Source: a virus | DNA: 64,000 nucleotides | Reading direction: 5' to 3' (one strand) | IMG/VR virus record: IMGVR_UViG_2921643360_000001 | Location: 1-64,000 of that record | Part shown: positions 1 through 64,000 of the stretch, one piece after another | Layout: each line of letters opens with the position of its first letter | Position numbering within the stretch: position 1 is the first letter of the stretch | The notes under the pieces: generated by a model | Told to the model about the DNA's origin: nothing | The model's input: the letters and a program-made list of their open reading frames with translations, nothing else | The model's database searches: none | Made by a program: the position numbers and the translations under genes

Positions 1-129
1 CGCGACCACGCCCGCGACGCCTGCCGTCGCGTAGAGCCTGATCAGGCGGCGCAACGCATCGTGATCGACGGCACCGTTTGCGGAAAACGGCGTGACAAGG
101 GGAATCCAGATACCCGAAAAATTGAACAT
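1..129 (-). CDS. DapA/N-acetylneuraminate-lyase family protein, N-terminal fragment (gene runs off left edge); host flank
   Basis: Minus-strand ATG at 129..127 reads MFNFSGIWIPLVTPFSANGAVDHDALRRLIRLYATAGVAGVVA, the 'PLVTPF..G.VD...L..L' N-terminus typical of the DapA family. Absent from the ORF track because it is truncated. Confidence 0.6.
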   Translation of the reverse strand, partial: MFNFSGIWIPLVTPFSANGAVDHDALRRLIRLYATAGVAGVVA

Positions 130-404
130 GACTTTCCTCGAACGCGACCGTACGGGAACCGTTCAGCGGCGAGGAAGCAGGATCGTAAGCGGGAGTTTCG
201 AGGACCGTTGATCGAGGCTGTTCCGTCGCACATCTGACGGAACAGCGGCTCCGGTCAGATGAGCAACTGTTTTTTGGCTTTGGAAGCGGCGCGTGTGAGC
301 ACAGCACGCAAAGGCGTACCCGTTTCCACACGATCACGAAGCAATGAGCCGTTTTCCATGTCCGCAATAATACAGCAATAATTCAAAGTCTTAGGCCAAA
401 TTCC

Positions 405-475
405 GTTCCGCAAACAACCAAATATTGACGGCCTGAAAGCCTTGCCCAACCGGATGTCTTTTATTTTTGCGGAAC
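405..475. repeat. 10-bp perfect inverted repeat GTTCCGCAAA / TTTGCGGAAC in an AT-rich tract just downstream of int
   Basis: Arms at 405..414 and 466..475. This is the lowest-GC stretch of the left junction, so it is a candidate att arm, IHF region or int 3' structure. Confidence 0.35.
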
Positions 476-480
476 ACCTT

Positions 481-1554
481 TCAGCGCGTCGGGCCCACTT
501 TTTCACCTCGGCGCTTCCGAACATAGTGCTCGGTCATGGTAACGGATTCGTGCCCAAGCTGCTTCTGTGCTTCTCGAATGTCGCCCGATGAATCCGCCTT
601 GTCTGTCGCCGCTTTCGCGCGCAAATCGCGTAACTGAAACGAGTTGTCGTCCTTGATGCCCGCCGCCCTTCGGGCGTTCTTGAAGCGCATCTGCATCGCG
701 TTCAGGGTCATCCGTTGGCCCTTCTCGTTGACCACCAGCGCTGTGCTCACGACCTTGTACGACGCCTTGCGGGCTTTGATCCGCTCGATGGCCGTTTTCA
801 GTTCTCCAGCGATCTCCATGCGAATTTTCTTGCCAGTCTTGCCCTGGTCGATCAGAAGGAACCCGTCGCGGATATCTCGCTCGTCAAAATTCAGCGTGTC
901 CTGCGGGCGCTGGCCGGCCAGGTAAGCCAAGTCCATAAAATCCTTGGTCGGCTGGTCGGCCTTCTCATACACGCGCGCAAACAGGTCATCTTCAACGTAG
1001 ACGTCGCGCCCTTCCACCGTGTTCCTCTTGACACCCGTACACGGGTTGGCCGCCTTAGTCAGACCAACTGCGCGAGCCTTGTTGAATATATGGCTGAACA
1101 GCGAGAGTTCCCTGTTAGCGCGCGCATGACCGGCGTTAGGTGGGGCTGCCCTCCCCTTGCTGGCGAACCACTTGACAGACTTCTCATAGCGCCAGCGCAG
1201 ATATGCACTGACATGCATCGGCTCGATCTCGTCGAGGGGTGTGTCGTCTTCGAAGTATTCTTTGAGATTCGCCAACTCCTCCAAGTTGTCTGACTGAGTT
1301 CGCGGCTTCTTGCGGGGCAATTCCTCCCGCAGATAGACGGTCACGGCGTCCCGAAATGTGCTCCCGGCATCTTTCGGCGTATCGGCCTGCTCGATCTCAG
1401 CCCAGCGCGTGACGGCCTTCCGGTAGTCCGTCCCAAGCGACTCCTCGCGTCGAGGTTTGCCGCCGTGGTCGTAGTAATAGTAGATCGTCTCGCCGCGGTG
1501 ACGGGCGCGCATCCCTGGCGGCAAATGAGTGTTGCGCGTCGGCTTCCTGCCCAT
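481..1554 (-). CDS. int: Tyrosine recombinase / phage integrase
   Basis: 357 aa. The C-terminus 'FQLRDLRAKAAT...LGHESVTMTEHYV' fits the R..H-x-x-R..Y catalytic region. It is the terminal gene of the prophage. Confidence 0.9.
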   Translation of the reverse strand: MGRKPTRNTHLPPGMRARHRGETIYYYYDHGGKPRREESLGTDYRKAVTRWAEIEQADTPKDAGSTFRDAVTVYLREELPRKKPRTQSDNLEELANLKEYFEDDTPLDEIEPMHVSAYLRWRYEKSVKWFASKGRAAPPNAGHARANRELSLFSHIFNKARAVGLTKAANPCTGVKRNTVEGRDVYVEDDLFARVYEKADQPTKDFMDLAYLAGQRPQDTLNFDERDIRDGFLLIDQGKTGKKIRMEIAGELKTAIERIKARKASYKVVSTALVVNEKGQRMTLNAMQMRFKNARRAAGIKDDNSFQLRDLRAKAATDKADSSGDIREAQKQLGHESVTMTEHYVRKRRGEKVGPTR

Positions 1555-1558
1555 GTTC

Positions 1559-1795
1559 TTATCCTGCGGCTAGAAACTTCGGTTGCCATTTCTTCTTTGG
1601 CGGCTCGGCCTTGGTCTGCCGCCCTTCAATGGCCGTCCTCGGAATTATCGGACGCCCGCGCGCATTCTGCCAGAACGGGATACCCGACGTCCGCAGCCAT
1701 TCGACCTGTAATTCCTCCCGCGTCTTCCCGCGTCGGCCGATTCGCACGCCAGTAAGTTCGGCGACTTCATCAGCAGACAGAAACGTGTCGCTCAT
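1559..1795 (-). CDS. DUF4224-like small DNA-binding protein (excisionase-position gene)
   Basis: 'FLSADEVAELTGVR...QVEWLRTSGIPFWQNARGRPIIPRTAI' matches the DUF4224 pattern as I remember it. It lies directly upstream of int. Confidence 0.6.
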   Translation of the reverse strand: MSDTFLSADEVAELTGVRIGRRGKTREELQVEWLRTSGIPFWQNARGRPIIPRTAIEGRQTKAEPPKKKWQPKFLAAG

Positions 1796-2091
1796 CCCTT
1801 CTCTCCCATTCTCTTCATCCGCGACAGGTCAAACTCGCACCAACCACCCCGCCGCGACGATATCCAGCAAATCGCCCAAAACGTCCGGTTGCCCTGCATG
1901 GCGCGGATGATGTCTTCGTTACCCGACCAACCGCCAGTAGACAGGTTCAGCACGTCGCCCTCAGTCCACCATCGGTCGGGATAGCTCCATAGCGGCTGCG
2001 TGAACGCCAGCAAGCCAGTCCAATCGGTATGCGGCCACTCTTCGATTCGCTTCAGCGCTTCTTCGGTTGGATAACCGTCGTCATCGAGCAT
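1792..2091 (-). CDS. Hypothetical phage protein (Trp-rich)
   Basis: 4-nt overlap with the downstream gene in the leftward operon. No motif recognised. Confidence 0.55.
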   Translation of the reverse strand: MLDDDGYPTEEALKRIEEWPHTDWTGLLAFTQPLWSYPDRWWTEGDVLNLSTGGWSGNEDIIRAMQGNRTFWAICWISSRRGGWCEFDLSRMKRMGEKG

Positions 2092-2146
2092 TCAATCCTC
2101 CATTCCCTCGCGGTAACCCGCAAAATCCGTTGTAACGCTGCTTCCA

Positions 2147-2461
2147 TCAATCCTCGTATCGCTTGTGTCGCTTCGCCTTTGGCGCCCGTCGCCCTCGCAC
2201 TAATGGCCTCGTCTTGATGCAGTAATAAGACTCGGCGCATTTAAAGAAGGCGATGAAGTCAGCGCAGAACGAGTTGCGACGGGCATAGCGGATCGGTGGC
2301 AGGCGTTCGCTGTGGACAGGCCCGAAGCTGCCGACACCCGGAACACGGTCCAGCACCTTCAGTTGCGCCGCGCTGATGCCAAGCACTCGACACAGACGAA
2401 GACCGCCGACGAACTTGTGCTTGAACCGCAGGAAGCGGTAGATTTGACGATGTGTCTTCAT
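2147..2461 (-). CDS. Hypothetical basic protein
   Basis: Its start overlaps the stop of the upstream ORF (2458). No motif recognised. Confidence 0.45.
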   Translation of the reverse strand: MKTHRQIYRFLRFKHKFVGGLRLCRVLGISAAQLKVLDRVPGVGSFGPVHSERLPPIRYARRNSFCADFIAFFKCAESYYCIKTRPLVRGRRAPKAKRHKRYED

Positions 2462-2727
2462 GCTGGCGCCTCCAAACCTATCGCCCTGCGAACTTGACTC
2501 GTACAGTTCGGGCCGATGTGTTTCGCTATTACGAATAGCGCCTTGAATGTCATTCCTATGGCGTCCTCAAACCTCTCTGTTGAAACATGGCTAGGACAAT
2601 CGGCGCCTTCTAGCGCCTCTAGCGCCCATATGATTGCCGCCTCAGTCCTCGGTCGGTCGCCATTGTTCTCCAGCGCCCATTGCAATTCAGCTTTCAATAC
2701 TTCGAGTTCGGTCATAGTTCGCTCCAT
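2458..2727 (-). CDS. Hypothetical protein
   Basis: Packed into the leftward operon and reads as a protein-like acidic helical sequence. Confidence 0.5.
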   Translation of the reverse strand: MERTMTELEVLKAELQWALENNGDRPRTEAAIIWALEALEGADCPSHVSTERFEDAIGMTFKALFVIAKHIGPNCTSQVRRAIGLEAPA

Positions 2728-2900
2728 CGCACCGCGTCATAACGTCCCGTGAAAACACCCCATGCGAGCCTCAAGCGTCGGCGCAGGCAGATTCCCTTGA
2801 ATCCCATCGGCCTAGCCATGTGCCATATGCCTAGGCGTCCGCATGCCGACATATCCCAATCTTTCAGTTCTCGCGCCCAGAACAGGTTCGGCGTGTTCAT
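2712..2900 (-). CDS. Hypothetical small protein
   Basis: Fills the gap between 2727 and 2904 and starts 3 nt after the upstream stop. Confidence 0.4.
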   Translation of the reverse strand: MNTPNLFWARELKDWDMSACGRLGIWHMARPMGFKGICLRRRLRLAWGVFTGRYDAVRWSEL

Positions 2901-2903
2901 TCC

Positions 2904-3269
2904 TCATCTCCCGAATCCAGCGGACAATGCCGCCCACTCTTCCCCGGCTCGCCATCGCGTAGCTGCGGGCATTGCGAATGGGCGCACTCGCCATCCCGGC
3001 CCGCTGCGCATCCGGTAAGTTTGACGCTCAGCTTTCACTGGCTCGGGGCCATTCGGGCCTTGGCGCAACTCGCGGATAGCCTCGGCATATTCCGTCGCGC
3101 TAAAGTCATGACCGATGCGCTTCTCGCAAGCCTTCGCCGCCTCCTCCAGCGCACCCCGCCTCGCCGCCTCCATCACCTCCCCCGCCACTTCCGCCCAATC
3201 CACGATCTGACCGTTGCAATACTTGATCGCGTGATCGAAGAGGATGTCGCCTGCTTCTGCGTTGGTCAT
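2904..3269 (-). CDS. Hypothetical protein
   Basis: ATGG/4-nt overlap with 3266..3766. Protein-like composition. Confidence 0.55.
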   Translation of the reverse strand: MTNAEAGDILFDHAIKYCNGQIVDWAEVAGEVMEAARRGALEEAAKACEKRIGHDFSATEYAEAIRELRQGPNGPEPVKAERQTYRMRSGPGWRVRPFAMPAATRWRAGEEWAALSAGFGR

Positions 3270-3766
3270 GGGGTCTCCTTGGCGGGAAATGCGGTGAGAG
3301 CGATTCGCGCAACACGCCCAGCCCAGCCAGGGTCAAGCGCCATCTCCACCGGGTCTTGCTTGGCAATGTCTTCGAGTGCTTCGCGTAAAGTCCTGTTCTG
3401 CTCCACTAAATCAGCAATCAACTCGCCGTCTTCGATATCTGCATCGCTGGCGCGCGGAAGGGCTGGTTCGCCCATGTGAGTAGGTCCATTCACAGACGCC
3501 ATGAACTTGCGATTCAGTTCTTCAGCTTCAATCGCGCGCTTCTTCCACCCAAGCAACTCGCACCAATCCTCATGATCGGCATCCATGCCGGGTGCAACAC
3601 TGTTTCCGCATGATTGGCAGCGCCTAGGGGCATCAAGACCGAGAGTTCCCGCATCAAAGGCTGGCTGCGATGCACCCGCAATCGCAACCGCCAGCGCATG
3701 AACGTCCAGGCCGCCGCCGTAGTCGATGTGTTCGCGGATTAGTGCGTCTGCTTCGTCGTAGGTCAT
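3266..3766 (-). CDS. Hypothetical protein (Ea22-like flavour)
   Basis: 166 aa with the C-terminal helical segment 'LIADLVEQNRTLREALEDIAK'. Assigned mainly by position in the operon. Confidence 0.5.
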   Translation of the reverse strand: MTYDEADALIREHIDYGGGLDVHALAVAIAGASQPAFDAGTLGLDAPRRCQSCGNSVAPGMDADHEDWCELLGWKKRAIEAEELNRKFMASVNGPTHMGEPALPRASDADIEDGELIADLVEQNRTLREALEDIAKQDPVEMALDPGWAGRVARIALTAFPAKETP

Positions 3767-3805
3767 GGTGTCCTCATTGGACCCGGAGAACCGGGCCCGC
3801 CTCCG

Positions 3806-4639
3806 TTACTTGCTGAGTTGGATCATCGGCATTGCGCTGCCCATCATGTACTGAGGGTAGTGCCCGTCCCATTTGGCGATCTTCTGTTGCTCGATCAGCG
3901 CGGGGTTTGCCTCAAGCGATTTGCCCGTCAGCTCATTGGCCTTGGCGTTGTTCTCAGCAACCTTCAGCGCTGCCTCAGACTCAACGACGCGCTTTTGCGC
4001 TTCCCACTTCGTCTGGGCAATTTCGTTCTCGACGCGCAATGCGTTCTGCTGGGCGGTGATCTTCGCCTCAATGGCGTCGTTGAACTGCTTGCTAAACTGG
4101 AAGTCAACGATGTTCACCGCCGACACATTCACGCCGATATTCTTGAACCGAGTCAGCAACGCCTCGCGGATCTCCTGACTAACCTGGTCCCGCTTCTGAA
4201 TCAGGTCAGTAGCTTCGTATCGGGCCACGATAGCCTTCACGATGTCATGCACTGCCGGGTCCATGACTTGCGCCCACGGATCGCCGCCGAGATTGGCATA
4301 AACGCCGACTGCCGCAGTCGGAAGAATATTGAAGTTGACGGCGACCTTCATGTCGGCCTGTTGCAGGTCTTTTGAAGAACCCGCGATATCCGATTGCGCC
4401 TTGTACACGCCGATGTAGACCGTGTGCATCGACTGCGAAATCGGCATACGGAAGTGGATGCCGGGCTCGTACACCGTGGCGGATGGAGCGCCGAACGTGG
4501 TCATCACGCCGACGTAGCCCGCTGGCACGGATGCGAACGGCCAGAGGATGAAAAGCGCGATGAGCAATACAACTGCGCCGATAGCGCCGAGGATCAGCTT
4601 GATGCCGCCTCGCGGGACTTCTCTGGATGCAACAGCCAT
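3806..4639 (-). CDS. SPFH / band-7 (prohibitin-like) membrane protein
   Basis: Start moved to the internal ATG at 4639, preceded by SD AAGGAAAA. An N-terminal TM helix (LILGAIGAVVLLIALFILW) is followed by the 'VPAGYVGVMTTFG' SPFH core and a coiled-coil tail. Confidence 0.8.
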   Translation of the reverse strand: MAVASREVPRGGIKLILGAIGAVVLLIALFILWPFASVPAGYVGVMTTFGAPSATVYEPGIHFRMPISQSMHTVYIGVYKAQSDIAGSSKDLQQADMKVAVNFNILPTAAVGVYANLGGDPWAQVMDPAVHDIVKAIVARYEATDLIQKRDQVSQEIREALLTRFKNIGVNVSAVNIVDFQFSKQFNDAIEAKITAQQNALRVENEIAQTKWEAQKRVVESEAALKVAENNAKANELTGKSLEANPALIEQQKIAKWDGHYPQYMMGSAMPMIQLSK

Positions 4640-4795
4640 TTGATTTTCCTTGTGGGTAGAAAAAGAGACCCGAACCGAAGTCCGGGCCTTAAGCGCCGTC
4701 CCAGTGGACCTACTGGCACGGATGGAGAAGAAGTGCCGCTGCCCTTGGTTCATGCGAAACGCGCTAGGCCAATGCATGTGGGCTGCGGCGGTAAG

Positions 4796-5227
4796 TCAGA
4801 ACGGCACATCGTCCGCCATGTCCTCGAAACCACCACCAGCCGGCGCACGTTGCGGCGCTGGACGCTGCTGCGGCTTCGGTGCTGGCGCGGGCGCTTGCTG
4901 CTGCGGCTGACCACCTCCCGCCAGGTCAATTGCAGTGATCCGACCGGCGAGCTTCACGCCTTCGGTGCCGTCCGCTTTCTTGAATGTCTCGATGTGTGTG
5001 TCTTCCAGCGCGACGGTAACAAGCGCGCCTTTCGTGAAGTACGGGGCCAACGCCTCTGCGCGCTTACCCCACAAAGCACCGTCGACCCACTGAACCGGCT
5101 TCTTTCCGTCGTCGCCCTTGCGCCCATAACTGAACGCCAGTGAGACGCTCGCGACGGCATCGCCGCCCGTTGTGTTGCGCACTTCAACATCTCGACCGAT
5201 GCGGGCCAATCCGAAAATTTGAATCAT
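4796..5227 (-). CDS. ssb: Single-stranded DNA-binding protein
   Basis: OB-fold-like N-terminus, a G/P/Q-rich linker and the acidic tail 'FEDMADDVPF'. Confidence 0.9.
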   Translation of the reverse strand: MIQIFGLARIGRDVEVRNTTGGDAVASVSLAFSYGRKGDDGKKPVQWVDGALWGKRAEALAPYFTKGALVTVALEDTHIETFKKADGTEGVKLAGRITAIDLAGGGQPQQQAPAPAPKPQQRPAPQRAPAGGGFEDMADDVPF

Positions 5228-5250
5228 GATTCGCTCTTGTGTAAGGTGGA

Positions 5251-5904
5251 TCAGGCGGCCATCGCCGCAATTTGTTTGTGGGTTGCGTCGACTTCGAACA
5301 GAAACTGACGCAACGCCACTTCGTACTCTTTGATCAGCGCTTCATCACGCTCCCATCGGAAGACGAACAGTTGCAGCTTCTCCGGCATGTCGGGATCGAA
5401 GCTCACAAAGTCGACGAACTCCGCGCCGGTCACCAGCGTGTTGTGCAGTACCTGATTCATGTACGTCGGCGGGATGCGTTTCTCAATCAGATACTTGAAG
5501 TGCGTTTTGGTCTTCGGGCACTTGCCCTCCCACAGACCAAGGCGACCGCCATCGACCAGAAGTCCATCCGGGCTGCAGCCCGCCATCATGTCTTCGCGGT
5601 AGACGAACCCGCATTGCTCGACCGCGATGCCGGTTTGGATCTCGTATCGCATCCTGGCGAATGGCTCTCGGTCATGCCCGCGCTCAGTGTCTGCGCTCGA
5701 AAACTCATCCGCGCACGATTTGCACAGCAATCGCTCAAGAGCCAGTTGCACGCGGTAATCGGCCCGCGTCGCCGCCTCTCCAGAACCGGACCTTGCCTTG
5801 GCGGTGACTGCTGCTGCGTTTGAGCCCGTAACACGTCCGGCGCGGTCAGCCATCCATTCTGGTGTGTTTTGCGGATGCTCCGAGACGATGAAATTCCGCT
5901 TCAT
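5251..5904 (-). CDS. YqaJ-like viral recombinase exonuclease
   Basis: Start set at the internal ATG 5904 (ATGA overlap with the upstream stop). Motifs 'TPEWMADRAGRVTGS', 'GCSPDG' and 'WEGKCP' fit the YqaJ/lambda-Exo fold. Confidence 0.8.
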   Translation of the reverse strand: MKRNFIVSEHPQNTPEWMADRAGRVTGSNAAAVTAKARSGSGEAATRADYRVQLALERLLCKSCADEFSSADTERGHDREPFARMRYEIQTGIAVEQCGFVYREDMMAGCSPDGLLVDGGRLGLWEGKCPKTKTHFKYLIEKRIPPTYMNQVLHNTLVTGAEFVDFVSFDPDMPEKLQLFVFRWERDEALIKEYEVALRQFLFEVDATHKQIAAMAA

Positions 5905-6713
5905 TGCGCACTCCCTCCGATTTCGCCCTTCTTCTTGTCGGCCAAAACCTTGAACTGGTTCCAGCTTGCGACGTCGCCAATCGCCTCGAACGCTGCGCCA
6001 GCCATTGCGCGAATGCGACGAATGTCGTCGGCGGTGGCTGCGGACGTCAACTGGGTTTCCCACTTCATCCAAGTTTCGTCGGCGCTAGGCTTGCCATCAG
6101 ACCCATGGCCGTCGTCGTCGGCCTGATCCTTGGTGGCTAAGCCAACAGCAGCCAGCAGCGAATAGCGCTCCAGGTAGGTCACGGTCGACGACATCGCCTG
6201 GATGCTGTTCTTCCCTCCAGACTGGTCAAGGCCGGCCTCAAGCGTCGTTTCTTCGCTATGGCCCAGCTTGTGTTTGATGACGCACGTGATGGACATCATT
6301 CCGCCTTCGGTGCGACGCGGAATCCAGCGATGACTGAATCCATAGGTCGCTAGCGACGCAACCACCTTTTCCACTACGTTGCCGATGGTGGCGTGGTCGT
6401 ACGCGGTGACCCCGCTGTTCGTCTTGAACTCGACGTGCTTGTCCTTGAGGATCGTCGGCGGGTTCAGCTTGAACTCAGCCATTGATGCGTCAAACGCCTT
6501 CCTCGCCTCGCGGTCTTCCCACTGCATTTGCATCTGCATGAGCCGTTCAAGACGATCAAGGTCGGCACCACTTTCAAGCGCATATCGCACAAGGTCTGCC
6601 GGCGTGGCGGATGCCGCGGTGACAGCGCGCGTCTGTTGAACTGCCGGTGGCTTTGCTGCGATCGGTTCGGCCATCTCAACATCTGTAATGTCTGCCATGG
6701 TTGCGGTTTGCAT
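5901..6713 (-). CDS. ERF-family single-strand annealing protein
   Basis: 'AYDHATIGNVVEKVVASLATYGFS' and 'QAMSSTVTYLERYSLLAAVGLA' resemble the ERF signature. It is paired with the YqaJ exonuclease and SSB. Confidence 0.7.
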   Translation of the reverse strand: MQTATMADITDVEMAEPIAAKPPAVQQTRAVTAASATPADLVRYALESGADLDRLERLMQMQMQWEDREARKAFDASMAEFKLNPPTILKDKHVEFKTNSGVTAYDHATIGNVVEKVVASLATYGFSHRWIPRRTEGGMMSITCVIKHKLGHSEETTLEAGLDQSGGKNSIQAMSSTVTYLERYSLLAAVGLATKDQADDDGHGSDGKPSADETWMKWETQLTSAATADDIRRIRAMAGAAFEAIGDVASWNQFKVLADKKKGEIGGSAQ

Positions 6714-6724
6714 GCTTGCTCCAG

Positions 6725-7924
6725 TTAGTTAGCGGCGACGTTCGCGGCAGCGAAATACTCATCCGCTGCGGCGTAGTCGAATTTCTTCATCCAGCCCATT
6801 ACGTCGCCGATCTCGACGTCGTATTGGTCGGCCAGCAACTTCACAATCTCCACATCACCGGGGCCGTTTGCGGCGAATTGTTCCTGTTCGCGTCGGATTT
6901 GCTCTTGCACGGCGGCTCGGCGCACTGCCTCGATTCGATCAGCTTCGGCGCGTGCGGCGGCGTCAGCCTCTTCCTTCTTACGGCGTTCTTCGGCGGCTAC
7001 TCGCGCGGCCTCGGCGGCAATCGCTTCCTGCTTCTCACGCTCAACGCGGGCTGCTTCATCCGCTTGGCGTTGGCGTTCGGCGTCAATCTCGGCTTGCTGG
7101 CGAGCCATTTCGGCCTGGTGTTCGCGGACCTGCTTTGCGTGCGCCTCTTGTTCCGCCCGCAACTCGGCGGCGGCCTTATCCTGCTCAGCCTTCACGCGGG
7201 CCGCCTCACGTTCGCGGGCCTCACGTGCCAATTGCTCATCAAGCGCGCGCGCCTGTGCGATTTGCCGATCGCGTTCGGCCTGCGCCCGTCGTTCCGCCTC
7301 CAGCGCTGCACGTTCCTCAGCGAGCTTGGCTTGTGCGGCTTCGTGCGCTTGCTGGGCGATCAGCGCTTCGCAAAGTTTCGCCAGCGCGGCCACTTTGGAC
7401 ATCTCCGCTTCACCGGCAAGCTCGGCAAACTCTTCCAGAGTGATTTCGTGTGTCGACAGTTCGTCAATCGCGCCTTGAATCTCGGCGGCGGACTTACCCA
7501 TCGCAAAGACGATCGAATCCTTGATCTGGTCGATCTTGGCGCGGATGCCGTCGACACGTTGTTTCTCGGCGGCGGCTTTGGCGGCTTTCTCGGCCTCACG
7601 TTCCTTATCCCACGCGTCACGCAACGCAAGCAGCCGGGTTTCTTCTGCCGAAATAATCGCGATGCGGCGCTTTACCTCGGCAATCACTGCCTTCTGAAAC
7701 GCGTTCGCATCCTCACGGGCCACTTCGCCGGTCTTGGTCGTCGCGATTCGCGCATTGCCTAATTCCATCGCCGCGGCGTGACATTGCTGGCGCGCGGCTG
7801 GGTTCTTGATCTCCACAATATCGACGTACTTTTTCGATAGCGCGATCAGGGCCTTCTCGCCTTCGTCGGCGCCAAGCGCAAGCGCTGCGCGCTCAGGCAC
7901 CGTCAATTCATTCTTCTCTTCCAC
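6725..7924 (-). CDS. Coiled-coil A/E/R/K-rich phage protein (recombination-module accessory)
   Basis: 399 aa with long heptad-like charged repeats. Sits next to the annealase, as DUF1351-type genes do. Confidence 0.6.
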   Translation of the reverse strand: MEEKNELTVPERAALALGADEGEKALIALSKKYVDIVEIKNPAARQQCHAAAMELGNARIATTKTGEVAREDANAFQKAVIAEVKRRIAIISAEETRLLALRDAWDKEREAEKAAKAAAEKQRVDGIRAKIDQIKDSIVFAMGKSAAEIQGAIDELSTHEITLEEFAELAGEAEMSKVAALAKLCEALIAQQAHEAAQAKLAEERAALEAERRAQAERDRQIAQARALDEQLAREAREREAARVKAEQDKAAAELRAEQEAHAKQVREHQAEMARQQAEIDAERQRQADEAARVEREKQEAIAAEAARVAAEERRKKEEADAAARAEADRIEAVRRAAVQEQIRREQEQFAANGPGDVEIVKLLADQYDVEIGDVMGWMKKFDYAAADEYFAAANVAAN

Positions 7925-7946
7925 ACTCGTTCCCCTTCGTTATTCG

Positions 7947-8159
7947 TTAAATTTCATTCCGCTGCCGTTCGATCCACGCCCACACCATCCGCTTGATTTC
8001 CGCCTCACTCGGCATGTCGCCGGCATTCACATGTGCGTGGATGATTTCGAGCGTTTCAGCTTGTCCGCTGTGTTCGGGCGGCCACACTGCAAAGTTGACG
8101 GTTAGCGTGTCGTCGCGGTCGTCGTCGGTCAGCGGTAGGTCGATCTTCGTTACGATCAT
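7947..8159 (-). CDS. Hypothetical small protein
   Basis: Start overlaps the stop of 8156..8356. Acidic 70 aa. Confidence 0.5.
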   Translation of the reverse strand: MIVTKIDLPLTDDDRDDTLTVNFAVWPPEHSGQAETLEIIHAHVNAGDMPSEAEIKRMVWAWIERQRNEI

Positions 8160-8356
8160 TCGTCATCTCCCGTTGACCACTTCGACTTGTACTCAGCGAT
8201 GAATTCCGGCTCAAAACTGGACTGCCAGCCGCACGCGTGACAACGGAACTGCGCCCCCGTCCACGATGCGCGCGGCCACATGCCTCGGCATTTCTCATTG
8301 CCGCAATACGGCGAGTAGCCGGGTTCGTTCATTAGGTTGTCGCGGACGATGCTCAC
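8156..8356 (-). CDS. Small zinc-ribbon-like protein
   Basis: 'CGNEKC...CHAC' forms two Cys pairs. Linked to both neighbours by 4-nt overlaps. Confidence 0.55.
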   Translation of the reverse strand: MSIVRDNLMNEPGYSPYCGNEKCRGMWPRASWTGAQFRCHACGWQSSFEPEFIAEYKSKWSTGDDE

Positions 8357-8556
8357 AGAATCACTCCCGCATGTCCGTTGAATCGTCGGCGCAAGTCCTT
8401 CAGCGCCTCATCGCGCGAGCCATACCATTTGGCCTCTAGACGCATCCGACCGTCTTCATGGGCACGGACAACCCAATCGTCACCGTGCGGATGACCGGGG
8501 GCGATGTCGCGCTGGATGTACCAGCGACGTTTGGGGTAACGCTTTGCGATGCTCAC
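8353..8556 (-). CDS. Hypothetical small protein
   Basis: Part of the 4-nt overlap chain in the early operon. Confidence 0.5.
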   Translation of the reverse strand: MSIAKRYPKRRWYIQRDIAPGHPHGDDWVVRAHEDGRMRLEAKWYGSRDEALKDLRRRFNGHAGVIL

Positions 8557-8756
8557 GCGGCTCCCCTGATGAATTGAATGTGTTGGTATTGCCGTGCGAT
8601 GCTGGGCGGCACGTATGACTGGCCGATAGCGACGCGCGGCTCAGTCAGTCCAAGTGCTTCGCGCTGGCGGCTGCGGCGGATTTCTTGGCGCTCTGCGTCG
8701 GTCAGTGCCCATCGTGTGTCGATGTGGCGGAGATCATTGAGACCGTTCATGTTCAA
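8553..8756 (-). CDS. Hypothetical small protein
   Basis: Part of the 4-nt overlap chain in the early operon. Confidence 0.5.
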   Translation of the reverse strand: MNMNGLNDLRHIDTRWALTDAERQEIRRSRQREALGLTEPRVAIGQSYVPPSIARQYQHIQFIRGAA

Positions 8757-8959
8757 CCTCCGATCAATTGTTTAAGAACGAGAACAGCGATCACGACTAC
8801 TGCCGCTGCTGTCGTCCACATAAGAATCTCGGCGCGATCCCTGTCTTGCTGGGCAAGGCGCTGCTGTTCTTCGTGCCTCGTGGCGTCGGCGGCGCATGCG
8901 GCCATGCCTTCGTCTGACAGATACGTAACGGCGCCTTCGTGATACTCGATAGTCAGCAT
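8753..8959 (-). CDS. Hypothetical small membrane-anchored protein
   Basis: C-terminal hydrophobic helix 'TTAAAVVVIAVLVLKQLIGG'. Part of the overlap chain. Confidence 0.5.
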   Translation of the reverse strand: MLTIEYHEGAVTYLSDEGMAACAADATRHEEQQRLAQQDRDRAEILMWTTAAAVVVIAVLVLKQLIGG

Positions 8960-9114
8960 GCTTCCCTCGCTTTAATCATGGCATCAGCGATTTCATACGC
9001 CTCCAGTGCGCATTGATTCGCGCCTTGGGTGTGGTACATCCCGGCGCACAGAATCCCCTGAAGCGCCCCCGTCCATAGCTTGCTTGCCGCCCGCCAGTGC
9101 AAACTCCAAATCAC
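8953..9114 (-). CDS. Possible 53-aa ORF (GTG start), below the ORF-track cut-off
   Basis: My own translation gives VIWSLHWRAASKLWTGALQGILCAGMYHTQGANQCALEAYEIADAMIKAREAC. It fills the 8959-9124 gap and its stop overlaps the next start. Confidence 0.3.
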   Translation of the reverse strand: MIWSLHWRAASKLWTGALQGILCAGMYHTQGANQCALEAYEIADAMIKAREAC

Positions 9115-9123
9115 TCGTTTGAC

Positions 9124-9339
9124 TCATCGCCCGACTCCCATCTCATCCCACAAGCGCACCGTTCGCGGCGCTGCGTCCTGCTTGTTCCAACCGTTTTCCG
9201 AGTGGCCGATGTCGAAATCGTCGTCAGAGTAGGATTCGACGCCCTCGAAATACTCGTCCTGCTTGCGGTCTTGCTGGTATTGCCAGTCGCCGTAAGCGCG
9301 TTGTTCCTGCTTGTGCTTTCGTTCGGTTCGATAGCCCAT
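9124..9339 (-). CDS. Hypothetical charged small protein
   Basis: 71-aa ORF in the operon. No motif recognised. Confidence 0.45.
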   Translation of the reverse strand: MGYRTERKHKQEQRAYGDWQYQQDRKQDEYFEGVESYSDDDFDIGHSENGWNKQDAAPRTVRLWDEMGVGR

Positions 9340-9371
9340 GATGTGTAGTCCTATTTGAGAGGGTTACTTCG

Positions 9372-9590
9372 CTACGTCAGCCCGACACCCGAGTTGTTCC
9401 GCCTACGGCTAGCGACGCAATAACGGCTCGGGATTGGGCTGCATCCGCTTTCACCCTGGCGAATCAGCCGATCCACGGTCGATTCGTCAGGGCTCAGGGC
9501 ATCCCACCCTGAATGAACCTCTTCAGCCGGTCTGGCTTCGTTCGCTTGCTGAAGGCGAGACACTTCGGTTCGGCTCTGTGCGATCGACAC
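9372..9590 (-). CDS. Questionable ORF (GTG start, no SD)
   Basis: 72-aa ORF with only moderate third-position GC and no ribosome-binding site seen. Confidence 0.25.
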   Translation of the reverse strand: MSIAQSRTEVSRLQQANEARPAEEVHSGWDALSPDESTVDRLIRQGESGCSPIPSRYCVASRRRNNSGVGLT

Positions 9591-9607
9591 GCGGCACCAG
9601 CGGGGTA

Positions 9608-9730
9608 CTACCAGAACTTCGCGATGAAGTGAAAGATTGCGTAGACGCCAAGCCCAACGAATCCGAGCCAGAAAAGCGTGAACAGAACCGCCATCAGTTC
9701 AACCGTTGTAAATCCCTTTTGCTTCTTCAT
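9608..9730 (-). CDS. 40-aa prepilin-like peptide (class III signal / N-methylation motif)
   Basis: My translation is MKKQKGFTTVELMAVLFTLFWLGFVGLGVYAIFHFIAKFW. 'KGFTTVE' plus 14 hydrophobic residues fits the type IV pilin N-terminal motif. SD GGAGG lies 5 nt upstream, and the start overlaps the upstream stop (ATGA). Confidence 0.6.
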   Translation of the reverse strand: MKKQKGFTTVELMAVLFTLFWLGFVGLGVYAIFHFIAKFW

Positions 9731-9858
9731 GCTTCCTCCCTCACTCCGATACGAAGCCTTTCATCGCGACGCTCGACCATCGAACCGCCTCGGCAGAGCG
9801 CCCAGGCGATCAGGCAGACGCCAGCCCAGACGGCGGCTATGATTTGAATGGTGGTCAT
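9727..9858 (-). CDS. 43-aa membrane peptide
   Basis: My translation is MTTIQIIAAVWAGVCLIAWALCRGGSMVERRDERLRIGVREEA. It is translationally coupled to both neighbours. Confidence 0.45.
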   Translation of the reverse strand: MTTIQIIAAVWAGVCLIAWALCRGGSMVERRDERLRIGVREEA

Positions 9859-9859
9859 G

Positions 9860-10240
9860 TCAAACCTCGATTTCGATGGGGACGGCGATAGCCAGAAGCT
9901 TCAACCGGTTGCCATCAGCGTTGCTCAGCGCCTCGGCCTCAGTCTGAAATGCGCCAGCATCAAGCGCGATCGAGTCTTCCGCCTGAGCGTCGTACACATT
10001 TACGAAAACAATCCGCTTTGGCTTGGATGCCATGCGCAGGCGATCAGCACTGAAACCTCGCGTACAGCCGGCATTGTCTTCGGCCCAGATGGTTTCGTGA
10101 CTGTCGATGCCTACATACACGACTGGATAACAATCGCCAAGATCTCCGGCCGGGGTTGCCATGATCGGCTCGCCGCGCTTGGCGGCTTCAAGGTTGAATG
10201 GCTTCAAGTCAGACTCCGGGTATGTTCGGTAGACCAGCAA
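9860..10240 (-). CDS. Hypothetical protein (start uncertain; TTG at 10240 or ATG at 10162)
   Basis: 126-aa ORF with protein-like sequence. Confidence 0.5.
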   Translation of the reverse strand: MLVYRTYPESDLKPFNLEAAKRGEPIMATPAGDLGDCYPVVYVGIDSHETIWAEDNAGCTRGFSADRLRMASKPKRIVFVNVYDAQAEDSIALDAGAFQTEAEALSNADGNRLKLLAIAVPIEIEV

Positions 10241-10340
10241 TCCCCTGTTCCTGCCATTGCATGAACGAGCTACGGGTCAAGGTCGGGTGGACGAAGACGA
10301 TCATCGCGGCGCCATACCGCATGCGATAGAGTTGGTTCAT
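10209..10340 (-). CDS. Possible 43-aa ORF
   Basis: ATG preceded by GGAG. Reads MNQLYRMRYGAAMIVFVHPTLTRSSFMQWQEQGIAGLPNIPGV and fills a gap. Confidence 0.3.
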   Translation of the reverse strand: MNQLYRMRYGAAMIVFVHPTLTRSSFMQWQEQGIAGLPNIPGV

Positions 10341-10349
10341 TGTCATCTC

Positions 10350-10502
10350 CTACGCCCAGACAACGCTGTCAAGGCTCACATAAACCGAATCCAGCACCCT
10401 TCCCGTCCGGGTTACCCGGTCGATGCGGTAGACGAATCCAAGGTGCTGCAACTTCTCCTGGGCTATCGTCATCAATCTGTGCACTGCGCGTTGGGGGTTC
10501 AT
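10350..10502 (-). CDS. Possible 50-aa ORF
   Basis: ATGA overlap with the upstream stop. Reads MNPQRAVHRLMTIAQEKLQHLGFVYRIDRVTRTGRVLDSVYVSLDSVVWA. Confidence 0.4.
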   Translation of the reverse strand: MNPQRAVHRLMTIAQEKLQHLGFVYRIDRVTRTGRVLDSVYVSLDSVVWA

Positions 10503-10852
10503 GATTGGCTCGCTAGCAATGCTTCGATCCGATCAGCCACTTCTCCGGGCGTTGTGCGGTCGCCATTCGGATAATGCGGCGAATAGAACAGGTCGCTTGA
10601 TACAGGGCCACTCAGTTCGAAGAACTCTTCGACCGCGTCCCACGATTCGTACCCGTTGAAATTCGGAACATCGTCGACCAACTTCAAACCTTGGTCTGTG
10701 AAAACCTTGTTGAAGCACGCATGGCCTACGGCGCAAGCCGTTGTTCCGCATGAGTTTTCATCGTCATGCCAACGGGCAAGATCGAACCTGATGGCGTCTT
10801 CCGGCAGGTTTCGCAGCATGGTCACCATTTGCTGCAAGCGTTCACGGTTCAT
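10499..10852 (-). CDS. Hypothetical phage protein
   Basis: Start placed at the second ATG (MNRERLQQ), which has GGAGG 6 nt upstream. Conserved-looking 'CGTTACAVGHA' segment. Confidence 0.55.
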   Translation of the reverse strand: MNRERLQQMVTMLRNLPEDAIRFDLARWHDDENSCGTTACAVGHACFNKVFTDQGLKLVDDVPNFNGYESWDAVEEFFELSGPVSSDLFYSPHYPNGDRTTPGEVADRIEALLASQS

Positions 10853-10956
10853 TTCAGCCTCCATGCATCCATCGCCTCAACAGCGATAATCGCTAGCAGA
10901 GCGAAAGTGGTGGGGAGTAGTTCGAGGTGGGTGAAGAGGGACATGGCGGCGGCCGG

Positions 10957-11334
10957 TTAGGCGGCTTTCTTGAACGTCCGGACGACCACCATCTTTTCTT
11001 CCTCGGTGACGTCCAGGTTGTAGGCCTCATCCATCCAGTCGATAGCCTCGGGCTCGCCGTGCTTGCCACCGCCGTACCAGTATGTCCAGCCTACCCATGA
11101 GCCGTCTGGAGCCTTAGCGGCTACCGACTTGCTCTCGTAGTGCCGCGACGACTGGCAGGGAAGTTTCGTTTCAACTTCGCCTTCGCGAACCTCGTAGATC
11201 GCGTCCCACTTGTCCTCGCACTCGTCGTACAGATCGTCGATGTTGTCGGCGGTCACTTCGACTTCAATCGGCGTCTCGGCCCAGTCGGCGATTCTGGCGA
11301 GGATGATGTGTTTGATCTTTTGTTCGGGCGTCAT
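10957..11334 (-). CDS. Hypothetical acidic phage protein; first convincing gene of the PL operon
   Basis: Start at the internal ATG 11334 (MTPEQKIKHII...), with a GGAG-containing leader. Confidence 0.55.
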   Translation of the reverse strand: MTPEQKIKHIILARIADWAETPIEVEVTADNIDDLYDECEDKWDAIYEVREGEVETKLPCQSSRHYESKSVAAKAPDGSWVGWTYWYGGGKHGEPEAIDWMDEAYNLDVTEEEKMVVVRTFKKAA

Positions 11335-11939
11335 GTCTGCTCCAATAGTTGTCCTAACCGCATTGCACAAAATACTGACGGGAGGGCGCTGTTACTGTGC
11401 CGCCGACTTCGGCTAACCTACTGCACCGCCATGCGCATGTTTCAGCGATGGGCTAACGTGGCTCAGTTTCGCGGGTACTCGTCGTTGGCAGGGAGCCCAG
11501 CGGGCCCTTTCGTCAATACTCGTCTCATGGAACGGGGCCGGCGGTTTCCATCTGATCCGGCTTGGGGCGTGGCACTGATTCCCCGCTTGTACGGCATATG
11601 CCGCTCATACCACCTATCACCGGAAGTTCGCGCCATTTAGGTCGTTCGACCGCAGGACTACCAGAGCCGGTTTCGATCTTGCTGCCCGTCACCACCGGGC
11701 TACCCGTTCCATCAAACTGCTTCTTCGGACCCATCCGGCTACACCTGGCAGGCCAGCTCCGGCCTGGGTCCGTCCTACTCCTCCACCAACCGCGCAACTC
11801 ACAAGGTCACGCGACTGCCGCAGGTGCGTTCGCTTTCTACTCGAGCGAACAGCTTTGTTCCGAGCTGCGAAAAGAAACCCCGCAGAATGGTTGGCTTAAC
11901 TACGCCTTTTGCGCACCATGGGCGCGACGTACTGTGAAG

Positions 11940-11951
11940 TTGTTAAAGAGC
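11940..11951 (-). promoter_or_regulatory. rrn-type boxA-like element (GCTCTTTAACAA) about 45 nt downstream of the predicted PL start
   Basis: The minus strand reads GGCTCTTTAACAACTTC. This matches 12 of the 13 nt of E. coli rrn boxA (TGCTCTTTAACAA) and sits where lambda carries nutL. Confidence 0.5.
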
Positions 11952-12000
11952 CCTCAGACTGCGAGGTGCGCCGTTGCGCGGTGTTGCTGGTATGGATAGA

Positions 12001-12029
12001 ACGATAGCAAACGCTCTCGAAGAACGCAA
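12001..12029 (-). promoter_or_regulatory. PL early-left promoter (-35 TTGCGT, 17-nt spacer, -10 TATCGT)
   Basis: Same hexamers, spacing and embedded operator as the PR copy at 12979..13007. Confidence 0.6.
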
Positions 12030-12038
12030 GCAAAAGCT
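12006..12038. promoter_or_regulatory. OL operators (AGCAAACGCT, AGCAAAAGCT; 23-bp spacing)
   Basis: Each is one mismatch from the OR motif AGCAAATGCT. The 23-bp phasing is identical to OR sites 2 and 3. Confidence 0.55.
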
Positions 12039-12081
12039 ATCGTTGATCGATAAATTTTTTTAGCGCTAGTGTTGCGCAGAA

Positions 12082-12106
12082 ACAAAAAAGCCCGCCGAAG
12101 CGGGCT
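12082..12106 (-). terminator. Rho-independent terminator after the repressor gene
   Basis: Minus strand reads GCCCGCTTCGGCGGGC followed by TTTTTTGTTT, 22 nt after the stop. Confidence 0.8.
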
Positions 12107-12127
12107 GAACAAGCGTTTGAGTGTTTT

Positions 12128-12910
12128 TCAGGTGCTGCGATACATGCCGGATCCGCGCGGCACGATGGCGCCTACACGATGGATAGACACGATATCGGCC
12201 AGCGACCTCGTGATTGGAGGAATGCCATTGTTGATCGAACCAAGGCTGACTTCCTCATCACGGATCCACAACAATTCTTTGACGACAGCGCTGCCGTCGA
12301 CAAACTTGACCACCACATCATCACCCGGAAGAGCTTCGACGCCGGGTTCCACAACGATGTGTTCGCCACTCTTTATGCGCGGCCTCATGCTATCGCCGCG
12401 CACCTTCAAACCATAGGCCGTTGGGTCTGGTGAATGGATGTTGAGCCATCCATGGCCGTGACCTGGCGGATAGTCGTCGATACTGATAAACCCATCCGGC
12501 CCACCCTGCACTTCCCCGACCACGGCTATATCCCTCCCAGCCTTTAGTTCCAATCGCTCGCCAACGTTTGCTTCTGCTCGTGGCAGGCCTTCGATACTAG
12601 CCCCACCTTTCGGGACCGAAGGCGCAATCATGCCTGACTTTTGCCGGTTCTTCGAGATATCAGTGTCCGCTGAAATGTGGTTGCCGGTGACGCCCAAATC
12701 GAAGTAGAGAGTCGGCAAGCCAAGTTCGGACTCGAGTCGCCGCGCAGCTCCTTCGCCGAACCCGCGTCCCTCCCGATAGTTCGGGTTCAGCAGTTGTCGG
12801 ATCCGAGCCGCATCCTGGTTGTGCAGTCGAGCGAATTCAGCGGCGACCCCTCCCGCCTCCCTGTCCACTAGTTCCTGTAGCCGCTTACGGCGGTGCGCAT
12901 GTATGTCCAT
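12128..12910 (-). CDS. CI-like repressor with LexA/S24 peptidase C-terminal domain
   Basis: Start at ATG 12910 (MDIHAHRRK). The C-terminus 'GLKVRGDSMRPRIKSGEHIVVEP...VVKEL' is the S24 Ser/Lys autocleavage fold. Transcribed divergently from the cro-like gene. Confidence 0.85.
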   Translation of the reverse strand: MDIHAHRRKRLQELVDREAGGVAAEFARLHNQDAARIRQLLNPNYREGRGFGEGAARRLESELGLPTLYFDLGVTGNHISADTDISKNRQKSGMIAPSVPKGGASIEGLPRAEANVGERLELKAGRDIAVVGEVQGGPDGFISIDDYPPGHGHGWLNIHSPDPTAYGLKVRGDSMRPRIKSGEHIVVEPGVEALPGDDVVVKFVDGSAVVKELLWIRDEEVSLGSINNGIPPITRSLADIVSIHRVGAIVPRGSGMYRST

Positions 12911-12932
12911 GGCGGAATTAGAACCGAAAACT

Positions 12933-13002
12933 AGCATTTGCTGTGAAAGCAGAATTTATCATTTCAGCACGCAAATGCTTGCGTTTAGCGGAAGCATTTG
13001 CT
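12933..13002. promoter_or_regulatory. OR operators: three copies of AGCATTTGCT / its complement
   Basis: Sites at 12933..12942, 12970..12979 (complement, 9/10) and 12993..13002, in the 103-bp divergent intergenic region. Confidence 0.7.
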
Positions 13003-13007
13003 ATCGT
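12979..13007 (+). promoter_or_regulatory. PR early-right promoter (-35 TTGCGT, 17 nt, -10 TATCGT)
   Basis: The -10 ends 6 nt before the cro ATG (13014), which implies a leaderless or near-leaderless cro mRNA. Confidence 0.55.
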
Positions 13008-13013
13008 TTGTCC

Positions 13014-13343
13014 ATGGATACCTTTCGCACCTACTTCAAAGGGCTGACCAAGGCCGAACGCGACGCGCTCGCCAAACAGGTCGGTACGACGGCTGCCTAT
13101 CTCTGGCAGATCGCCTACAAACAGCGTCGCTGCAACGAGTCGATGGCTATCGAGATTGAGAAAGCATCGCAGCGCGCGGTGACGGTCGAAGACCTTCGTC
13201 CCGATGTCGACTGGGCGTACGTCCGGAACTCGGCTCAGTCGATTGCCGATAGTGAAATTGTAGACCGCGCGCAGGCGAGCGACGACGCGCAACCGCCTGT
13301 AGGTCGCGGGAGCGCAGCTAGACACAAAAAAAGCAGTCAATAA
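13014..13343 (+). CDS. Cro/YdaS-like HTH regulator
   Basis: Internal ATG of ORF 12819..13343. 'LAKQVGTTAAYLWQIAYKQRRCNESMAIEIEKAS' is a YdaS/Cro-type HTH. Divergent from the repressor. Confidence 0.75.
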   Translation: MDTFRTYFKGLTKAERDALAKQVGTTAAYLWQIAYKQRRCNESMAIEIEKASQRAVTVEDLRPDVDWAYVRNSAQSIADSEIVDRAQASDDAQPPVGRGSAARHKKSSQ

Positions 13344-13351
13344 CAGGCCGT

Positions 13352-13372
13352 CACCCCTCACGGCGAGGGGTG
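13352..13372 (+). terminator. GC-rich hairpin after cro (tR1/nutR-position structure; no U-tract)
   Basis: CACCCCTC-acggc-GAGGGGTG, an 8-bp stem 9 nt after the stop. Confidence 0.35.
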
Positions 13373-13429
13373 CATACAACGATTTCACCAAGAGCATGTG
13401 GGGTTCATAGGGCTAGTAGTAGTTGAAAA

Positions 13430-13468
13430 ATTTTACGTTGCATCCGAGCGGTTAGCGGATGGGTTAGC
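13430..13468 (-). promoter_or_regulatory. PRE-like leftward promoter: direct repeats GCTAACC-N5-GCTAACC plus TAAAAT
   Basis: Minus strand reads GCTAACCCATCCGCTAACC, then 14 nt, then TAAAAT. It lies between cro and the cII-position gene and points antisense to cro toward the repressor. Confidence 0.35.
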
Positions 13469-13491
13469 AAAATTTTCGATACGAGGCACTT

Positions 13492-13842
13492 ATGGACGAC
13501 GAACTGGCAATGGTTGGCGGGATGGTGAAGCGGCCTGATTTCCTGCCTGACGAAGTGATTGATGCCTGCAAGAGCTACCGCGATGCGGTCAGGGTCTCGT
13601 GGGAATACCGAAGGATCAAGCAGATGCACCGCTGCACGCTGGCAGAAAGAATCGATCGGAAGGCGCAGCACGTTTCCGATTACCTCGCGCAGGATGACGA
13701 GCCACATCGGCGGAATCTTCCTGCCGATTCTCTCGATCTGTGGGCGTGTGCTGTTGGCAATTTCGGCGTCCAGCAATGGCTTAACCGCCAGTCACGCTTG
13801 ACGATTCTCGAGGAAGTGATTGCGGAGAGGGCTGCAGCATGA
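13492..13842 (+). CDS. CII-position regulatory protein (putative)
   Basis: 116 aa, the first gene after cro, with an HTH-like segment 'CTLAERIDRKAQHVSDYL'. Assigned mainly by position. Confidence 0.4.
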   Translation: MDDELAMVGGMVKRPDFLPDEVIDACKSYRDAVRVSWEYRRIKQMHRCTLAERIDRKAQHVSDYLAQDDEPHRRNLPADSLDLWACAVGNFGVQQWLNRQSRLTILEEVIAERAAA

Positions 13843-14012
13843 CGCTACACAAACGCAACGAACTCCAGCGCGCCCAATGGGATGCGTATCTGGCCCGTCA
13901 GGACGTGTCGGTATTCGAACGCGTCTTGCGGTCGCCCATCACGTTCGGAATCGCCATGGCGGCTCTCTGTGCGCTGCCAGTCGTGGTCGTAGTTCTCTTG
14001 CTGGAGTGCTGA
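13839..14012 (+). CDS. 57-aa membrane-anchored peptide
   Basis: ATGA-coupled to the upstream gene. C-terminal TM 'FGIAMAALCALPVVVVVLLL'. Confidence 0.45.
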   Translation: MTLHKRNELQRAQWDAYLARQDVSVFERVLRSPITFGIAMAALCALPVVVVVLLLEC

Positions 14013-14013
14013 G

Positions 14014-14202
14014 ATGCGCGCTGACCAACGAGTAATTGATGACGCCCGTGAGGCTCGAATCGGCGAGTTGGCAGCGCGCATTGACGCCGCCGATACGGCA
14101 GAGGCGCGAGCAATCCTGTTTAGACAGATGAGAGATGAGATTAGACAGCGAAGCATCGAGCAAGTGTGCCGGATGGAAGCTGAGAAGGGGCTGAATCGAT
14201 AG
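14014..14202 (+). CDS. Hypothetical helical small protein
   Basis: 62-aa ORF that starts 1 nt after the upstream stop. Confidence 0.45.
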   Translation: MRADQRVIDDAREARIGELAARIDAADTAEARAILFRQMRDEIRQRSIEQVCRMEAEKGLNR

Positions 14203-14479
14203 AGACAGCGCCTTTCGTCCGGGCGAACAAATGCAACTGGGCCTGATTGGGCTGGCAGACGAGAAAACAACCGGGTGGCGAGCCCCGTAAAGCGCGCAGG
14301 ATCGGTCGGGGCGCTTGCAGGGGGCCTCGGGGTTAGGCGGACACAGACGCCAGCCAGGAACGACGCGAGATAGGGGTGACGCCGGGGACGGTGGAGACAG
14401 ATTGGCCTTCTGGAGTTGACGGGCAGCGTTCGATGACGACTGATTTTGCGAAACGTGTCACTGGTTATGCGGATTAAGA

Positions 14480-14493
14480 GTGCAACGTTGCAC
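14480..14493. repeat. Perfect 14-bp palindrome GTGCAACGTTGCAC
   Basis: Seen directly in the ORF-free tract 14203..14610 upstream of the replication genes. Confidence 0.5.
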
Positions 14494-14610
14494 GCTTTTC
14501 GACGCCGCATAGTACTCCTCACCGCCGCAGGCGGCCGGTCCGGAGCTTTCACCCCAACCCCTGCATTAGTCGGGGTCCGTCCTGACAAAACGGAGGGGAA
14601 GGTGAAAAGG

Positions 14611-14709
14611 ATGCTGAAGAAGATTCTGATCTGGCTGTACTGCCGCGGCGTGTTGAGCATGACAACAGTGGCGCGGATGTTTGAACGTTTCGACTTGAGA
14701 GGGCTGTAA
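14611..14709 (+). CDS. Possible 32-aa peptide
   Basis: ATG preceded by GGAGGGGAAGGTG. Reads MLKKILIWLYCRGVLSMTTVARMFERFDLRGL. Confidence 0.35.
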   Translation: MLKKILIWLYCRGVLSMTTVARMFERFDLRGL

Positions 14710-14710
14710 C

Positions 14711-15556
14711 TTGATTACTGAATTGCAACTGCATCCGCTCTGCACTCTCTTCCCGAGAATTGTCGGTGCGGAATTTGAGGCGTTGAAGGCGGACATCGTC
14801 GCCAATGGCCTGCGTCAGCCGATTGTGGTCCACGACGGCATGATCCTGGACGGCGGCAATCGCTATCGTGCCTGTATCGAGGCTGGAATCGAACCGTCTA
14901 CGGTTGAATTTGATGGCGGCAATCTGGTGTCGTTCGTCCTGTCGGCCAATCTGCATCGCCGCCACCTGTCAGAAGGCCAGCATGCCGCAATCGTCGCGAG
15001 CGCCCAGCAATGGGAGTCCGCGCAATCGCAAGGGAGACCGAAGAAAACCGGTAACGTTACCGGATTATCGACAGTGGCAGAGAGACGGGCGGTATCTGGC
15101 GCAAGCGATAAGACGCAGCGCATGGCGGACAAGGTGGCGAGAGAGTCACCGGAACTCGCAAAGAAAGTCGCGCAAGGCGAAGTCAGCCTTCCTAAAGCAA
15201 TCAAGCAGCTCGCGCCTGCAAAGGCCGCCCCAGTAGCGGAACCTGAGCCCGAACAGGTCGAGGCCGCAGAGGAGGAGTTTGGCCCTAGCGCGGAAGAGAT
15301 CGCATTTCTTGAGGCGACCGAACAGGCCGACAGAGACGCCTATAACAACCTTGTCGAGATCGCAGCGGCTGACGACAAACTCGCCGAGGCGCTTGCACTG
15401 GTCGTCACGCAAACCCATGAGATCGCACGACTCAGGGCGCTTGTTCGTGTCGTAGAAGAGTCGCGCGACGGCAAGATGATGACGATCAACGAGCAGATCC
15501 GCACGATCAAATCATTGCAGCGAAAACTCGAAAAATTCGAAAGGACTGCGGCATGA
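14711..15556 (+). CDS. ParB/Srx N-terminal (ParB-like nuclease) domain protein
   Basis: TTG start. 'LRQPIVVHDGMILDGGNRYRACIEAG' is the ParB-N core. Confidence 0.75.
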   Translation: MITELQLHPLCTLFPRIVGAEFEALKADIVANGLRQPIVVHDGMILDGGNRYRACIEAGIEPSTVEFDGGNLVSFVLSANLHRRHLSEGQHAAIVASAQQWESAQSQGRPKKTGNVTGLSTVAERRAVSGASDKTQRMADKVARESPELAKKVAQGEVSLPKAIKQLAPAKAAPVAEPEPEQVEAAEEEFGPSAEEIAFLEATEQADRDAYNNLVEIAAADDKLAEALALVVTQTHEIARLRALVRVVEESRDGKMMTINEQIRTIKSLQRKLEKFERTAA

Positions 15557-17085
15557 ATCACGTTCTCTTTGAAGATCGGCCCAACTACGAGACTGTTAGC
15601 TTCCCTAAGCCGCGACCGTTCCAGACTTCGGCGCACGACCGGCTTCGCGAAGGACGGCGCGCAGGACACAAGAATCAACTCGTGATGGCTCCGACTGGCG
15701 CCGGCAAATCTTATCTTGGTCTCCGCATCGCTCATGAAGCATTGGCGAAGGGGCGCAAGGCGATTTTCGTTTGCGACCGCGAGGCGTTGATCGACCAGAC
15801 TAGCGAGGTCGCAGACAAATATGGCCTAAGCGCGCATGGAGTCATCAAGGCGAATCACTGGCGCGTAAATCGCGATATGCCATTCCAGATCGCGAGCGCG
15901 CAGACGTTGGCTCGTCGCGGATGGCCCGAAGATATGGACGTGATCATCATCGATGAAGCGCACACCCAGTACACGGTATGGCGAGATTACATCCCGAACT
16001 GCCGCGCGTCCGTCATTGGATTGTCTGCAACTCCGTTTTCAGATGGTCTAGGAAAGCTTTTTAGCAATCTGATCAATGCCACGACTATGCACGACCTCAC
16101 CGAATCCGGCGTGCTTGTGCCGATGCGCGTGTTCTCGTGCAAGAAAACCAATATGGACGGCGCTGCAACTCGCGGTGGCGAGTGGACCGATTCCGCCGCC
16201 GAGGAGCGCGGCATGGAAATCGTCGGTGATGTGGTGGCCGAATGGATGAAGCTTGGCGAAGGCCGCAAGACAATCGTCTTTGGTTCCACGATCAAGCATT
16301 GCGAGGAATTGTGCCGGGAATTCAATGCCGCTGGCGTGATGGCCGCCGTGTTCACATCTGAAACGCCGCCCGAACAGCGCAAGCCGCTCCTTGAGGAATA
16401 CCGAAAGCGTAACTCAGTGTTGCGCGTGCTGATTAGCGTTGAGGCTCTGGCGAAGGGATTTGATGTGCAGGATGTTGGCTGCGTTGTCGACTGTCGGCCT
16501 CTCCGCAAGTCTCTAAGCACGGCAATCCAAATGTGGGGAAGAGGCCTGCGTTCGTCGCCGGAAACTGGTAAGCAAGATTGCCTGCTTCTTGATCATAGCG
16601 GGAACATCACCCGGTTTTTGGATGACTACACCGACATTTTCTATAACGGCCTCGACGCGTTGGATGCTGGTGAAAAGCTGGATAAGGCGGTGCGCAAGGA
16701 GCCTGAAGAGAAGGAGGTGGTCGCCTGCCCTTCATGCGGCTATAAGCCTTTCGGACGGCGCTGCATGTCGTGCGGATTCGAGCCGAAATCTTCAGCCCTT
16801 GTGGAGGCCGTACCCGGTGAAATGCAGGAGGTCGTTATAGGAAAAAGGAAATTGGCCGACGACAAACGGCACCTATATGCGCAGATCTGCACATATGCGC
16901 GCTCCCATAGTGACCCAGACAAGCAGCGTGGGCGGGCGGCGCACCTTTATCGAAAAATCATGGGCGATTGGCCGCCACGTGACTTCGTGTTCGAGAAGAC
17001 GGAGAACGTCACCATCGAGCGCAACACACTGAACAAGATCAAATCAACCAACATTGCTGCGGCAAAGGCGCGCTCAAATGGCTGA
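15553..17085 (+). CDS. SF2 DEAD/DEAH-box DNA helicase
   Basis: Motif I 'APTGAGKS', motif II 'IIIDEAHT' and a C-terminal Zn-ribbon 'CPSCGYKPFGRRCMSCG'. Confidence 0.85.
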   Translation: MNHVLFEDRPNYETVSFPKPRPFQTSAHDRLREGRRAGHKNQLVMAPTGAGKSYLGLRIAHEALAKGRKAIFVCDREALIDQTSEVADKYGLSAHGVIKANHWRVNRDMPFQIASAQTLARRGWPEDMDVIIIDEAHTQYTVWRDYIPNCRASVIGLSATPFSDGLGKLFSNLINATTMHDLTESGVLVPMRVFSCKKTNMDGAATRGGEWTDSAAEERGMEIVGDVVAEWMKLGEGRKTIVFGSTIKHCEELCREFNAAGVMAAVFTSETPPEQRKPLLEEYRKRNSVLRVLISVEALAKGFDVQDVGCVVDCRPLRKSLSTAIQMWGRGLRSSPETGKQDCLLLDHSGNITRFLDDYTDIFYNGLDALDAGEKLDKAVRKEPEEKEVVACPSCGYKPFGRRCMSCGFEPKSSALVEAVPGEMQEVVIGKRKLADDKRHLYAQICTYARSHSDPDKQRGRAAHLYRKIMGDWPPRDFVFEKTENVTIERNTLNKIKSTNIAAAKARSNG

Positions 17086-17941
17086 CTTCATTAGTTTTGC
17101 ACTTTCGCATGGCGTTGTTATCAACCGCTTGGATGACAGCGGGCGTATCAAACGCTGCGGCACGGTCGATCACCCGAAATCCACCAACGGCGCATACATG
17201 TGGGACGGGCAGCGTGGTTTTGCATTCGCATGGGACGCGGACGCAGAGCCGAAGTGGTTCAACGATCCGCACGCGAAGCCGTGGACCGAAGAGGAAAAGC
17301 GAGCGTTCGCAACGCGGCAAGACGCTGAGCGCCGCAAGAAAGTTGGGCGCTATCAGCAGGCAGCGAGGAATGCAGCGGAACTGATGAAGACGGCAGTTAT
17401 GGGCGAGCACAACTACTTCCATTACAAGGGTCTGCCCTTGGCTCGCGGTCTGGTGTTGCCTGATGGCGGTCTGTTCGTGCCGATGCGCGGTCTGAGTGGC
17501 GGTCTGCAGGGCGCGCAGACGATCCGATGGGATGCAGAGAACCGCACGTACGAAAAGAAGATGCTGTCGGGCATGCGGGCGAAAGGCGCCGTGCTGAAGC
17601 TTGGCCCGGCCCGATCGAACGAGACGGTGCTGTGTGAAGGCTACGCGACCGGCCTGTCGATCGAAATGGCAATCCGCCAGATGCGCCTGAATACTCAAGT
17701 GCTGGTGTGCTTCTCGGATTCAAACATGGCTTTCGTCGCGTCGAGCGTGAATGGTCGCAAGTTCGTGTTTGCCGATAACGATAAGTCTGGCGCTGGTGAG
17801 CGTGCGGCAAAGCAAACCGGCCTGCCCTATTGCATGAGCGAACAACTTGGAGAGGACGCTAATGATATGCACGTTCGGTCTGGCCTGATGGCGGTCTGTC
17901 AGAAAGTGATGGCGCTTAGACGAATGGATAAGGCGGCATGA
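17078..17941 (+). CDS. Toprim-domain primase-like protein
   Basis: Start at the internal ATG (MADFISF). 'VLCEGYATGLSI...FADNDKSGAGERAA' gives the Toprim E...DxD signature. Confidence 0.65.
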   Translation: MADFISFALSHGVVINRLDDSGRIKRCGTVDHPKSTNGAYMWDGQRGFAFAWDADAEPKWFNDPHAKPWTEEEKRAFATRQDAERRKKVGRYQQAARNAAELMKTAVMGEHNYFHYKGLPLARGLVLPDGGLFVPMRGLSGGLQGAQTIRWDAENRTYEKKMLSGMRAKGAVLKLGPARSNETVLCEGYATGLSIEMAIRQMRLNTQVLVCFSDSNMAFVASSVNGRKFVFADNDKSGAGERAAKQTGLPYCMSEQLGEDANDMHVRSGLMAVCQKVMALRRMDKAA

Positions 17942-18105
17942 TCCACGACCCAGCCAGATTACGCGAGGTCATCGAAGAAATCGCCGCTTGGCCCCTCGAC
18001 AAACGTCGCGAATACATCCGGCAAATCGAAGAGGCAAACGGAAAGTCCGCAGCAGATCAACTGCGAGCGGGGTTGGTGGAATTGTGGCGGGAACGGGATA
18101 AGTAG
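17938..18105 (+). CDS. 55-aa hypothetical protein
   Basis: ATGA-coupled. My translation is MIHDPARLREVIEEIAAWPLDKRREYIRQIEEANGKSAADQLRAGLVELWRERDK. Confidence 0.45.
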   Translation: MIHDPARLREVIEEIAAWPLDKRREYIRQIEEANGKSAADQLRAGLVELWRERDK

Positions 18106-18120
18106 AGGGGAAGCGAGAAA

Positions 18121-19539
18121 ATGCAACGAAGAGCAAACGTAGAGTTGAGGACTGCTTACAACGCTTTCATTGAAAGCAAGCGCATGTCCGATCCGGCATC
18201 GGGGTTGACGGAAATCCCGGCGCTGAATCAAACGCTCAAGCCGCACCAGCACGACATTGTGACGTGGGCTCTCCGTCGCGGTCGGGCTGCCGTGTTCGCC
18301 GGAACTGGCCTGGGCAAGAGTTTCATGCAACTGGAATGGGCTCGCTGTGTCGCTGAGGCAACGGATATGCCCGTGCTAATCCTGGCGCCGCTCGCTGTGG
18401 CCGCGCAAACGAAGCGAGAAGGCGAAAAGTTCGGGATTGAGGTCAAGCACTGCCGAGAGCAATCGGAAGTTGGCGATGCATCGATCGTCGTCACGAACTA
18501 TGACCGGCTGCAGAAATTCGACCTTGAGCATTTCGCAGGCGTCGTGCTGGATGAGTCGAGCATCCTCAAGGCATCAGACGGCAAGACCCGCACGGCAATC
18601 ATCGAGGCATTCAAGGATTACCGATTCCGGCTCGCCTGCACCGCTACGCCGGCGCCGAACGATTACATGGAGCTCGGCAACCACGCGGAATTCCTTGGCG
18701 TGATGACGCAGGAAGAAATGCTGGCGATGTTCTTTATTCACGACGGTGGCGAGACGCAGAAATGGCGCCTCAAGGGCCATGCAGAAAGCGAGTTCTGGAA
18801 ATGGATGTGCTCGTGGGCCGTGATGCTGCGCAAACCGTCCGACCTTGGCTATCCGAACGACGGCTACGATCTGCCGCCGCTGGCTATCGAGCAAATCACG
18901 GTTGGTGTCGACCATGACCGCGCGCAAGACACGCTTTTCGTGATGCAAGCCGCGACGCTGCAGGACCGGATCAAAGAGCGGCGCGAGACCGTCGAGGAGC
19001 GCTGCCGTGCTGCCGTCGAAATCATCGCCCGTAAGCCCGATACGCCGTGGCTTGTGTGGTGCAACCTGAACAGCGAAGCGGAACTCATGACGAAGCTGAT
19101 CGCGGATGCCGTTGAGGTTCGCGGTTCCGACAAGGTCGAAGACAAGGAACGCAAGCTTCTCGGCTTCACGGACGGCCAGATTCGCGTCATGACGACCAAG
19201 CCAAGCGTAGCCGGATTTGGGATGAACTGGCAGCACTGCGCAGACATGGTTTTCGTCGGCCTCAACGACTCATACGAGCAACTGTTTCAGGCAATTCGCC
19301 GTTGCTGGCGCTTCGGGCAGACGAAGCCAGTGAATGTCTATCTCGTGGCTGCTGAGACCGAAGGCGCAGTCGTGGCGAATCTGCATCGCAAAGAGGCTGA
19401 CGCCGAGCGCATGGCTGAGCAGATGGTCGCTCACATGCAGGACATTACCGTCGCCACGATTCGCGGCACGTCCCGAACCAAGACCGAATACAACCCGTCC
19501 GTCGAAATGACGATCCCCCAATTTCTGGAGGCTGCATGA
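18121..19539 (+). CDS. SNF2-related / DEAD-like helicase (methylase-associated)
   Basis: 'FAGTGLGKS' (motif I) and 'VVLDESSILK' (motif II). Translationally coupled to the downstream MTase. Confidence 0.75.
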   Translation: MQRRANVELRTAYNAFIESKRMSDPASGLTEIPALNQTLKPHQHDIVTWALRRGRAAVFAGTGLGKSFMQLEWARCVAEATDMPVLILAPLAVAAQTKREGEKFGIEVKHCREQSEVGDASIVVTNYDRLQKFDLEHFAGVVLDESSILKASDGKTRTAIIEAFKDYRFRLACTATPAPNDYMELGNHAEFLGVMTQEEMLAMFFIHDGGETQKWRLKGHAESEFWKWMCSWAVMLRKPSDLGYPNDGYDLPPLAIEQITVGVDHDRAQDTLFVMQAATLQDRIKERRETVEERCRAAVEIIARKPDTPWLVWCNLNSEAELMTKLIADAVEVRGSDKVEDKERKLLGFTDGQIRVMTTKPSVAGFGMNWQHCADMVFVGLNDSYEQLFQAIRRCWRFGQTKPVNVYLVAAETEGAVVANLHRKEADAERMAEQMVAHMQDITVATIRGTSRTKTEYNPSVEMTIPQFLEAA

Positions 19540-20417
19540 AAGTTTTGAATGAAAAGATCGGCGCCGACTACGCCATGTATCACGCAGATTGCGTGGAAGG
19601 CGTATCGGGCCTGCCGGATGAATCCGTGGGGTTCTCGGTATTCAGCCCGCCATTCGCAAGCTTGTACACGTACAGCAACAGCGATCGCGACATGGGCAAT
19701 TCGAAAGACGATGGCGCGTTCGATGTTCACTTTCAGTTTCTGGTGAAGGAGCTGTATCGAGTTCTCAAGGCTGGCCGCCTGGTGTCGTTCCATTGCATGA
19801 ACCTGCCGACCAGCAAAGCGCATCACGGCTTCATCGGCATCCGGGACTTCCGCGGTGACCTGATCCGCATGTTCGAGAAGGAAGGTTTCATTTTCCATAG
19901 CGAGGTATGCATCTGGAAAGACCCGGTTACGGCGATGCAGCGCACGAAAGCACTTGGGTTGCTGCACAAGACGATCCGCAACGATTCGAGCATGAGCCGA
20001 CAGGGTATCCCCGATTACCTGGTGACGATGCGCAAGCCGGGCAAGAATCCTGAGCCGATCGCGCACACGCACGAAGAGTTCCCCGTCGAGCTGTGGCAGC
20101 AATACGCGTCTCCCGTGTGGATGGACGTAAATCCTAGCGACACGCTGACATTCCGCGAAGCTCGCGATGAAGAAGATGAGAGACATATCTGCGCTTTACA
20201 GCTCCCCGTCATCGAGCGCGCGCTGAAGCTTTGGAGCAATCCGGGCGACGTGGTGCTGTCCCCGTTCGGCGGGATTGGCTCAGAGGGATATGTCTCACTG
20301 CAAATGGGGCGCAAGTACATCGGCTTCGAGCTCAAGGAATCGTACTGGAAAGTTGCTTGCAAAAATCTTGAGTCGGCAAAGGCAAGCATGGGCGACATGT
20401 TCGCGGAGGTGGCGTAA
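19536..20417 (+). CDS. DNA methyltransferase (N6-A/N4-C, beta-class order)
   Basis: The catalytic 'SPPF' motif precedes the AdoMet motif 'VLSPFGGIGSEG'. Confidence 0.85.
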   Translation: MKVLNEKIGADYAMYHADCVEGVSGLPDESVGFSVFSPPFASLYTYSNSDRDMGNSKDDGAFDVHFQFLVKELYRVLKAGRLVSFHCMNLPTSKAHHGFIGIRDFRGDLIRMFEKEGFIFHSEVCIWKDPVTAMQRTKALGLLHKTIRNDSSMSRQGIPDYLVTMRKPGKNPEPIAHTHEEFPVELWQQYASPVWMDVNPSDTLTFREARDEEDERHICALQLPVIERALKLWSNPGDVVLSPFGGIGSEGYVSLQMGRKYIGFELKESYWKVACKNLESAKASMGDMFAEVA

Positions 20418-20912
20418 ATGCCCGGTAACAGCAAGAAACGCAAAAAGTACAGCCCGAGCCGCTCCGTTCATCGCATCGTCGCATGGGCCGAACGCAAGGT
20501 AGGCGAGCGCCCTATCCGTCAGGATGCCCAGCGCGACATCGGTATCGCCGCACACATCGCTTTCGAGCGCCTGCGTAATGGCGCCGACAAGGATTCGCTC
20601 TACATCATCGCGACCACTTTCGATGTCGCTTACGAGTTGGCCGTGAAGGGTTGCGGCGCCGAATACCTGGGCGAAATCAAAGCTGGCATGGCCGCTCTCG
20701 TCCGTGCCAAGAAAGACGCGAACCTGACCGGCAAGTGGATCGTTACTGGCGACGACACCGAAGCGGTGCGTACGGCGCTAGAGGTGCATGACGCGCAACT
20801 CGAAGTCGCCGCACGCGCTGTCGTCGTGAAGGCGCTTAACGACGTGATGAAACGTATTGAGACAGGTTCAAACGAAACTGAATTCGAAACGATGCTTTTG
20901 GAGGCTGCGTGA
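20418..20912 (+). CDS. Hypothetical phage protein
   Basis: 164-aa ORF that abuts the MTase stop. No motif recognised. Confidence 0.55.
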   Translation: MPGNSKKRKKYSPSRSVHRIVAWAERKVGERPIRQDAQRDIGIAAHIAFERLRNGADKDSLYIIATTFDVAYELAVKGCGAEYLGEIKAGMAALVRAKKDANLTGKWIVTGDDTEAVRTALEVHDAQLEVAARAVVVKALNDVMKRIETGSNETEFETMLLEAA

Positions 20913-21361
20913 TGTCAAACCGAGAAAAACCATCCATGAAAACCGTGATCGAGTTCATCGGGAAATTCGGCCCGCTAGAGACGGATCAACTAAAGCTAAT
21001 GCTGCCAATGTCGGAAACCGCCATCTACAAGGCGTGCAAGAGCGGAGTCGACGAGGGATATCTCAGGGTAGACCGCGCCAAAAAGAAAGGCGTATGCGGA
21101 CGCCGGCATTGCATCTACACGCGCACGGACAAGCCTTATATCGCACCGCAGGTTTGCCACAAGACGATCATTAATCGCATCTACAGGGAGCGAATGCTGA
21201 CTATGGATAAAGTTCCAGATAACAGGGTTGTCCCATTCAGGCATTGGATGGATTCGGCGCTTTTCGGCTCTTACCCGACGCCTATTGAGCCGCAGATCAA
21301 GGAAGGTCGCATCTACAGACAGCCAATGAACGTTCGCGATGACGAGGAGCTTGCAGCATGA
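20909..21361 (+). CDS. Hypothetical phage protein (possible wHTH)
   Basis: 150 aa, with a 4-nt overlap to the neighbour. Confidence 0.55.
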   Translation: MMSNREKPSMKTVIEFIGKFGPLETDQLKLMLPMSETAIYKACKSGVDEGYLRVDRAKKKGVCGRRHCIYTRTDKPYIAPQVCHKTIINRIYRERMLTMDKVPDNRVVPFRHWMDSALFGSYPTPIEPQIKEGRIYRQPMNVRDDEELAA

Positions 21362-21582
21362 ACATCCGCGATATAGCAGGCATATCCAGCCAGCAGGAAC
21401 TGTACGAACTGGCGTCGAACTTCAATGTTCACGTCGGCAGCATGGACAAGCTGATCCGATTCGCCGGCGAACTCCAAAAGCGCGCCCTAGCCGACCACGC
21501 AAAGCGCGAGCTGGCGATGGATCGACTTGTTGAGGATGCGGAAGAGCTCGGACTTTATAACGAACCGGAGAAAGCAGCGTGA
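21358..21582 (+). CDS. Hypothetical small protein
   Basis: 74 aa, part of the overlap chain. Confidence 0.5.
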   Translation: MNIRDIAGISSQQELYELASNFNVHVGSMDKLIRFAGELQKRALADHAKRELAMDRLVEDAEELGLYNEPEKAA

Positions 21583-22199
21583 AGAAACTGATTCTCAAGA
21601 AACTGTTGCGGGTGCATTCCAACGCCTGCTCTACGCCCTACTACCACCTGTCCGGCTACATGCTACGCGACTGGATTCTCGGTTACCGCAGCCCGGATCG
21701 AAACGCCGATAACCCAGCATGGAAAGCGGGCTTTAGCCCGAAGTCGTCGGCGCTCTATCGCTGGATCTGCCGCAACGTCGCTATCCGCGCTCACACGATC
21801 CTGCGCAGCGACAACGACCGTCACTTGCACGACCATCCGTCGTGGTCGCTGTCGATCGTGCTGTCGGGCGGGTATTGGGAAGTGTGCGAGCCGACCGAAT
21901 GGGCGAAGCAATTCGGAGCAACGTACCGCCGAATCGTCGACGGACTCGACCGGGGAATGATCGACAACGAAGACAGTTACGAACTCGACTACGTTGCACG
22001 GTTCGGAATCTTCTGGCGCGGACCCGGCGCGATCGTCCTGCGTCGCGCTACTGACTTCCATCGCCTGATCCTGCCACGTGGCACGGTCGCCAAGTCAATA
22101 TTCGTCATGGGCAAGAAAACCAACAGTTGGGGCTTCCTGACGCCTAACGGCAAGGTCTACTGGCGCACGTATCTCGGTCTCGACAAGGAACAAGCATGA
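21579..22199 (+). CDS. Hypothetical protein with 'HLHDHP' metal-site-like motif
   Basis: 206 aa. 'DRHLHDHPSWSLSIVLSGGYWE' resembles a cupin-type His cluster. Weak call. Confidence 0.5.
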   Translation: MKKLILKKLLRVHSNACSTPYYHLSGYMLRDWILGYRSPDRNADNPAWKAGFSPKSSALYRWICRNVAIRAHTILRSDNDRHLHDHPSWSLSIVLSGGYWEVCEPTEWAKQFGATYRRIVDGLDRGMIDNEDSYELDYVARFGIFWRGPGAIVLRRATDFHRLILPRGTVAKSIFVMGKKTNSWGFLTPNGKVYWRTYLGLDKEQA

Positions 22200-23266
22200 C
22201 TCTCGAACACTCGCAGACAGGCGGAATCGGAGACGTCAATTCCAGCGAGCGCGGCTCCGGAGCGAGATACAACACGGGCAAGGTTGCTATCGAGTTGATC
22301 CCTCTGCGTCTGATCGCGGAACAACTTGAACACGCCACGTCGGAAGACGATCCGCAAAACACGCTTATCGGCGCCCTGTGGAATCTCGCGTTGTTTCAGG
22401 AAGGCGGCGAGGCGCATTACCTGCGCGCGGCAATCGAAAACGTCGGATCGGCATGGGACGAATGCGCGGCGGTATTCGACTACGGGCGGAAGAAATATAG
22501 CAAGCGAGGTGATTGCACATGCAGTGCGGGCGATGCGGTACGACTGAACCTGAGCGGTTCTATCTATACACCTACAAAGGCGCAAACATCCGAAAGTTGC
22601 TCAAGGGATTTTGCAAGCCTTGCTACGACAAAGACCTCAAAGAGCGGAATCCAGGGTATCGGAAGCGACAAACCGAAAACCATCGAAAGTGGCTCGCAAA
22701 CCCTGAGAACAGAGAGCGAGCGCGCGCATCTGAACGGAAGCGATCTGCAAAGCGAAAGCTGGACCCAAATTACAAGGAGCAATCCAAGCTCTACCGAATC
22801 AAGCAGGAATACGGACTCACGCCTGAGCAGTACGACACCCTCATCGCGGCAGGATGCGCAATCTGCGGAAGCTTCGATCGATTGCATGTCGACCATTGCC
22901 ACGACAAAGGACACGTCAGAGCAGCGTTATGCCATTCCTGCAACATTGGCCTTGGATTTGTCGAAAGGCCTAACGGCTGGCTTGAGCGCGCACTCGAATA
23001 CCTGCGGCGTACATCAGACGCCGGGGCACACGGGTAACTGGAACTGGGCCAAGGGAATGGCGTGGAGCGTTCCCCTCGCCTGCGCTGCCCGCCATCTGAT
23101 CTTCGGCATGATGGCCGGTGAAGAACTCGACCCTGAATCGGGCCTGCCCCATCGCGGTCACTTCCTCTGCAATCTCGTGATGCTGCTGACGTTCATGCGG
23201 ACCTATCCGGAGGGAGATGATCGTCCGTCGCAATGGTTGGCTACGCCGACACAGGAAGCCGCATGA
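22196..23266 (+). CDS. dATP/dGTP-diphosphohydrolase-like (DUF5664) protein carrying a 178-codon in-frame insertion
   Basis: The flanks 'NTGKVAIELIP...YGRKKY' and 'GNWNWAKGMAWS...ARHL...DPESGLPHRGHFLCNLVMLL' match the family. The middle is S/T-rich shadow translation of the HNH gene. Confidence 0.6.
   Translation: MTLEHSQTGGIGDVNSSERGSGARYNTGKVAIELIPLRLIAEQLEHATSEDDPQNTLIGALWNLALFQEGGEAHYLRAAIENVGSAWDECAAVFDYGRKKYSKRGDCTCSAGDAVRLNLSGSIYTPTKAQTSESCSRDFASLATTKTSKSGIQGIGSDKPKTIESGSQTLRTESERAHLNGSDLQSESWTQITRSNPSSTESSRNTDSRLSSTTPSSRQDAQSAEASIDCMSTIATTKDTSEQRYAIPATLALDLSKGLTAGLSAHSNTCGVHQTPGHTGNWNWAKGMAWSVPLACAARHLIFGMMAGEELDPESGLPHRGHFLCNLVMLLTFMRTYPEGDDRPSQWLATPTQEAA
22499..23032 (+). mobile_element. 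534-bp homing-endonuclease insertion between the Y and G codons of the host KYG-NW motif
   Basis: Boundaries inferred from where the DUF5664-like sequence stops and resumes. Confidence 0.55.
22519..23037 (+). CDS. Endonuclease VII-type HNH homing endonuclease
   Basis: 'LHVDHCHDKGHVRAALCHSCNIGLG' is the Endo VII/HNH core, with an N-terminal CxxC..CxxC. SD AGGTG lies 7 nt upstream. The ORF is in the -1 frame relative to the host ORF. Confidence 0.8.
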   Translation: MQCGRCGTTEPERFYLYTYKGANIRKLLKGFCKPCYDKDLKERNPGYRKRQTENHRKWLANPENRERARASERKRSAKRKLDPNYKEQSKLYRIKQEYGLTPEQYDTLIAAGCAICGSFDRLHVDHCHDKGHVRAALCHSCNIGLGFVERPNGWLERALEYLRRTSDAGAHG

Positions 23267-23406
23267 AACATTCCCTCATTCTTTTCCTGCTCCTTCTGCC
23301 GATCAGCCTTTCTCTCGCCACACGCCGCATCGGTGTGCGCAACTGGCAATACTGGGCGGTCGTTTTCACTGCGGCGATCATGTTTGAGGCGGGGAGATAC
23401 GTATGA
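23263..23406 (+). CDS. 47-aa membrane peptide
   Basis: ATGA-coupled. Reads MKHSLILFLLLLPISLSLATRRIGVRNWQYWAVVFTAAIMFEAGRYV. Confidence 0.45.
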   Translation: MKHSLILFLLLLPISLSLATRRIGVRNWQYWAVVFTAAIMFEAGRYV

Positions 23407-23747
23407 CCGACGAAGGCGAGATCAATATTTTTCGGGCGCTAGACTTCATCCGAGATCAAGCGCCCGCCTACGCCCAAGCCAAGGCCCAACGAGTCTACCT
23501 GGAGAATTTCAGGAAGAGCAAGAAGGCGCTGCTGATGCGCGCCGCGGAACTCAAGGGCCACAAGACGGCGGCCATCCAAGAGCGCGAGGCGTACGCAGAC
23601 GACGGCTATATCGAGATCCTTGCGGCACTCCAAGCGGCAACCGAGGAAGAAGAACGGCTGCGCTGGATGATCGTCGCGGCAGAGGCAAAGATTGAATGCT
23701 GGAGAACGATCGAGGCGAACCGGCGTGCGGAGGCGAGGACTCTATGA
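23403..23747 (+). CDS. Hypothetical helical phage protein
   Basis: 114 aa, part of the overlap chain. Confidence 0.55.
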   Translation: MTDEGEINIFRALDFIRDQAPAYAQAKAQRVYLENFRKSKKALLMRAAELKGHKTAAIQEREAYADDGYIEILAALQAATEEEERLRWMIVAAEAKIECWRTIEANRRAEARTL

Positions 23748-23881
23748 GCACCGCCACCTACTACTCAATCCTCGCCACGATCTGCCTCACGCGAGTGGTG
23801 CCTAGGTGGGCTTGCATCGCCAGCGGGATCGTCTATCTCGGGCTTGCGGTTGCTCTTGACATGGGGTGGTTTGCACGATGA
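23744..23881 (+). CDS. 45-aa membrane peptide
   Basis: ATG overlaps the upstream TGA. Reads MSTATYYSILATICLTRVVPRWACIASGIVYLGLAVALDMGWFAR. Confidence 0.4.
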   Translation: MSTATYYSILATICLTRVVPRWACIASGIVYLGLAVALDMGWFAR

Positions 23882-24489
23882 ACCGTCTCCCCAGAAAAAA
23901 GAAGTGCGCAGCTTGCAAGACGGTTTTCGAACCAGCGCGCTCACTCCAGAAAGTGTGTAGCCCCAAGTGTGCCGCCGATTTTGCAGCGAAACAGAAAGCG
24001 CAGAAGTTGGCGAGGGCGAATCGGGAGGAGAGGAAGTCCCTCGCAGAGCGTAAAGCCAAGCTCAAGACTCGCCGCGAGTGGATTGCCGAGGCTCAGGCGG
24101 CATTTAACGCATACGTGCGTGAGCGAGATTACGGGAAGCCATGCATAAGTTGCGGCATCCCGCCGAGGGAAGCTTTCGGCGGCGCTGTTGATTGCGGTCA
24201 TTATCGAAGTGTTGGCAGCGCTTCTCAGCATCGCTTCAATTTAAAAAATTGCGCTGCACAATGTGTCAAATGCAATAGATATTTAGGATCTAATGCCGTC
24301 GAAATGAGGAAAGGACTTATAATTAAGATTGGTCTAGAAGAATTGGAAAATCTAGAGTCAGACCAGACCATCAAGAAGTTCAACATCGAATACCTCGCTC
24401 GCATCAAGCGAGTCTTCCTCAAGAAAGCGCGGCGAGCTAAGGCCCGGAGAAATCATGAGCATAACGAAATGGAATATGCAGCCGGGTGA
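23878..24489 (+). CDS. ninG: NinG/Rap-like recombination protein
   Basis: N-terminal 'KKCAACKTVFEP...VCSPKC' and central 'CISCG...DCGHYRSVG...NCAAQCVKCNRYLGSN' fit lambda NinG. Confidence 0.75.
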   Translation: MNRLPRKKKCAACKTVFEPARSLQKVCSPKCAADFAAKQKAQKLARANREERKSLAERKAKLKTRREWIAEAQAAFNAYVRERDYGKPCISCGIPPREAFGGAVDCGHYRSVGSASQHRFNLKNCAAQCVKCNRYLGSNAVEMRKGLIIKIGLEELENLESDQTIKKFNIEYLARIKRVFLKKARRAKARRNHEHNEMEYAAG

Positions 24490-25264
24490 CCGGTTTTGTC
24501 GGCTGACCTTCAAGAGTGAAGGCGACGGTCGTAAAAATCGGGCGAGATATGGAATCTTCATCTGCGATTGTGGTACCGAGAAAGATGTGGCGTTCTCGCA
24601 CGTTGTTTCGGGAAAAATAAAAAGTTGTGGATGCCTCAAAGCGGAAGATGCCGGTAACAGGCTTCGCACTCATGGGATGCATGGTTCGCCAGAATATACG
24701 GTGTGGCAAGACATGTGGCAGCGCTGCACCAATCCAAAGACGGACAGATATCCGAATTACGGCGGACGGGGCATATCCGTCTGCGAGCGGTGGAAGTCGT
24801 TCGAGAACTTCTTTGCAGACATGGGTCAGCGCCCAGAAGGAACGTCGATAGAGCGAAAGGAGACGAACGGCAACTACGAGCCAAGTAACTGTCGTTGGGC
24901 CACGCCCAAGGAGCAAGGAAGGAATAGAACCAACAACCGTTTTATCGAATACAACGGGGAGAGGAAATGTGTTTCTGAATGGAGCGAGCAATTCGGCATA
25001 CCTCATTCAACGATTAACAATCGACTTCGGCTAGGGTTATCGTTAGATCAGGTTTTTGATGCAAGTGCAGATGGGTTTAAAAAGAAGTCAATCGTTGTCG
25101 ATGGTGTATCGAAGTGCACCAACGAATGGATGCGTGATGCTGGCATACCGATTTCGTCCTTCTATCACTTCCGGCGAAAGGGGCTGACTGAAGAAGAGAT
25201 CGTCAGGAAGTATCTGGCGCGCAAGCAACCCTACTCTCAAACGAATAACGAGGAAGCAGCCTAA
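24455..25264 (+). CDS. HNH-like (degenerate HNH_3-type) free-standing endonuclease paralog 1
   Basis: 'YPNYGGRGISVCERW..FENFFADMGQRPEGTSIERKETNGNYEPSNCRWATPKEQGRN' plus two C-terminal HTH-like repeats. Overlaps the ninG 3' end. Confidence 0.65.
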   Translation: MSITKWNMQPGDRFCRLTFKSEGDGRKNRARYGIFICDCGTEKDVAFSHVVSGKIKSCGCLKAEDAGNRLRTHGMHGSPEYTVWQDMWQRCTNPKTDRYPNYGGRGISVCERWKSFENFFADMGQRPEGTSIERKETNGNYEPSNCRWATPKEQGRNRTNNRFIEYNGERKCVSEWSEQFGIPHSTINNRLRLGLSLDQVFDASADGFKKKSIVVDGVSKCTNEWMRDAGIPISSFYHFRRKGLTEEEIVRKYLARKQPYSQTNNEEAA

Positions 25265-25459
25265 ATGCTATTCGCACTCGCTGGAATCATTCTCTGTGGC
25301 CTGAAGATCGCGGGCGTGACGATCGTTGCAACGTGGCCGTGGTGGCTGGTCACGCTGCCCTTCTGGATCGGCATTGCCATGTTCTTCGCAATGCTGCTGA
25401 TTGGTGGCGGCTTGTTCGCGCTCGCCGCGGCGTTTATTGCGTGGGTGGATCGCAAATGA
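25265..25459 (+). CDS. 64-aa polytopic membrane protein
   Basis: Almost entirely hydrophobic, with two or three TM helices. Confidence 0.55.
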   Translation: MLFALAGIILCGLKIAGVTIVATWPWWLVTLPFWIGIAMFFAMLLIGGGLFALAAAFIAWVDRK

Positions 25460-25848
25460 CTATCAACCTAGACGAAATCGAGAGGCTGGCGAAGGCGGCT
25501 GGCGGTGACAAGTGGACGGCATCTGACGGCGTTGTCTGGTTTGATGATGGCGACTCGGCGTTGCAAGTCATGAATCCGGTTCCTGCGTTCATTGCACACG
25601 ATAACCTCGGAACGTGGCCAGATGCGATAGACCGAGAAGATGTGGCGCTGTTCGCTGCTGCGGTCAACCCAGCCGCCATCCTCGCCCTGATCGCAGAGGT
25701 GCGGGCGCTTCGGGAGGATGCGTATAGGTATCGGTGGCTGCGAGAACAGAATTCCGACTACAAAAGCGCATGGTGTGTCGAGAATATCTACAACTGGGTC
25801 GGTGAAGATCTGGACGCCGAAATCGATAAAGCGCGAGGTGCCGCATGA
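25456..25848 (+). CDS. Ead/Ea22-like protein
   Basis: Internal ATG (MTINLDEIERLAKAAGGDKW...). 'NPAAILALIAEVRALRED' is typical of the family. Confidence 0.5.
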   Translation: MTINLDEIERLAKAAGGDKWTASDGVVWFDDGDSALQVMNPVPAFIAHDNLGTWPDAIDREDVALFAAAVNPAAILALIAEVRALREDAYRYRWLREQNSDYKSAWCVENIYNWVGEDLDAEIDKARGAA

Positions 25849-26060
25849 CCTTCATTGCTTTCGGCGTCGGCATGATATTCGCCTATGGGTCTGTTCTGGA
25901 GGTCCTACTTATTATGCCGGGGCGTAAGCCGCCCGCTCCGCCGCCTACCAAGTTTCGACGCAAGTATCGAGACCTTCCCGTTGCCGACATTCCGCCGCCG
26001 TGGGAGAGAGTCGAAGGCATCGATTACAAATGGATAAACATTGCGGGAGAGCAGGAATGA
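25845..26060 (+). CDS. Small membrane-anchored protein
   Basis: 71 aa with an N-terminal TM. Part of the overlap chain. Confidence 0.45.
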   Translation: MTFIAFGVGMIFAYGSVLEVLLIMPGRKPPAPPPTKFRRKYRDLPVADIPPPWERVEGIDYKWINIAGEQE

Positions 26061-26317
26061 ACAAGCCTTCAGAACACTTTCTGCGAATGATGGTCGCGGC
26101 GTTTTACGAACTGCCGGGAAATTGCGTAGGCGGTTGTCTGCGCATCGTCCTCGATGATGACAACCTCGAAGACCATCACGTCCGCTGGTGTCGGGAGGAG
26201 GCGCAAAAGCGAAACGACCAGGATGCGATGTTTATGTGTGACGTGCTGATGCTCTACACCGAGGACGAGCGATTCGAGATTCTGGAGACTCGCGGGCTTC
26301 CACCGTACGAAGAGTAA
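26057..26317 (+). CDS. Hypothetical small protein
   Basis: Internal ATG (MNKPSEHFL...), ATGA-coupled. Confidence 0.5.
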   Translation: MNKPSEHFLRMMVAAFYELPGNCVGGCLRIVLDDDNLEDHHVRWCREEAQKRNDQDAMFMCDVLMLYTEDERFEILETRGLPPYEE

Positions 26318-26321
26318 AAGT

Positions 26322-26365
26322 GTTGTCCTCGCGTGCGCATAGCACACCATAGCGCGTAGGACAAC
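26322..26365 (+). terminator. Long hairpin (GTTGTCCTCGCG...CGCGTAGGACAAC) without U-tract, followed by an AT-rich tract
   Basis: A roughly 12-bp stem seen directly. It separates the nin-like genes from the Q-like gene. Confidence 0.35.
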
Positions 26366-26432
26366 GAAATTTATGATACTATTAGTAGGTTAACAAGCGT
26401 TGTTTTCCACAATAGATTGTGCGGGGTTCAAG

Positions 26433-26831
26433 ATGACGCAAGAACAATCCGATGAAGTTGAGCATTTGCTGAGAACATGGTTTGAGTGGCAATGTCGCCA
26501 GTCCATCGCCATGCACGCGAAGATGTATTACCGCCCTGCCGATTCTATGGGTCGCCAATCGATCACGAATCGCACGTGCGAAGAGGACGATGAAGTCGCG
26601 TATCAATGGGCGGACGATCAGCAATCGGAGCAAGTCCAACTCTGCGTCGACGAACTCACGATCGACCAGCGAGCGGCGATATCAACATCGATGCGTAATA
26701 AGGCTAGCGACGCGTCAGTGTGGAGATCAGTGCGCGTTGGCGATCAGCACGCCGTCTATCAGTCGGCAAAGTCTGACCTTATCCCGATGCTGGCTGCGCG
26801 GCACCTTATTCGGATGGAGATGGCGGTATGA
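26433..26831 (+). CDS. Q-like late antiterminator (putative)
   Basis: 'LLRTWFEWQ' N-terminus and 'LIPMLAARHLIRMEMAV' C-terminus resemble Phage_antitermQ proteins. Positioned before the late region. Confidence 0.5.
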   Translation: MTQEQSDEVEHLLRTWFEWQCRQSIAMHAKMYYRPADSMGRQSITNRTCEEDDEVAYQWADDQQSEQVQLCVDELTIDQRAAISTSMRNKASDASVWRSVRVGDQHAVYQSAKSDLIPMLAARHLIRMEMAV

Positions 26832-27553
26832 GCTTCGTTCAACGCTTCGAGCGCAACAAGGTCGGTAGGGACTTCGCAGTTGGCGACATTCACGGCCATT
26901 TCCGCGCGCTCTGGACTGTTCTGGGAAGCATTGGCTTCGACCGAGAGAAAGACCGCCTGTTTAGCGTTGGCGATCTGGTCGACCGTGGGCCCGATTCGGA
27001 GATGGCTCTGGATTGGATCGACGAACCGTGGTTCCATGCCGTGCGCGGCAATCACGAGGATATGGCTATTCGCTGGCCCAGCGGCAACATGGATGCGGCG
27101 CACTATGCGGCCAATGGCGGAGGCTGGAATGTGTCGAACCCTCGCCATGCGCAGTTAGCGTTCTCGTGGGCGTTCAACGCCCTGCCAATCGCCATCGAGG
27201 TAGAGACGGAGGACGGAAAGGTCGGCATCGTGCATGCGGACTGCCCTTTCCCGACGTGGCGCGATTTCGTTGTGTCGCTGGATGACGCCAGCATGTCGAA
27301 CAAGATGCGCAAGGCGGTATTCGAGGCGGCGCTCTGGTCGCGTGAGCGGATTCAGGATGAGGACCGCTCCGGCGTGCCGGACATTCGCGCGCTGATTGTC
27401 GGTCATACGCCGCTCAAGAAACCCGCCGTGCTTGGCAATGTGCATTACATCGACACTGGCGGCTGGTTCCGTGACGGCTATTTCACGCTAATCAATCTGG
27501 CAACGCTGGAGACGATCCCGCCGATGCCTGAGCAATTGGATTGTGCGGCTTGA
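26828..27553 (+). CDS. Lambda-type Ser/Thr protein phosphatase (metallophosphoesterase)
   Basis: 'VGDIHGHF', 'GDLVDRGP', 'RGNHE' and 'VGHTP' motifs. Confidence 0.85.
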   Translation: MSFVQRFERNKVGRDFAVGDIHGHFRALWTVLGSIGFDREKDRLFSVGDLVDRGPDSEMALDWIDEPWFHAVRGNHEDMAIRWPSGNMDAAHYAANGGGWNVSNPRHAQLAFSWAFNALPIAIEVETEDGKVGIVHADCPFPTWRDFVVSLDDASMSNKMRKAVFEAALWSRERIQDEDRSGVPDIRALIVGHTPLKKPAVLGNVHYIDTGGWFRDGYFTLINLATLETIPPMPEQLDCAA

Positions 27554-27554
27554 A

Positions 27555-27605
27555 AAATATTTGAGAAAAGTGCTTGCGCAACGATTCTAGCTGTGGCATT
27601 GTTCG
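27555..27605 (+). promoter_or_regulatory. Candidate late (PR'-like) promoter region
   Basis: AT-rich tract with TTGAGA / TTGCGC -35-like and CATTGT -10-like hexamers just upstream of a terminator. The hexamers are weak. Confidence 0.3.
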
Positions 27606-27629
27606 GGGTAGGGGCCTTGCGCCCAAATC

Positions 27630-27665
27630 AGCCCGATCCAGCGAAAGCCGGTCGGGCTTTTTCAT
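27630..27665 (+). terminator. Rho-independent terminator (tR'-like)
   Basis: AGCCCGA...TCGGGCT stem followed by TTTTTCATTT. Confidence 0.7.
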
Positions 27666-27902
27666 TTGGTCTCCGTGATGCGCTCAACTGCCCTTCCCTC
27701 TAGTCACTACCGCGACCCGATGGAGGTCGCTATTGCGAATCAGGAGCGCGAAGCCAGAGAGAAGCGCCGAGCCGAAGAGAAGCCCCGACGTCCAATCCTG
27801 ACATTGAAGGAATCGGATGCCGAGAAAGCGAAGCGCTCTCGCGCCGCGCGAGAGGCAGCCGAAGAATTATTCGAAATCCCGCCGCGACTCGGAAGGTCAT
27901 GA
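27666..27902 (+). CDS. Questionable K/R/E-rich ORF (start unclear)
   Basis: TTG/ATG starts without SD. Low-complexity charged sequence. Confidence 0.3.
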   Translation: MVSVMRSTALPSSHYRDPMEVAIANQEREAREKRRAEEKPRRPILTLKESDAEKAKRSRAAREAAEELFEIPPRLGRS

Positions 27903-27973
27903 GTTGCACCAAGCCCGCAGCAAGCAGCGCAATACTGCTCTCGCCGGTTCGCCGGCCAGAATTCGGAGTGTGA

Positions 27974-28213
27974 ATGACCGTCTACTACCTTGCGCAAGCC
28001 GATAACGGCAGGATCACGCTCGACCGCGAATGCCACGGTAGCCTGATAAAGGCGATCACGGTCAACGATCCGCCCATTATTCGGCGCGAGATTGACGGCG
28101 AGATGGTGGATTGTCCGCAGTATTGGGAAAGCTACGCCGAAGCCCGCCAGCAAGTGAACGCAAGTGAGTTCGATCATGTGCGTGGCGAAGGCTACTTTGC
28201 GAGGAAGCAGTGA
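27974..28213 (+). CDS. Hypothetical small protein
   Basis: 79-aa ORF with protein-like sequence. Confidence 0.5.
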   Translation: MTVYYLAQADNGRITLDRECHGSLIKAITVNDPPIIRREIDGEMVDCPQYWESYAEARQQVNASEFDHVRGEGYFARKQ

Positions 28214-28315
28214 TGGGCTGGAATCCAGTAGCAGCGTGGCTGATGTGGCTCGCGACCTGGAACATGGGTGCAACCCAGATGCTTCTAGACATGGCGGATC
28301 GGATGGAAGGCGACG

Positions 28316-28522
28316 GTGATTGACCGAATTGGCGTAGAGCCGAAAGTCTACCCGCGCGTGCATTGCTCGCCAGACATTCTGGTAGAGCGCTCCGCGACAT
28401 TCTTAACCGCTGGCCAAGTCGTGACAATGATCTGGTCGGAGCGCGATAAGGTTTTCAAGATGCCTGAGCCACGCAGCGAGGCTGTCGAGAAGTTGCGGCG
28501 ACAACTACTGGCGCAACGCTGA
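28316..28522 (+). CDS. Hypothetical small protein (GTG start)
   Basis: 68-aa ORF. A possible 36-aa ORF (28213..28323) precedes it. Confidence 0.45.
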   Translation: MIDRIGVEPKVYPRVHCSPDILVERSATFLTAGQVVTMIWSERDKVFKMPEPRSEAVEKLRRQLLAQR

Positions 28523-28526
28523 GCTT

Positions 28527-28582
28527 TGTACGACTTTTCACCCGCGTACGCATTTCTCGTACACCACCAGAAACCGTACGCA
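28527..28582. repeat. Four phased (C/T)GTAC(G/A)C boxes
   Basis: TGTACGAC at 28527, CGTACGCA at 28545, CGTACACC at 28558 and CGTACGCA at 28575. Confidence 0.5.
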
Positions 28583-29034
28583 AAGTTCCGCAGAAAGCCG
28601 GAAGAATGCCGCCAGGCAAGGCTCTGAGCGGGATAGTTCTGATGGAACAGGAATAAAGACGGGGTTGATCGCCCGTCATGCGCCCGATGCGTCGGGGGTC
28701 GCAATGGCAGCAGCCAGGAAGCAAAGGAGTGAAGCCGCTCCGCCCATTGGGTGCCTGGCTAGGGTGTTGCATGGACTGAGTAGTTGCATGCTGCCGGTCG
28801 CTCCACGAAACGGAGTGCTTTCGTTTATGCTGCCCGGTCCGAACTGGCATGGGTAAAGAGTACGGCGCAAAGAACCTTCCAGGAGGGCCGCCGTTAAATC
28901 GCACGTAGCAGCCTACCAAGGCGGCATAAACGAAGGTGAAACAGAGTCAGCAGCGCGCGCCGATAGGCGGGTATATGCCCATGCGGGCTGAGCGTGAATC
29001 CTTCACCCCTCCCCACGACGACACCCTCGTCGCT

Positions 29035-29059
29035 GCCCGCGCTGATGCGGGCTTTTTTT
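29035..29059 (+). terminator. Strong rho-independent terminator
   Basis: GCCCGC-gctgat-GCGGGC followed by TTTTTTT, 15 nt before the next ATG. Confidence 0.8.
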
Positions 29060-29073
29060 ATTCTGGTGCGACC

Positions 29074-29460
29074 ATGCCGCGCAAACCTAAGACGGCACCG
29101 GTCGAATGGCTTGAGATTCCCGTTTTCCCGATTCCGATTTATGCCGGCAAGGTCCTCTTGTGTGTAACTCGTGATGAATGGTCGAGCGTCGCGCATGCCT
29201 ACGATAGCGACCCGGACACGGACGGATGCAAAGGGCTGGCGATTCGCCACCTGAACGACGACGGACGTACGTATGTGATCGGCGTCTTCGATGGCGCAAC
29301 AGACACGTTTGTCCACGAGCTGGCACACACGGTATTTCATCTGCTGGGCGATGTCGGAATACCGGTTGAATCCGGCGAAGCGAATGAGGCGTTCACATAT
29401 CTGATTGGCTGGCTAATGCGCGAGGTGTTTCCAGTATTCCTCGCCAGAACGAAAACTTAA
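29074..29460 (+). CDS. Small HExxH metallopeptidase-like protein
   Basis: Internal ATG (MPRKPKTAPVEW...) with the 'FVHELAHTVFH' motif. Confidence 0.55.
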   Translation: MPRKPKTAPVEWLEIPVFPIPIYAGKVLLCVTRDEWSSVAHAYDSDPDTDGCKGLAIRHLNDDGRTYVIGVFDGATDTFVHELAHTVFHLLGDVGIPVESGEANEAFTYLIGWLMREVFPVFLARTKT

Positions 29461-29469
29461 GGGGAAAGC

Positions 29470-30648
29470 ATGCCTATCGCGCGCCAGTACGACGAACGGT
29501 TAAAAGAGTTTGCCGACAGCCGCGAGGCCGAATTCCTCAGTGCTGTGCTGGAGCATGGTTCGCCCAATGCGGCGGCCAAAGCGCTCGGGAAGCATCACAG
29601 CACCGTCATTCGGGCGCTGGACAGTTTAGAAGCGCGCGCCGCACGCATGGGTTATGCGCCGGCCTACGACATGACGCGTCCATGCCCGCCGGGGTTCCGG
29701 TCGCGCGGCACGTCGACACTCGTCAAGGCTGACGGCTCCATTGCCATGCAATGGGTGAAGACGGAAGCCGACAAGTCACAAGACGAAGCGATTCTCCGCG
29801 AGTTTGCCCAATCGCTGGCGGATGGCGTGAAGGGCTTGGCACCGATTACGCCCGCGCCGGCGCACGTTGTTTCCGATCTGCTGTGTGTCTATCCTCAAGG
29901 TGACCCACACGTCGGTTTGCATAGCTGGTGGGCTGAAGCCGGAGAAGACTTCGACCTGAAGATTGCCGAACGCCTGATGTGCGCCGCGGTTGATCGACTC
30001 GTCGCAACCGCGCCAGCAGCCGAAACCGCCCTGCTCCTAAATTTAGGAGATATGTTCCATGCTGACAATCAGAAGAACGAAAGCCAGTCGGGACATAAAT
30101 TAGACGTCGACGGACGCTGGGCAAAGGTTCAGCAGGTAGGATTGCGCGCGATGCTGCACTGTGTGCGCCGCCTGCTTGAAAAGCATAAGCGCGTGATTCT
30201 CCGCATCAACCGCGGCAATCACGACGGCCATTCGTCGTATGCGTTGGCGCTGATGATCTCGTGCTACTTCCACAATGAGCCGCGCGTGGAGGTCGACTTG
30301 TCACCCGCCGTCTGCTGGTATCACCAGTTCGGCGGCAACCTGATTGGATCGACGCACGGCGACACGATCAAAGGCCCGAATCTGCTGCCCGTCATGGCAG
30401 CGGACGTCCCCGAGATGTGGGGCGCAACAAAGCATCGCATGTGGTTCGTGGGTCACGTCCACCATCAGGACATCAAGGAATACCCGGGCGGCACGGTGGA
30501 GTACTTCCGCACGCTGGCCGCTCGTGATGCGTGGCACGCCGGGCAGGGATACCGCGCCGGACGCGACATGCGCCTGATTGTGCTGCACCGTGAGCACGGC
30601 GAGATCGAGCGGCACCGCGCAGACATTGGAATGCTGGAGGCGGCATGA
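29470..30648 (+). CDS. LysR-type-HTH-like N-terminus fused to a calcineurin-like metallophosphoesterase
   Basis: 'SAVLEHGSPNAAAKALGKHHSTVIRALDSLE', then 'GDPHVG', 'LGDMFHADN', 'RGNHDGH' and 'GHVHH'. Confidence 0.6.
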   Translation: MPIARQYDERLKEFADSREAEFLSAVLEHGSPNAAAKALGKHHSTVIRALDSLEARAARMGYAPAYDMTRPCPPGFRSRGTSTLVKADGSIAMQWVKTEADKSQDEAILREFAQSLADGVKGLAPITPAPAHVVSDLLCVYPQGDPHVGLHSWWAEAGEDFDLKIAERLMCAAVDRLVATAPAAETALLLNLGDMFHADNQKNESQSGHKLDVDGRWAKVQQVGLRAMLHCVRRLLEKHKRVILRINRGNHDGHSSYALALMISCYFHNEPRVEVDLSPAVCWYHQFGGNLIGSTHGDTIKGPNLLPVMAADVPEMWGATKHRMWFVGHVHHQDIKEYPGGTVEYFRTLAARDAWHAGQGYRAGRDMRLIVLHREHGEIERHRADIGMLEAA

Positions 30649-30959
30649 AAGCGATGACCAGCGGCGAGAAGGTCGCCCAGCTTGAGGCGCGCATTGCAGA
30701 GTTGGAGCGCTTGGTTGGCATTCTGACGCGTGAGCGCGATTCGAAGCCGCCTGCGGTGTACGGACCGCTCGACAGGACGCCAACACTTCCGGGCTGGCCG
30801 ATGGACCCAAAGCCGTTCGAGCCGGTATTCCCGCTGCCGGGAGCCATGCCAACGTGCGGTAAGTGCGGCATTACGCTGTCGCCGGTCATGGGCTATTGCT
30901 GCTCTCGCACTGATTGCCCGTGCGGGCTTGGCGGCGTCACTTGCACGACGACGGCATGA
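30645..30959 (+). CDS. Coiled-coil / Cys-rich small protein
   Basis: 104 aa. 'VAQLEARIAELERLV' is followed by a C-terminal CGKCG..CC..C.C cluster. Confidence 0.5.
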   Translation: MKAMTSGEKVAQLEARIAELERLVGILTRERDSKPPAVYGPLDRTPTLPGWPMDPKPFEPVFPLPGAMPTCGKCGITLSPVMGYCCSRTDCPCGLGGVTCTTTA

Positions 30960-31029
30960 TCACCCCCAACACTCTTTTCCTCGCCTACACCATATTTGTT
31001 GCGTGTTGTGTGATTGTGGCGGGGAGAGG

Positions 31030-31368
31030 TTAAACGCTTCCGGAGCGGCGCACCTTCACATTGATCGTGCGCTTTCCTGATGCGTCGACTGACGTGCTGG
31101 GCCGATCGAACTTTGCCGTGCGAGGGCGCTCCTGATTCAGCGTCTCCGCAGCTTGCGCCAGCGACTCCAGCGCGAACTGTTCCGGGTAAGTCATCTCGAC
31201 GTCAGTAGTCTTGCCGTCGACCTCGCGCGAGCCGGCTATCAGGTAACGCAACCGGCGCTCGCTGATACCGATCGTGGTTGCAATCCAGAACTGAGATTTG
31301 CCGATGCGCTCGACCAGCTTGCGAACGGTTTCGGCGCGCGGGTCGTGGTTGTCTGAGTTAGGTGTCAT
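31030..31368 (-). CDS. XRE-like HTH protein (third gene of the reverse operon)
   Basis: 'SQFWIATTIGISERRLRYLIAG' HTH. ATGA overlap with the upstream peptide gene. Confidence 0.6.
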   Translation of the reverse strand: MTPNSDNHDPRAETVRKLVERIGKSQFWIATTIGISERRLRYLIAGSREVDGKTTDVEMTYPEQFALESLAQAAETLNQERPRTAKFDRPSTSVDASGKRTINVKVRRSGSV

Positions 31369-31505
31369 AGCTTGCGGTAGATGATTGCTTCGGGATACGA
31401 GTTACGCAGGCAGCGCAAAGCGCTTTCTACGTCTCGCGGTTTGTTTGAATCGACGGTAATGGTGCAAACCAATTTGCCGTTGAGGAAGGCGCCGTAGGTG
31501 ACCAT
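31365..31505 (-). CDS. 46-aa peptide
   Basis: My translation is MVTYGAFLNGKLVCTITVDSNKPRDVESALRCLRNSYPEAIIYRKL. It fills the gap and is translationally coupled. Confidence 0.4.
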   Translation of the reverse strand: MVTYGAFLNGKLVCTITVDSNKPRDVESALRCLRNSYPEAIIYRKL

Positions 31506-31513
31506 GGCTCGCC

Positions 31514-31813
31514 TCAAAGAACGATGCTGGAGATTTCTGCTGCGCGCTTCGCGGCGGCGATCGCCTTATCTGCTGCGTGGGCTGCGGCACGTTGTGCATC
31601 GGCGATGAGTTCTTTTGCCTCGGCAACGGTGATCTTCTCGACGCCGTTGTGCGGGACAAACTTGTAGATCTGTGTGCCAGCCTTGTTGACGAGGATGTAT
31701 GCGTCGGGTGCAAAGTCGCCGGGAGTGGCGATTGCAGCCTTTACGGTGAGGCTCAGGAAGCCAACCTTAACGGTTGCGCCGATGGACCAATCTTGCTTGC
31801 TCTTCGTGATCAT
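31514..31813 (-). CDS. 99-aa hypothetical protein (first gene of the reverse operon)
   Basis: Internal ATG 31813 preceded by GGAGAAACGAA. Reads MITKSKQDWSIGATVKVGF... Confidence 0.55.
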   Translation of the reverse strand: MITKSKQDWSIGATVKVGFLSLTVKAAIATPGDFAPDAYILVNKAGTQIYKFVPHNGVEKITVAEAKELIADAQRAAAHAADKAIAAAKRAAEISSIVL

Positions 31814-31860
31814 TTCGTTTCTCCGGGTTCGCCTTCCACGTTGTGTGGCGGCATGTGTGA

Positions 31861-31889
31861 ATCTTAGGTGAGGCACACTGTGCCGTCAA
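31861..31889 (-). promoter_or_regulatory. Sigma70-like promoter (TTGACG-17-TAAGAT) with palindromic operator GGCACAGTGTGCC in the spacer
   Basis: Read directly from the minus strand. Extra half-sites are TGTGCC at 31907 and GGCACA at 31933. Confidence 0.6.
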
Positions 31890-31991
31890 GCGTTATTTAG
31901 GATATTTGTGCCTCAGAATAACGAGCGGATACGGCACACATCGGCAAACACCCTGATTTTCCGGAAACTCCCCCATGAATGAGGTGCAGGT

Positions 31992-32648
31992 ATGGCCCTT
32001 TGCGGAGCCAAAAACCGCAGCGGTCAGCCTTGCAAACGCCACGCAACGGTAGGAGCCAAGCGCTGCAAGTTGCACGGCGGCAACAACAAGCCGGCGAAGA
32101 AGGGTAACGCGTACGCATCCAAGCCTGGTTCGCTCTACAGCAAGTACCTAACCGACGACGAGCGCGCTATTGCCGCGTCGCTTGAACTCGGCGGCGTCGA
32201 CGAAGAGTTGCGCCTTACCCGCATCCGCCTGATGCGCGCCCTGCAGCGTGAGGCCGACAAGGGCGACACACCGGAGCTTGACGAGCAGGTTGAGCGCGAA
32301 GGCGCCGAGAACGTCACGGCCAAGAGCGAGACCAAGTACAAGGTTCGCGACTACGTGACGATGATCGACCGGCTGACGGCTCGCGTCGAGTCCCTGGAGG
32401 CGCGTCGTGCTGTCCTGCTCCAGCAGCAGACGGACATCGAACTGAAGCGCAATGCTGATCGCCGCGCCGAAGAGATGCACGACATCGAGGCGCAGGTTAA
32501 GCGTCTTGATATCCAGCGCAAACAGAAAGAAGCCGCGCTGACGAATGTCGAGATCACGAACAACATCATGCCGGTTCCGACCGCTGACAGCGTCGATAGC
32601 TGGGAGCAGGTTGCATCGGCGCAGCAAGACAAGTCGCTGGGGCGGTAA
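31992..32648 (+). CDS. terS: Terminase small subunit (putative)
   Basis: Basic N-terminus 'GAKNRSGQPCKRHATVGAKRCKLHGG' and a coiled-coil C-terminus. Its stop overlaps the terL ATG. Confidence 0.55.
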   Translation: MALCGAKNRSGQPCKRHATVGAKRCKLHGGNNKPAKKGNAYASKPGSLYSKYLTDDERAIAASLELGGVDEELRLTRIRLMRALQREADKGDTPELDEQVEREGAENVTAKSETKYKVRDYVTMIDRLTARVESLEARRAVLLQQQTDIELKRNADRRAEEMHDIEAQVKRLDIQRKQKEAALTNVEITNNIMPVPTADSVDSWEQVASAQQDKSLGR

Positions 32649-34207
32649 TGGCCTACAACGTCGTTTGGAAGCCGCTCCCTGGCTCGCAATCGCTGGCGCT
32701 GTCGTGTCCGTGCAATGAGATCCTGTACGAAGGGACTCGTGGGCCTGGCAAGACGGCTGCTCAGCTTGCCCGATTCCGTCGCAACGTTGGCCGCGGTTAC
32801 GGCTCGTTCTGGCGCGGAATCATCTTCGACATCGAGTATAAGAACCTCGCCGACATCATCACGCAGAGCAAGCGGATGTTTCGCCTGTTCAACGATGGCG
32901 CTCGGTTTCTGTCGTCTGCATCCGAACTGAAGTGGGTTTGGCCCACTGGCGAGGAACTGCTGTTCCGGTTCGCGAAGGACGAGGACAAGTATTGGGACTA
33001 TCACGGGCAGGAATTCCCGTTCATCGGCTTTAACGAGCTGACGAAGCAGACGAGTAGCGCCTTTTACGAGGCGATCATGTCGTGCTTGCGGTCGTCTTTT
33101 AGGCCGCAGGACTATCCGCGCCCAGATGGCTCGCTGTTGCCGAATATCCCGCTTGAGATGTTCAGCACGAGCAACCCGTTTGGCGTCGGACATGCGTGGG
33201 TGAAGAAGCGTTTCATCGAACCAGTGCCGCGCGGTCGCGTTCTGCGTACGAAGCAGGTTGTGTTCAACCCGCAGACGAAGCAGGACGAGGAAATTACCCT
33301 CACTCGCGTGGCGATTCACGGCAGTTACAAGGAAAACCCGTTCCTTGACCCGGTGTACGTCGCGACGCTGATGAATATCCGCGATCCGAACAGGCGCAAG
33401 GCTTGGGTAGAAGGATCGTGGGATGTGACGAGCGGCGGACGGTTCGACCATCTCTGGCGCGAATCGACGCACGTCATCAAGCCGTTTCAGATTCCGGCAT
33501 CGTGGCACGTCGATCGTTCGCACGACTGGGGCGAATCGAAGCCATTTGCCAATCTCTGGTGGGCGGAATCAGATGGTTCGGCTGTCGCGATAAACGGTCG
33601 GCATCGCGTATTCCCCAAGGGGACGCTGTTCCTGATCGGCGAATGGTACGGTTGCCCTCCCGGTGAGTTGAATACTGGCCTGAATATGTCGTCTACGGAC
33701 GTCGCAAAGGGCGTCAGGTGGATCGATGCACGTCTGGCTGGTCAAACTGCGGAGATGCCGGCGAGCTTGAATCAAGGCCAGGTCAATATCATGCCCGGCC
33801 TGTGCTCGAAGGTGGCGCCCGGCCCTGCCGATTCGTCAATCTTCAACACTGGCGACCATGAGTTGTCTATCGCCGAGAAGATGAGAAAGCAGGGCGTGTC
33901 GTGGCGCGAGTCTGACAAGCGTCCTGGCAGCCGCAAAAACGGCGCATCGCTCTTCTGCGACATGCTCGAAGCGGCGCTCAACGGGCAAGTATCCGAATCC
34001 GGCCAGCCGGAGGAGCCCGCTTTCTACGTTTTTGAGCATTGCCGCGGATGGATCAGCCGAATCCCGATTCTGCCGCGCGACTCGAAAGACCCTGACGACG
34101 TCGATACCAGCGCCGAAGACCACGATTGGGACGCGACGCGTTATCGAGTCCTAGTCAAGCGCGGTACTGCATCGCATCAGGCAAGCGTCCCCCACATGCA
34201 CAGGTGA
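32648..34207 (+). CDS. terL: Terminase large subunit
   Basis: Walker A 'EGTRGPGKT'. 519 aa, located upstream of the portal. Confidence 0.85.
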   Translation: MAYNVVWKPLPGSQSLALSCPCNEILYEGTRGPGKTAAQLARFRRNVGRGYGSFWRGIIFDIEYKNLADIITQSKRMFRLFNDGARFLSSASELKWVWPTGEELLFRFAKDEDKYWDYHGQEFPFIGFNELTKQTSSAFYEAIMSCLRSSFRPQDYPRPDGSLLPNIPLEMFSTSNPFGVGHAWVKKRFIEPVPRGRVLRTKQVVFNPQTKQDEEITLTRVAIHGSYKENPFLDPVYVATLMNIRDPNRRKAWVEGSWDVTSGGRFDHLWRESTHVIKPFQIPASWHVDRSHDWGESKPFANLWWAESDGSAVAINGRHRVFPKGTLFLIGEWYGCPPGELNTGLNMSSTDVAKGVRWIDARLAGQTAEMPASLNQGQVNIMPGLCSKVAPGPADSSIFNTGDHELSIAEKMRKQGVSWRESDKRPGSRKNGASLFCDMLEAALNGQVSESGQPEEPAFYVFEHCRGWISRIPILPRDSKDPDDVDTSAEDHDWDATRYRVLVKRGTASHQASVPHMHR

Positions 34208-34210
34208 CAC

Positions 34211-34387
34211 ATGGCAATCAAGATCAATCCCGCGCACAAGGGCGACCTTCACCGCGCGCTGGGCATCCCGCAAGACAAGCCGATTCCGGCGAAGAAACTG
34301 GAGTCGGCAACGAAATCCAGCAACGAACACGTACGCCAGATGGCGGATTTTGCAAAGAACGCACGCGGCTTCAAACACGGAAAGTAA
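34211..34387 (+). CDS. 58-aa basic protein
   Basis: My translation is MAIKINPAHKGDLHRALGIPQDKPIPAKKLESATKSSNEHVRQMADFAKNARGFKHGK. It abuts the portal start. Confidence 0.45.
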   Translation: MAIKINPAHKGDLHRALGIPQDKPIPAKKLESATKSSNEHVRQMADFAKNARGFKHGK

Positions 34388-35839
34388 ATGCTGAAGACAC
34401 TCCAGAAGTCGCTGCCGCAGGACAAGGACTTCCCGGAGCGCACATTCCGCGTCCAGATGCTGCAGCGCGTGCTGAACGGCACGCTATACGACGAACTGCC
34501 GCACGCTTTCCATGAGGAAAAGACGGACGCGGATGAATATGTTCCCCTGCGTGATCGGCGCCCATGCGTCAAGACGAACCTCTGCCGCACGGTAGTGGAC
34601 GATTCGGTCGCGTTGCTGTTCGCCGAAGGCCATTTCCCTTCTGTCGAGATTGAGGGTGCTGATCGCAAGGCCGCACTCGCGAAGTTGCTCAAAGAGATTC
34701 GCCTCAATGAGGTGATGATCAATGCGGCGACGCGCGGCTCAGTCGGCTCGGTCGCGGTCCAGTTCAAGGTGCTCCAGAAGCGCGTCTTTCTGGACGTGCT
34801 GGATACGGACTATCTGACGCCGAAGTGGAATCCGGAAGCGCCCGACACGCTGCTTTCCGTGACCGAGAAGTACAAGGTCAAAGGTTCCGCTCTCGCCGAA
34901 CAGGGTTACACGATCAAAACGGACGAGTTGGGCGCATCGTTCTGGTTTCAGCGCGTGTGGGACGAAAACGCGGAAACGTGGTTCACGCCATGGAAGGTGG
35001 CTGACGAAAACCAGACGCCCGTGGTTGACAACGGCAAGACGGTCAAGCACGAATTAGGCTTCGTGCCGATCGTGTGGATTCGCAATCTACCCGGCGGTGA
35101 CGCGGTGGATGGTCTGCCGACATTTCCCAATGAGGCAATCGAGACGCAGATCGAGATCGACTATCAGCTTTCGCAGGCTGGGCGCGGGCTGAAGTACACA
35201 TCCGATCCGACGTTGCTCATCAAGGAACCGGCATTCGGCGGAGAAGGCCCGACCGTTAAGGGCGCAGCCAATGCAATCAAGGTCAGCGAGAACGGCGACG
35301 CGAAGTTGCTGGAAATCAATGGCACGGGCGCCGCTGCTGTACTCGAATACGTCAAGCATCTGCGTGAAATCGCGCTCGAGACGATGCACGGCAACCGGAC
35401 GAGTCCCGAGAAGATGGCGACGGCGCAGTCTGGCCGGGCGATGGAAATGATGCAAATGGGCCTGGTATGGCTGGCTGACCGGCTCCGCATCTCATACGGC
35501 GAGTACGCGATTCTCGAAATCGTTTCGATGATCGCAAAGGCGTCGAAGAAGTTCAAACTCACGTTCAAGAATGGCGAGAAAGTCGGCGATTTCGATCCTG
35601 CCAAAGACGCATCACTGCGCTGGCCGGCATGGCACGCACCGACCGTCTCCGATCTGCAGACGATGGCGAATACGCTGCGCACGCTTTGTGATGCCGGCCT
35701 GATGTCCCGCGAAACGGCAATCAAGGTGCTGGCTGATGCATACGACATCGAGGACGCCGCAGCAGAGAAGGCGCTCGCAGATGCCGACATGGCCGAAAGA
35801 AACGCCGACGCTCAGAAGAAGGTCGCGATCAACGAATAA
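34388..35839 (+). CDS. Portal protein
   Basis: 483 aa, located directly after terL. Confidence 0.7.
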   Translation: MLKTLQKSLPQDKDFPERTFRVQMLQRVLNGTLYDELPHAFHEEKTDADEYVPLRDRRPCVKTNLCRTVVDDSVALLFAEGHFPSVEIEGADRKAALAKLLKEIRLNEVMINAATRGSVGSVAVQFKVLQKRVFLDVLDTDYLTPKWNPEAPDTLLSVTEKYKVKGSALAEQGYTIKTDELGASFWFQRVWDENAETWFTPWKVADENQTPVVDNGKTVKHELGFVPIVWIRNLPGGDAVDGLPTFPNEAIETQIEIDYQLSQAGRGLKYTSDPTLLIKEPAFGGEGPTVKGAANAIKVSENGDAKLLEINGTGAAAVLEYVKHLREIALETMHGNRTSPEKMATAQSGRAMEMMQMGLVWLADRLRISYGEYAILEIVSMIAKASKKFKLTFKNGEKVGDFDPAKDASLRWPAWHAPTVSDLQTMANTLRTLCDAGLMSRETAIKVLADAYDIEDAAAEKALADADMAERNADAQKKVAINE

Positions 35840-35874
35840 CCGCATTACCCCGGCTTGATGCCGGACGTCAAACC

Positions 35875-35902
35875 AGGCCGCTCGATGCGGCCTTTTTCTT
35901 TT
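35875..35902 (+). terminator. Rho-independent terminator/attenuator
   Basis: AGGCCGC-tcgat-GCGGCCT followed by TTTTTCTTTT. Confidence 0.65.
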
Positions 35903-35913
35903 GTGAGGGCTAG

Positions 35914-36534
35914 ATGCCTAACCTGCTTCGCCAGTTGATGCTGCAAAACCGTCTGATGTCGCCTGAAGGTGACGATGGCGGCGGCGGTCCGCCCGCAACG
36001 CCTCCGACTACCCCGCCGATCCAGGGCAAAGAGACGTTCTCCCGCGAATACGTGCAGGAACTCCGGCAGGAAAACGCCAGTTACCGCACCCGCGCCATCG
36101 AAGCAGAACGCAAGGCTCAGGAAGCCGAGACGAAAGCGACGAAGGCTGCGGAAGAGGCTGAAGCCAGGGCAAAGAAAGCCTCGGACGATGCTGACGCGAA
36201 GGTGAGGGAGAGCCACACCGCATCCGAGCAGCGGATCATCCGCGCCGAACTCAAGGCAGAAGCCCTGAAGGCCGGCATGGTGGATCTGGACGGCCTGAAA
36301 CTGGCCGACCTGTCGAGCATCAAGATCGACGACAAGGGTGAAGTAACGGGCGCTACCGAACTGATGGCGGCGCTCAAGGAATCGAAGCCGTATCTCTTTA
36401 AGGAAGCGTCCAGCTCAAGCAGCACGCAAACGCCCCCTCCGAAAGAAAAAGCCAAGCCTTTCGACGCGCGCACCGCGACGCCGGAAGAGCGAGCAGCCAA
36501 GGCCCGCGAGATGGGCCTGCACATCAAGCAGTAA
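35914..36534 (+). CDS. Scaffolding protein
   Basis: A/E/K-rich coiled coil between the portal and capsid genes. Confidence 0.65.
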   Translation: MPNLLRQLMLQNRLMSPEGDDGGGGPPATPPTTPPIQGKETFSREYVQELRQENASYRTRAIEAERKAQEAETKATKAAEEAEARAKKASDDADAKVRESHTASEQRIIRAELKAEALKAGMVDLDGLKLADLSSIKIDDKGEVTGATELMAALKESKPYLFKEASSSSSTQTPPPKEKAKPFDARTATPEERAAKAREMGLHIKQ

Positions 36535-36614
36535 CCGCATTAGCAACGCCCCGTGAGTCCTGACGACGAGGGGAAGCGAAAGCAATTTCCCTTTTCCGAT
36601 AGGACTCACTCATC

Positions 36615-37976
36615 ATGGCATTGAACAATCTGCCGGCAGCGCTGCAAAGCGTTATTCAAACCGGCTTCCTTGAGCATCAATTCGGTCTCCCGCTGAAGGC
36701 CAAGCTCGGCTTCCGCGCGATCGCTGACCGCGTGCCGTTCACGGCGAACATCGGTGAAACGATCACCAAGACGCGTACCGGTCTGCTTCAGGCTGTCACC
36801 ACGCCGATGGCGCCGGCCGCAAACAGCGACATCACGTCGGGCCTCACGCCGCAGAACTACTCGATCGAGCAGTACATTCTCTCGGTCGCGCAGTACGCTG
36901 CGAACATGCAACTGAACATCGTGACGCAGAAGGTTGCGATCTCGGATCTGTTCCTGCGCAACGCATACGCGCTCGGCGAACAGGCTTTCCGCTCGGTCGA
37001 CACGATCGCCCAGCAAGCACTGTTCAACACGTACCTCGGCGGCAACACGCGCGTTCGCACGACCCTGGGTGCGCCGGCTGCGACGATCAACGTCGACGAC
37101 ATCCGCGGCTTCCAGCAAACGCTGAACAGCGCCGGTCAGGTCGTCGCTGTGTCGGGTTCGAATCCGGTCAACGTGACGGTCGGCTCGAACGTCTACTCGC
37201 TAACGGGCTTCGCTGCTGACGGCTCGAACGTGTCGACGACGCCTGGCGGTGTTTCTGGCACGCTGACGTTCTCTGGCAACGTGACGGTGGCTGACGGCAC
37301 GGCGCTCAACGCTGTCGTGTCGGCGGTCGCCCCGTACGTGATCCGTCCGAGCCTGACGTCGAACAACACGATGGCCGCGACGACTGCCGCTATCTCGGCG
37401 ACGAACGACATCAACAGCGGTCGCCTGACCATGCAGATGGTCCTGCAAGCCAAGGCCACGATGCAGGCCAACGCTGTGCCGGTCGTGGACGCAACGGGCA
37501 TGTATCACCTGTACGTCGACCCGATGCAGGCTACCGGTCTGTACGCTGACCCGGCATTCCAGCAGTTCTTCCGCGGTCAGATCACCAGCGAAGAATACCG
37601 CCAAGGCGTGATCGCCGAAATGCTCGGCGTTCGCATCGAGGAAACCAACCTCAACCCGGTGCAGACGCTGGCTGGGGTGGGCACGGTTCGCCGCGGTCTG
37701 CTGGTCGGTCAGGGCGCACTCGTCGAAGGCCAGTTCACCAACGAAGCCTACAGCGAAGCACTCGCGACGGTCGACAAGGATGAGCTGATCACCATCATCG
37801 AAGGCATCGCGCACGTGACCCGCGAACCGCTCGACGCGCTCAAGCAGGTTGTGACGCAGACGTGGTCGTACATCGGCGGCTTTGTTGTTCCGACGGATGT
37901 AACGACGAACCCCAACACGATCCCGACCGCGACGAACTCGGCGGCCAAGCGCGGCATCATGTTGGAATCGCTGTAA
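36615..37976 (+). CDS. Major capsid protein
   Basis: 453 aa after the scaffold gene and followed by a strong terminator. High-expression codon bias. Confidence 0.7.
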   Translation: MALNNLPAALQSVIQTGFLEHQFGLPLKAKLGFRAIADRVPFTANIGETITKTRTGLLQAVTTPMAPAANSDITSGLTPQNYSIEQYILSVAQYAANMQLNIVTQKVAISDLFLRNAYALGEQAFRSVDTIAQQALFNTYLGGNTRVRTTLGAPAATINVDDIRGFQQTLNSAGQVVAVSGSNPVNVTVGSNVYSLTGFAADGSNVSTTPGGVSGTLTFSGNVTVADGTALNAVVSAVAPYVIRPSLTSNNTMAATTAAISATNDINSGRLTMQMVLQAKATMQANAVPVVDATGMYHLYVDPMQATGLYADPAFQQFFRGQITSEEYRQGVIAEMLGVRIEETNLNPVQTLAGVGTVRRGLLVGQGALVEGQFTNEAYSEALATVDKDELITIIEGIAHVTREPLDALKQVVTQTWSYIGGFVVPTDVTTNPNTIPTATNSAAKRGIMLESL

Positions 37977-37986
37977 TTGGCGACGC

Positions 37987-38010
37987 GGGAGGGTTCGCCC
38001 TCCCGTTTTT
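37987..38010 (+). terminator. Rho-independent terminator after the capsid gene
   Basis: GGGAGGG-ttcg-CCCTCCC followed by GTTTTT. Confidence 0.75.
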
Positions 38011-38022
38011 CTGAGGACATGT

Positions 38023-38232
38023 ATGGCTCGCAAACCCAATGCCCTGCCCGTCGCTGACGAGGGCGAAGCCGAACAGAAACCAGTCAAGTATGTGCTGAAG
38101 CGAAACGCCGGCTTGATTCTGGATGGACGTCAGAACCTGTTTTTCCCCGCTGGCACCGTATTCGATGCTGAGAGTGACGCGCCGATGATTTCCGCGCTCT
38201 TTCAACTCGGCGAAATTCTTGAGCAACAGTAA
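38023..38232 (+). CDS. Small head-associated protein
   Basis: 69-aa ORF in the head module. Confidence 0.5.
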   Translation: MARKPNALPVADEGEAEQKPVKYVLKRNAGLILDGRQNLFFPAGTVFDAESDAPMISALFQLGEILEQQ

Positions 38233-38628
38233 ATGCCATTCACACCGTACGTTTTCACGTCCGCGCAGTTGGTGGATATCCGCAGACATACCGGGTATCC
38301 AGCGTATGGCGATGGTGCTGTCGTGTTCCCGGCGCCATGGCTGCAGCGCAACTATCTGGCGCTCGAATACCGCCTGCAGCACATGAGCACGGACGAGGGA
38401 AGCGTGGTGGTGAATACGTACCTGGCGAATCTGACGACGCTGGAAAACGCCATCCCGACGACGAGCGACAACCTCGACACCGATCAGGCTGCGGTATGGA
38501 CCCACAACAAAAACGAACTTCGCGATAGAGAGGCGCTGTTCGATTCGTGGCGCCGACGCCTGTGTAACTTCCTGGGCGTGCCGCGAGGCCCTCAGTTCGG
38601 CGGGCCCTCGAATAGTCTGGTGGTTTGA
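38233..38628 (+). CDS. Head-tail connector/completion protein (putative)
   Basis: 131 aa. Assigned by position only. Confidence 0.45.
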   Translation: MPFTPYVFTSAQLVDIRRHTGYPAYGDGAVVFPAPWLQRNYLALEYRLQHMSTDEGSVVVNTYLANLTTLENAIPTTSDNLDTDQAAVWTHNKNELRDREALFDSWRRRLCNFLGVPRGPQFGGPSNSLVV

Positions 38629-39269
38629 TGGATGCAGCGAAACTGCAGGCGAAGGTCTGGAAGGGCTATAGCCTTGCCGCCAAACGCATCGGCCCCGCCT
38701 ACAACCTATTCCGCCCGATCGCCGCGATCAACCCGTTCTCAAACGGCCCAATCGCAACGCTGAACGCCTCGTTCAATGCCGAGGACATGACTTACGGCAG
38801 GCCGAACAAGTACGGCAAGCCGACGTGGTTTGCGTTGGTTGACGGATCGCAGACGCAGGTCGGCGACTACCTCAGCAACAACGATCAGACGTTCTTCATC
38901 GCGGCAATGCAACCGATCCTTCCGATTCTGGCGGTCGACTGTAATCGGACGATCAATGTTTTGAGGCCGCAGCAGCAATCCGGATTCGGCGCACAGCCTT
39001 ACGGCGGCGACACCGCTGCCGGCGAGACTGCGCTGATGACTGGCTGGCCCGCTTCAGTGCTTCAAGGCACGAAGGGCGAGAAGAATGAAGTCAATTTGCC
39101 TGGTGACGTGCGTAATCCGTGGTGGCAGATCCTGATGCCGGCATTCCCCGGCGTCGTTATCGGCACCGCGGACATTCTGACGGACGATTTGCAACGACGC
39201 TACTCCGTCTCGAGCGCTGAAGCCACAGATTTGGGGTGGCGAATCACAGCGATGCAGGCCCAGACATGA
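38625..39269 (+). CDS. Head/neck structural protein (putative)
   Basis: 214 aa with a 4-nt overlap. Assigned by position only. Confidence 0.45.
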   Translation: MMDAAKLQAKVWKGYSLAAKRIGPAYNLFRPIAAINPFSNGPIATLNASFNAEDMTYGRPNKYGKPTWFALVDGSQTQVGDYLSNNDQTFFIAAMQPILPILAVDCNRTINVLRPQQQSGFGAQPYGGDTAAGETALMTGWPASVLQGTKGEKNEVNLPGDVRNPWWQILMPAFPGVVIGTADILTDDLQRRYSVSSAEATDLGWRITAMQAQT

Positions 39270-39281
39270 TGGATACACGCA

Positions 39282-40133
39282 ATGGCTGATATCGGCGACG
39301 TCTACGACTCAGTTTCGGCGCTGATTGCCGGCGTGATCTACCCGAACGGCACAAGTCAGCCCCCCGTCAACGGCATTCAGACGCGCATTTATGGCGGCTG
39401 GCCCGTCAAGGCGCAACTCGATGCTGACCTCCTGGCAGGCAACGCACATATCACGGTCTACGGACGCGAATCCCGCAACACGACGCGTTATCAGACAGTC
39501 CCGCTTGACATCGCCGTCACGCCTCCGACGCTCACGCTGACGATCAACGCAAACACGGTCACGGTCGACGGCACGGTTGCGGCGGGCGTGAATACAGCCA
39601 TTCTCGCCGGCACGAAGGCGTATCTCTACCAGACCGTCGCGAACGACACGCCGAGCACGATCGCAGCGGCTCTTGCGACCCTGATCAACGCCGATTTCCC
39701 CGGCACATCGGCGACTGGTCCAGTAATCACCCTCCCTGCTACCGCGACCATTGCCGCGGCGCGCGTCGGCGGAAGCGGCTCGCAAGTCACCGAGGTTGGC
39801 CGCGTCGAGCAGGTATTTCAGATCACCATCTGGACCAACACGCCCGCCAATCGCAAGTCGATCGCTAGCCTGATCGTGCCGCAACTGATGAATAGCCGCT
39901 TTCTGACGCTGGCTGACGGCAGCGCAGCACGGATGATCCTGCAAGGCCAGCGCGACGATGACATGCCGCAGAAAGAACTGCTGTATCGCCGCGACATCAT
40001 GGCGAAGATCGAATACGCCGAGACGATCACGAACACCTCAACGACGGTTGTCGACATCGTCGAGAACATCGCTGTCGGCGTGAATGGCTACAACGGCGGC
40101 ACTTACCCGAACACGACCACCATCAACATTTGA
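39282..40133 (+). CDS. Structural protein (putative neck/tail terminator region)
   Basis: 283 aa. Assigned by position only. Confidence 0.45.
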   Translation: MADIGDVYDSVSALIAGVIYPNGTSQPPVNGIQTRIYGGWPVKAQLDADLLAGNAHITVYGRESRNTTRYQTVPLDIAVTPPTLTLTINANTVTVDGTVAAGVNTAILAGTKAYLYQTVANDTPSTIAAALATLINADFPGTSATGPVITLPATATIAAARVGGSGSQVTEVGRVEQVFQITIWTNTPANRKSIASLIVPQLMNSRFLTLADGSAARMILQGQRDDDMPQKELLYRRDIMAKIEYAETITNTSTTVVDIVENIAVGVNGYNGGTYPNTTTINI

Positions 40134-40140
40134 GGCGCAC

Positions 40141-40275
40141 ATGGAATTCCATCTGACCGTCGTCGAGCCATTCGGCGGCTACAAGAAAGGCGACGAAATC
40201 ACCGATCCGGAGAAAGTCGCCGAGATCCTGTCCGGCGAGAACGAGCATCACGTCGTCAAGCGCGTCGCCGAATAA
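40141..40275 (+). CDS. 44-aa acidic peptide
   Basis: Reads MEFHLTVVEPFGGYKKGDEITDPEKVAEILSGENEHHVVKRVAE and is followed by a terminator. Confidence 0.4.
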   Translation: MEFHLTVVEPFGGYKKGDEITDPEKVAEILSGENEHHVVKRVAE

Positions 40276-40290
40276 ATCCCCTCCCCGCTT

Positions 40291-40323
40291 CGCCCGAAGG
40301 CCTGCCATTGCGCGGGCCTTTTT
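40291..40323 (+). terminator. Rho-independent terminator
   Basis: GCCCG...CGGGC stem followed by CTTTTTTATT. Confidence 0.6.
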
Positions 40324-40358
40324 TATTGGCCTTTGGCCCAATCACTCTGTGAGAAACC

Positions 40359-40868
40359 ATGAATCAACTGACATTCGAAAATCAGCCGATGACGCTCATC
40401 GAACACGACGGGCGCCTGTGGTTGAAGTCTGCCGATATAGCCAGGGCACTCGGATATGCGCGGACAGACAAACTGACGCGCGTCTATGACCGGCATGAAT
40501 CGGAATTTACCGGTTCGATGACGTGTGTTGTCGAGACCCCCACTTTGGGGTTCCCGAACCTGACGTCAGAAACCCGCATGTTCAGCCTCCGCGGCGCTCA
40601 TTTGCTTGGCATGTTTGCGCGCACGGCGAACGGCATGAAGTTCCGCAAGTGGGTGCTAGACCAACTTGACGCGATTGAGGAGCAGCGCGTCGCCAATCGC
40701 TCGCTGATGTCGGAGTGGTACGACGCGAAAGCCGCGCTCGACAACCAGAACAGGTTTGCAAGTCTGTGCGGTCGCGGTCTGAATGACCACAAACGGCAAA
40801 AGCCGCCGCTTATGCAGCGAATAGCGCTGATCGCAGAAAAGATACAGCCCTCCCTCTCGTTTTCTTAG
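40359..40868 (+). CDS. Bro-N domain protein (antirepressor-like moron)
   Basis: 'LTFENQPMTLIEHDGRLWLKSADIARALGY...FSLRGAHLLGMFARTANGMKFRKWV' matches Bro-N. Confidence 0.75.
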   Translation: MNQLTFENQPMTLIEHDGRLWLKSADIARALGYARTDKLTRVYDRHESEFTGSMTCVVETPTLGFPNLTSETRMFSLRGAHLLGMFARTANGMKFRKWVLDQLDAIEEQRVANRSLMSEWYDAKAALDNQNRFASLCGRGLNDHKRQKPPLMQRIALIAEKIQPSLSFS

Positions 40869-40894
40869 CCCGCTTCGGCGGGCTTTTTCTTTTG
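40867..40894 (+). terminator. Rho-independent terminator
   Basis: AGCCCGC-ttcg-GCGGGCT followed by TTTTCTTTT. Confidence 0.8.
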
Positions 40895-40905
40895 GAGCCC
40901 CCACG

Positions 40906-42432
40906 ATGACCCAAATTGTCCAATACGGACAGGTCAACACGACAGCGCTGATCGTTCCAGACCTGATCGTGCAGATCATTGCGCCCCAGGTCGCACAGCT
41001 TAACGGCGTGCCCACGAACGTAGCCGGTTTTGTTGGCACGGCGACGTGGGGCCCGGTTAATTCGCCGACCATCGTCGGCAGCATGGCGGATTACGCGCGC
41101 AACTTCGGCGCAATCCAGAACCGCCTGTACGACATGGGCACGGCAGTCGCTGCCGCTGTCCTGCAAGGCGCGAACAACTTCCGCTGTGTCCGCGTGACGG
41201 ACGGCACGGATACGGCTGCTTCGATCCTGGTTCAGTCGACCTGCATCACGTTCACATCGAAGTACACGGGCACGCTCGGTAACTCGACGCAAGTGCAGAT
41301 TGCCACCGGGTCCGCAGCGAACACCTTCAAAGCGATCGTTTCGATGCCCGGTCAAACGCCGGAAGTGTTCGACAACATCGGCGGTACGGCTAACGCGCTG
41401 TGGGTCAACATGGCTGCAGCGATCAACGGCGGCCAGGTCGGTGCGCGCGGCCCCTCGCAACTGATCGTTGCAACCGCTGGCGCAGGCACGACGGCGCCGA
41501 CGCCTGCGACCTACACGCTGGCAAGCGGTACGGATGGCGCAACCACGATCACGGGCTCGGTTCTCATCGGCCAGGACACGCTTCCTCGCAAGGGCATGTA
41601 CGCACTTCGCGGCACGGGCGCATCGGTTGCCGCTCTCGTCGACTGCTCGGACACGACGACGTTCTCAACGCAGGTCTCGTATGGCCTGTCCGAGGGCACG
41701 TACATGATCGGCGTCTCGCCGGTTGGCGACACGATCACCAACGCCGTGACGGTCAAGGCAACGGCCGGCATCGATTCGTATGCGTTCAAGTACATGTTCG
41801 GCGACTGGGTCTACTTCCTCGATCCCGTTAATGGCGGCACGCGACTGATCTCGCCGCAGGGTTACGTGGTCGGCGTGCTGGCGAACCTCGCTCCGCAAAA
41901 CTCGTCGTTGAACAAGCAACTGTATGGCGTGGTCGGCACGCAGAAGTCGTATCAGAACCAGCAGTACTCGAGCGCGGAGCTTCAAACGCTGGCTCAGGCC
42001 GGTATCGACGTCATCACGAACCCGATCCCAGCTGGCAATCAGTTCGGCTGCCGCATCGGTCACAACAGTTCGTCGGACAGCACCCGCAACGGCGACAACT
42101 ACACGCGGATGACCAATTACCTCGCGGCCACGACGGCGCAGGGCATGGGCATCTACGACGGGCGCCTGCAATCGGTGCAGCCGACCGATCCGCTGCGTCG
42201 TGCAGTCAAGGCCACGCTGGACAACTTCTATCTGAACCTGCAGCAGCAAGGCCAGATCGACGACTTCACGGTCCAGTGCGACCTGAACAACAACCCGGCA
42301 TCGCGCATCGCGCTTGGCTACCTGCAAGCCGATGTCCGCGTGCGCTACCTAGCTGTCGCCGAAAAGATCCTGATCAACCAGGAAGGCGGCCAGTCCGTGA
42401 CGATCTCGCGCCAGCAAGTCGCTTCGTTCTAA
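40906..42432 (+). CDS. Tail sheath protein
   Basis: 508 aa, the first gene of the tail module and followed by the tube. The N-terminus is typical of Mu/P2-like sheaths. Confidence 0.7.
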   Translation: MTQIVQYGQVNTTALIVPDLIVQIIAPQVAQLNGVPTNVAGFVGTATWGPVNSPTIVGSMADYARNFGAIQNRLYDMGTAVAAAVLQGANNFRCVRVTDGTDTAASILVQSTCITFTSKYTGTLGNSTQVQIATGSAANTFKAIVSMPGQTPEVFDNIGGTANALWVNMAAAINGGQVGARGPSQLIVATAGAGTTAPTPATYTLASGTDGATTITGSVLIGQDTLPRKGMYALRGTGASVAALVDCSDTTTFSTQVSYGLSEGTYMIGVSPVGDTITNAVTVKATAGIDSYAFKYMFGDWVYFLDPVNGGTRLISPQGYVVGVLANLAPQNSSLNKQLYGVVGTQKSYQNQQYSSAELQTLAQAGIDVITNPIPAGNQFGCRIGHNSSSDSTRNGDNYTRMTNYLAATTAQGMGIYDGRLQSVQPTDPLRRAVKATLDNFYLNLQQQGQIDDFTVQCDLNNNPASRIALGYLQADVRVRYLAVAEKILINQEGGQSVTISRQQVASF

Positions 42433-42444
42433 CCTGGAGAAAAC

Positions 42445-42876
42445 ATGGCAATCGGCCCTTTCAATACCGGGCGGGACGTAGTGCTTGACGTGACGACCCC
42501 GACCGGCCCGCTGCGCCTACCCACGACGACCACGTCATGGGAAGCCAAGCCGAAGTACAAGGAAATCGAGTCGGTCTCGATCAGTGGCGAGAACAACCAC
42601 GCGTCTATTCCTATCGGCTGGACCGGGACTATCGGTCTGGACCGCACGGATAACTCGGTGGATGCTTTCTTCGCCACGCTTGAGGCGAACTACTACGCCG
42701 GCATCAACATCGGCTACGCGACGATCACCGAGACGATCTCGGAAGGCAATGGCTCGGTGAGCCAGTACCGCTACACGAAAGTGTCGCTGCGCCTCGAGGA
42801 GCACGGCAAGTTCGTCGGTGATGACCGCGTGCAAGTGACGATCGGCTTCTCGGCGTCGCGTCGCGTCCCGCTGTAA
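42445..42876 (+). CDS. Tail tube protein
   Basis: 143 aa, directly after the sheath. Confidence 0.65.
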   Translation: MAIGPFNTGRDVVLDVTTPTGPLRLPTTTTSWEAKPKYKEIESVSISGENNHASIPIGWTGTIGLDRTDNSVDAFFATLEANYYAGINIGYATITETISEGNGSVSQYRYTKVSLRLEEHGKFVGDDRVQVTIGFSASRRVPL

Positions 42877-42976
42877 TGCTTCAAAGACCGCAGATAGGCC
42901 GGCCAGCCGACAAGCACGCTTCCCGGGCGTGTTTCTGTGGTCCCCGCACCCGGGTATCTGCGGGAGATATCCCTAA

Positions 42977-43342
42977 ATGACGAAGAAACCAACGCTGGAA
43001 CTGAATGCGGCAACGGTCGAGCAGCCCGCTCCGATCGCCGACAATCTAATCACCGACGCAAAAGGTCGCGTGCTGAAGGTGGTCGAGCCTGACATCCTGG
43101 CGGAAAGCCGACTGATGCGCCTGGTCGGCCCCGAAGCGGCGCTGAATCCGGCCTACATGCGTCTGTACGTGCTGCCGGCCGTCTCGGTAGTCGAGATCGA
43201 CGGCGAGGAAATGCCGTTTCCGATGAGCCAGCGTGAAGTCGACGCGGCAATCAAGCGACTCGATCACGATGGCATCAACGCTGTCATCCAGTATCAGGCG
43301 AAAAAGCGCAAGGACGAAGAAGACGCGGCAGTAAAAAACTAG
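42977..43342 (+). CDS. Tail assembly chaperone (short form)
   Basis: 121 aa. The ORF ends in the slippery heptamer A_AAA_AAC followed by TAG. Confidence 0.7.
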   Translation: MTKKPTLELNAATVEQPAPIADNLITDAKGRVLKVVEPDILAESRLMRLVGPEAALNPAYMRLYVLPAVSVVEIDGEEMPFPMSQREVDAAIKRLDHDGINAVIQYQAKKRKDEEDAAVKN

Positions 43343-43539
43343 CGCGGAACCCTGCTTTTCAGGAAGCCTGCTGGCTGATGAAGAATGGGGTTCCGTTTCA
43401 TAGCGCGTTCGGCATGCCGGCGTCGCGTGACTGGCGGATCGACAAGATCGAGCGTCGCGCGATGGCAATCACGTTCTCGTGCTTTAACGGTGCGGAATAC
43501 GACTGGGAAGCGATGCGCTTCAAGGATCCGCCGAGATGA
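42977..43539 (+). CDS. Tail assembly chaperone, -1 frameshift-extended form
   Basis: A -1 shift at 43333..43339 opens a 67-codon extension (..KKLARNPAFQEACWLMKNGVPFHSAFGMP...KDPPR). Confidence 0.6.
43333..43339 (+). promoter_or_regulatory. Programmed -1 ribosomal frameshift slippery site A_AAA_AAC
   Basis: Canonical X_XXY_YYZ heptamer in the zero frame GTA AAA AAC TAG. Confidence 0.65.
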
Positions 43540-44009
43540 AATTCAACAGTTTCAGCGCCTTCGCCAATCATCTTCAGAAACTCGCTGTGACGACGCCGGA
43601 AGTGACGCATGAGATGGTGAAGTCCGGCGCCAAAGAGATCGAGGATACGGCGAAGGGCATGATCGGGTTCTATCAGACCGACATCGCGCCTTATCCGACT
43701 TGGGCGCCGCTAAGCGAGAAGTACGAAGCCGCCAAGGTTGCGGCTGGATTTGAGCCGGATGCACCATTGCTGCGGACTGGCGAAATGCAGAAGAGCATCA
43801 GATCGACCGCTGAACGCAACGAGGCGGCGACGGGCTCGAATGACAAGGTGCTGGAGTATCACGAGTTCGGCACGCCGAATATGCCGCCGCGCCCTGTTCT
43901 CGGTCCTGCGGCACATCACAGTACGCCACGAATCATCTCCAGCATGGCTGCGACGACGTTTTATTTCCTCTCCGGGAAGGGCTGGCGCGCTCAGCTACGC
44001 CGGAAGTAG
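43536..44009 (+). CDS. HK97-gp10-like tail/virion completion protein
   Basis: 'VLEYHEFGTPNMPPRPVLGPA' resembles the gp10-family motif. Confidence 0.55.
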   Translation: MKFNSFSAFANHLQKLAVTTPEVTHEMVKSGAKEIEDTAKGMIGFYQTDIAPYPTWAPLSEKYEAAKVAAGFEPDAPLLRTGEMQKSIRSTAERNEAATGSNDKVLEYHEFGTPNMPPRPVLGPAAHHSTPRIISSMAATTFYFLSGKGWRAQLRRK

Positions 44010-44239
44010 AAGAACAGAAACACGATGGCGAGCACAGCAAGATAGACGCCAATGTATGGCACAAACAGCAGCATCGACGGCATGAACAGCGCACACAGTT
44101 TCGGTATGTGCGGTCGTGTTGCCCAGCGTGCCTTCCAGCCGTGAGCATGACCGCTCAGGCTTTTCACATTCGGCTTCGGGTACTGAATAAAGCTGACGCG
44201 ATCCGCCAGCCATTCGTGGATTCGGTAGGCGATGCCCAT
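43991..44239 (-). CDS. Reverse-oriented 82-aa membrane protein (moron inside the tail operon)
   Basis: GGAG lies 6 nt before the ATG. C-terminal double TM 'LCALFMPSMLLFVPYIGVYLAVLAIVFLFFYF'. It fills an otherwise non-coding 265-bp gap. Confidence 0.55.
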   Translation of the reverse strand: MGIAYRIHEWLADRVSFIQYPKPNVKSLSGHAHGWKARWATRPHIPKLCALFMPSMLLFVPYIGVYLAVLAIVFLFFYFRRS

Positions 44240-44274
44240 AGAAACTCCAGTAAGTTATTGAGTATACGACGGAA

Positions 44275-46180
44275 ATGATCAACGTCTACGAAATCGGCAC
44301 GACGCTCAAGCTGAATGACCTGATCACGCCGCAACTGCTCAAGTTGTCGGACGAGTTCCGCAAGGTCGATGCGATCGCACTGCAGATCAACAAGCGCCTG
44401 AAGTCGATGGGCGCCGAGATCGTAGGCATTCGGAATCTTGCGGGCGCAACGAAAGGCCTGGCCGCCAGCATGAAAGCGATCAAGGACGAGTCGGCGCTGG
44501 CAGAAAAGAATCTGTTTGCGCTGCGCATGGCGTTGCCCAGTGGCGGTCTCGGACTCGAAGCCGAACTGATCGCGGCGAACGTGCAGGCTCGCACGCTGCG
44601 CGACGCTGGCTGGCATTCGTGGCGGCGGCCGCTTGCCTCCCGGTGGCGGCGGTGGTCATCTGCCGTCTCCTGGCGGTGCGGGTGGCGGTCGTCGCGGTGG
44701 CGGTCACATTCACGGCGGCAACATCCATGTTGGCTCAGGCGGAATCGGTATCGGCGGAATCGGCATGGGACTGATGAGCGATGCTCTGATCCCGCTCGGC
44801 GCGGGCATGGTCACCTACTACGTCGGCAAGCAGTTCTACGAAGGCGCGAAGGACTATCAGGACGCCTTCATGCGCTTCAAATCGCTGAATCTCGGCGATC
44901 AGGTCAATGCTGAGGCTGACAAGTTCGTCAAGGCGACGAAAGTCTACGGCGTCTCGCAGACCGAACTGATGAAGGCGCTGGGCGAATCGGTTGGCCTGTT
45001 CGGTTCGTTCGATGAGGCGAAGAAGTTCACGCCCGACCTGCTGACGCTCGGTAAGGCCAACTCGGCGGTATTCGGCGACAAGAACGGGCATCTCGACGAT
45101 GAGGGGTTGAAAAGCCTGCTCAAGTTCATCGATCGCCGCGGTGGATTCAAGGACGAAGCGACATTCAAGCGCAATCTTGACCTCGCAGAAAAGATGGTCA
45201 CAGGCTCATCCGGGTTCTTGAAGTTTAACGACCTCGGCGCATTCTCCCAGAACGCAGGCACGGCATTCCGCACGCTTTCCGATGAGGGTTTGCTGGAAAT
45301 GGAGGGCCTGCTGATCGAACAAGGCGGCCAGAAAGCGGGTACGGCGTGGATGAGCCTGTATCAGAACCTGGTCGCTGGCCGCACGCCGAAAAAGACGATG
45401 GGTCTGCTGCAAGACCTTGGTCTCGGGACGCTCCAGATGCAGGAGCATGGTTCTGTCGGCGGCAAGCCCCTGAAGTCTCTTGTCATGGCGGATATCAAGG
45501 AGTCCGCGCTACTCCAGTCGAATCCGCCAAAGTGGATGCGCGACGTTCTGATCCCGACCATGCAGGCGCATGGGATTACGTCAGAGGCTCAGCAGTTGAA
45601 AGCGGTGAACGACATTCTGTCGAACCGTACAGCGTCTGGTCAGGGTTCCATCATGACGACGCAGCAGTTCCAGCTTTTGCGGGACTTTCACCTTGCCAGG
45701 GGCGCTATGGGCGCAGACAAGGTGTCCGGCATGTTCAAGGACTCCGCATCGGGCGCTGAAGCCGATTTCGACGCTGCGTGGACGGATTTCAAGAAGCAGT
45801 TCGGCACTACGATGCTGCCACAGATCACGAGCATGCTGAAGACCGGAACAGACCTGCTGCGCTCGCTGGCAAGCATCACGGAAAGCGAGAACTTCAAGTC
45901 GTTCATGAGTTTCGCATCAAAGGTCAACGGCACCTTCGGCTGGCTGCCAAAGCAGTTTTTCGGCTCAGCCAATGCGGCTGAACCCGGACAAAGCCCGAAC
46001 GTTAAGACGGGCACGCCACAGCCTTTCAAGCTGAGTACGACTATCAACCTCGACGGCAGAAAGATCGGCGAGGCGGCGACGGACTACATCCTGAATGGCA
46101 TGGGCAAGCCCCAATCCACCAGTTCCGGCTTCGATTTCACACGCGCAGCACCGCCAATCGGCCACTCTTTCGCACGCTAA
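44275..46180 (+). CDS. Tape measure protein; reading frame broken (net +1 shift needed near 44606-44632)
   Basis: The N-terminal part lies in the frame of 44275 and the remainder in the frame of 44633..46180. The 44275 frame degenerates into W/R-rich nonsense after about 44612. Confidence 0.7.
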
Positions 46181-47134
46181 ATGGCAACCAATCTCTCTCT
46201 CGGCGATGTCCTGTTCGCGGATCTCGAAATCCCTGAACACATCACGTTCGGCGGCGAACAGCGGCTGACGGTGCATGAACTGGTCGGCGGCACGCGCATT
46301 ATCGACGCGATGGGCCGCTCGGACATGCCGCTTGACTGGTCGGGCTGGTTCATGGGTCAGAATGCGCTGGCTCGTGCGCAATATCTCGAGGCGCAGCGCA
46401 TCGCCGGCACATCGGTGCCGCTGGTCTGGTCCGAACTGTTCTACGACGTTGTCATCCAGCGATTCGAGGCGGATTTCCAGCGCGAGTGGATGATCCCTTA
46501 TCGGATCACCTGCGTTGTGGTTGCGAATCATGCGCAGCCGCAGACGTCGCTTGCTGGACCGTCGATCAACGACCTGATGGCGTCGGACCTGTCGAGCGCC
46601 AACCTGCTTGCGAGCCAGATCGGCAATAGCACGCTGACCGGTCTGATGGGCACGGTCAATTCGGCTATCTCCACAGTATCGAGCTTCGCCAGCGCTACGG
46701 CCAGCACGATCAATAGCGTTCTTCAGCCGATCAATGCGGTACAGCAGCAGGTTGCGACGCTGATCGGGCAAGCGGCAAACACGATGGCGAACGTGACGAC
46801 ACTGGGCGGCATCCTGCCAAATAACCCGATCTCGACATCGGTGGCGAACATCGCGGCACAAGTCACGGCGTATCAGCAATCTCCCCTGCTCTACAACCTC
46901 CAGTCCGTCATGGGGCGTATGTCGATCAACCTCGGCAACGTCACAGGTGCGACGCAGCAGATCACGACGGCTGGCGGCAACCTGATGGATCTGGCCGCCA
47001 AGGTCTACGGCAAGGCTGAAGCATGGACGGGCATTGCAAAGGCTAACGGCCTGAGAGATCCCGTTGTGCAGGGCGTTCAAACACTCAACATTCCGGTCAC
47101 GCCGGATAACAGCGGCGGCGTCCTGACTTCATGA
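46181..47134 (+). CDS. Tail/baseplate protein in the Mu gp43 (DNA-circulation) position, with LysM-like C-terminus
   Basis: Assigned by gene order after the tape measure. C-terminal 'YGKAEAWTGIAKANGLRDPVVQGVQTLNIP'. Confidence 0.5.
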   Translation: MATNLSLGDVLFADLEIPEHITFGGEQRLTVHELVGGTRIIDAMGRSDMPLDWSGWFMGQNALARAQYLEAQRIAGTSVPLVWSELFYDVVIQRFEADFQREWMIPYRITCVVVANHAQPQTSLAGPSINDLMASDLSSANLLASQIGNSTLTGLMGTVNSAISTVSSFASATASTINSVLQPINAVQQQVATLIGQAANTMANVTTLGGILPNNPISTSVANIAAQVTAYQQSPLLYNLQSVMGRMSINLGNVTGATQQITTAGGNLMDLAAKVYGKAEAWTGIAKANGLRDPVVQGVQTLNIPVTPDNSGGVLTS

Positions 47135-48273
47135 CGACACTCAACATCGTTCCTGCGGTCGCCTCCGCACGGCAGCCGCGCGGCATGGTGTTGCTGGGCG
47201 ACCCGAATCAGCCTGGCACGTCGGTTCCGTGGATCGACTGGGACGTCGAGCAGAACGCGTGGCATTCGGCCAGCACGTTTCGCATGCGCCTGCCTATCTC
47301 TGCGCTGAGCGCTCCAATTGATCTGAATTACGTGCTCGGCACAAACCCGATCCAGGCGCAGATCTTCGCAGGCTTTCCGGGCAACCCCGATAGCTACGGA
47401 ACAGCCGATCTCCAGCAACTCATCACGGGCAACGTCGACCAGATCCAGTTTGGGCCGGCGAGGCGCTGGATTGAACTGAGCGGACGCGATTACACGTCGC
47501 TGCTGATCGATGCGAAAACGTTCGACCGCTGGACCAACCAGACGGCGAGCGAGATTGCGGCGACGCTGGCGAATCGTCATGGTCTGAAGCCGCAAGTTAC
47601 TGCGACGACGGGCGCAGTCGGCAAGATCTACGAAATCGACAAGATCCACGATCGGCACGGCAGCACCGAATGGGAATTGCTCACGTGGCTGGCAGGCATC
47701 TATGACTTCGTGGTCTATGTGCAGGGCATGACGCTGTACTTCGGGCCGAAGCCTGACCCGACGACGGCGACGCCCTACGCGCTCCAGTGGAAGAACCCGG
47801 ATGCGCTGACGACTACGACGTTCCAGGGCAATGTGCTCGACATGTCGTTCTCACGCACGCTGACGGTCGGAAAGGGTGTGACGGTTCAGGTTCACAGCTT
47901 AAATCACAAGCAGAAAACCGGATTCACCGTCACTTATCCCGAAAGCAAAGCCAAGGGAATCAAGCCCGGTTCGGCGACCGCGCCCGCTCAGGTCTACAGC
48001 TACATCATCGCCAATCTGACGCAGCAGGATGCACAGCAGCGCGCGAAACAGATCTACGACGACATCATCCACCACGAACTCAAGATGAGCGCCGAACTGC
48101 CAGGCGACAACATTTTGACGCCAAACACGATGGTGAGTGTTTCCGGGACCGAAACACCATTCGACACGATGTATTACGTTGAATCCGTCAGTCGGCGCAT
48201 GAGCATCGATTCAGGTTATTCAATGTCGATGCGCGGCAAGAATCACTCGCTCGACACTACAGTCATTCCATGA
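47131..48273 (+). CDS. Baseplate hub protein (Mu gp44 / P2 gpD-like)
   Basis: 380 aa. 'TASEIAATLANRHGLKPQV' is a gpD-like segment, supported by order. Confidence 0.6.
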   Translation: MTTLNIVPAVASARQPRGMVLLGDPNQPGTSVPWIDWDVEQNAWHSASTFRMRLPISALSAPIDLNYVLGTNPIQAQIFAGFPGNPDSYGTADLQQLITGNVDQIQFGPARRWIELSGRDYTSLLIDAKTFDRWTNQTASEIAATLANRHGLKPQVTATTGAVGKIYEIDKIHDRHGSTEWELLTWLAGIYDFVVYVQGMTLYFGPKPDPTTATPYALQWKNPDALTTTTFQGNVLDMSFSRTLTVGKGVTVQVHSLNHKQKTGFTVTYPESKAKGIKPGSATAPAQVYSYIIANLTQQDAQQRAKQIYDDIIHHELKMSAELPGDNILTPNTMVSVSGTETPFDTMYYVESVSRRMSIDSGYSMSMRGKNHSLDTTVIP

Positions 48274-48920
48274 TCGACAACCTTCTCAACCAGATACGCG
48301 CTCACGCCCAGATGGCCCAGGGCGAGAAGACGACGCATCGGGTCGGCCAGGTGACGGCATATGACCCAAGCAAGTATTCGGTCAAGGTCAAGATGTGGCC
48401 GGACACGCAGGAATCGCTGGGCTGGATTCCGCTTGCGTCGACCTACATCGGGAATGGATGGGGACTCGTCGCGGGGCCATCCATCGGCGATCAGGTGATG
48501 ATCGCATTCGATCGCGAGGATCAGGATGCGGGCGTCGTGGTTGGCAGGTTCTTCACGGATGTGGAGCAGCCCCCGGCCGCCCCATCCGGGGACTTCTGGC
48601 TGGTGCATAAGTCGGGCTCGCTGCTGAAGTTTCACGGCGATGGCTCGGTCGAATTGACAGCCAATGCGACACTGACCTACCGCGCCGCTCAGCATCACTT
48701 CATTGGGCCTGTGCAGATGGATGCCACCCTCAACGTGAATCAGGCGATCAGCGGCGAGGGAGGAATGTCGATCTCTGGCGACAACGGCAGCGGCCACGCG
48801 TCGACCGTCACTGGCAACACGAACTTTGTCGGCGGTGTGACCGCAAACGGTCACGACATCGGCAGCACGCATCAGCACATCAATTCAGGCGGCTCTGGCC
48901 TCGGTGGGGTTCCGCAATGA
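48270..48920 (+). CDS. Baseplate spike / assembly protein V-like (Mu gp45)
   Basis: 'GWIPLASTYIGNGWGLVAGPSIGDQVMIAFDREDQDAGVVVGRFF' is the gpV OB-fold pattern. Confidence 0.7.
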   Translation: MIDNLLNQIRAHAQMAQGEKTTHRVGQVTAYDPSKYSVKVKMWPDTQESLGWIPLASTYIGNGWGLVAGPSIGDQVMIAFDREDQDAGVVVGRFFTDVEQPPAAPSGDFWLVHKSGSLLKFHGDGSVELTANATLTYRAAQHHFIGPVQMDATLNVNQAISGEGGMSISGDNGSGHASTVTGNTNFVGGVTANGHDIGSTHQHINSGGSGLGGVPQ

Positions 48921-49318
48921 CAACGCAATCTCTCAATGACCTGAATCAGTTGTGGTCCCAGGATATCGTCCCGAGCCCGACTGGCGATCTCGGCATAGCA
49001 ACCGACGCGACCCGCAGCCAGCAGCGCGTCATCCGGCGCCTGTTGACAAACCCGCTTGACGCGAACGGACCTCCTGACTATCCGCTCCATCCTACCTACG
49101 GCGCAGGACTAGCCCGGTACGTCGGCCAAAACGTCGACCTCGCCAAGATGCGCACGCTGATCCGCGGGCAGATGCTGCTCGAGGATTCTGTCTCGAAGAA
49201 TCCGCAGCCGCAAGTCACCGTGAAGCTGGTTGATCCGACAACCCTATCCGTCTACATCAGGTACACCGTCGCCGGGTCGGGATCGCCAGCCGTCTTGCAA
49301 TTCAACGTCAATAACTGA
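48917..49318 (+). CDS. Baseplate wedge protein (gp25/GPW/Mu gp46-like)
   Basis: 133 aa, assigned by size and position. Confidence 0.55.
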   Translation: MTTQSLNDLNQLWSQDIVPSPTGDLGIATDATRSQQRVIRRLLTNPLDANGPPDYPLHPTYGAGLARYVGQNVDLAKMRTLIRGQMLLEDSVSKNPQPQVTVKLVDPTTLSVYIRYTVAGSGSPAVLQFNVNN

Positions 49319-49337
49319 CGCATCGACATTCAATCTG

Positions 49338-49359
49338 AGCCACCTTCGGGTGGCTTTTT
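49338..49359 (+). terminator. Rho-independent hairpin within the baseplate operon
   Basis: AGCCACC-ttcg-GGTGGCT followed by TTTTG. Confidence 0.6.
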
Positions 49360-49374
49360 GCATTTCAGGACGCT

Positions 49375-50502
49375 ATGGCATCGATCAACCAATGGAGTTT
49401 GAGCCAGGCGATCGGCAACATGGTCGCGTCTACGCAGGCCAAGGCAAAGGTTCTGCTCGACTTCACCGTTGGCTCGGTCAATCTGGCGATCATTGAGGCC
49501 GTCGCTCAGGTGGTGATCTGGCTTGAGGGCTTAATCCTCACGCTGCTCGCTGTCACGCGAGCCGCAACGTCGAGTGGCTCCGATCTTGACTCGTGGATGG
49601 CGGATTACGGCCTGACGCGGCTTGCGGCTACCTCGTCGACCGGGCAAGTCACCTTCTCACGATTCACGCCGACGTATCAGGCGGTCGTGCCAGTCGGAAC
49701 TGTTGTGCAAACGGCGGACGGGACGCAGCAATTCACCGTCATCGCCGATACGACGCAGACGGCCTACAACGCGACGCTCGGCGGCTATGTCATCGCTGCG
49801 GGCATCTCTGGCGCCGTCGCAACAGTCCAGGCGGTCAACGCCGGCACGCAGACCAACGTCCTCGCCAATACGGTCACGACGCTGACGCAGGCGGTGCAAT
49901 ACGTCGATACGGTCACGAACGCAAATCCGTTCGCTAACGCCGTCGACACCGAGACTGACACTGCGTTTCGGGCGCGGTTCGTCACTTACATCAACTCACT
50001 GTCGAAGGCGACGAAAAGCGCAGTCGGCAATGCGATCCTCGCGGTTCAGCAAGGACTGTCCTATGTGCTGGTGGAAAACCAGACGTATGGCGGTGCCACG
50101 CAAATGGGCTACTTCTACGCCGTCGTCGCACTGAATGGCGCGGTGCCCGGATCGACGCTACTCAATTCGATCGCCAATGCGGTCGACGCGGTTCGGCCAA
50201 TTACCTCGACGTTTGGCGTGTTCGCCGCTGCTACCGTCAACGCGAATATCGCGATGACTATCACGACGTCGTCCGGTTACACACATTCGGCAGTGGTCAC
50301 GCAGGTTCAGACGGCTCTGCAAAGCTACATCGCCACGCTGGGCATCGGTCAGACGTTGGCCTATACCCGCCTCGCGCAAGTCGCGTATGACGCATCACCT
50401 GGCGTGACTGGAGTCAGCGCAATCACGCTCAACGGCGGCACGTCAGATCTCACCGCTACGCAGCAACAACTGATCGTCAGCGGCACGCTGAGCATCACGT
50501 AA
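49375..50502 (+). CDS. Baseplate J-like protein (Mu gp47)
   Basis: 375 aa, assigned by order and size. Confidence 0.6.
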   Translation: MASINQWSLSQAIGNMVASTQAKAKVLLDFTVGSVNLAIIEAVAQVVIWLEGLILTLLAVTRAATSSGSDLDSWMADYGLTRLAATSSTGQVTFSRFTPTYQAVVPVGTVVQTADGTQQFTVIADTTQTAYNATLGGYVIAAGISGAVATVQAVNAGTQTNVLANTVTTLTQAVQYVDTVTNANPFANAVDTETDTAFRARFVTYINSLSKATKSAVGNAILAVQQGLSYVLVENQTYGGATQMGYFYAVVALNGAVPGSTLLNSIANAVDAVRPITSTFGVFAAATVNANIAMTITTSSGYTHSAVVTQVQTALQSYIATLGIGQTLAYTRLAQVAYDASPGVTGVSAITLNGGTSDLTATQQQLIVSGTLSIT

Positions 50503-50511
50503 GGAGGCGCC

Positions 50512-51228
50512 TTGTCGATTGGAGATAGCAACGACGTCTTCGGGCGCCTGAAAGCCGCCCTGCCGCAGCGATGGTTTGGGTCGACTTCGGATTCGATGCC
50601 GGTTGTCGATTCGATCCTGGCAGGACTCGGAACCGGGTTGACGTTCATCTATTCGCTGTATGCCTACGCCAAGGCACAAACAAGACTTTTAACCTGTTCG
50701 GATGGCTTTCTCGATATTTTCGCCAGCGACTTCTTCGGGTCGTCGATACAGCGCAAGGCAAACCAGTCTGACGCCTCATTCAGGGGAGTCATCCAGGCAA
50801 ATCTATTCGCCGAGAAGGCCACACGCAAAGGCGTCGTCAACGTCCTTACGACCATCACCGGGCGAGCGCCAGTCGTATTCGAGCCCAACCGCGTTGGTGA
50901 CGTCGCAATTATGGGCGTGCCAACGGCAGGCGGACAGAACTACATGGGCATTCAGACGAGCATGTATGTCGGGCCTGCGCGCATGGCGTCCACGGCGACA
51001 CCCTACCAGGCTTTCATCATCGCATACCGCCCACAGGCAACGGGCGGATCGGCTGGCGGTGCTTTTACGGATGCGCCCACTCAAGCCGCACTGAATACGC
51101 CCCTCGCCAAGTCATACACCAATTCCCTGTCATTGCTGACGTCAAGCGCAACCGACGCCGACATCTACGCAGCAGTGGACGCTACGCGCCCGGTCGGAAC
51201 CATTCTCTGGGTAAGCATTTCGAACTGA
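50512..51228 (+). CDS. Baseplate/tail protein (Mu gp48 / P2 gpI-like)
   Basis: TTG start, 238 aa, assigned by order. Confidence 0.5.
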   Translation: MSIGDSNDVFGRLKAALPQRWFGSTSDSMPVVDSILAGLGTGLTFIYSLYAYAKAQTRLLTCSDGFLDIFASDFFGSSIQRKANQSDASFRGVIQANLFAEKATRKGVVNVLTTITGRAPVVFEPNRVGDVAIMGVPTAGGQNYMGIQTSMYVGPARMASTATPYQAFIIAYRPQATGGSAGGAFTDAPTQAALNTPLAKSYTNSLSLLTSSATDADIYAAVDATRPVGTILWVSISN

Positions 51229-51261
51229 CAAGCATGTCTAATCTATTTCGGCTAAAATAGC

Positions 51262-51297
51262 GAGACCCGCTCGGTGCGCTAACACCTTGCGGGCCTC
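51262..51297 (+). promoter_or_regulatory. Conserved leader hairpin of cassette 2
   Basis: GAGACCCGC..GGTG-cgctaa-CACC..GCGGGCCTC, which covaries with the copy at 58737..58773. Confidence 0.55.
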
Positions 51298-51328
51298 TAA
51301 CCACCATCTGCTTTCGAGGAGCAAAACG

Positions 51329-51952
51329 ATGGCTACCAAAGATTTTACCTCAGTTGGCGCAGTATTTTCCCGCCTTACCGTGATAGGTTCGCCAGAGAAG
51401 CGCGACCAGCGCTGGTTCGCGCCCTGCCGTTGCGAATGCGGGGCCGAGAAGTTTGTGCAATGCAAGCATCTTGTGTCCGGCGCGACGGTTTCCTGCGGTT
51501 GCGTGAAAAAGGGGCGACCCAACCTGAAGAATCGGACCCATGGCAATTGCGTTGGCGAGAGCAAGGCTTCTCCAACGTATCTAAGCTGGGTTGCTGCCAA
51601 ATCGCGTTGCGATGATGCCAAGGACCGAGACTATGCGAATTACGGCGGTCGGGGCATTCGCATGTGCGATCGCTGGCGCAATGATTTCTCGACGTTTCTC
51701 GCCGACATGGGCGAGCGGCCCGTTGGCATGACGCTAGACCGCTTCCCGGACACGGACGGCCACTACGAGCCGGGCAATTGCCGCTGGGCGACGAACCGCG
51801 AGCAACAGAATAACCGCCGCAATAATGTCCTCATTGAGCACGGCGGCCAGATGAAAACATGCACGCAGGTCGCCCGCGAATATGGAATCCGCCCCAGTGT
51901 GTTCATTGGCCGCATACGACGAGGATGGTCGGTAGAACGCGCCACATCCTAA
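51329..51952 (+). CDS. HNH-like (degenerate HNH_3-type) endonuclease paralog 2
   Basis: 'YANYGGRGIRMCDRW..FSTFLADMGERPVGMTLDRFPDTDGHYEPGNCRWATNREQQNN'. N-terminal Cys cluster CRCECG..CGC. Confidence 0.65.
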   Translation: MATKDFTSVGAVFSRLTVIGSPEKRDQRWFAPCRCECGAEKFVQCKHLVSGATVSCGCVKKGRPNLKNRTHGNCVGESKASPTYLSWVAAKSRCDDAKDRDYANYGGRGIRMCDRWRNDFSTFLADMGERPVGMTLDRFPDTDGHYEPGNCRWATNREQQNNRRNNVLIEHGGQMKTCTQVAREYGIRPSVFIGRIRRGWSVERATS

Positions 51953-51988
51953 CCTGTCGGCAAATAGATAGCTGACGCTAAAACACCA

Positions 51989-52043
51989 AGCCCGCTAAAC
52001 GCGGGCTTTTTCATTTTCTGGCCCGCCATCGTGCGGGCTTTTT
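51989..52043 (+). terminator. Two tandem rho-independent terminators
   Basis: AGCCCGC-taaac-GCGGGCTTTTT at 51989..52011 and GGCCCGC-catcgt-GCGGGCTTTTT at 52020..52043. Confidence 0.8.
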
Positions 52044-52060
52044 GCATTTCTGGAGCCTAA

Positions 52061-53704
52061 ATGGACCGTGTGATTACGTATGTAGGGATGAGCGTATACG
52101 AATGGCTCTTTTCTAAACAAGCGCAAAGCTCGATGGTCGGGCTCTCGAAGCTGTCGGCCGCCATGTTCGGTTCGAATACCGTGGCCAATGGTCTTTCCTG
52201 CGTACCGACCGGCCCCGCTTCGCTGCAAGTCGTCATCAACCCCGGCGAAATCTACTCGTTCGCCAACCTCGAGAACAGCGTCTGCGGAACGCTGCCGACT
52301 GATTCTCACAGCATCATGAAGCAAGGCGTCCTGCTGGATGCTTTTACGACGACTGCTGGTGCGCTTCCCGCGCCAGGCACGGCTGGACAGTCGGTGAACT
52401 ATCTCATCGAAGCCCAGTACGCAGATTCAGACGTCTCGGTCGATCCGACGACGGGCAGCGCGCCTGTCGTGCTTCAGTTCTATAACTCTTCGAATCCCGG
52501 CTCGCCTTGGAGCGGTCCTGGCGGCCTCGGCGGCACGAGCAACACGTTCCGTAAGGGCGTTGTGTCGCTCCAGATCAAGGCAGGTGCCGCGGCAACGACG
52601 GGCAGCCAGACGACGCCCTCACCTGATGCTGGCTGGACTGGGCTGTGGGTCGTGACGGTCGCCAATGGGCAGACACAGATCCTCGCGGGCAACATCACGC
52701 AATACGCAGGCGCGCCAATCCTGCCGTCGTCGATTCTTTCGTCGATCCAAAGCGGAAATATGTCGTATGCGGTCGCAACCGGGTCGGCTAACGCTCACAC
52801 GATCGCCTTGACGCCGGCTCTCACGTCGCGCGTCGACGGCATGATGATCCGCTACAAGGCTCCTGCCGCCAACACGACAGCCGTGACGCTGAACGATGGC
52901 GTCGGAACGGCCAACGTTCTCGGCGCGAACCACGCGGCACTCCAGGGCGGCGAATACATCACCAACGGTGACGCCATTGTCGTCTGGAATAGCTCGATCA
53001 GCGGCGGTTCGTACATCCTCATCGAATGCACTGGCGGCGCCCTCCAAATCCCCCCCGCCACTCAGAGCCAGCATGCTGTGCAGTTGGGGCAGGTGCAGCA
53101 GAACTATGCGTGGAATGGCGGGTTCCAGGCCGTTAGCGCAACCGGGAACTTTACAGTTCCGGCCGGCGTTTATAGATTGCGTTACCGCGTATGGGGTGGC
53201 GGTGGCGGCTCAGGCGGATGTGGGTCGACTGGCCAGACAGCAGGGGGCGCTGGCGGTGGCGGCTACTCCGAGGGAGTCGCTAGCGTAACTCCTGGTCAAA
53301 CTGTGTCATGCACTATTGGAGCAGCAGGTACCGCCGGGGGGGCAGGTGGCTCCGGTGGTACAGGCGGCACTACGTCGTTCACTGCAGGCGCTTTGACGGT
53401 TTCCGCTACCGGCGGGTCTGGAAGTTCAAACGGCATAGGGTCTGGCGGGAATGGAGCAGCCGGTGGCACCGGATCTGGTGGGCAAAACAACCTGACTGGT
53501 GCCGGCGGCTGCTCGGGTTCGGGCTCGACGGGCGGCCCTGGGGGCATGGGTGGTTCGGCCCCCCAAGGCGGTGGCGGTGGCGGTGGCGCAACTGGGACCG
53601 CCCAGTCCGGGCAGACGCCTGGCGGCGGCGCAGGAGGGCCTGGTGCGGCTGGAGCCAACCCGGGCGCCATTGGCGGAGCTGGTCGCATTGTTTTTGAATG
53701 GTGA
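52061..53704 (+). CDS. Tail fibre protein with C-terminal glycine-rich domain
   Basis: 547 aa after the baseplate. C-terminal 'WGGGGGSGGCGSTGQTAGGAGGGGYSEG...GAGRIVFEW'. Confidence 0.7.
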   Translation: MDRVITYVGMSVYEWLFSKQAQSSMVGLSKLSAAMFGSNTVANGLSCVPTGPASLQVVINPGEIYSFANLENSVCGTLPTDSHSIMKQGVLLDAFTTTAGALPAPGTAGQSVNYLIEAQYADSDVSVDPTTGSAPVVLQFYNSSNPGSPWSGPGGLGGTSNTFRKGVVSLQIKAGAAATTGSQTTPSPDAGWTGLWVVTVANGQTQILAGNITQYAGAPILPSSILSSIQSGNMSYAVATGSANAHTIALTPALTSRVDGMMIRYKAPAANTTAVTLNDGVGTANVLGANHAALQGGEYITNGDAIVVWNSSISGGSYILIECTGGALQIPPATQSQHAVQLGQVQQNYAWNGGFQAVSATGNFTVPAGVYRLRYRVWGGGGGSGGCGSTGQTAGGAGGGGYSEGVASVTPGQTVSCTIGAAGTAGGAGGSGGTGGTTSFTAGALTVSATGGSGSSNGIGSGGNGAAGGTGSGGQNNLTGAGGCSGSGSTGGPGGMGGSAPQGGGGGGGATGTAQSGQTPGGGAGGPGAAGANPGAIGGAGRIVFEW

Positions 53705-53708
53705 GCTT

Positions 53709-53891
53709 ATGGTCCAAAACTACGCATTAGTCGCAAGCGGCGTCGTCGCTAATACCATCATTTGGGATGGCGACACTGAAAACTGGCAGCCCCCCGATGG
53801 TCAAGTGGTCGTGTTGATACCCAGTGACGCGGGGCCGGTGTCGATTGGCTGGAAATGCGACGGCTCGGCATTCACGTTACCTGAATTGTAA
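53709..53891 (+). CDS. 60-aa tail-fibre-adjacent protein
   Basis: Reads MVQNYALVASGVVANTIIWDGDTENWQPPDGQVVVLIP..., a pattern I recall recurring next to phage fibre genes. Confidence 0.5.
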   Translation: MVQNYALVASGVVANTIIWDGDTENWQPPDGQVVVLIPSDAGPVSIGWKCDGSAFTLPEL

Positions 53892-53895
53892 AGAC

Positions 53896-53904
53896 TGGTA
53901 ATAT
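53896..53904 (+). promoter_or_regulatory. Extended -10 promoter (TGgTAATAT) for the radical-SAM gene
   Basis: Lies 25 nt upstream of the ATG. The SD AAGGAG sits in the loop of a GCGCG/CGCGC hairpin. Confidence 0.4.
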
Positions 53905-53928
53905 GCGCGTCTATAAGGAGCGCGCAGA

Positions 53929-55242
53929 ATGCTTATTTCGAAAATCGGCGGGGCGGTAAATAAGGTAGCGATGTCGGTCAAGCATCGCGTCGTCGGGCGG
54001 GCGATCTCTACGCTAGAGAAACCTCATCAGGCAGTTCCCGATGTCGCGATTCCCGATGTTCCCGAGACGGATGAGTCTGTTCTCGCTCGATCCGAGTCTA
54101 TTATTTCCCGGGCAATTTCTGCTGGCCGATCTGGCAAGCTGACCGTTGTTCCTGAGATGATCTCCGTCGCGGCCACGGAAAACTGCAATCTTAAGTGTGT
54201 TATGTGCCCAGGTCATGCGGGTATGAGCGGTCCGAAACTCTCAGTCAATGAGGCCGAAATGCTATTCGCCTCGCTCGCTGTTGAAGGCCCGCATTTTGGG
54301 TCGCCGAAGATCCTAGACATGACATCTGGTGAGCCCACGCTCAACCCCGACCTAGGGCCAATTTACGGCCGATTCAAAGAACTTTTCCCCGATTCGAAGA
54401 TTTCGATGATAAGCAACGGGACGATCCCCGTTCGCGGTCGAACCCGTGAAGCATTCGAACATGCTGACCGCATCGGTCTTTCGATGGACGGCGCGACGCA
54501 GGAGACGTATGAGCGGATCCGTCAAGGGTCGATATGGAAGAACGTCATTCGCAATGTGATGGACGTTGCTGAAATCAAGAAGTTGGGTGAGAACTGCGAG
54601 ACGTTGCAGATCATGATGGTTGTTATGGACCAGAATATCCATGAACTACCTGAAATGATCCGCCTCGCACATTCCCTTGGAATTCCGCAAGTGTTCGCGC
54701 AGGTTTCTGAGATTCGTACTACCCCCTTCAATATCGCAGGGCAGAACGTTTCGCTTACTCTCTCAAAGGAAAAACTCGCCCCTATAGTACACGAGGCGAA
54801 GCAGGAGGCTCAGCGACTCGGCTTGGATTTGACTCTTACGGCGCATCTGGAAAATTCACTCGTTCCGGATGAGCCAAAGCAACCAGCGACTGCTCAGATG
54901 ACACATGACGAGCGCGCGTTGAGTGTCGCGATTCGAACGTGTAATGTGCCGTGGATGCATGCACCGCGCATTTCGCAAAATCACGATGGGATCTACCCCA
55001 CAACGGTTTGCTGCCATATGCCGAATGTCCATGGCGCTGGCAATTTGGCACGCCGGGAGGAGTTCCGCGGGAAGTCGATCAACGAAATCTTCAACTCGCC
55101 ATACTATTGGGAAATTCGGGCTGGGTTGATGGATGGATCGCTTGCCAATGATGCATGCAAGGGTTGCCAGTATCACCAGATGACGCAGTGGACGGCCACC
55201 CAATTGCGCGAATTGGAAGAGGCCGTCGATGCATCAGTTTGA
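53929..55242 (+). CDS. Radical SAM enzyme with SPASM/twitch-like Cys-rich C-terminus
   Basis: 'ENCNLKCVMCPG' (CxxxCxxC), 'SGEPTLNP' and 'SNGT'. C-terminal Cys pattern CNVPW..VCCH..ACKGC. Visibly lower GC than the flanks. Confidence 0.8.
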   Translation: MLISKIGGAVNKVAMSVKHRVVGRAISTLEKPHQAVPDVAIPDVPETDESVLARSESIISRAISAGRSGKLTVVPEMISVAATENCNLKCVMCPGHAGMSGPKLSVNEAEMLFASLAVEGPHFGSPKILDMTSGEPTLNPDLGPIYGRFKELFPDSKISMISNGTIPVRGRTREAFEHADRIGLSMDGATQETYERIRQGSIWKNVIRNVMDVAEIKKLGENCETLQIMMVVMDQNIHELPEMIRLAHSLGIPQVFAQVSEIRTTPFNIAGQNVSLTLSKEKLAPIVHEAKQEAQRLGLDLTLTAHLENSLVPDEPKQPATAQMTHDERALSVAIRTCNVPWMHAPRISQNHDGIYPTTVCCHMPNVHGAGNLARREEFRGKSINEIFNSPYYWEIRAGLMDGSLANDACKGCQYHQMTQWTATQLRELEEAVDASV

Positions 55243-55605
55243 TTGATTCAGGGACGGGGATAACGACGGCGCCTCGCCACATTCGTTTTCGGCTAGTCCC
55301 TGCTCGTCTACAGGTCGGTCAGGAAAGCTCATAGGCGCTCGCATTCCGATCAGTGCCGTGAGTTTTCCGAAGAAGGACCGCTTGTGCGTCTCCAGTCCGA
55401 ACTCTCGTGCGCTTCGCTGGAAGTTGTCGACCTCCCCGGAGCAGAAGCAGGCGACATACCGGTAGGTCTCTCGTCGTCGATTCAGAAGGGCGAAATACGC
55501 ATAGACAGGCTGATCGAATTTCTTGATCTCTCCCACCTGTAAGCGCTCAACAAATGCTTTGTCCTGCTCCGGCATGTGCCGCGTAGTCAAAAGTATCGTC
55601 TGCAC
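55234..55605 (-). CDS. 123-aa hypothetical protein (GTG start, strong SD GGAGG)
   Basis: Converges on, and overlaps by 9 nt, the radical-SAM 3' end. No motif recognised. Confidence 0.55.
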   Translation of the reverse strand: MQTILLTTRHMPEQDKAFVERLQVGEIKKFDQPVYAYFALLNRRRETYRYVACFCSGEVDNFQRSAREFGLETHKRSFFGKLTALIGMRAPMSFPDRPVDEQGLAENECGEAPSLSPSLNQSN

Positions 55606-55706
55606 TTCGATCCTCCGTCTCTGGGTTATTTAGGATCGCGCTGAATGTTCAGGGGATTGCGTTGTTTTTCAATTCGTTACCCCTGTAACGACCGCCGATA
55701 ATACAC

Positions 55707-56504
55707 CTAAAATTTTATTTTCAGCTCCAGCGCATCGGCATCATTCCACAGTGGCGGAATTTCGCGCTTGTTGCTGTTGATGCTCATGAAGTAATGCCTG
55801 TAGCTCAAGGTGAGGCGACCGTTTCCTACGGACAGCCCAGCAACGGGCGCGACGGACCAGTAGGCATCGGAAACGCTGATGTCCTGTGCCGTCTGCGTTG
55901 GCCACGCCTTCCACCCGGCGACGTGCTCGGACCACGAGTCACGATGCACATAGGCGCCGACTTCTGCGCCGACGCGGACGCCGTAGACCCAGTAGTACGG
56001 CTCAAGCGTCAGCGCGACACCTTGTGATCGTCCTTCGCCCGTGAAATACGCCTGCGGTACGTCAACCTTACGCGTGTAAGAGTGCGACGATGGGTCGTAA
56101 TTCGCGTCATTCGGCGTGCATGAGCAGTCGGCTGCAGCGCGACCAAGATTGACGTATTCGGCGTGCCAGTCGACGCCCCATTTGCCGCGAGTGATGAGCG
56201 GACCAGTGAAGCCAGCAGAGAAAGCCGGCGGCTTGCTCGTCAGCTTTGAGCCGCCCGGAATGCCCTCCTGGTACCAGCGACCATCGGTCGTGGTGTACTT
56301 GGCCGCGCCAATGCCCAATTCGACCTGAACGTAATCGTTGATGTAATCAGCATGCGCCGACGCAGCGGCACAGCCCAAACTCATCGCAACAGCCGCCGCA
56401 CGCCACCGCGACCCAACGCGGCGATTCGTGCGTGAAGCCGTAACCTGTTGGCGCGGAACTCGGCGACCGCGTGAAGCCTGAACCACCCGATTTTGCGTGT
56501 GCAT
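55707..56504 (-). CDS. Outer-membrane beta-barrel protein (Lom/Ail-like moron)
   Basis: Signal peptide '..AAVAMSLGCAAASAHA|DY', alternating aromatic beta-strands and a C-terminal '...LELKIKF'. Confidence 0.7.
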   Translation of the reverse strand: MHTQNRVVQASRGRRVPRQQVTASRTNRRVGSRWRAAAVAMSLGCAAASAHADYINDYVQVELGIGAAKYTTTDGRWYQEGIPGGSKLTSKPPAFSAGFTGPLITRGKWGVDWHAEYVNLGRAAADCSCTPNDANYDPSSHSYTRKVDVPQAYFTGEGRSQGVALTLEPYYWVYGVRVGAEVGAYVHRDSWSEHVAGWKAWPTQTAQDISVSDAYWSVAPVAGLSVGNGRLTLSYRHYFMSINSNKREIPPLWNDADALELKIKF

Positions 56505-56506
56505 TT

Positions 56507-57187
56507 TTATTCTCCGAGCGCAACTGTCAAATTAGCTGCGTGATTTGCTGTCCAGACGGTTGCGAAAGCTTGCAGCGATGCTTTGCGCTCGTCATAGTCC
56601 TTGCCCAAGCCGATCATTACGGCGTTGCGCTCTTCCAGTCTTGCCAGAAGATCGAGCGCAGTCGTTGACAGGCTGTCGCGCTCAAGAGATTGAAACTTGC
56701 CTGATGCGGCCCAGTTGACCAGCCGCGCCTCATTGGAAAAATGATGCGGAGCGCATGTCTTGCCGATGGCCTCGCGGCTCAATTGCACAATCTGCGACAT
56801 GACCTTGTATGACGCTGCGGCTTCGTGGCGAAGACGTTTCTGGTCAAAGTGCGGATGCTGGCGTGTGATGAGCGCACGAATTTGCCGATCGCACCAGATA
56901 GCGAAGCGCACGTCCAGCCATCGGGCGAATCCAACCGCAAGATCGGGATGAAGCCAAGTTCCGCCGCTCTTGCCGCGCAAGGTGCGAATCCAATTACCAG
57001 ATTCTCCGGTATTTAAGGATTCATCCAAGGCAGCGATGTATTCCTGTGTGGCAGGAAGGGCGAGCCAGTCATTCGGACGCTTGCCGAATTGCGAGGCGAT
57101 GGCTGTCGCATTGAACCAACCTTCGTCAGTAAATGAGACGGCCACGCCTTGGTAGTCTGCGACGATGATTTGCTGTTTGGGGGCCAT
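56507..57187 (-). CDS. KilA-N domain protein
   Basis: 'VSFTDEGWFNATAIASQFGKRPNDWLALPATQEYI...GTWLHPDLAVGFARWLDVRFAIWCD' matches KilA-N. Confidence 0.75.
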   Translation of the reverse strand: MAPKQQIIVADYQGVAVSFTDEGWFNATAIASQFGKRPNDWLALPATQEYIAALDESLNTGESGNWIRTLRGKSGGTWLHPDLAVGFARWLDVRFAIWCDRQIRALITRQHPHFDQKRLRHEAAASYKVMSQIVQLSREAIGKTCAPHHFSNEARLVNWAASGKFQSLERDSLSTTALDLLARLEERNAVMIGLGKDYDERKASLQAFATVWTANHAANLTVALGE

Positions 57188-57212
57188 TACCGCGCTCCCA
57201 TGCTGAATGATG

Positions 57213-57493
57213 CTACTGCGTGTCTTCTCCAGCGGCCTCCGACATGTCCATCGTGGCGCCGACTTTGCGCATTTCGTCGATCACGGCTTCGATATCCCGC
57301 TGCTTGAGCACGAGTTTCGCCATAGCGAAAAACAGCATTTGCGCGCTGATCTTCCTCGGCTCCTTCCCGCCCGTATATTTCCTGAATTGCTTGTCGTCCG
57401 ATACACCGAACAACTCGGCCATCTGGGAGCCGGTATATCCAAGCCGCGCCTTGAGTCGCGCTAGGTCTTCTGGGGTCGGTGCTTCGTAGCGCA
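57213..57493 (-). CDS. XRE-like HTH regulator
   Basis: 'GYTGSQMAELFGVSDDKQFRKYTGG'. ATG at 57493 is preferred over the TTG at 57509. Confidence 0.6.
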
Positions 57494-57595
57494 TTGAGGA
57501 ATCGTCCAAGGCTGCGCGAAAAATCGCGAAATGTTCTTCTCATGATTCTTCCTTTCGGAGTTGTCGGGTTGCCGGATGGCCGCCCTGTGATTGGA

Positions 57596-57625
57596 AGTAT
57601 CAGCCCCGAAGGGGGCATTTGTCAA
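57596..57625 (-). promoter_or_regulatory. Sigma70-like promoter (TTGACA-18-GATACT) for the HTH/KilA-N/OMP operon
   Basis: Read from the minus strand. The spacer contains the hairpin GCCCC-ttc-GGGGC. Confidence 0.5.
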
Positions 57626-57649
57626 CAACTAAATTCGACCAACCAACCT

Positions 57650-57676
57650 GCCCGCCACGAGCGGGCTTTCTGCTTT
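57650..57676 (+). terminator. Terminator-like hairpin upstream of the lysis genes
   Basis: GCCCGC-cacga-GCGGGC followed by TTTCTGCTTT. No plus-strand gene lies directly upstream. Confidence 0.4.
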
Positions 57677-57691
57677 AACGGGGCTTACTGA

Positions 57692-57976
57692 ATGGACAAC
57701 ACGGTCCTCTACATTGGCGGCGCTGTAGCTGGCGCTATCGGCACGGTTGCCTGGTGGGCTGTTCGTGCGATGCACGCGCGCATCAACGAGAACGCTAAAG
57801 ACCTCTCCGACTACAAGCTCTACGCGGAAAAGCGTTTCGTGACATCCGACGAACTGACGAAGGCCATCGGAAATCTCGAAGGATCAATCGAGCGCCTGAT
57901 TGAATCAGTCGATACCAACGCCAAGGAAATGCGCGAGTGGTTCCGGCTGCTCCAGCAGACGAAGGCAGATAAGTAA
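57692..57976 (+). CDS. Membrane-anchored coiled-coil protein (holin-position gene)
   Basis: N-terminal TM 'VLYIGGAVAGAIGTVAWWAV'. Lies directly upstream of the endolysin. Confidence 0.45.
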   Translation: MDNTVLYIGGAVAGAIGTVAWWAVRAMHARINENAKDLSDYKLYAEKRFVTSDELTKAIGNLEGSIERLIESVDTNAKEMREWFRLLQQTKADK

Positions 57977-58014
57977 CCGCTTTATCCCCTGCAACACCGC
58001 TCTAAGGTATAGCC

Positions 58015-58629
58015 ATGCAACTCACAGCACAGATTGTCGCGTCAGGGTGTGGCTCAGCGCTTCTTCGGGCGGCGCAGTGGGTCGCCCCGCTCCAATCCGC
58101 CTGCGACCGCTACCACATCGACACGCCTCTGCGCGTCGCGGCCTTCCTGTCGCAGATCGGCGTCGAGTCTGCCCGCCTCACCGCCCTCGTCGAAAACCTG
58201 AATTACTCGGCAGAGGGTTTGCTCGCAACCTTCCCGAAGTACTTCAACGCAGTGCAGGCGGCGCAGTACGAGCGACAGCCGCAGCGCATCGCGAATCACG
58301 TCTACGCGAATCGGTACGGCAATGGTGACGAGGCGAGCGGAGATGGATTTCGATTTCGCGGCAGAGCGTTGCTCCAGATAACCTTTAGAGACAACTATGC
58401 CTCATGCGGTAAGGCGATTGCGCTGCCTCTCGACTCACATCCTGAGTTGCTTGAGCAACCATGCAATGCGGCGCTCGCGGCTGGCTGGTATTGGGACTCG
58501 CGCAACCTTAACCCGCTGGCCGATGCCGGTCGATTCGAGGGCATCACGCGCGCTATCAACGGCGGGCTCGCAGCGTATTCCGAACGCCTCGCTCTCTATA
58601 GCGCTGCAAAGAAGTCACTCGGTATCTGA
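58015..58629 (+). CDS. Endolysin, glycoside hydrolase family 19 (chitinase-like)
   Basis: 'FLSQIGVESARL...NLNYSAEGL...YANRYGNGDEASGDGFRFRGRALLQITFRDNY...INGG' matches GH19 endolysins. Confidence 0.85.
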   Translation: MQLTAQIVASGCGSALLRAAQWVAPLQSACDRYHIDTPLRVAAFLSQIGVESARLTALVENLNYSAEGLLATFPKYFNAVQAAQYERQPQRIANHVYANRYGNGDEASGDGFRFRGRALLQITFRDNYASCGKAIALPLDSHPELLEQPCNAALAAGWYWDSRNLNPLADAGRFEGITRAINGGLAAYSERLALYSAAKKSLGI

Positions 58630-58736
58630 TTATCCCCTCGCATCCCTCGCTAAGGGATAGCGGCCAAACGGGTAATTTCACGATAACTGCGACACGCGTA
58701 GCTCGATCGTAGTCCGAAATTTTGAGGTAAAATAGC

Positions 58737-58773
58737 GAGAGCGGAAAGGTACTTGCGATACCGATCCGCTCTC
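58737..58773 (+). promoter_or_regulatory. Conserved leader hairpin of cassette 3
   Basis: GAGAGCGGA..GGTA-cttgcga-TACC..TCCGCTCTC, a perfect 9-bp outer stem plus a 4-bp inner stem. Confidence 0.55.
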
Positions 58774-58803
58774 TAACCAAAGCCTGCTTACAAGGAGCAA
58801 ACT

Positions 58804-59472
58804 ATGGCTATCCGCAAGTATATCGCATCTGGCGAAATCCTCCATGGTTGGGTCTACGTCCGAGAGGGCGTGGATCGCGGCAGGACTCGGCACATCTTCG
58901 CAATGTGCCCCTCATGCAAAAACGAAGTCGAAGTAAATGCGACTGAGGTGCGGACTGGAAAAAAGAAAATGTGCCGTCCATGTGCCGACAAATTCAACGG
59001 GGCGAGATGCCTGGTTCATGCAGAAAAGTGGGCGACGCACAGGATGTCAGGTTCGACAACTTACGAATCATGGCGGTCTATGATGAAGCGTTGCTACTTA
59101 GAAAGTGCAACGTTCTATCAATACTACGGCGGAAAAGGGGTCAAAGTTTGCGACCGTTGGCGGGATTCGTTCGCCAATTTCTTTGCTGATATGGGAGAGC
59201 GCCCTGAAGGCATGACCTTGGACAGATACCCCGACAAGAACGGTGACTACGCGCCGGGTAACTGCAGATGGGCAACGCCAACGGAACAGATTCGCAACAG
59301 AAATACCACGGTGTATATTGAGTTCCGGGGGTTGCGCAAAACGATGAAGGAATGGGCGGATGAAATTGGTGTCGCCTACAAGACATTACGCGCAAGGATA
59401 GTTGACCAAGGATGGCCAATAGACCGCGCACTTACTACGCCGCTGCGGATCCACAGAAAGCACGTCCCATAA
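58804..59472 (+). CDS. HNH-like (degenerate HNH_3-type) endonuclease paralog 3
   Basis: 'YQYYGGKGVKVCDRW..FANFFADMGERPEGMTLDRYPDKNGDYAPGNCRWATPTEQIRN'. N-terminal CPSC..CRPC. Confidence 0.65.
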   Translation: MAIRKYIASGEILHGWVYVREGVDRGRTRHIFAMCPSCKNEVEVNATEVRTGKKKMCRPCADKFNGARCLVHAEKWATHRMSGSTTYESWRSMMKRCYLESATFYQYYGGKGVKVCDRWRDSFANFFADMGERPEGMTLDRYPDKNGDYAPGNCRWATPTEQIRNRNTTVYIEFRGLRKTMKEWADEIGVAYKTLRARIVDQGWPIDRALTTPLRIHRKHVP

Positions 59473-59497
59473 ATCAAAGAAGTCGCTGCGACTGACA

Positions 59498-59526
59498 AGC
59501 CCGCCATTGTGCGGGCTTTTTGTTTT
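59498..59526 (+). terminator. Rho-independent terminator of cassette 3
   Basis: AGCCCGC-cattgt-GCGGGCT followed by TTTTGTTTT. Confidence 0.8.
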
Positions 59527-59546
59527 CCATCCATTGAAGATTACGC

Positions 59547-59993
59547 ATGCCAACACCTCTACTCCGTGACGCGGGGTCAAGCGGCAGTGTGACCGGCGCG
59601 AATGCTATTGCCAACAACGCCTATTCCAATAGCGCGGACAAGTTGCGGATTCAGTTAAGCGCGATCGGAACAAACTATCTGCTGGCTGATTTCCGGCTTA
59701 CTTCTGCCACATTCGCCAGCGCTCCGACGACTGGCGTTATCCAGCTTGCAAAAGTCCCGCGCGACTTCAGCGGAAACGCAGGGCCGACGCCCTCTGCTTC
59801 GATGCTGGCGACGCAGATCTATACGATGGGACCCGCCCCCTCAACCGGGAACGCCTCAACAAGCTGGGTCATGTCCGTCGATTCGGTCCCGCTCGATGCT
59901 GATGCGGACTACTGGGTCTTCAACAACGCAACCGGCGTTTCTCTCAACTCGGGATGGGTGCTTACCTATGTCCCGTGGTCACCTGGAACGTAA
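59547..59993 (+). CDS. Hypothetical structural-type protein
   Basis: 148 aa, S/T/A/N-rich beta-type sequence. First gene of the distal cluster. Confidence 0.5.
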   Translation: MPTPLLRDAGSSGSVTGANAIANNAYSNSADKLRIQLSAIGTNYLLADFRLTSATFASAPTTGVIQLAKVPRDFSGNAGPTPSASMLATQIYTMGPAPSTGNASTSWVMSVDSVPLDADADYWVFNNATGVSLNSGWVLTYVPWSPGT

Positions 59994-59999
59994 TCACAC

Positions 60000-60215
60000 A
60001 TGGCACTCATCAACGTTGCGCTTCCCGGCGCATCTGAAATCACGCAGATGGACGACGCTGACCTTCACAAGCTCGAAGGCAGTTACGAGAATGAAAACGA
60101 GATCGTTGGCTGGGTCCAATACCACCTCAAGACAACCGGCGACCTCGTGCATCGCAGCGTGAATATGCACCTGAAGACGGTTCCGGCAGAACTCGCGCAA
60201 GCACTCATTGGATAA
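60000..60215 (+). CDS. Hypothetical small protein
   Basis: 71-aa ORF. Confidence 0.45.
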   Translation: MALINVALPGASEITQMDDADLHKLEGSYENENEIVGWVQYHLKTTGDLVHRSVNMHLKTVPAELAQALIG

Positions 60216-60227
60216 CGGAGATTACAA

Positions 60228-60677
60228 ATGGCGAACACGCAAGGGCTCGCAAATTCTTTCAAAAATGAGGTTCTTCTCGGCCTCCACCAGTTCGGTTCGG
60301 CGACGCTCACATCGCGCGGCAGTCTGACGACTCCGACGACAGACACGTTCAAGGCGGCTCTGTATCTGGCGTCCGGCTCACTCGGCGCAGGGACGACCGC
60401 CTATAGCGCGACCAGCGAAGTATCAGGCACGAACTACTCGGCGGGCGGCGTCACGGTGACGAATGCCAACGCACCGAGCGGCGGCCAGTGGACGCCCTCC
60501 GCCTCCATCGTCTACACGAACGTTACGCTCTCGACATCTTTCGATACGGTCCTGATCTACAACTCGACGCAGGGCAATCGCGCGGTCGGAACTTTTGTAT
60601 TCGGAGCGCAGACGATCACCGCCGGCACCCTCACGCTAACCATGCCCGGTTCGGGCGGACTCATCGCGATTAACTAA
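60228..60677 (+). CDS. Hypothetical structural-type protein
   Basis: 149 aa, T/S/G-rich beta-type sequence with a good SD. Confidence 0.5.
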   Translation: MANTQGLANSFKNEVLLGLHQFGSATLTSRGSLTTPTTDTFKAALYLASGSLGAGTTAYSATSEVSGTNYSAGGVTVTNANAPSGGQWTPSASIVYTNVTLSTSFDTVLIYNSTQGNRAVGTFVFGAQTITAGTLTLTMPGSGGLIAIN

Positions 60678-60682
60678 CTGCC

Positions 60683-62419
60683 ATGGGCGCGCCAGACCTC
60701 TCAAACTGGATCTGGCCGGACGCGGATCTACAGCGCCAGCCTCAGGGCGTGGTCACGGTCAACCCTCAGGTTTTCCCCAGCGCGGTACGCTGCTTTGTCG
60801 GTGGCCGCGATGTGTTGACGAACATCAACCTGGCGCTCCCGCTCATCCAGACGCCAGCCGGAACGGGATATACAAACACCAGCAACTCGGCCGCCGCCAA
60901 GCAACTGTCGAGCACTCTAGCCACTTCGTCCGGCGCGGGCGCAGGTGATTTCACGATCATCTGTGTACACAATCTGGCGGCAAGCGGGTCTCAGAATTCG
61001 GTCGCCTGGGCGATTGACGCTAACAAGGCCGCCCCTGGCTTCTATGTCCAGATGAACGCCGACACGTCGGGTGCCTTGGCATCTGGCGATATGACGTTTG
61101 GGGACTTTAATAACGCGGGGATCGCGCTGACCGGGGCGGTTGACGGCAAAAGTCACGCAGTCATTTTCACGCGGCGCGGCACGACGCTCTATGCCTTCAT
61201 GGATGGGGCGCTGAAGTCTACGCTCGCCTCCTACACTTATGCCCTGCCCGCGTCGGGCAATGCGGAGTGGGTGGGAGGGTCAGGGTGGGCTAACACCGGC
61301 GTCGTCGGGGGTGGCGTCCCGCTTATCGCGGTGTCCAACCGGGGGTTGACGATTGCCGAGGGCGTGGCGCTCTCTGCTAACCCCTGGCAGATTTTCAAGC
61401 CGGCGACGATGGCGCTGTATATGCCAGCGGCTGCGGGCGGCGTGACGGTTGGGCTGTCTCAGGTAGCGGGTGCGGGTAGTGTCGGTGCTGTCGGCATCGC
61501 AACGGGGCTCTCGGCAACGGGCGTATCTGCGACTGGTGCGACGGGTTCTGCCGGATATGGCGAAGGTTATGCGATCACTGGTGCGGCGGCCACTGGCAGC
61601 ACGGGTATTGCTACGCCCGCCTCGTCTCCAGTTCTGGCAGGTGCCAGTGCGACAGGCTCGATGGGCACCGCTGCGCCTTCGATCACCGCAGCGCTGACCG
61701 GCGTATCGGGTGCATCGTCTGTCGGTAGCGTAACCCCCGGCACTTCGGCGGCCCTGACGCAAGTCGCCGCAACGGGATCGACGGGCTCGGTAAGTGAGGG
61801 TATTTCACTGGCCCTGTCTGGCGTCGCGGGAACGGGATATGTCGGCACCGTCTCATCTGGCGGCAACATCACGCAGGCGCTGTCCGGGGCCCCTGCTACT
61901 GGCGCTGTCGGCTCCGTATCCCCTTCCCTGTCGCTGGTTAGTTCTGGCGTCTCGGCAACGGGCAGCACGGGCTCTCTCGCTCCGACTCGCGCGCTATCCG
62001 GCGTATCTGGAGCCAGCACGACTGGCGCCGTCACGCAGTCGATATCGCCTACCCTCGTCGGCTCAAGCGCAGCCGGGTCAACAGGCGCTATCTCTGCGGG
62101 CGCGGACAAGAATGCAGCTCTGACTGGTGCTGCGGCAACGTCTTCCGTTGGCAGTGTTGGCACGAACGTCTCGATCGGTCTGGCTGGCATTTCCGCGACG
62201 GCATCGACCGGCGTTCTCGCGTCGAGCCTGACTTATGGACTGGTTGGAAATGCGTCGGCAACAAGCGTTGGATCGATTCTGGCCGTCACTCCAAAATCCA
62301 TCGCGGCCCCGCCTGTCACGTTCCCGATCTACCGAGAGCGGCGCGTGTTCAGCATTCCATCTGAAAGTCGCATATCGCCCGTTCCTGCCGAGAGGCGAAT
62401 CATCAAAGTCGCAGCCTAG
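60683..62419 (+). CDS. LamG/concanavalin-A-like lectin domain protein with about 13 tandem ~20-aa G/S/T/A repeats
   Basis: 'DGKSHAVIFTRRGTTLYAFMDGAL' is a LamG-type core. The C-terminal half consists of 'ALSGVSATGSTGSV...' units. Confidence 0.6.
   Translation: MGAPDLSNWIWPDADLQRQPQGVVTVNPQVFPSAVRCFVGGRDVLTNINLALPLIQTPAGTGYTNTSNSAAAKQLSSTLATSSGAGAGDFTIICVHNLAASGSQNSVAWAIDANKAAPGFYVQMNADTSGALASGDMTFGDFNNAGIALTGAVDGKSHAVIFTRRGTTLYAFMDGALKSTLASYTYALPASGNAEWVGGSGWANTGVVGGGVPLIAVSNRGLTIAEGVALSANPWQIFKPATMALYMPAAAGGVTVGLSQVAGAGSVGAVGIATGLSATGVSATGATGSAGYGEGYAITGAAATGSTGIATPASSPVLAGASATGSMGTAAPSITAALTGVSGASSVGSVTPGTSAALTQVAATGSTGSVSEGISLALSGVAGTGYVGTVSSGGNITQALSGAPATGAVGSVSPSLSLVSSGVSATGSTGSLAPTRALSGVSGASTTGAVTQSISPTLVGSSAAGSTGAISAGADKNAALTGAAATSSVGSVGTNVSIGLAGISATASTGVLASSLTYGLVGNASATSVGSILAVTPKSIAAPPVTFPIYRERRVFSIPSESRISPVPAERRIIKVAA
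61430..62290 (+). repeat. Imperfect tandem coding repeats (~57-60 bp unit)
   Basis: Seen in the translation as xLxGVxATGSxGSVxxxxSx repeated about 13 times. Confidence 0.6.
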
Positions 62420-62442
62420 CCCCGCAAGGGGCTTTTTCTTTT
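62418..62442 (+). terminator. Rho-independent terminator
   Basis: AGCCCC-gcaa-GGGGCT followed by TTTTCTTTT. Confidence 0.75.
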
Positions 62443-62454
62443 GGAGCGCGCCAT

Positions 62455-62781
62455 ATGGCGACACCAAACCTTACGAAAGACCCGGGTGCAACGCTCGATT
62501 TCGGATTCGATTTGAGCCCGAACGTTACGCCGCTCTATGCGCCTTGGCTGGCTGCCGGCGAGCAAGTTGTATCGCTCAACGTCACCGCCGACCCAGGCAT
62601 CACGATCGGTTCTTCGAGCATTGTGCCGAACGCGGGCGGCATTGCTGGCGCGCTGGTTACCGCATGGATTAGCGGAGGTACTGCAGGGAATTCCTACGCA
62701 GTGCATTTCGCCTTCACCACGAACTCAACCCCTCCCCGCACCGACGTTCGCTCGATGCAGATCGTTGTTCAAAGTAGGTAG
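62455..62781 (+). CDS. Phage fibre-tail adaptor-like protein
   Basis: 'TKDPGATLDFGFDLSP...WISGGTAGNSYAVHFAFTT...RTDVRSMQIVV' fits the 'KDP..LDY..DW...GG..G..Y.V...T..GR.D.RS' family as I remember it. Confidence 0.5.
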   Translation: MATPNLTKDPGATLDFGFDLSPNVTPLYAPWLAAGEQVVSLNVTADPGITIGSSSIVPNAGGIAGALVTAWISGGTAGNSYAVHFAFTTNSTPPRTDVRSMQIVVQSR

Positions 62782-62783
62782 CC

Positions 62784-63290
62784 ATGTCCGTTCAAGATAC
62801 CCACGAGCTGAAAGACACACTCGTAGCAGATTACTTCGTGCCGGGTCATGAGGCGCGCACCACCACCGCCCTTTTCGAGCGCACGCGAAAGATCCTCATC
62901 GAACGCGAAGGTGGCCGCTGCTTCGTCACCAACATGACCGCTGAAGAACTCGGCGCGCCGTTGCAGGCTCATCACCATCCTGTCGAGCGCTGCTTTGCGA
63001 CCGCATGGGACTGGCCGCGCTTTGCCGATGACTGCAAGGCTGGAAAGTGGGGGCCGCACGCGCAGGAATTCGATTGGGATTCGTTCCTTTCCGCAAAGCC
63101 GTTTGACCCTTACCGCTTTGTCGATGACATGACCGTCAACGGCATGTTGCTCGGCGCCGGGCCGCACATCGGGAAAGACCAAGGTTTGCACAGGTTGCCG
63201 TTTCCTGTGTGGTTGTTCACCAAATACGCCGTTGAGGGCTATCGCTTCAGCCCAACCGAAACCATCCATCACGACCCGGAACATCTATGA
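62784..63290 (+). CDS. Hypothetical protein with 'C...HHHP' HNH-like half-motif
   Basis: 168 aa. 'GGRCFVTN...LQAHHHPVER'. Weak call. Confidence 0.45.
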   Translation: MSVQDTHELKDTLVADYFVPGHEARTTTALFERTRKILIEREGGRCFVTNMTAEELGAPLQAHHHPVERCFATAWDWPRFADDCKAGKWGPHAQEFDWDSFLSAKPFDPYRFVDDMTVNGMLLGAGPHIGKDQGLHRLPFPVWLFTKYAVEGYRFSPTETIHHDPEHL

Positions 63291-63496
63291 ATACCTCACC
63301 CGTCCAAACCGGCGCGGTCGGCGCCGTCACTGCAGCGGTTTATACGCTGGTTTCCGCGTTCGCCAAGCACTACAACATCGACATCACTCCTGATGCACAG
63401 ATGTCGGTCGCTGTCGGAATAGTTGCCTCGGCGCACTGGATTGGCCAGCAATTCGCCGCCCGTTCCGCCGCCAAGGCTCCCGCCACTCCGCAATGA
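63287..63496 (+). CDS. Small two-TM membrane protein (holin-like?)
   Basis: Hydrophobic segments 'GAVGAVTAAVYTLVSAF' and 'MSVAVGIVASAHWIG'. ATGA-coupled to the lipoprotein gene. Confidence 0.45.
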   Translation: MNTSPVQTGAVGAVTAAVYTLVSAFAKHYNIDITPDAQMSVAVGIVASAHWIGQQFAARSAAKAPATPQ

Positions 63497-63609
63497 AGCG
63501 CCTCACCCTAATCGCCGCCCTGCTTCTCTCTGGCTGCGTCTCTGTCTGCACTGGTAGTGCTGGCTCAATGAACTGTCGCGTTGTGCCGGTTCATTTCCAG
63601 TTCGACTGA
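63493..63609 (+). CDS. 38-aa lipoprotein
   Basis: My translation is MKRLTLIAALLLSGCVSVCTGSAGSMNCRVVPVHFQFD, with the lipobox LLSGC. Confidence 0.5.
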   Translation: MKRLTLIAALLLSGCVSVCTGSAGSMNCRVVPVHFQFD

Positions 63610-63616
63610 CTCCCGA

Positions 63617-63943
63617 ATGTTCTCACCCATGAAACTACTCGTCGCACTTGTGCTGGCCGGGTTGCTGACGGCGTGCGCGGGCAGCGCGACATTTTCGGTG
63701 CGCCCCTTCCATGACGACACGACCGGCAAGATGGAGTGCTGCGAGTTTCGCGCGATGGACTGGCGCGACATCGGCGCACTGACCATCGATGCATCCAAGT
63801 CGGCTGACGGCTCGATCGTCGTTCACTACTCCGCCAATGCAATCGGCGCTACGGCTCCGATCAATGCGCAAGGCGCCGTCATCTCCAACGTAGCAACAGC
63901 GGCCGGCAATACGGCTGCTGCCATCGTCAAACTCGCCCCCTAG
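63617..63943 (+). CDS. Lipoprotein (alternative start at 63629)
   Basis: 'MKLLVALVLAGLLTAC' is a signal peptide with a lipobox. Confidence 0.6.
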   Translation: MFSPMKLLVALVLAGLLTACAGSATFSVRPFHDDTTGKMECCEFRAMDWRDIGALTIDASKSADGSIVVHYSANAIGATAPINAQGAVISNVATAAGNTAAAIVKLAP

Positions 63944-63952
63944 GACTCCCCC

Positions 63953-64000
63953 ATGAAAGCGCTTTTCATTGCCGCTGCTGCGGCAGGCTTCGCCATGCTC
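63953..64000 (+). CDS. 5' end of a secreted/membrane protein gene (truncated by the window)
   Basis: ATG at 63953 reads MKALFIAAAAAGFAML... Confidence 0.35.
   Translation, partial: MKALFIAAAAAGFAML

What the first reader, a model, noticed from the sequence alone, without database searches (positions are those of the whole stretch)
9608..9730. 40-aa phage peptide that is essentially a bare type IV prepilin signal and N-terminal helix
Seen: an unlisted minus-strand ORF (SD GGAGG, ATGA-coupled on its upstream side only) encodes MKKQKGFTTVELMAVLFTLFWLGFVGLGVYAIFHFIAKFW.

Established: 'K-G-F-T-T-V-E' followed by 14 hydrophobic residues satisfies the prokaryotic N-terminal methylation (class III signal) pattern as I recall it: [KRHEQSTAG]-G-[FYLIVM]-[ST]-[LT]-[LIVP]-E-[LIVMFWSTAG](14). 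That motif is cleaved by prepilin peptidase in type IV pilins and T2SS pseudopilins. Real pilins carry a globular domain of more than 100 aa, which is missing here.

Inference: a minimal pilin mimic expressed from the early-left operon could act as a decoy substrate or assembly poison for type IV pili or T2SS. Several phages are known to block twitching as a form of superinfection exclusion, using unrelated proteins. Alternatively it could be a membrane-targeted effector. I know of no described phage function of this form.
Basis: partly seen in the sequence, partly recalled or inferred. Interest (0 to 1): 0.6.

Follow-up and report, generated by a model that had tools for sequence, protein, structure and literature searches.

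The report
Phage mini-prepilin membrane peptide family
A 40-residue early phage gene product that looks like only the signal and membrane helix of a type IV pilin is real and belongs to a widespread, undescribed family of tiny phage membrane peptides, but the family's true signature is a C-terminal HFIAKFW motif, so a role in jamming pili or secretion is plausible and unproven.

Summary
The ORF at 9608-9730 (-) is exactly as described: 40 aa, a GGGAGG Shine-Dalgarno site, and an ATGA overlap with an upstream 43-aa membrane ORF. It lies in the repressor-controlled early-left operon of a lambdoid prophage of Paraburkholderia steynii.

It is not a chance ORF. More than 100 protein clusters of 36-46 aa match it end to end. 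They occur in Burkholderiaceae prophages, T4-like and T5-like Aeromonas phages, and many uncultured phages (GC 24-67%).

In its clade the class III (prepilin) signal is complete and under selection:
- G-1 is present by definition of the motif.
- F/Y+1 and T+2 are present in 100% of members.
- E/D+5 is present in 100% of members.
- Mature length is fixed at 34 or 31 aa.

There is no globular domain; AlphaFold2 predicts one helix.

An unbiased search for that motif found 39 peptides with a prepilin signal and 73 single-pass peptides without one.

The family is absent from Pfam, PHROGs and the literature searched. Interference with type IV pili or T2SS (via the PilD peptidase, the assembly platform, or pilin-sensing kinases) is the leading hypothesis (about 0.4). 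A non-pilus inner-membrane target is nearly as likely.

The parts
9608..9730 (-). Mini-prepilin ORF, 40 codons plus TAG stop
   Evidence: Homologues are aligned end to end.
9735..9740 (-). Shine-Dalgarno GGGAGG, 4 nt before the ATG
   Evidence: Read directly. Comparable purine-rich sites precede homologues.
9713..9730 (-). Leader peptide MKKQKG (net charge +3). The predicted prepilin-peptidase cleavage site is after G6.
   Evidence: Family leaders are mostly 6-7 aa with net charge +2 or +3. Cleavage is inferred, not shown.
9632..9712 (-). Predicted mature N-terminus and transmembrane helix, F7-F33 (F+1, T+2, E+5, then the hydrophobic core with Y at mature position 24)
   Evidence: T+2 is 100% and E/D+5 is 100% conserved in the clade. 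Core conservation has alpha-helical periodicity of 100-110 degrees. AlphaFold2 predicts a helix over residues 9-39, pLDDT 93.
9611..9631 (-). C-terminal family signature H34-F-I-A-K-F-W40, ending the protein
   Evidence: H, F, K and W are invariant in 90 unique mature 34-mers. HFIAKFW occurs in 85 of 123 members. It is the only element shared with the 73 relatives that lack a prepilin signal.
9727..9858 (-). Upstream 43-aa single-pass membrane ORF, translationally overlapped (ATGA). This is a frequent but not obligatory neighbour.
   Evidence: It has its own family of 24 clusters. It is present without the mini-prepilin in L030 and L031, and the mini-prepilin is present without it in L025 and L026.
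12000..12032 (.). Left copy of a 33-nt block that is mirrored on the other side of the repressor gene. It is a candidate oL/pL region that starts the early-left operon.
   Evidence: Inverted repeat I1 pairs 12000-12032 with 12976-13008, 82% complementary. The operator function is inferred.
12089..12106 (-). Terminator-like hairpin plus T-run, directly after the repressor gene
   Evidence: 7-bp stem with 6 GC pairs, followed by TTTTTTGTTTC.
12128..12937 (-). Repressor of the cI/LexA type (Peptidase_S24)
   Evidence: E 1.1e-13.
5251..6713 (-). Downstream early-left recombination genes (ERF 5901-6713, YqaJ exonuclease 5251-6072). They show the operon context.
   Evidence: The same order, repressor then mini-prepilin then ERF/YqaJ, is seen in L019, L020 and L025.

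Best explanation
The ORF is a genuine accessory early gene of a temperate Paraburkholderia phage. It encodes a bitopic inner-membrane peptide (N-terminus in, C-terminus out).

Shown:
- It belongs to an undescribed family of 31-46-aa phage peptides. Each has one transmembrane helix and ends in G-G-x-x-[YW]-V-A-x-H-F-I-[AS]-K-F-W-COOH.
- The window's copy is in the branch (about one third of the family) whose N-terminus is a complete type IVa-pilin-like class III signal.
- It has no alpha1C helix and no globular head.

Inferred:
- The peptide is inserted through SRP/Sec.
- The host prepilin peptidase (PilD/GspO) cuts after G6 and N-methylates F7.
- The resulting 34-residue peptide copies pilin alpha1N (F1, T2, E5, Y24) and engages the type IV filament machinery.
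- It could act by occupying or slowing PilD, by docking through E5 at the assembly platform as a headless subunit held back by its aromatic, basic C-terminal anchor, or by imitating a full membrane pool of pilin to pilin-sensing kinases.
- The outcome would be rapid loss of type IV pili and/or type II secretion early in infection. This would exclude pilus-dependent phages or stop progeny from adsorbing to doomed cells.
For: Gene reality and family:
- 52 end-to-end hits at E <= 1e-3 among 1.84 billion representatives.
- 109 clusters with a profile search.
- Members occur in Aeromonas phages vB_AdhS_TS3 (T5-like, 7.5 kb from the left end, unannotated) and Ahp1 (T4-like).
- Members occur in Burkholderia and Paraburkholderia prophages, always between the repressor and ERF/YqaJ.

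Class III signal:
- 116 of 123 members have G-[FYV]-T-x-x-[ED]. Leaders are mostly 6-7 aa with net charge +2 or +3. Mature length is 34 aa in 90 members and 31 aa in 16.
- T+2 is 100% and E+5 is 98% conserved while the core varies.
- A buried acidic residue is costly, and it is almost absent in the signal-less relatives (9 of 72 against 39 of 40). E5 is therefore selected.
- The known roles of E5 are specific to type IV filaments: a salt bridge to the N-terminus of the neighbouring subunit, and docking into the growing filament (PMC10191384).
- Profile hits in the PDB are exclusively type IV major pilins, over the leader plus alpha1N.

Conserved helical face: small residues at positions 17, 20, 21 and 31 suggest helix-helix packing.

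Precedents:
- A 17-aa pilin transmembrane peptide binds TM1 of the kinase PleC and cuts susceptibility to the pilus phage phiCbK by 77% (PMC7196804).
- Merely slowed PilD processing gives resistance to pilus phages, a T2SS defect, and PilS-mediated shut-off of pilA (PMC13170266).
- Phage FimU and truncated phage PilA have been described (PMC12952977).
Against: - No experiment bears on processing or on the target.
- An unbiased search by the C-terminal motif alone shows that 73 of 112 family members have no class III signal yet keep the same C-terminal 15 residues. The shared activity of the family probably does not need PilD or pilin mimicry.
- The C-terminal motif has no counterpart in pilins.
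- The window's own sequence is below Pfam's N_methyl cut-off.
- The host's pilus and T2SS genes could not be inspected.
- No pilus-related gene is linked to the peptide in any locus examined.
Confidence: 0.4

Rival explanations
1. The family is a C-terminal-motif effector with a target outside the type IV filament systems. The TM helix plus HFI[AS]KFW-COOH would bind or perturb some other conserved inner-membrane component. Candidates are a DNA-entry route used by superinfecting phages, a transporter, a sensor, or the division or Sec machinery. In this branch the class III signal would serve only as an insertion, orientation and N-terminal trimming device borrowed from a pilin gene.
For: - 65% of motif-bearing relatives lack any prepilin signal but share G-G-x-x-[YW]-[VI]-A-x-HFI[AS]KFW and the same TM length.
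- The invariant residues are in the C-terminal motif.
- The family spans phages with GC 24-67%, which implies a very widely conserved target.
- All contexts are early, recombination or replication regions typical of host-takeover and exclusion genes.
- From general knowledge, small single-pass peptides commonly regulate larger membrane proteins; MgrB acting on PhoQ is an example.
Against: It does not explain why a charged E+5 and an invariant T+2 are kept in the signal-bearing clade. From general knowledge (Strom and Lory 1991), cleavage by PilD needs only G-1. Simple basic N-termini evidently suffice for insertion in the other branch.
Confidence: 0.35
2. The peptide is a pore-forming or depolarising peptide, like a viroporin or holin. 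It would oligomerise through the small-residue face of the helix, with the conserved His and Lys near the periplasmic end lining or gating a channel. Depolarisation would block injection by other phages or help time the infection.
For: - There is a conserved helical stripe of small residues, and H and K are invariant at spacing i, i+4.
- One signal-less member has a very weak hit to a holin PHROG (E 0.5).
- The gene is early in virulent phages.
Against: - The gene lies in early operons, far from late and lysis genes.
- There is no significant similarity to any holin family.
- A constitutively depolarising early protein would harm phage replication.
Confidence: 0.1
3. The peptide is a structural pilin substitute, incorporated into the host pilus or pseudopilus as a functional subunit in the way phage FimU is.
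For: It has a complete class III signal with E5. [quoted passage not shown]
Against: - The mature peptide is 34 aa and forms a single helix. It has no alpha1C helix or head to make the lateral contacts that define pilins (PMC10191384).
- Even the shortest known pilins are larger: Geobacter PilA-N is 61 aa (PDB chain length) and mature Caulobacter PilA is 45 aa.
- The operon is repressed in the lysogen.
Confidence: 0.04
4. The ORF is a chance open reading frame with no product.
For: It is short and overlaps a 137-aa ORF on the opposite strand. The exact sequence is not in the protein collection.
Against: - More than 100 homologous clusters of the same length occur across GC 24-67%, with invariant residues and Shine-Dalgarno sites.
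- The motif is expected 0.0 times per shuffled window.
Confidence: 0.01

Closest known systems
N-terminus of type IVa major pilins and T2SS pseudopilins (PilA, PpdD, MshA, GspG): the class III signal plus alpha1N
   Same: It shares the short basic leader ending in Gly, F/Y+1, T+2, E+5, about 22 hydrophobic residues and an aromatic residue at mature position 24. The family profile hits only such pilins in the PDB, and hits PF07963 and TIGR02532.
   Different: The protein stops at mature residue 34. It has no alpha1C, no globular head and no Pro22. Its last seven residues, HFIAKFW, have no counterpart in pilins.
Truncated phage PilA (about 60 aa) in six virulent Pseudomonas phages, and phage FimU (Sztanko et al. 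2026, PMC12952977)
   Same: These are phage-encoded proteins derived from or resembling type IV pilins. They are proposed, and for FimU shown, to protect against pilus-dependent phages. The truncated form is also found in virulent phages.
   Different: P-FimU is a full-length minor pilin that is incorporated without disturbing the pilus. The truncated P-PilA is about 60 aa and was described as an N-terminal PilA fragment. The present family is 40 aa, has its own C-terminal signature, and has many relatives without any pilin signal. I could not retrieve the P-PilA sequences to compare them.
Caulobacter CIP peptide, the 17-aa transmembrane helix of PilA (Del Medico et al. 2020, PMC7196804), and PilA-PilS intramembrane sensing in P. 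aeruginosa
   Same: A bare pilin N-terminal helix in the inner membrane is biologically active on its own. It binds a kinase TM helix and lowers pilus function and pilus-phage susceptibility. A backlog of pilin in the membrane shuts off pilA through PilS.
   Different: Those are host pilins or synthetic fragments of type IVc or IVa pilins, not phage genes. No kinase interaction has been tested for the phage peptide.
PfsE of filamentous phage Pf4 (PMC8764522)
   Same: It is a very small phage inner-membrane peptide that blocks type IV pili and causes superinfection exclusion (listed).
   Different: From the title and abstract and from general knowledge, PfsE has no class III signal and acts on PilC. 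It was not compared by sequence here.
Geobacter PilA-N and Flp/Tad pilins, the shortest natural pilins
   Same: These are minimal pilins consisting largely of the alpha1 helix. The family profile matches Geobacter PilA-N over the leader and alpha1N.
   Different: They are 45-61 aa when mature and they polymerise. Flp pilins use a G/xxxxEY signal; only 1 of 60 members gave a weak Flp_Fap hit.

Membership tests
Class III signal peptide (prepilin-type N-terminal cleavage/methylation motif; PF07963, TIGR02532, PROSITE-type pattern) | Hydrophilic, basic leader ending in Gly or Ala | tested here: met
   The leader is MKKQKG, net charge +3. Family leaders are mostly 6-7 aa with net charge +2 or +3. 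The definition is taken from PMC10191384.
Class III signal peptide (prepilin-type N-terminal cleavage/methylation motif; PF07963, TIGR02532, PROSITE-type pattern) | A stretch of 20-25 mainly hydrophobic residues after the cleavage site, with Glu at +5 | tested here: met
   The sequence is F-T-T-V-E followed by a hydrophobic run to residue 33. The PROSITE-type pattern is matched once in the window, against 0 matches in 300 shuffles.
Class III signal peptide (prepilin-type N-terminal cleavage/methylation motif; PF07963, TIGR02532, PROSITE-type pattern) | Score at or above the curated model cut-off | tested here: inconclusive
   The window sequence scores 16.5 bits on PF07963, below the cut-off of 21.2, and has no TIGR02532 hit at E <= 10. 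Of 60 relatives, 50 hit PF07963 and 41 hit TIGR02532 at E <= 0.01, with best E values of 3e-11 and 2e-9.
Class III signal peptide (prepilin-type N-terminal cleavage/methylation motif; PF07963, TIGR02532, PROSITE-type pattern) | Cleavage and N-methylation by a prepilin peptidase | not testable with these tools
   This needs expression with and without PilD/GspO, plus mass spectrometry.
Type IV pilin / pseudopilin (structural subunit) | 'Lollipop' architecture: an alpha1 helix of about 50 residues whose C-terminal half packs on a globular head | tested here: not met
   The predicted mature peptide is 34 aa. AlphaFold2 gives a single helix over residues 9-39 with pLDDT 93. The definition is taken from PMC10191384.
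Type IV pilin / pseudopilin (structural subunit) | Polymerises into a filament assembled by a type IV filament machinery | not testable with these tools
   No assay was possible. No pilus machinery genes are linked to the peptide in any of the loci read.
HFIAKFW small phage membrane peptides (family defined here; not in Pfam, PHROGs or NCBIfam) | The protein ends in H-F-[ILV]-[AS]-K-F-W-COOH, preceded by G-rich-x-x-[YW]-[VI]-A-x | tested here: met
   The window sequence ends ...GLGVYAIFHFIAKFW*.
HFIAKFW small phage membrane peptides (family defined here; not in Pfam, PHROGs or NCBIfam) | A 31-46-aa protein with one TM helix of about 23 residues between a basic N-terminus and the motif | tested here: met
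   The window protein is 40 aa. The length distribution peaks at 40-41 aa.
HFIAKFW small phage membrane peptides (family defined here; not in Pfam, PHROGs or NCBIfam) | Encoded in early, recombination or replication regions of phage genomes | tested here: met
   In the window the gene lies between the S24 repressor and ERF/YqaJ. The same holds in L019, L020 and L025. Signal-less members lie next to SSB, RecT/YqaJ or AAA ATPase genes, judged from N-terminal sequences and not confirmed by a profile search.
Phage-encoded pilins of the P-FimU / P-PilA type (PMC12952977) | A full pilin fold superimposable on the host FimU or PilA | tested here: not met
   The model is a single helix with no head.
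Phage-encoded pilins of the P-FimU / P-PilA type (PMC12952977) | Expressed from the prophage and protective in the lysogen | tested here: inconclusive
   The gene lies about 2.3 kb downstream of a candidate oL/pL block, behind the repressor's terminator. This argues for repression in the lysogen. No expression data are available.
Flp/Tad (type IVc) pilins | A G/xxxxEY processing motif and a match to the Flp_Fap model | tested here: not met
   The motif here is G/FTxxEL. Only 1 of 60 members gave a Flp_Fap hit, at E 0.0076.

The most novel reading that the evidence does not exclude
The signal-bearing branch of this family is a phage-encoded substrate mimic of type IV pilins. It would be processed by PilD to a 34-residue N-methyl-Phe peptide. 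That peptide would dock through E5 at the pilus or pseudopilus assembly site, or on PilD or a pilin-sensing kinase, while its aromatic, basic C-terminal anchor keeps it in the membrane. It would thereby switch off every type IV filament system of the cell (pili, T2SS, competence pili) within minutes of infection. The signal-less branch would be a natural control in which the same anchor is delivered to the membrane without pilin mimicry.
Probability: 0.3. Interest if true: 0.8.

Novelty: new variant of a known kind. Interest (0 to 1): 0.62.

Why it matters
If the peptide is processed by PilD and blocks pili or type II secretion, it would be the smallest known natural pilin-like molecule. It would also be a ready-made, genetically encoded inhibitor of type IV filament systems, which are major virulence factors and phage receptors.

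Its natural relatives without the signal offer a built-in comparison for separating pilin mimicry from the function of the C-terminal motif.

Independently of mechanism, the work defines a widespread family of about 40-residue early phage membrane peptides. Gene callers often miss them: the copy in Aeromonas phage TS3 is unannotated, and the window's exact product is on record nowhere in the assembly collection searched. Annotation pipelines also mislabel members as PulG, PilE, FimT or 'type II secretion system protein'.

Tried and rejected
**Searches that found nothing**
- A word-indexed search with the single peptide found no homologue. An exact look-up found nothing. Megablast of the neighbourhood against cultured phages found nothing.
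I got round this with a two-row self-alignment.
- The one genome-contig scan returned only ordinary full-length pilins, L003-L005.
- tblastn against plasmids returned only ordinary pilin and GspG genes. None matched through to the C-terminus.
- tblastn with a PilA N-terminus, meant to recover the published truncated phage PilA, returned only Acinetobacter records. The paper's supplement is not held.
- Literature searches for the motif strings and for mini-pilin, decoy or mimic terms found no description of this family. The Fc02 'overlapping exclusion genes' paper is unrelated.

**Ideas rejected**
- An obligatory two-gene module with the upstream TM ORF: each gene occurs without the other.
- A lysis function: the location is early, and there is no significant similarity to holin families.

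**Side lead left unresolved**
- The conserved non-coding stretch in the early-left leader has no Rfam hit. It folds no better than shuffled sequence (z = -1.25), despite four compensatory pairs in a two-sequence alignment.

**Not used**
- A structure search was not run, because a single helix gives meaningless fold matches.
Full report
**1. Observation**

Window 9608-9730 on the minus strand is an ATG-to-TAG ORF of 40 codons. It encodes MKKQKGFTTVELMAVLFTLFWLGFVGLGVYAIFHFIAKFW.
- GGGAGG lies at 9740-9735, four bases before the ATG.
- The TGA stop of an upstream 43-aa ORF (9727-9858) overlaps the start as ATGA.
- The next ORF downstream begins 17 nt after the stop.

It was matched zero times in 300 shuffles.

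The single sequence is a sub-threshold match to Pfam N_methyl (16.5 bits against a cut-off of 21.2, E 0.006). It matches PpdD-type pilin models only weakly.

**2. Where it sits**

The window is contig MWML01000013.1 of Paraburkholderia steynii GCA_004334975.1. The left third is a lambdoid prophage arm on the minus strand:
- integrase, 481-1554
- an SPFH protein
- YqaJ exonuclease, 5251-6072
- ERF recombinase, 5901-6713
- a run of small ORFs that includes the peptide
- an S24 (cI/LexA-type) repressor, 12128-12937

The repressor gene is followed at once by a hairpin plus T-run (12106-12089). A 33-nt block at 12000-12032 is repeated in mirror orientation at 12976-13008, on the other side of the repressor gene. 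I read these as the oL and oR regions. This is an inference from lambdoid architecture.

The peptide gene is therefore about 2.3 kb into a repressor-controlled early-left operon. It is expected to be made after infection or induction rather than in the lysogen. The right arm carries helicases and NinG.

**3. It is a conserved gene**

The word-indexed search with the single peptide found nothing. A full HMMER pass over 1.84 billion cluster representatives gave 52 hits at E <= 1e-3. Nearly all are 36-44 aa and aligned from residue 1 to 40. A profile of 60 members found 109 clusters.

Sources name some of them 'prepilin-type N-terminal cleavage/methylation domain-containing protein', 'type II secretion system protein', PulG, PilE, FimT or 'hypothetical'. 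None is characterised.

Cultured phages with a copy:
- Aeromonas phage vB_AdhS_TS3 (Demerecviridae). The gene is 7.5 kb from the left end, in a gap between annotated genes.
- Aeromonas phage Ahp1_CNU-2021 (Straboviridae), protein QIW87140.1.

In Burkholderia gladioli, Paraburkholderia sp. BR10872, P. panacisoli and related metagenomic prophages, the gene always lies between the repressor and ERF/YqaJ. In large uncultured phages it sits among small early-type ORFs.

The flanking genes are not conserved. Closely related prophages exist with and without the gene (L029 against L030 and L031). It therefore behaves as an accessory cassette.

**4. Anatomy of the signal-bearing clade**

In 123 aligned members:
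- 116 have G-[FYV]-T-x-x-[ED].
- The leader is mostly 6-7 residues with net charge +2 or +3.
- The predicted mature length is 34 aa in 90 members and 31 aa in 16.

In 90 unique mature 34-mers:
- T2, H28, F29, K32 and W34 are invariant.
- E5 is present in 88 of 90 and D in the other two.
- F or Y at position 1 is present in 87 of 90.
- Y or W at position 24 is present in 79 of 90.
- The core is variable, but its conservation has alpha-helical periodicity (peak at 100-110 degrees). Small residues are enriched at positions 17, 20, 21, 22 and 31.

This pattern is what one expects of a helix that packs against another helix. That reading is an inference.

AlphaFold2 on the alignment gives one continuous helix, residues 9-39, with pLDDT 93. 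The family profile hits only type IV major pilins in the PDB (MshA, Geobacter PilA-N, PilA, PpdD, PilE). The hits cover only the leader and alpha1N, never the C-terminal motif. Of 60 members, 50 hit PF07963 and 41 hit TIGR02532.

By the definition in Pelicic's review, the N-terminus is a bona fide class III signal. That definition is a hydrophilic leader ending in Gly or Ala, then 20-25 hydrophobic residues, often with Glu5. By the same review, the peptide is not a pilin, because it lacks alpha1C and the head.

**5. The twist: the family is defined by its C-terminus**

The hit lists above were seeded with a sequence that has the signal, so they are biased towards it. I therefore searched the viral and metagenome collections for DNA encoding only H-F-I-[AS]-K-F-W followed by a stop codon. 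I then read the ORFs upstream.

Among 112 distinct ORFs with a transmembrane-like stretch before the motif:

| Collection | With class III signal | Without |
|---|---|---|
| Viral | 8 | 12 |
| Metagenome | 31 | 61 |
| Total | 39 | 73 |

Ten further hits were short or chance matches.

The signal-less members are also 31-45 aa. They have a basic N-terminus and about 23 hydrophobic residues. Beyond the seven residues forced by the search, they share the preceding G-G-x-x-[YW]-[VI]-A-x. The two groups are therefore homologous over their last 15 residues or so.

The signal-less members almost never carry an acidic residue in the helix (9 of 72, against 39 of 40 in the signal-bearing group). They occur in phage contigs with GC 24-67%. 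Their neighbours look like SSB, RecT/YqaJ, AAA ATPase or phosphatase genes, judged from N-terminal sequences and not from a profile search.

Neither group matches any Pfam, PHROG or NCBIfam family apart from the pilin signal. The motif strings occur in none of the 8 million papers searched.

**6. How it most likely works**

Shown: this is a conserved, early, accessory phage gene for a single-helix membrane peptide with two conserved ends.

Inferred from the established biology of class III signals:
- SRP/Sec insertion, with the basic leader in the cytoplasm and the C-terminus at the periplasmic face.
- Cleavage after G6 and N-methylation by the host prepilin peptidase.

The key argument for a connection to type IV filaments concerns E5 and T2. 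The clade keeps a charged Glu and an invariant Thr inside the membrane, while its signal-less cousins do without them. From general knowledge (Strom and Lory 1991), cleavage needs only Gly-1. The documented roles of Glu5 are the salt bridge to the N-terminus of the neighbouring subunit and docking into the growing filament.

Three non-exclusive routes are physiologically credible:
- **(a) Competing for or clogging PilD.** A PilD variant that merely slows processing makes P. aeruginosa resistant to pilus phages, impairs T2SS, and shuts off pilA through PilS.
- **(b) Acting as a headless subunit.** It would dock at the platform but be held in the bilayer by its aromatic, basic C-terminus.
- **(c) Imitating a full membrane pool of pilin to sensor kinases.** A 17-aa pilin helix binds PleC TM1 in Caulobacter and lowers phiCbK susceptibility by 77%. 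Leader-plus-17-aa, 25-aa and 37-aa truncations of PilA are active in vivo.

The benefit to a phage in lytic growth would be exclusion of pilus-dependent competitors, or protection of progeny from adsorbing to infected cells. This is an inference. Sztanko et al. make the same argument for pilin-like genes in virulent phages.

I give the type IV filament reading about 0.4.

**7. Rivals**

- **Non-pilus target.** The C-terminal motif is what the whole family shares, and two thirds of the family lacks the signal. The core activity may therefore be directed at something else in the inner membrane, with the prepilin signal as a borrowed insertion and trimming module (about 0.35). This rival explains the distribution better. 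It explains the selected E5 and T2 worse.
- **Pore or depolarising peptide** (about 0.1). It fits the small-residue stripe and the invariant His and Lys, but not the early location or the lack of holin similarity.
- **True structural pilin substitute** of the P-FimU kind. This is unlikely for a 34-residue helix (about 0.04).
- **Chance ORF.** Excluded.

**8. Comparison with what is known, and novelty**

The sequence works like, and probably derives from, the 5' end of a type IVa pilin or pseudopilin gene. It fails the structural definition of a pilin.

The closest phage precedents are P-FimU and the untested 60-aa truncated P-PilA families (PMC12952977), and PfsE as a small-peptide pilus inhibitor. 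None shares the HFIAKFW signature as far as I could test.

The family itself appears undescribed. I rate it a new variant of a known kind, namely phage-encoded pilin-like or small membrane host-takeover peptides. It is not categorically new, because no new mechanism has been demonstrated.

**9. What remains open**

Processing, target, timing of expression, and whether the signal was gained or lost during the family's evolution all remain open. The decisive experiments and computations are listed separately.

Noticed in passing
window 9727-9858 (-); also L020 5882-6004, L006 5879-6004, L019 about 5885-6004, L029 2501-2626: A second family of roughly 40-aa single-pass peptides (for example MNIYHWIALLFVADLALILFVRGADERRQ...) sits directly upstream of the mini-prepilin, with a 4-nt start/stop overlap, in several Paraburkholderia-type prophages. 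It comprises 24 clusters, all named 'hypothetical'. It also occurs without the mini-prepilin (L030, L031).
   Followed up: partly
window 11525-11723 (-) and 11787-11864 (-): There are conserved non-coding stretches in the leader of the early-left operon. One is 81-84% identical to L025 6148-6302, where it lies just after the mini-prepilin gene. The other is 91% identical to L020 4728-4805. A two-sequence alignment folds into a multi-stem structure with 4 compensatory pairs, but the fold z-score is only -1.25 and there is no Rfam hit. It could be an antitermination-type RNA or a small RNA.
   Followed up: partly
window 12000-12032 and 12976-13008: A 33-nt block is repeated in mirror orientation on both sides of the repressor gene (82% complementary). 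It contains ...GCTATCGTT.../...AACGATAGC... half-sites. These are candidate oL and oR operators.
   Followed up: partly
L047 / L013 (IMGVR_UViG_3300025030_000039, 429 kb, GC 24-25%): A very large, very AT-rich phage contig carries a family member with the C-terminal motif but no prepilin signal (…KTSKKFIIAAITFLIIWLSVIGLIIYIAFHFISKFW). This shows how far the family reaches.
   Followed up: partly
L016 4001-4114 (Aeromonas phage vB_AdhS_TS3, OP820700.1 7483-7596): The family member in this cultured T5-like phage lies in an unannotated gap between two CDSs, within the first 6.5% of the genome. In T5-like phages that region holds the pre-early genes, a point from general knowledge.
   Followed up: no
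window 22196-23266 (+): A 356-aa protein has a C-terminal match to the N-terminal domain of dATP/dGTP diphosphohydrolase (PF18909, E 3.6e-18), in the early-right region. From general knowledge, this domain is known from phages that modify their DNA bases.
   Followed up: no
window 3806-4777 (-) and 6725-7924 (-): The early-left operon also encodes an SPFH/Band 7 membrane-scaffold protein. It further encodes a 399-aa protein very rich in Ala, Glu and Arg, with no Pfam match, that is about 50% identical in related prophages (L006, L007, L008) and sits just upstream of ERF.
   Followed up: no
window 60683-62419 (+) and neighbours (L018): Genes near the right end of the window still look phage-like: the neighbour of the 578-aa protein hits Pfam Gp77. 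The prophage, or a second one, may therefore extend to the end of the window.
   Followed up: no

What the first reader, a model, noticed from the sequence alone, without database searches (positions are those of the whole stretch)
11335..11994. About 660-nt ORF-poor leader between the predicted PL start and the first convincing early-left gene
Seen: PL can be placed at 12001..12029 by its near-identity to PR. The first well-supported minus-strand gene starts at 11334. The interval has no convincing ORF.

The only minus-strand ORF of at least 60 aa (11525..11797, TTG start, no SD) is R/G/P/S/W-rich and carries several AGG, ATA and AGT codons. The interval is dense in local 6-7-bp stems:
- GCGCACC...GGTGCGC around the boxA.
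- GTTCGCT/AGCGAAC.
- GGACCC[..AGGCC..GGCCT..]GGGTCC.
- ATGGAA/TTCCAT.
- The palindrome CGGCATATGCCG.

Established: in lambda this position holds nutL and N. In HK022 it holds the cis-acting put antiterminator RNA, with no N-like protein.

Inference: there are three options. It could be a long structured regulatory RNA (a put-like antiterminator, an sRNA or a sponge). It could be a highly divergent, disordered N-like protein (the 90-codon ORF). Or it could be the decayed remains of an accessory gene.
Basis: partly seen in the sequence, partly recalled or inferred. Interest (0 to 1): 0.6.

Follow-up and report, generated by a model that had tools for sequence, protein, structure and literature searches.

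The report
tRNA-shaped structured RNA in prophage leader
The "empty" 660-base stretch after this prophage's early-left promoter carries a conserved, intricately folded 186-base RNA with a tRNA-like outline that belongs to a sizeable family of phage RNAs absent from the standard RNA catalogue; what it does is still unknown.

Summary
PL (12001-12029, minus strand) is about 85% identical to PR, and the first solid gene starts at 11334. Nothing between them is coding: the 90-codon ORF has no relatives, and a 1-nt indel breaks its frame in the closest homolog.

The leader holds two conserved noncoding modules. The first is a nut-like site: an exact rrn-type boxA (11940-11951) followed by a hairpin (11911-11925). 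The second is a 186-nt structured RNA (11527-11712, minus strand).

This RNA has six helices. P0 is the closing stem, and P1 to P5 radiate from it. There are also a P1-loop/P5-loop kissing interaction and a probable second pseudoknot. Covariation across about 15 homologs is strong: 96.5% of cells are paired, against 35-51% when partners are slid. The homologs come from a Pseudomonas D3-like phage, a Paraburkholderia prophage and viral metagenome contigs.

Rfam 15 has no match, and HK022 put RNA is unrelated. The outer frame (P0, P1, P5) recurs around other cores in about 30 further viral contigs. It has tRNA topology and sometimes sits inside phage tRNA arrays.

My best reading is a tRNA-shaped RNA module co-transcribed from PL and probably excised. 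A cis-acting antiterminator and a riboswitch remain rivals. Function is untested.

The parts
12001..12029 (-). PL promoter: -35 TTGCGT (12029-12024), 17-nt spacer, -10 TATCGT (12006-12001). The inferred transcription start is near 11994.
   Evidence: Read directly from the sequence. About 29 of 34 positions match PR on the plus strand (12979-13007). The strict sigma-70 consensus scan does not list it, so the start site is inferred, not mapped.
11940..11951 (-). boxA, GCUCUUUAACAA: an exact rrn-type NusB/NusE loading sequence about 43 nt into the transcript.
   Evidence: It is the only match with at most 1 mismatch in the 64-kb window. boxA-like sequences sit at the same position in L028 (GCACAUUAACAA) and L004 (GUUCAUGAACAA). 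The role of BoxA comes from PMC7665894.
11911..11925 (-). boxB-like hairpin, GCGC-CCAUGGU-GCGC, 14 nt downstream of boxA.
   Evidence: The loop CCAUGGU is conserved in L004 and L028. The stem covaries: GCGC/GCGC in the window against GUCC/GGAC in L028. It is the only such hairpin in the window.
11828..11890 (-). Conserved leader segment: CCAACCAUU, a hairpin (CUGCG...CGCAG, 11885-11865), CUCGGAAC, then a hairpin GUUCGCU-CGAGUAGAA-AGCGAAC (11850-11828).
   Evidence: Alignment with L004 and L028 shows conserved single-stranded motifs and loops. The stems change compensatorily: UCCC-GAAA-GGGA, and CCGCU/AGCGG or CCGAU/AUCGG. Only three sequences carry this segment.
11527..11712 (-). The structured RNA element (class A), 186 nt, bounded by closing helix P0.
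   Evidence: The covariance model scores it 97 bits, E 3.6e-26. Homologs in about 15 distinct loci score 41-102 bits.
11703..11712 (-). P0 5' strand, AUGGAACGGG. It pairs with 11527-11536 (CCCGUUCCAU).
   Evidence: All 7 modelled pairs show double-sided changes across homologs, with 98% of cells paired.
11684..11700 (-). P1 hairpin, GCCCG-GUGGUGA-CGGGC, which resembles a tRNA D-arm. The last 5 loop nucleotides, GGUGA, kiss the P5 loop.
   Evidence: 3 of 5 stem pairs covary. The loop-loop pairing is supported.
11672..11683 (-). J1/2, AGCAAGAUCGAA: a conserved joining segment containing a T-loop-like GAUCGAA.
   Evidence: It is near-invariant in alignments A2 and A6. L020 is an exception.
11619..11671 (-). 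P2: base helix ACCGG/CCGGU enclosing a 43-nt variable insert.
   Evidence: All 5 base pairs covary. The insert length ranges from 5 to 43 nt among homologs, and these differences are not multiples of three.
11605..11618 (-). J2/3, GAUAGGUGGUAUGA. Its GUGGUAU is complementary to the P4 loop (proposed pseudoknot PK2).
   Evidence: RNAalifold proposes this 7-bp pairing. The segment is invariant in the pattern-retrieved set. In L073, a U-to-C change turns a U.G pair into C-G.
11591..11604 (-).
   Evidence: A G-C pair becomes A-U in L003 and L020, which also carry 24-32-nt insertions in the loop.
11564..11590 (-). J3/4 (ACAAGC) followed by the P4 hairpin, GGGG-AAUCAGUGCCACG-CCCC.
   Evidence: The P4 stem covaries: GGGG/CCCC, GCGG/CCGC, UCGG/CCGA, ACUGG/CCAGU. 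The loop is conserved.
11537..11563 (-). AA followed by the P5 hairpin, GCCGG-AUCAGAUGGAAACCG-CCGGC, which resembles a tRNA T-arm. It abuts the P0 3' strand with no spacer. The loop's UCA...CC pairs with the P1 loop.
   Evidence: The stem becomes GCAGG/CCUGC in L009 and GCUGG/CCAGC in L108. For the kissing loop, 74 of 75 cells are paired and 3 of 5 pairs covary. Across 33 further elements the G/C against A/U correlation is 19:14 with no exceptions. In the window's subgroup the partner is split by an 8-nt insert; this step is inference.
11335..11526 (-). Non-conserved 3' spacer running to the first gene. GGAG (the ribosome-binding site) is at 11343-11340.
   Evidence: Similarity to relatives ends about 40 nt past the element. 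No intrinsic terminator is present.
12089..12106 (-). Intrinsic terminator of the repressor gene. It is context only: it isolates PL transcripts from cI transcription.
   Evidence: a 7-bp stem, a UUCG loop and a T-run.

Best explanation
**What it is.** The leader is a genuine long untranslated RNA carrying two conserved modules.

1. Right after the PL start, an rrn-type boxA plus a conserved hairpin forms a nut-like site. I infer that it loads the host Nus factors, so that RNA polymerase is not stopped by Rho while it crosses about 660 nt that no ribosome covers.
2. About 280 nt into the transcript lies a 186-nt RNA domain that folds on its own and has a tRNA-like outline.
   - A closing helix, P0, is acceptor-like.
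   - Helix P5 is stacked directly on P0, as a T-arm is on the acceptor stem.
   - P1 is a D-arm-like hairpin whose loop forms a 5-bp Watson-Crick kiss with the P5 loop. This is the analogue of the tRNA elbow.
   - In place of the anticodon arm there is a large conserved core: P2 to P4, invariant joining strands and a probable second pseudoknot.

**What I infer it does.** The module is co-transcribed from PL and, like other tRNA-shaped elements, is cut at its borders by tRNA-processing nucleases: RNase P at the 5' side of P0, and RNase E or RNase Z type enzymes at the 3' side.
- This would release a compact, stable RNA whose conserved class-A core binds a partner that is still unknown.
- It would also sever the untranslated leader from the early-left mRNA.

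**Shown and inferred.**
- Shown: the structure, its conservation, the strand, the frame family, and the absence of coding.
- Inferred: Nus loading, processing, and any trans-acting role.
For: **Structure.**
- In a hand-made structural alignment of 14 sequences, 35 pairs are canonical in 431 of 431 cells, and 24 pairs show compensatory changes.
- In the alignment made by the covariance model, 96.5% of cells are paired, against 35-51% with partners slid. 21 of 31 pairs change on both sides, and 0 of 500 shuffles reach the observed values.
- Kissing loop. In 33 independent frame elements the P1-loop purine and the P5-loop pyrimidine correlate perfectly (19 G/C, 14 A/U; Fisher p 1e-9).
- G.U pairs (P3 closing pair, P1, P2, P4), together with the proposed PK2 wobbles, fix the functional strand as the PL-transcribed strand.

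**tRNA likeness.**
- P5 abuts P0 with 0 nt between them, and the P0-P1 linker is most often AAU.
It.0 per set in 20 shuffled sets and 0 on the reverse complement.
- 6 of 35 frame elements lie within 1 kb of same-strand phage tRNA genes, as close as 1-6 nt.

**Module behaviour.**
- Conservation stops at P0.
- The element is always co-directional with early genes but sits at different operon positions: after PL, mid-operon, early-right in L032, and before terminase in L008.
- Tandem copies with other cores occur.
- No conserved neighbouring gene was found.

**boxA.**
- The match is exact and unique in the window.
- BoxA/Nus protection of long noncoding transcripts from Rho is established (PMC7665894).
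- RNase P is known to process phage regulatory RNAs, polycistronic mRNAs and tRNA-like elements (PMC4919922).
Against: - No experiment or transcript data were available. The transcription start, any processing and RNA stability are all inferred.
- The element has no CCA or discriminator. Its P5 loop is not a canonical T-loop. Rfam tRNA and tmRNA models and default ARAGORN do not detect it.
- None of the class-A copies is called over its full length even at the relaxed ARAGORN threshold, so the tRNA likeness rests mainly on the smaller family members and on topology.
- In roughly a quarter of the elements examined, a ribosome-binding site and start codon follow the 3' end of P0 within 18-41 nt. 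In several others an intrinsic terminator follows. That layout equally suits a cis-acting leader.
- Homologs were fetched with sequence patterns, so the apparent invariance of J2/3, J3/4 and the P4 loop is partly due to how they were found.
- The covariation controls are not corrected for phylogeny.
Confidence: 0.4

Rival explanations
1. **Cis-acting elongation control (works like put).** The folded nascent RNA, together with the boxA/Nus complex, modifies the transcribing polymerase so that it reads through terminators in the 10-kb early-left operon. This would stand in for the missing N protein.
For: - The element lies just downstream of PL and next to an exact boxA, in a lambdoid prophage with no detectable N-like protein.
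- An intrinsic terminator lies between the element (or its tandem partner) and the next gene in FBPa47/L002, L032, L008 and L003, and weakly in L028.
- A strong terminator lies 6.6 kb downstream in the window's own leftward unit, at 4689-4666.
- RNA-only antitermination exists in HK022 (PMC9378689).
Against: - There is no similarity to putL or putR.
- The window has a single copy and none in the PR or late operons.
- Seven of twelve contexts have no terminator before the next gene, the window among them.
- The same frame carries many unrelated cores and occurs inside tRNA arrays. That is hard to reconcile with one conserved polymerase-binding surface.
- The total terminator count is at chance level.
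Confidence: 0.2
2. **Riboswitch-type sensor.** The class-A core is an aptamer for a small molecule or ion. Ligand binding stabilises P0 and P5 and so changes termination or ribosome access downstream.
For: - The architecture is typical of aptamers: a multi-helix junction with near-invariant joining strands, peripheral stems of variable length, a loop-loop kiss and a pseudoknot.
- In several relatives a terminator or a ribosome-binding site lies immediately 3' of the closing helix.
- In L009 the uniquely altered P5 3' strand, UCUCCUG, is complementary to the downstream ribosome-binding site, CAGGAGA. This was noticed after the fact.
- Related elements occur in tandem.
Against: - Downstream genes are unrelated small phage proteins with no common function.
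- No consistent expression platform exists, and the window has 190 nt of non-conserved spacer and no terminator.
- Candidate alternative pairings mostly involve the palindromic CCGG and so say little.
- The frame is shared by many different cores.
Confidence: 0.13
3. **Processing or stability signal only, or a self-cleaving ribozyme.** The fold would serve just to punctuate the polycistronic RNA or to cap the downstream mRNA against 5'-end-dependent decay, with no separate role for the excised RNA.
For: - The element ends 18-23 nt before the start codon in many family members.
- tRNA-like processing signals are known, for example plant mitochondrial t-elements and mascRNA (PMC4919922).
- Conserved junction nucleotides together with pseudoknots are also typical of small ribozymes, which often occur in prophages (my own knowledge).
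Against: - A pure punctuation signal would not need the large, strongly conserved class-A core.
- No known ribozyme family matches.
- The window copy is 190 nt from the gene.
Confidence: 0.15
4. **Protein-coding or decayed gene.** The 90-codon ORF would encode a disordered N-like protein, or the region would be a pseudogene remnant.
For: An open frame of 90 codons exists at 11525-11797 on the minus strand.
Against: - It starts with TTG, has no ribosome-binding site and has no homolog among 5.8 billion proteins.
- A 1-nt indel breaks the frame in L033, and substitutions show no third-position bias.
- Indels in P2 and P3 among homologs are not multiples of three.
- The compensatory changes preserve RNA pairs, not codons.
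- The public annotation calls no gene here.
Confidence: 0.02

Closest known systems
HK022 putL/putR antiterminator RNAs
   Same: Both are cis-encoded RNA in the untranslated leader just downstream of an early promoter of a lambdoid phage that lacks N. In some relatives of this element, terminators lie downstream.
   Different: put is about 70 nt with two stem-loops, is present behind both PL and PR, and binds the RNA polymerase beta' zinc-binding domain (PMC9378689). This element is 186 nt with six helices and pseudoknots, and the window has one copy. It shows no sequence or covariance-model similarity to put. It also belongs to a tRNA-shaped family found in tRNA arrays.
Lambda-type nut sites and rrn/CRISPR BoxA antitermination
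   Same: There is an exact rrn-type boxA followed 14 nt later by a conserved hairpin, near the 5' end of the PL transcript. BoxA protects long untranslated RNAs from Rho (PMC7665894).
   Different: The hairpin loop, CCAUGGU, is unlike the lambda or P22 boxB loops. No N-like arginine-rich protein was found. There is no counterpart in the PR operon.
tRNA-like modules: the tmRNA tRNA-like domain, bacterial and phage Y-RNA-like YrlA, plant mitochondrial t-elements, mascRNA
   Same: An acceptor-like closing helix is stacked on a T-arm-like hairpin. A D-arm-like hairpin touches the T-like loop. A large insertion replaces the anticodon arm. Some copies sit in tRNA gene arrays.
   Different: There is no CCA end, and the T-loop is not canonical. 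The elbow is a 5-bp Watson-Crick kiss rather than the G18/G19-psi55/C56 contacts. Rfam tRNA, tmRNA and Y-RNA models do not detect it. Aminoacylation and processing are untested.
P1/P7 C4 and P4 CI immunity RNAs
   Same: These are small structured phage RNAs made from an early-operon leader. C4 is a documented RNase P substrate (PMC4919922, ref. 206; the statement that they derive from an early-operon leader is from my own knowledge).
   Different: They are antisense RNAs with target sites in the same transcript. No above-chance complementary target was found here. The Rfam C4 families do not match.
Orphan prophage-associated structured RNAs in Rfam (Betaproteobacteria-1, DUF3800 RNAs, GOLLD/ROOL)
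   Same: They are conserved structured RNAs of unknown function in (pro)phages, sometimes next to tRNAs. Betaproteobacteria-1 lies about 480 nt upstream of the element in L013.
   Different: None of these families matches the element itself.
Riboswitch aptamers with loop-loop kisses (purine, lysine)
   Same: A closing helix, a multi-helix junction with invariant nucleotides, and peripheral loops that kiss (my own knowledge).
   Different: There is no association with a gene function, no consistent expression platform, no known ligand and no model match.

Membership tests
HK022 put RNA | About 70 nt, two stem-loops, sequence similarity to putL/putR | tested here: not met
   putL and putR were read from AF069308. 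The element's covariance model gives only noise on HK022, at most 4.8 bits. The element is 186 nt with six helices.
HK022 put RNA | One copy downstream of each early promoter (PL and PR) | tested here: not met
   Only one copy was found in 64 kb, with filters on and off, and it lies behind PL only.
HK022 put RNA | Acts in cis on RNA polymerase (beta' zinc-binding domain) and suppresses termination without protein factors | not testable with these tools
   This needs reporter or in vitro transcription assays.
Lambda-type nut site | A boxA sequence near the start of the early transcript | tested here: met
   GCTCTTTAACAA at 11951-11940 is an exact match and is unique in the window.
Lambda-type nut site | A boxB hairpin shortly downstream of boxA | tested here: inconclusive
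   A hairpin with the conserved loop CCAUGGU and a covarying stem lies 14 nt downstream. Its loop is unlike known boxB loops, and only three sequences carry it.
Lambda-type nut site | A phage N protein with an arginine-rich motif that binds boxB | tested here: not met
   No N-like small ORF was found in the early-left operon. The arginine-rich 79-aa protein of L004 has no homolog in the window. The PHROG annotation of early genes shows none. The search was not exhaustive.
Any Rfam 15 family | A covariance-model score at or above the gathering threshold | tested here: not met
   There were no hits in the window, and nothing over the element even at E up to 10. The homologous and frame loci gave none for the elements themselves.
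tRNA / tmRNA | Detected by tRNA or tmRNA models; canonical T-loop; 3' CCA or discriminator | tested here: not met
   Default ARAGORN and Rfam tRNA/tmRNA models find nothing. No conserved CCA follows P0.
tRNA-like structure (topology only) | An acceptor-like helix coaxial with a T-like arm, a D-like arm, and a D/T-like loop contact | tested here: met
   There is a 0-nt junction between P5 and P0. The kissing loop is supported. Relaxed ARAGORN makes 8 full-length calls out of 49, against 0 in the controls.
Riboswitch | A conserved aptamer supported by covariation | tested here: met
Riboswitch | An expression platform that overlaps the aptamer, and an association with a gene function | tested here: inconclusive
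   A terminator or ribosome-binding site follows in some relatives but not in the window. The downstream genes are unrelated.
Riboswitch | Specific ligand binding | not testable with these tools
   This needs in-line probing or ITC.
C4/CI-type antisense immunity RNA | Loops complementary to target sites in the same operon | tested here: not met
   The longest complementary runs in the elements' own loci are 11-14 nt. For 11-mers in the window, about 5 were expected and 5 were seen.

The most novel reading that the evidence does not exclude
The element would be the most elaborate member of an uncatalogued superfamily of phage RNAs built on a tRNA-derived scaffold. In this superfamily the anticodon arm has been replaced by interchangeable functional cores. 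The class-A core, with its invariant junction and double pseudoknot, would be an active domain: a ligand or protein sensor, or a ribozyme. Temperate phages of Pseudomonas and Burkholderiaceae would place it at the head of their early operons to gate expression. That would make it a new class of regulatory or catalytic RNA that reuses the tRNA fold for processing and stability.
Probability: 0.2. Interest if true: 0.85.

Novelty: new variant of a known kind. Interest (0 to 1): 0.7.

Why it matters
- **A well-supported structured RNA of this size that no catalogue holds.** It is 186 nt, has six helices and at least one covarying tertiary contact, and has no Rfam match. I found about 30 further relatives that share its frame.
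- **A possible recurring design in temperate phages.** The tRNA-like frame, and the copies sitting inside phage tRNA arrays, suggest that these phages reuse the tRNA fold as a portable scaffold for other RNA functions.
- **A directly testable question for lambdoid biology.** This prophage has no N protein. It has an exact host-type boxA followed by a complex RNA in the PL leader. One can now ask how such phages get polymerase through a long untranslated leader and a 10-kb early operon.
- **Consequences for annotation.** Whichever mechanism is right, the element accounts for an ORF-free leader and would improve annotation of many prophages. Its reverse strand currently produces spurious ORFs.

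Tried and rejected
- **Rfam.** The whole window at gathering thresholds and the leader at E up to 10 gave nothing over the element.
- **Single-sequence folding.** The energies are not better than shuffles, so thermodynamics was dropped as evidence.
- **MAFFT alignments of full or trimmed elements.** They misaligned P0 and the variable loops. I replaced them with a hand-segmented alignment and with N-padded, loop-trimmed seeds for the covariance model. This is a workaround and was used for searching only.
- **put homology.** Rejected.
- **Coding readings.** Rejected.
- **A second copy in the window.** None was found. A weak hit at 30569-30691 lies in coding sequence.
- **An N-like protein.** None was found.
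- **Antisense targets in the elements' own loci.** They are at chance level.
- **A C-rich, rut-like tract after the element.** It is present in 3-4 loci but not in general.
- **Anti-terminator pairings between P5 and downstream terminators.** They involve the palindromic CCGG and so say little.
- **CRISPR-repeat mimicry by the boxB-like hairpin.** Considered from memory of type I-C repeats and dropped, because it is the loop that is conserved, not the stem.
- **Similarity to hammerhead, group II domain V, sigma-54 promoter and 16S rRNA.** Considered by eye and dropped.
- **Literature search by sequence motif.** It found nothing relevant.
- **One 2026 preprint on ncRNA mining.** It could not be read.
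Full report
**1. The observation**

The minus strand of 10800-13200 was read directly.
- The repressor gene (12128-12937; PHROG repressor) ends in a strong terminator at 12106-12089.
The same hexamers and most flanking bases recur on the plus strand as PR (12979-13007).
- PR sits 7 nt before the ATG of a Cro-like gene (13014-13343), which therefore looks leaderless.
- The first leftward gene starts at 11334 behind GGAG. It has high GC3 and a PHROG match, and it is the gene called in the public record of this contig (GCA_004334975.1, MWML01000013.1). That record calls nothing in the leader.
- The window is a lambdoid prophage with integrase, Erf, cI, cro, NinG, a NinI-like phosphatase and terminase.

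**2. Not coding**

- The 90-codon TTG ORF (11525-11797) has no relative among 5.8 billion proteins. The opposite-strand ORF has none either.
- Against the closest homolog (L033, 90% identical over 240 nt), a 1-nt indel shifts the frame. Substitutions fall 15/8/11 over the three codon positions.
- Among homologs, the P2 and P3 inserts differ by lengths that are not multiples of three.

**3. A conserved element**

- blastn against 50,697 phage records found one match. It is a 66-nt stretch in an unannotated intergenic region of Pseudomonas phage vB_PeaS_FBPa47 (Detrevirus), directly followed there by an intrinsic terminator.
- Pattern scans built on the shared motifs found more copies in IMG/VR contigs and in JGI metagenome contigs.
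- Among 185,579 species-representative genomes the pattern matched only a Paraburkholderia phymatum prophage.
- Two 50-57-kb P. aeruginosa "plasmids" also carry it.
- Conserved blocks (GAUCGAA, GAUAGGUGGUAUG, GUACAAGC, AAUYAGUGCCAC, AAGCCGG) are separated by hairpins of variable sequence and length.
- The whole element is enclosed by complementary ends that differ from phage to phage.

**4. Structure**

I segmented 14 sequences by hand into P0, P1, J1/2, P2, J2/3, P3, J3/4, P4, AA, P5 and P0'.
- All 431 cells of 35 proposed pairs are canonical, and 24 pairs show compensatory double changes.
- P0 was located by its complementarity, so part of this result is by construction.

I therefore built a covariance model from a loop-trimmed, N-padded seed and let Infernal realign the real sequences.
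- On that alignment 96.5% of cells pair, against 35-51% when partners are slid by 1-3 columns.
- 21 of 31 pairs change on both sides, and no shuffle out of 500 reaches the observed values.
- The window element scores 97 bits (11528-11711, minus strand) and is the only copy in 64 kb, with filters on or off.
- G.U pairs, plus the wobbles of a proposed second pseudoknot, would be A.C mismatches on the other strand. The functional strand is therefore the one PL transcribes.

**5. Tertiary contacts**

The last five nucleotides of the P1 loop are complementary to a pentamer in the P5 loop, and the pairing covaries.
- The pairs seen are GGUGA/UCACC, GAUGA/UCAUC, UGCGA/UCGCA, GCUGA/UCAGC and ACCGA/UCGGU.
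- Cognate loop pairs are more stable than non-cognate ones, at -5.6 against -3.0 kcal/mol.
- In a hand-registered mini-alignment, 74 of 75 cells pair and 3 of 5 pairs change on both sides.
- L032 lacks P5 and also has a different P1 loop.
- In the window's subgroup the P5 partner appears split, as UCA[GAUGGAAA]CC. This step is inference.

RNAalifold also proposes a second pseudoknot: J2/3 GUGGUAU pairing with the P4 loop GUGCCAC over 7 bp.
- Both strands are invariant in the pattern-retrieved set, so covariation cannot test it.
- In L073, which was retrieved independently, a U-to-C change converts a U.G pair to C-G.

**6. A wider family with a tRNA-like frame**

- A weaker second hit lies just downstream of the element in L019. 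Look-alikes in L004 and L008 share P0, P1, AA-P5 and the kiss but carry different cores.
- Scanning IMG/VR for the P1 hairpin alone (GCGCAGTGRTGATGCGC) returned 92 loci. Several are chance matches in coding sequence.
- 33 distinct loci have the full frame: P0 (6-12 bp), AAU, P1, a core of 35-148 nt, (A)A, P5 as GCCGG.(N)AUCAYC(N).CCGGC, then P0'.
- The class-A model detects 33 frame elements in these loci at 19-73 bits.
- The purine in the P1 loop and the pyrimidine in the P5 loop correlate perfectly (19 G/C, 14 A/U, no exceptions; Fisher p 1e-9). The search did not impose this.

The frame has tRNA topology.
- P5 abuts the 3' strand of P0 with no spacer, as the T-arm abuts the acceptor stem.
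- P1 (GCGCAGUGGUGAUGCGC) resembles a D-arm.
- The loop-loop kiss stands where the D/T elbow is.
It.0 per set in 20 shuffled sets and 0 on the reverse complement.
- Six of 35 frame elements lie within 1 kb of same-strand phage tRNA genes, as close as 1-6 nt.
- Rfam has no family for any of them.

**7. The 5' module of the leader**

- GCUCUUUAACAA at 11951-11940 is an exact rrn-type boxA and the only one in the window.
- Fourteen nucleotides downstream is the hairpin GCGC-CCAUGGU-GCGC.
- The Paraburkholderia prophage (L028) and an IMG/VR phage (L004) have the same order: boxA-like sequence, a hairpin with the same loop but a changed stem, CCAACCAUU-hairpin-CUCGGAAC, and a hairpin with loop CGAGUARAA. 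The element follows 100-200 nt later.
- BoxA loads NusB/NusE and protects long untranslated RNAs from Rho (PMC7665894). This is a sensible reason for it to sit at the head of a 660-nt ribosome-free leader. That link is inference.
- No N-like protein was found.

**8. Context and function**

- In every locus the element is co-directional with small early genes, but its position varies:
  - directly behind PL (window, L028);
  - after one or more genes (L004, L019, FBPa47, L003, L020, L034);
  - in the early-right operon (L032);
  - before terminase (L008).
- An intrinsic terminator lies between the element (or its tandem partner) and the next gene in five contexts, one of them weak. None does in seven, including the window.
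- In many frame elements a ribosome-binding site and start codon follow within 18-23 nt.
- Downstream genes are unrelated to each other.
- No complementary targets above chance were found, and there is no general C-rich tract.
- HK022 put RNAs are unrelated.

**9. Verdict**

- What the element is, is well supported: a conserved, pseudoknotted, tRNA-shaped RNA module in a Nus-protected untranslated leader, belonging to an uncatalogued phage family.
- What it does is not shown.
- I rank the readings as follows:
  - excision as a stable tRNA-like RNA whose core binds an unknown partner, 0.4;
  - a put-like cis antiterminator, 0.2;
  - a pure processing or stability signal, or a ribozyme, 0.15;
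  - a riboswitch, 0.13;
  - coding, 0.02.
- Precedents for RNase P acting on phage regulatory RNAs, operon mRNAs and tRNA-like elements are in PMC4919922.

**10. Caveats**

- Homologs were retrieved by exact sequence patterns, which inflates the apparent invariance of the motifs used.
- The alignments were partly fitted by hand or by the model.
- The covariation controls ignore phylogeny.
- The covariance-model E-values are rough.
- No expression data were available.

Noticed in passing
window 12979-13016 (+): PR ends 7 nt before the ATG (13014) of the Cro-like gene. Its mRNA is therefore probably leaderless, in contrast to the 660-nt PL leader.
   Followed up: partly
window 4666-4689 (-): A strong intrinsic terminator (10-bp stem, UUCG loop, T-run) lies inside the leftward transcription unit, just inside or upstream of the lipoprotein-like ORF 3806-4777. 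It may be a tL-type terminator or the boundary of a moron.
   Followed up: no
L019 9174-9331 (-); L004, about 100-215 nt downstream of its element; L008 3489-3594 (-): A second, divergent element lies in tandem downstream of the class-A copy. It shares P0, P1, P5 and the kiss but has a different core. In L008 it is followed by a terminator and then the terminase operon.
   Followed up: partly
L032, about 350-420 nt upstream of its element; L013/L030, about 290 nt upstream: Short mini-elements reuse the same P0 sequence as the main element of the locus (CGAGAGUCG...ACUCUCG and GUGUGG...CCACAC). This suggests local duplication.
   Followed up: no
L013 9294-9413 (-): The Rfam Betaproteobacteria-1 RNA (59.8 bits) lies about 480 nt upstream of the element on the same strand. 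L003 carries a DUF3800-VII RNA at 10395-10480 (+). These prophage regions are dense in orphan structured RNAs.
   Followed up: no
L001 (FBPa47) about 1778-1789 (+): An exact rrn-type boxA, GCTCTTTAACAA, lies on the plus strand inside the annotated minus-strand CDS FBPa47_0058, 2.2 kb upstream of the element. Either the annotation is wrong or there is an unrecognised transcript.
   Followed up: no
L085 1109-1693 (-); L074 954-1380 (-); L093; L112: Frame elements are embedded in phage tRNA arrays. In L085, two tandem copies are followed 6 nt later by tRNA-Gly, tRNA-Asn and tRNA-Arg. In L020 and L048, tRNA 3'-half-like fragments lie directly upstream of the element.
   Followed up: partly
L034, 760-1881 nt upstream of its element; L002, 2092-3318 nt upstream: Insertion-sequence genes interrupt the early regions of two relatives. 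By N-terminal sequence (recognised from my own knowledge, not run against a family library) they look like a TnpB/IS605 OrfB-like protein of 373 aa and an IS256-type transposase of 408 aa. The TnpB gene ends about 660 nt before the element, so the element is not its omega RNA.
   Followed up: no
window 12128-12937 (-) / L037 1854-2207: The public annotation calls only a 117-aa Peptidase_S24 product for the repressor. The open frame of 269 aa also covers an N-terminal part that aligns to phage repressor/regulator families (residues 10-86). The deposited gene start is probably too far downstream.
   Followed up: no
L004, 713-952 nt upstream of its element: The first gene after L004's PL encodes a 79-aa protein with an arginine-rich N-terminus (MNSSQRRKAYRAM...). 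It is a possible N-like factor in that phage and has no counterpart in the window.
   Followed up: partly
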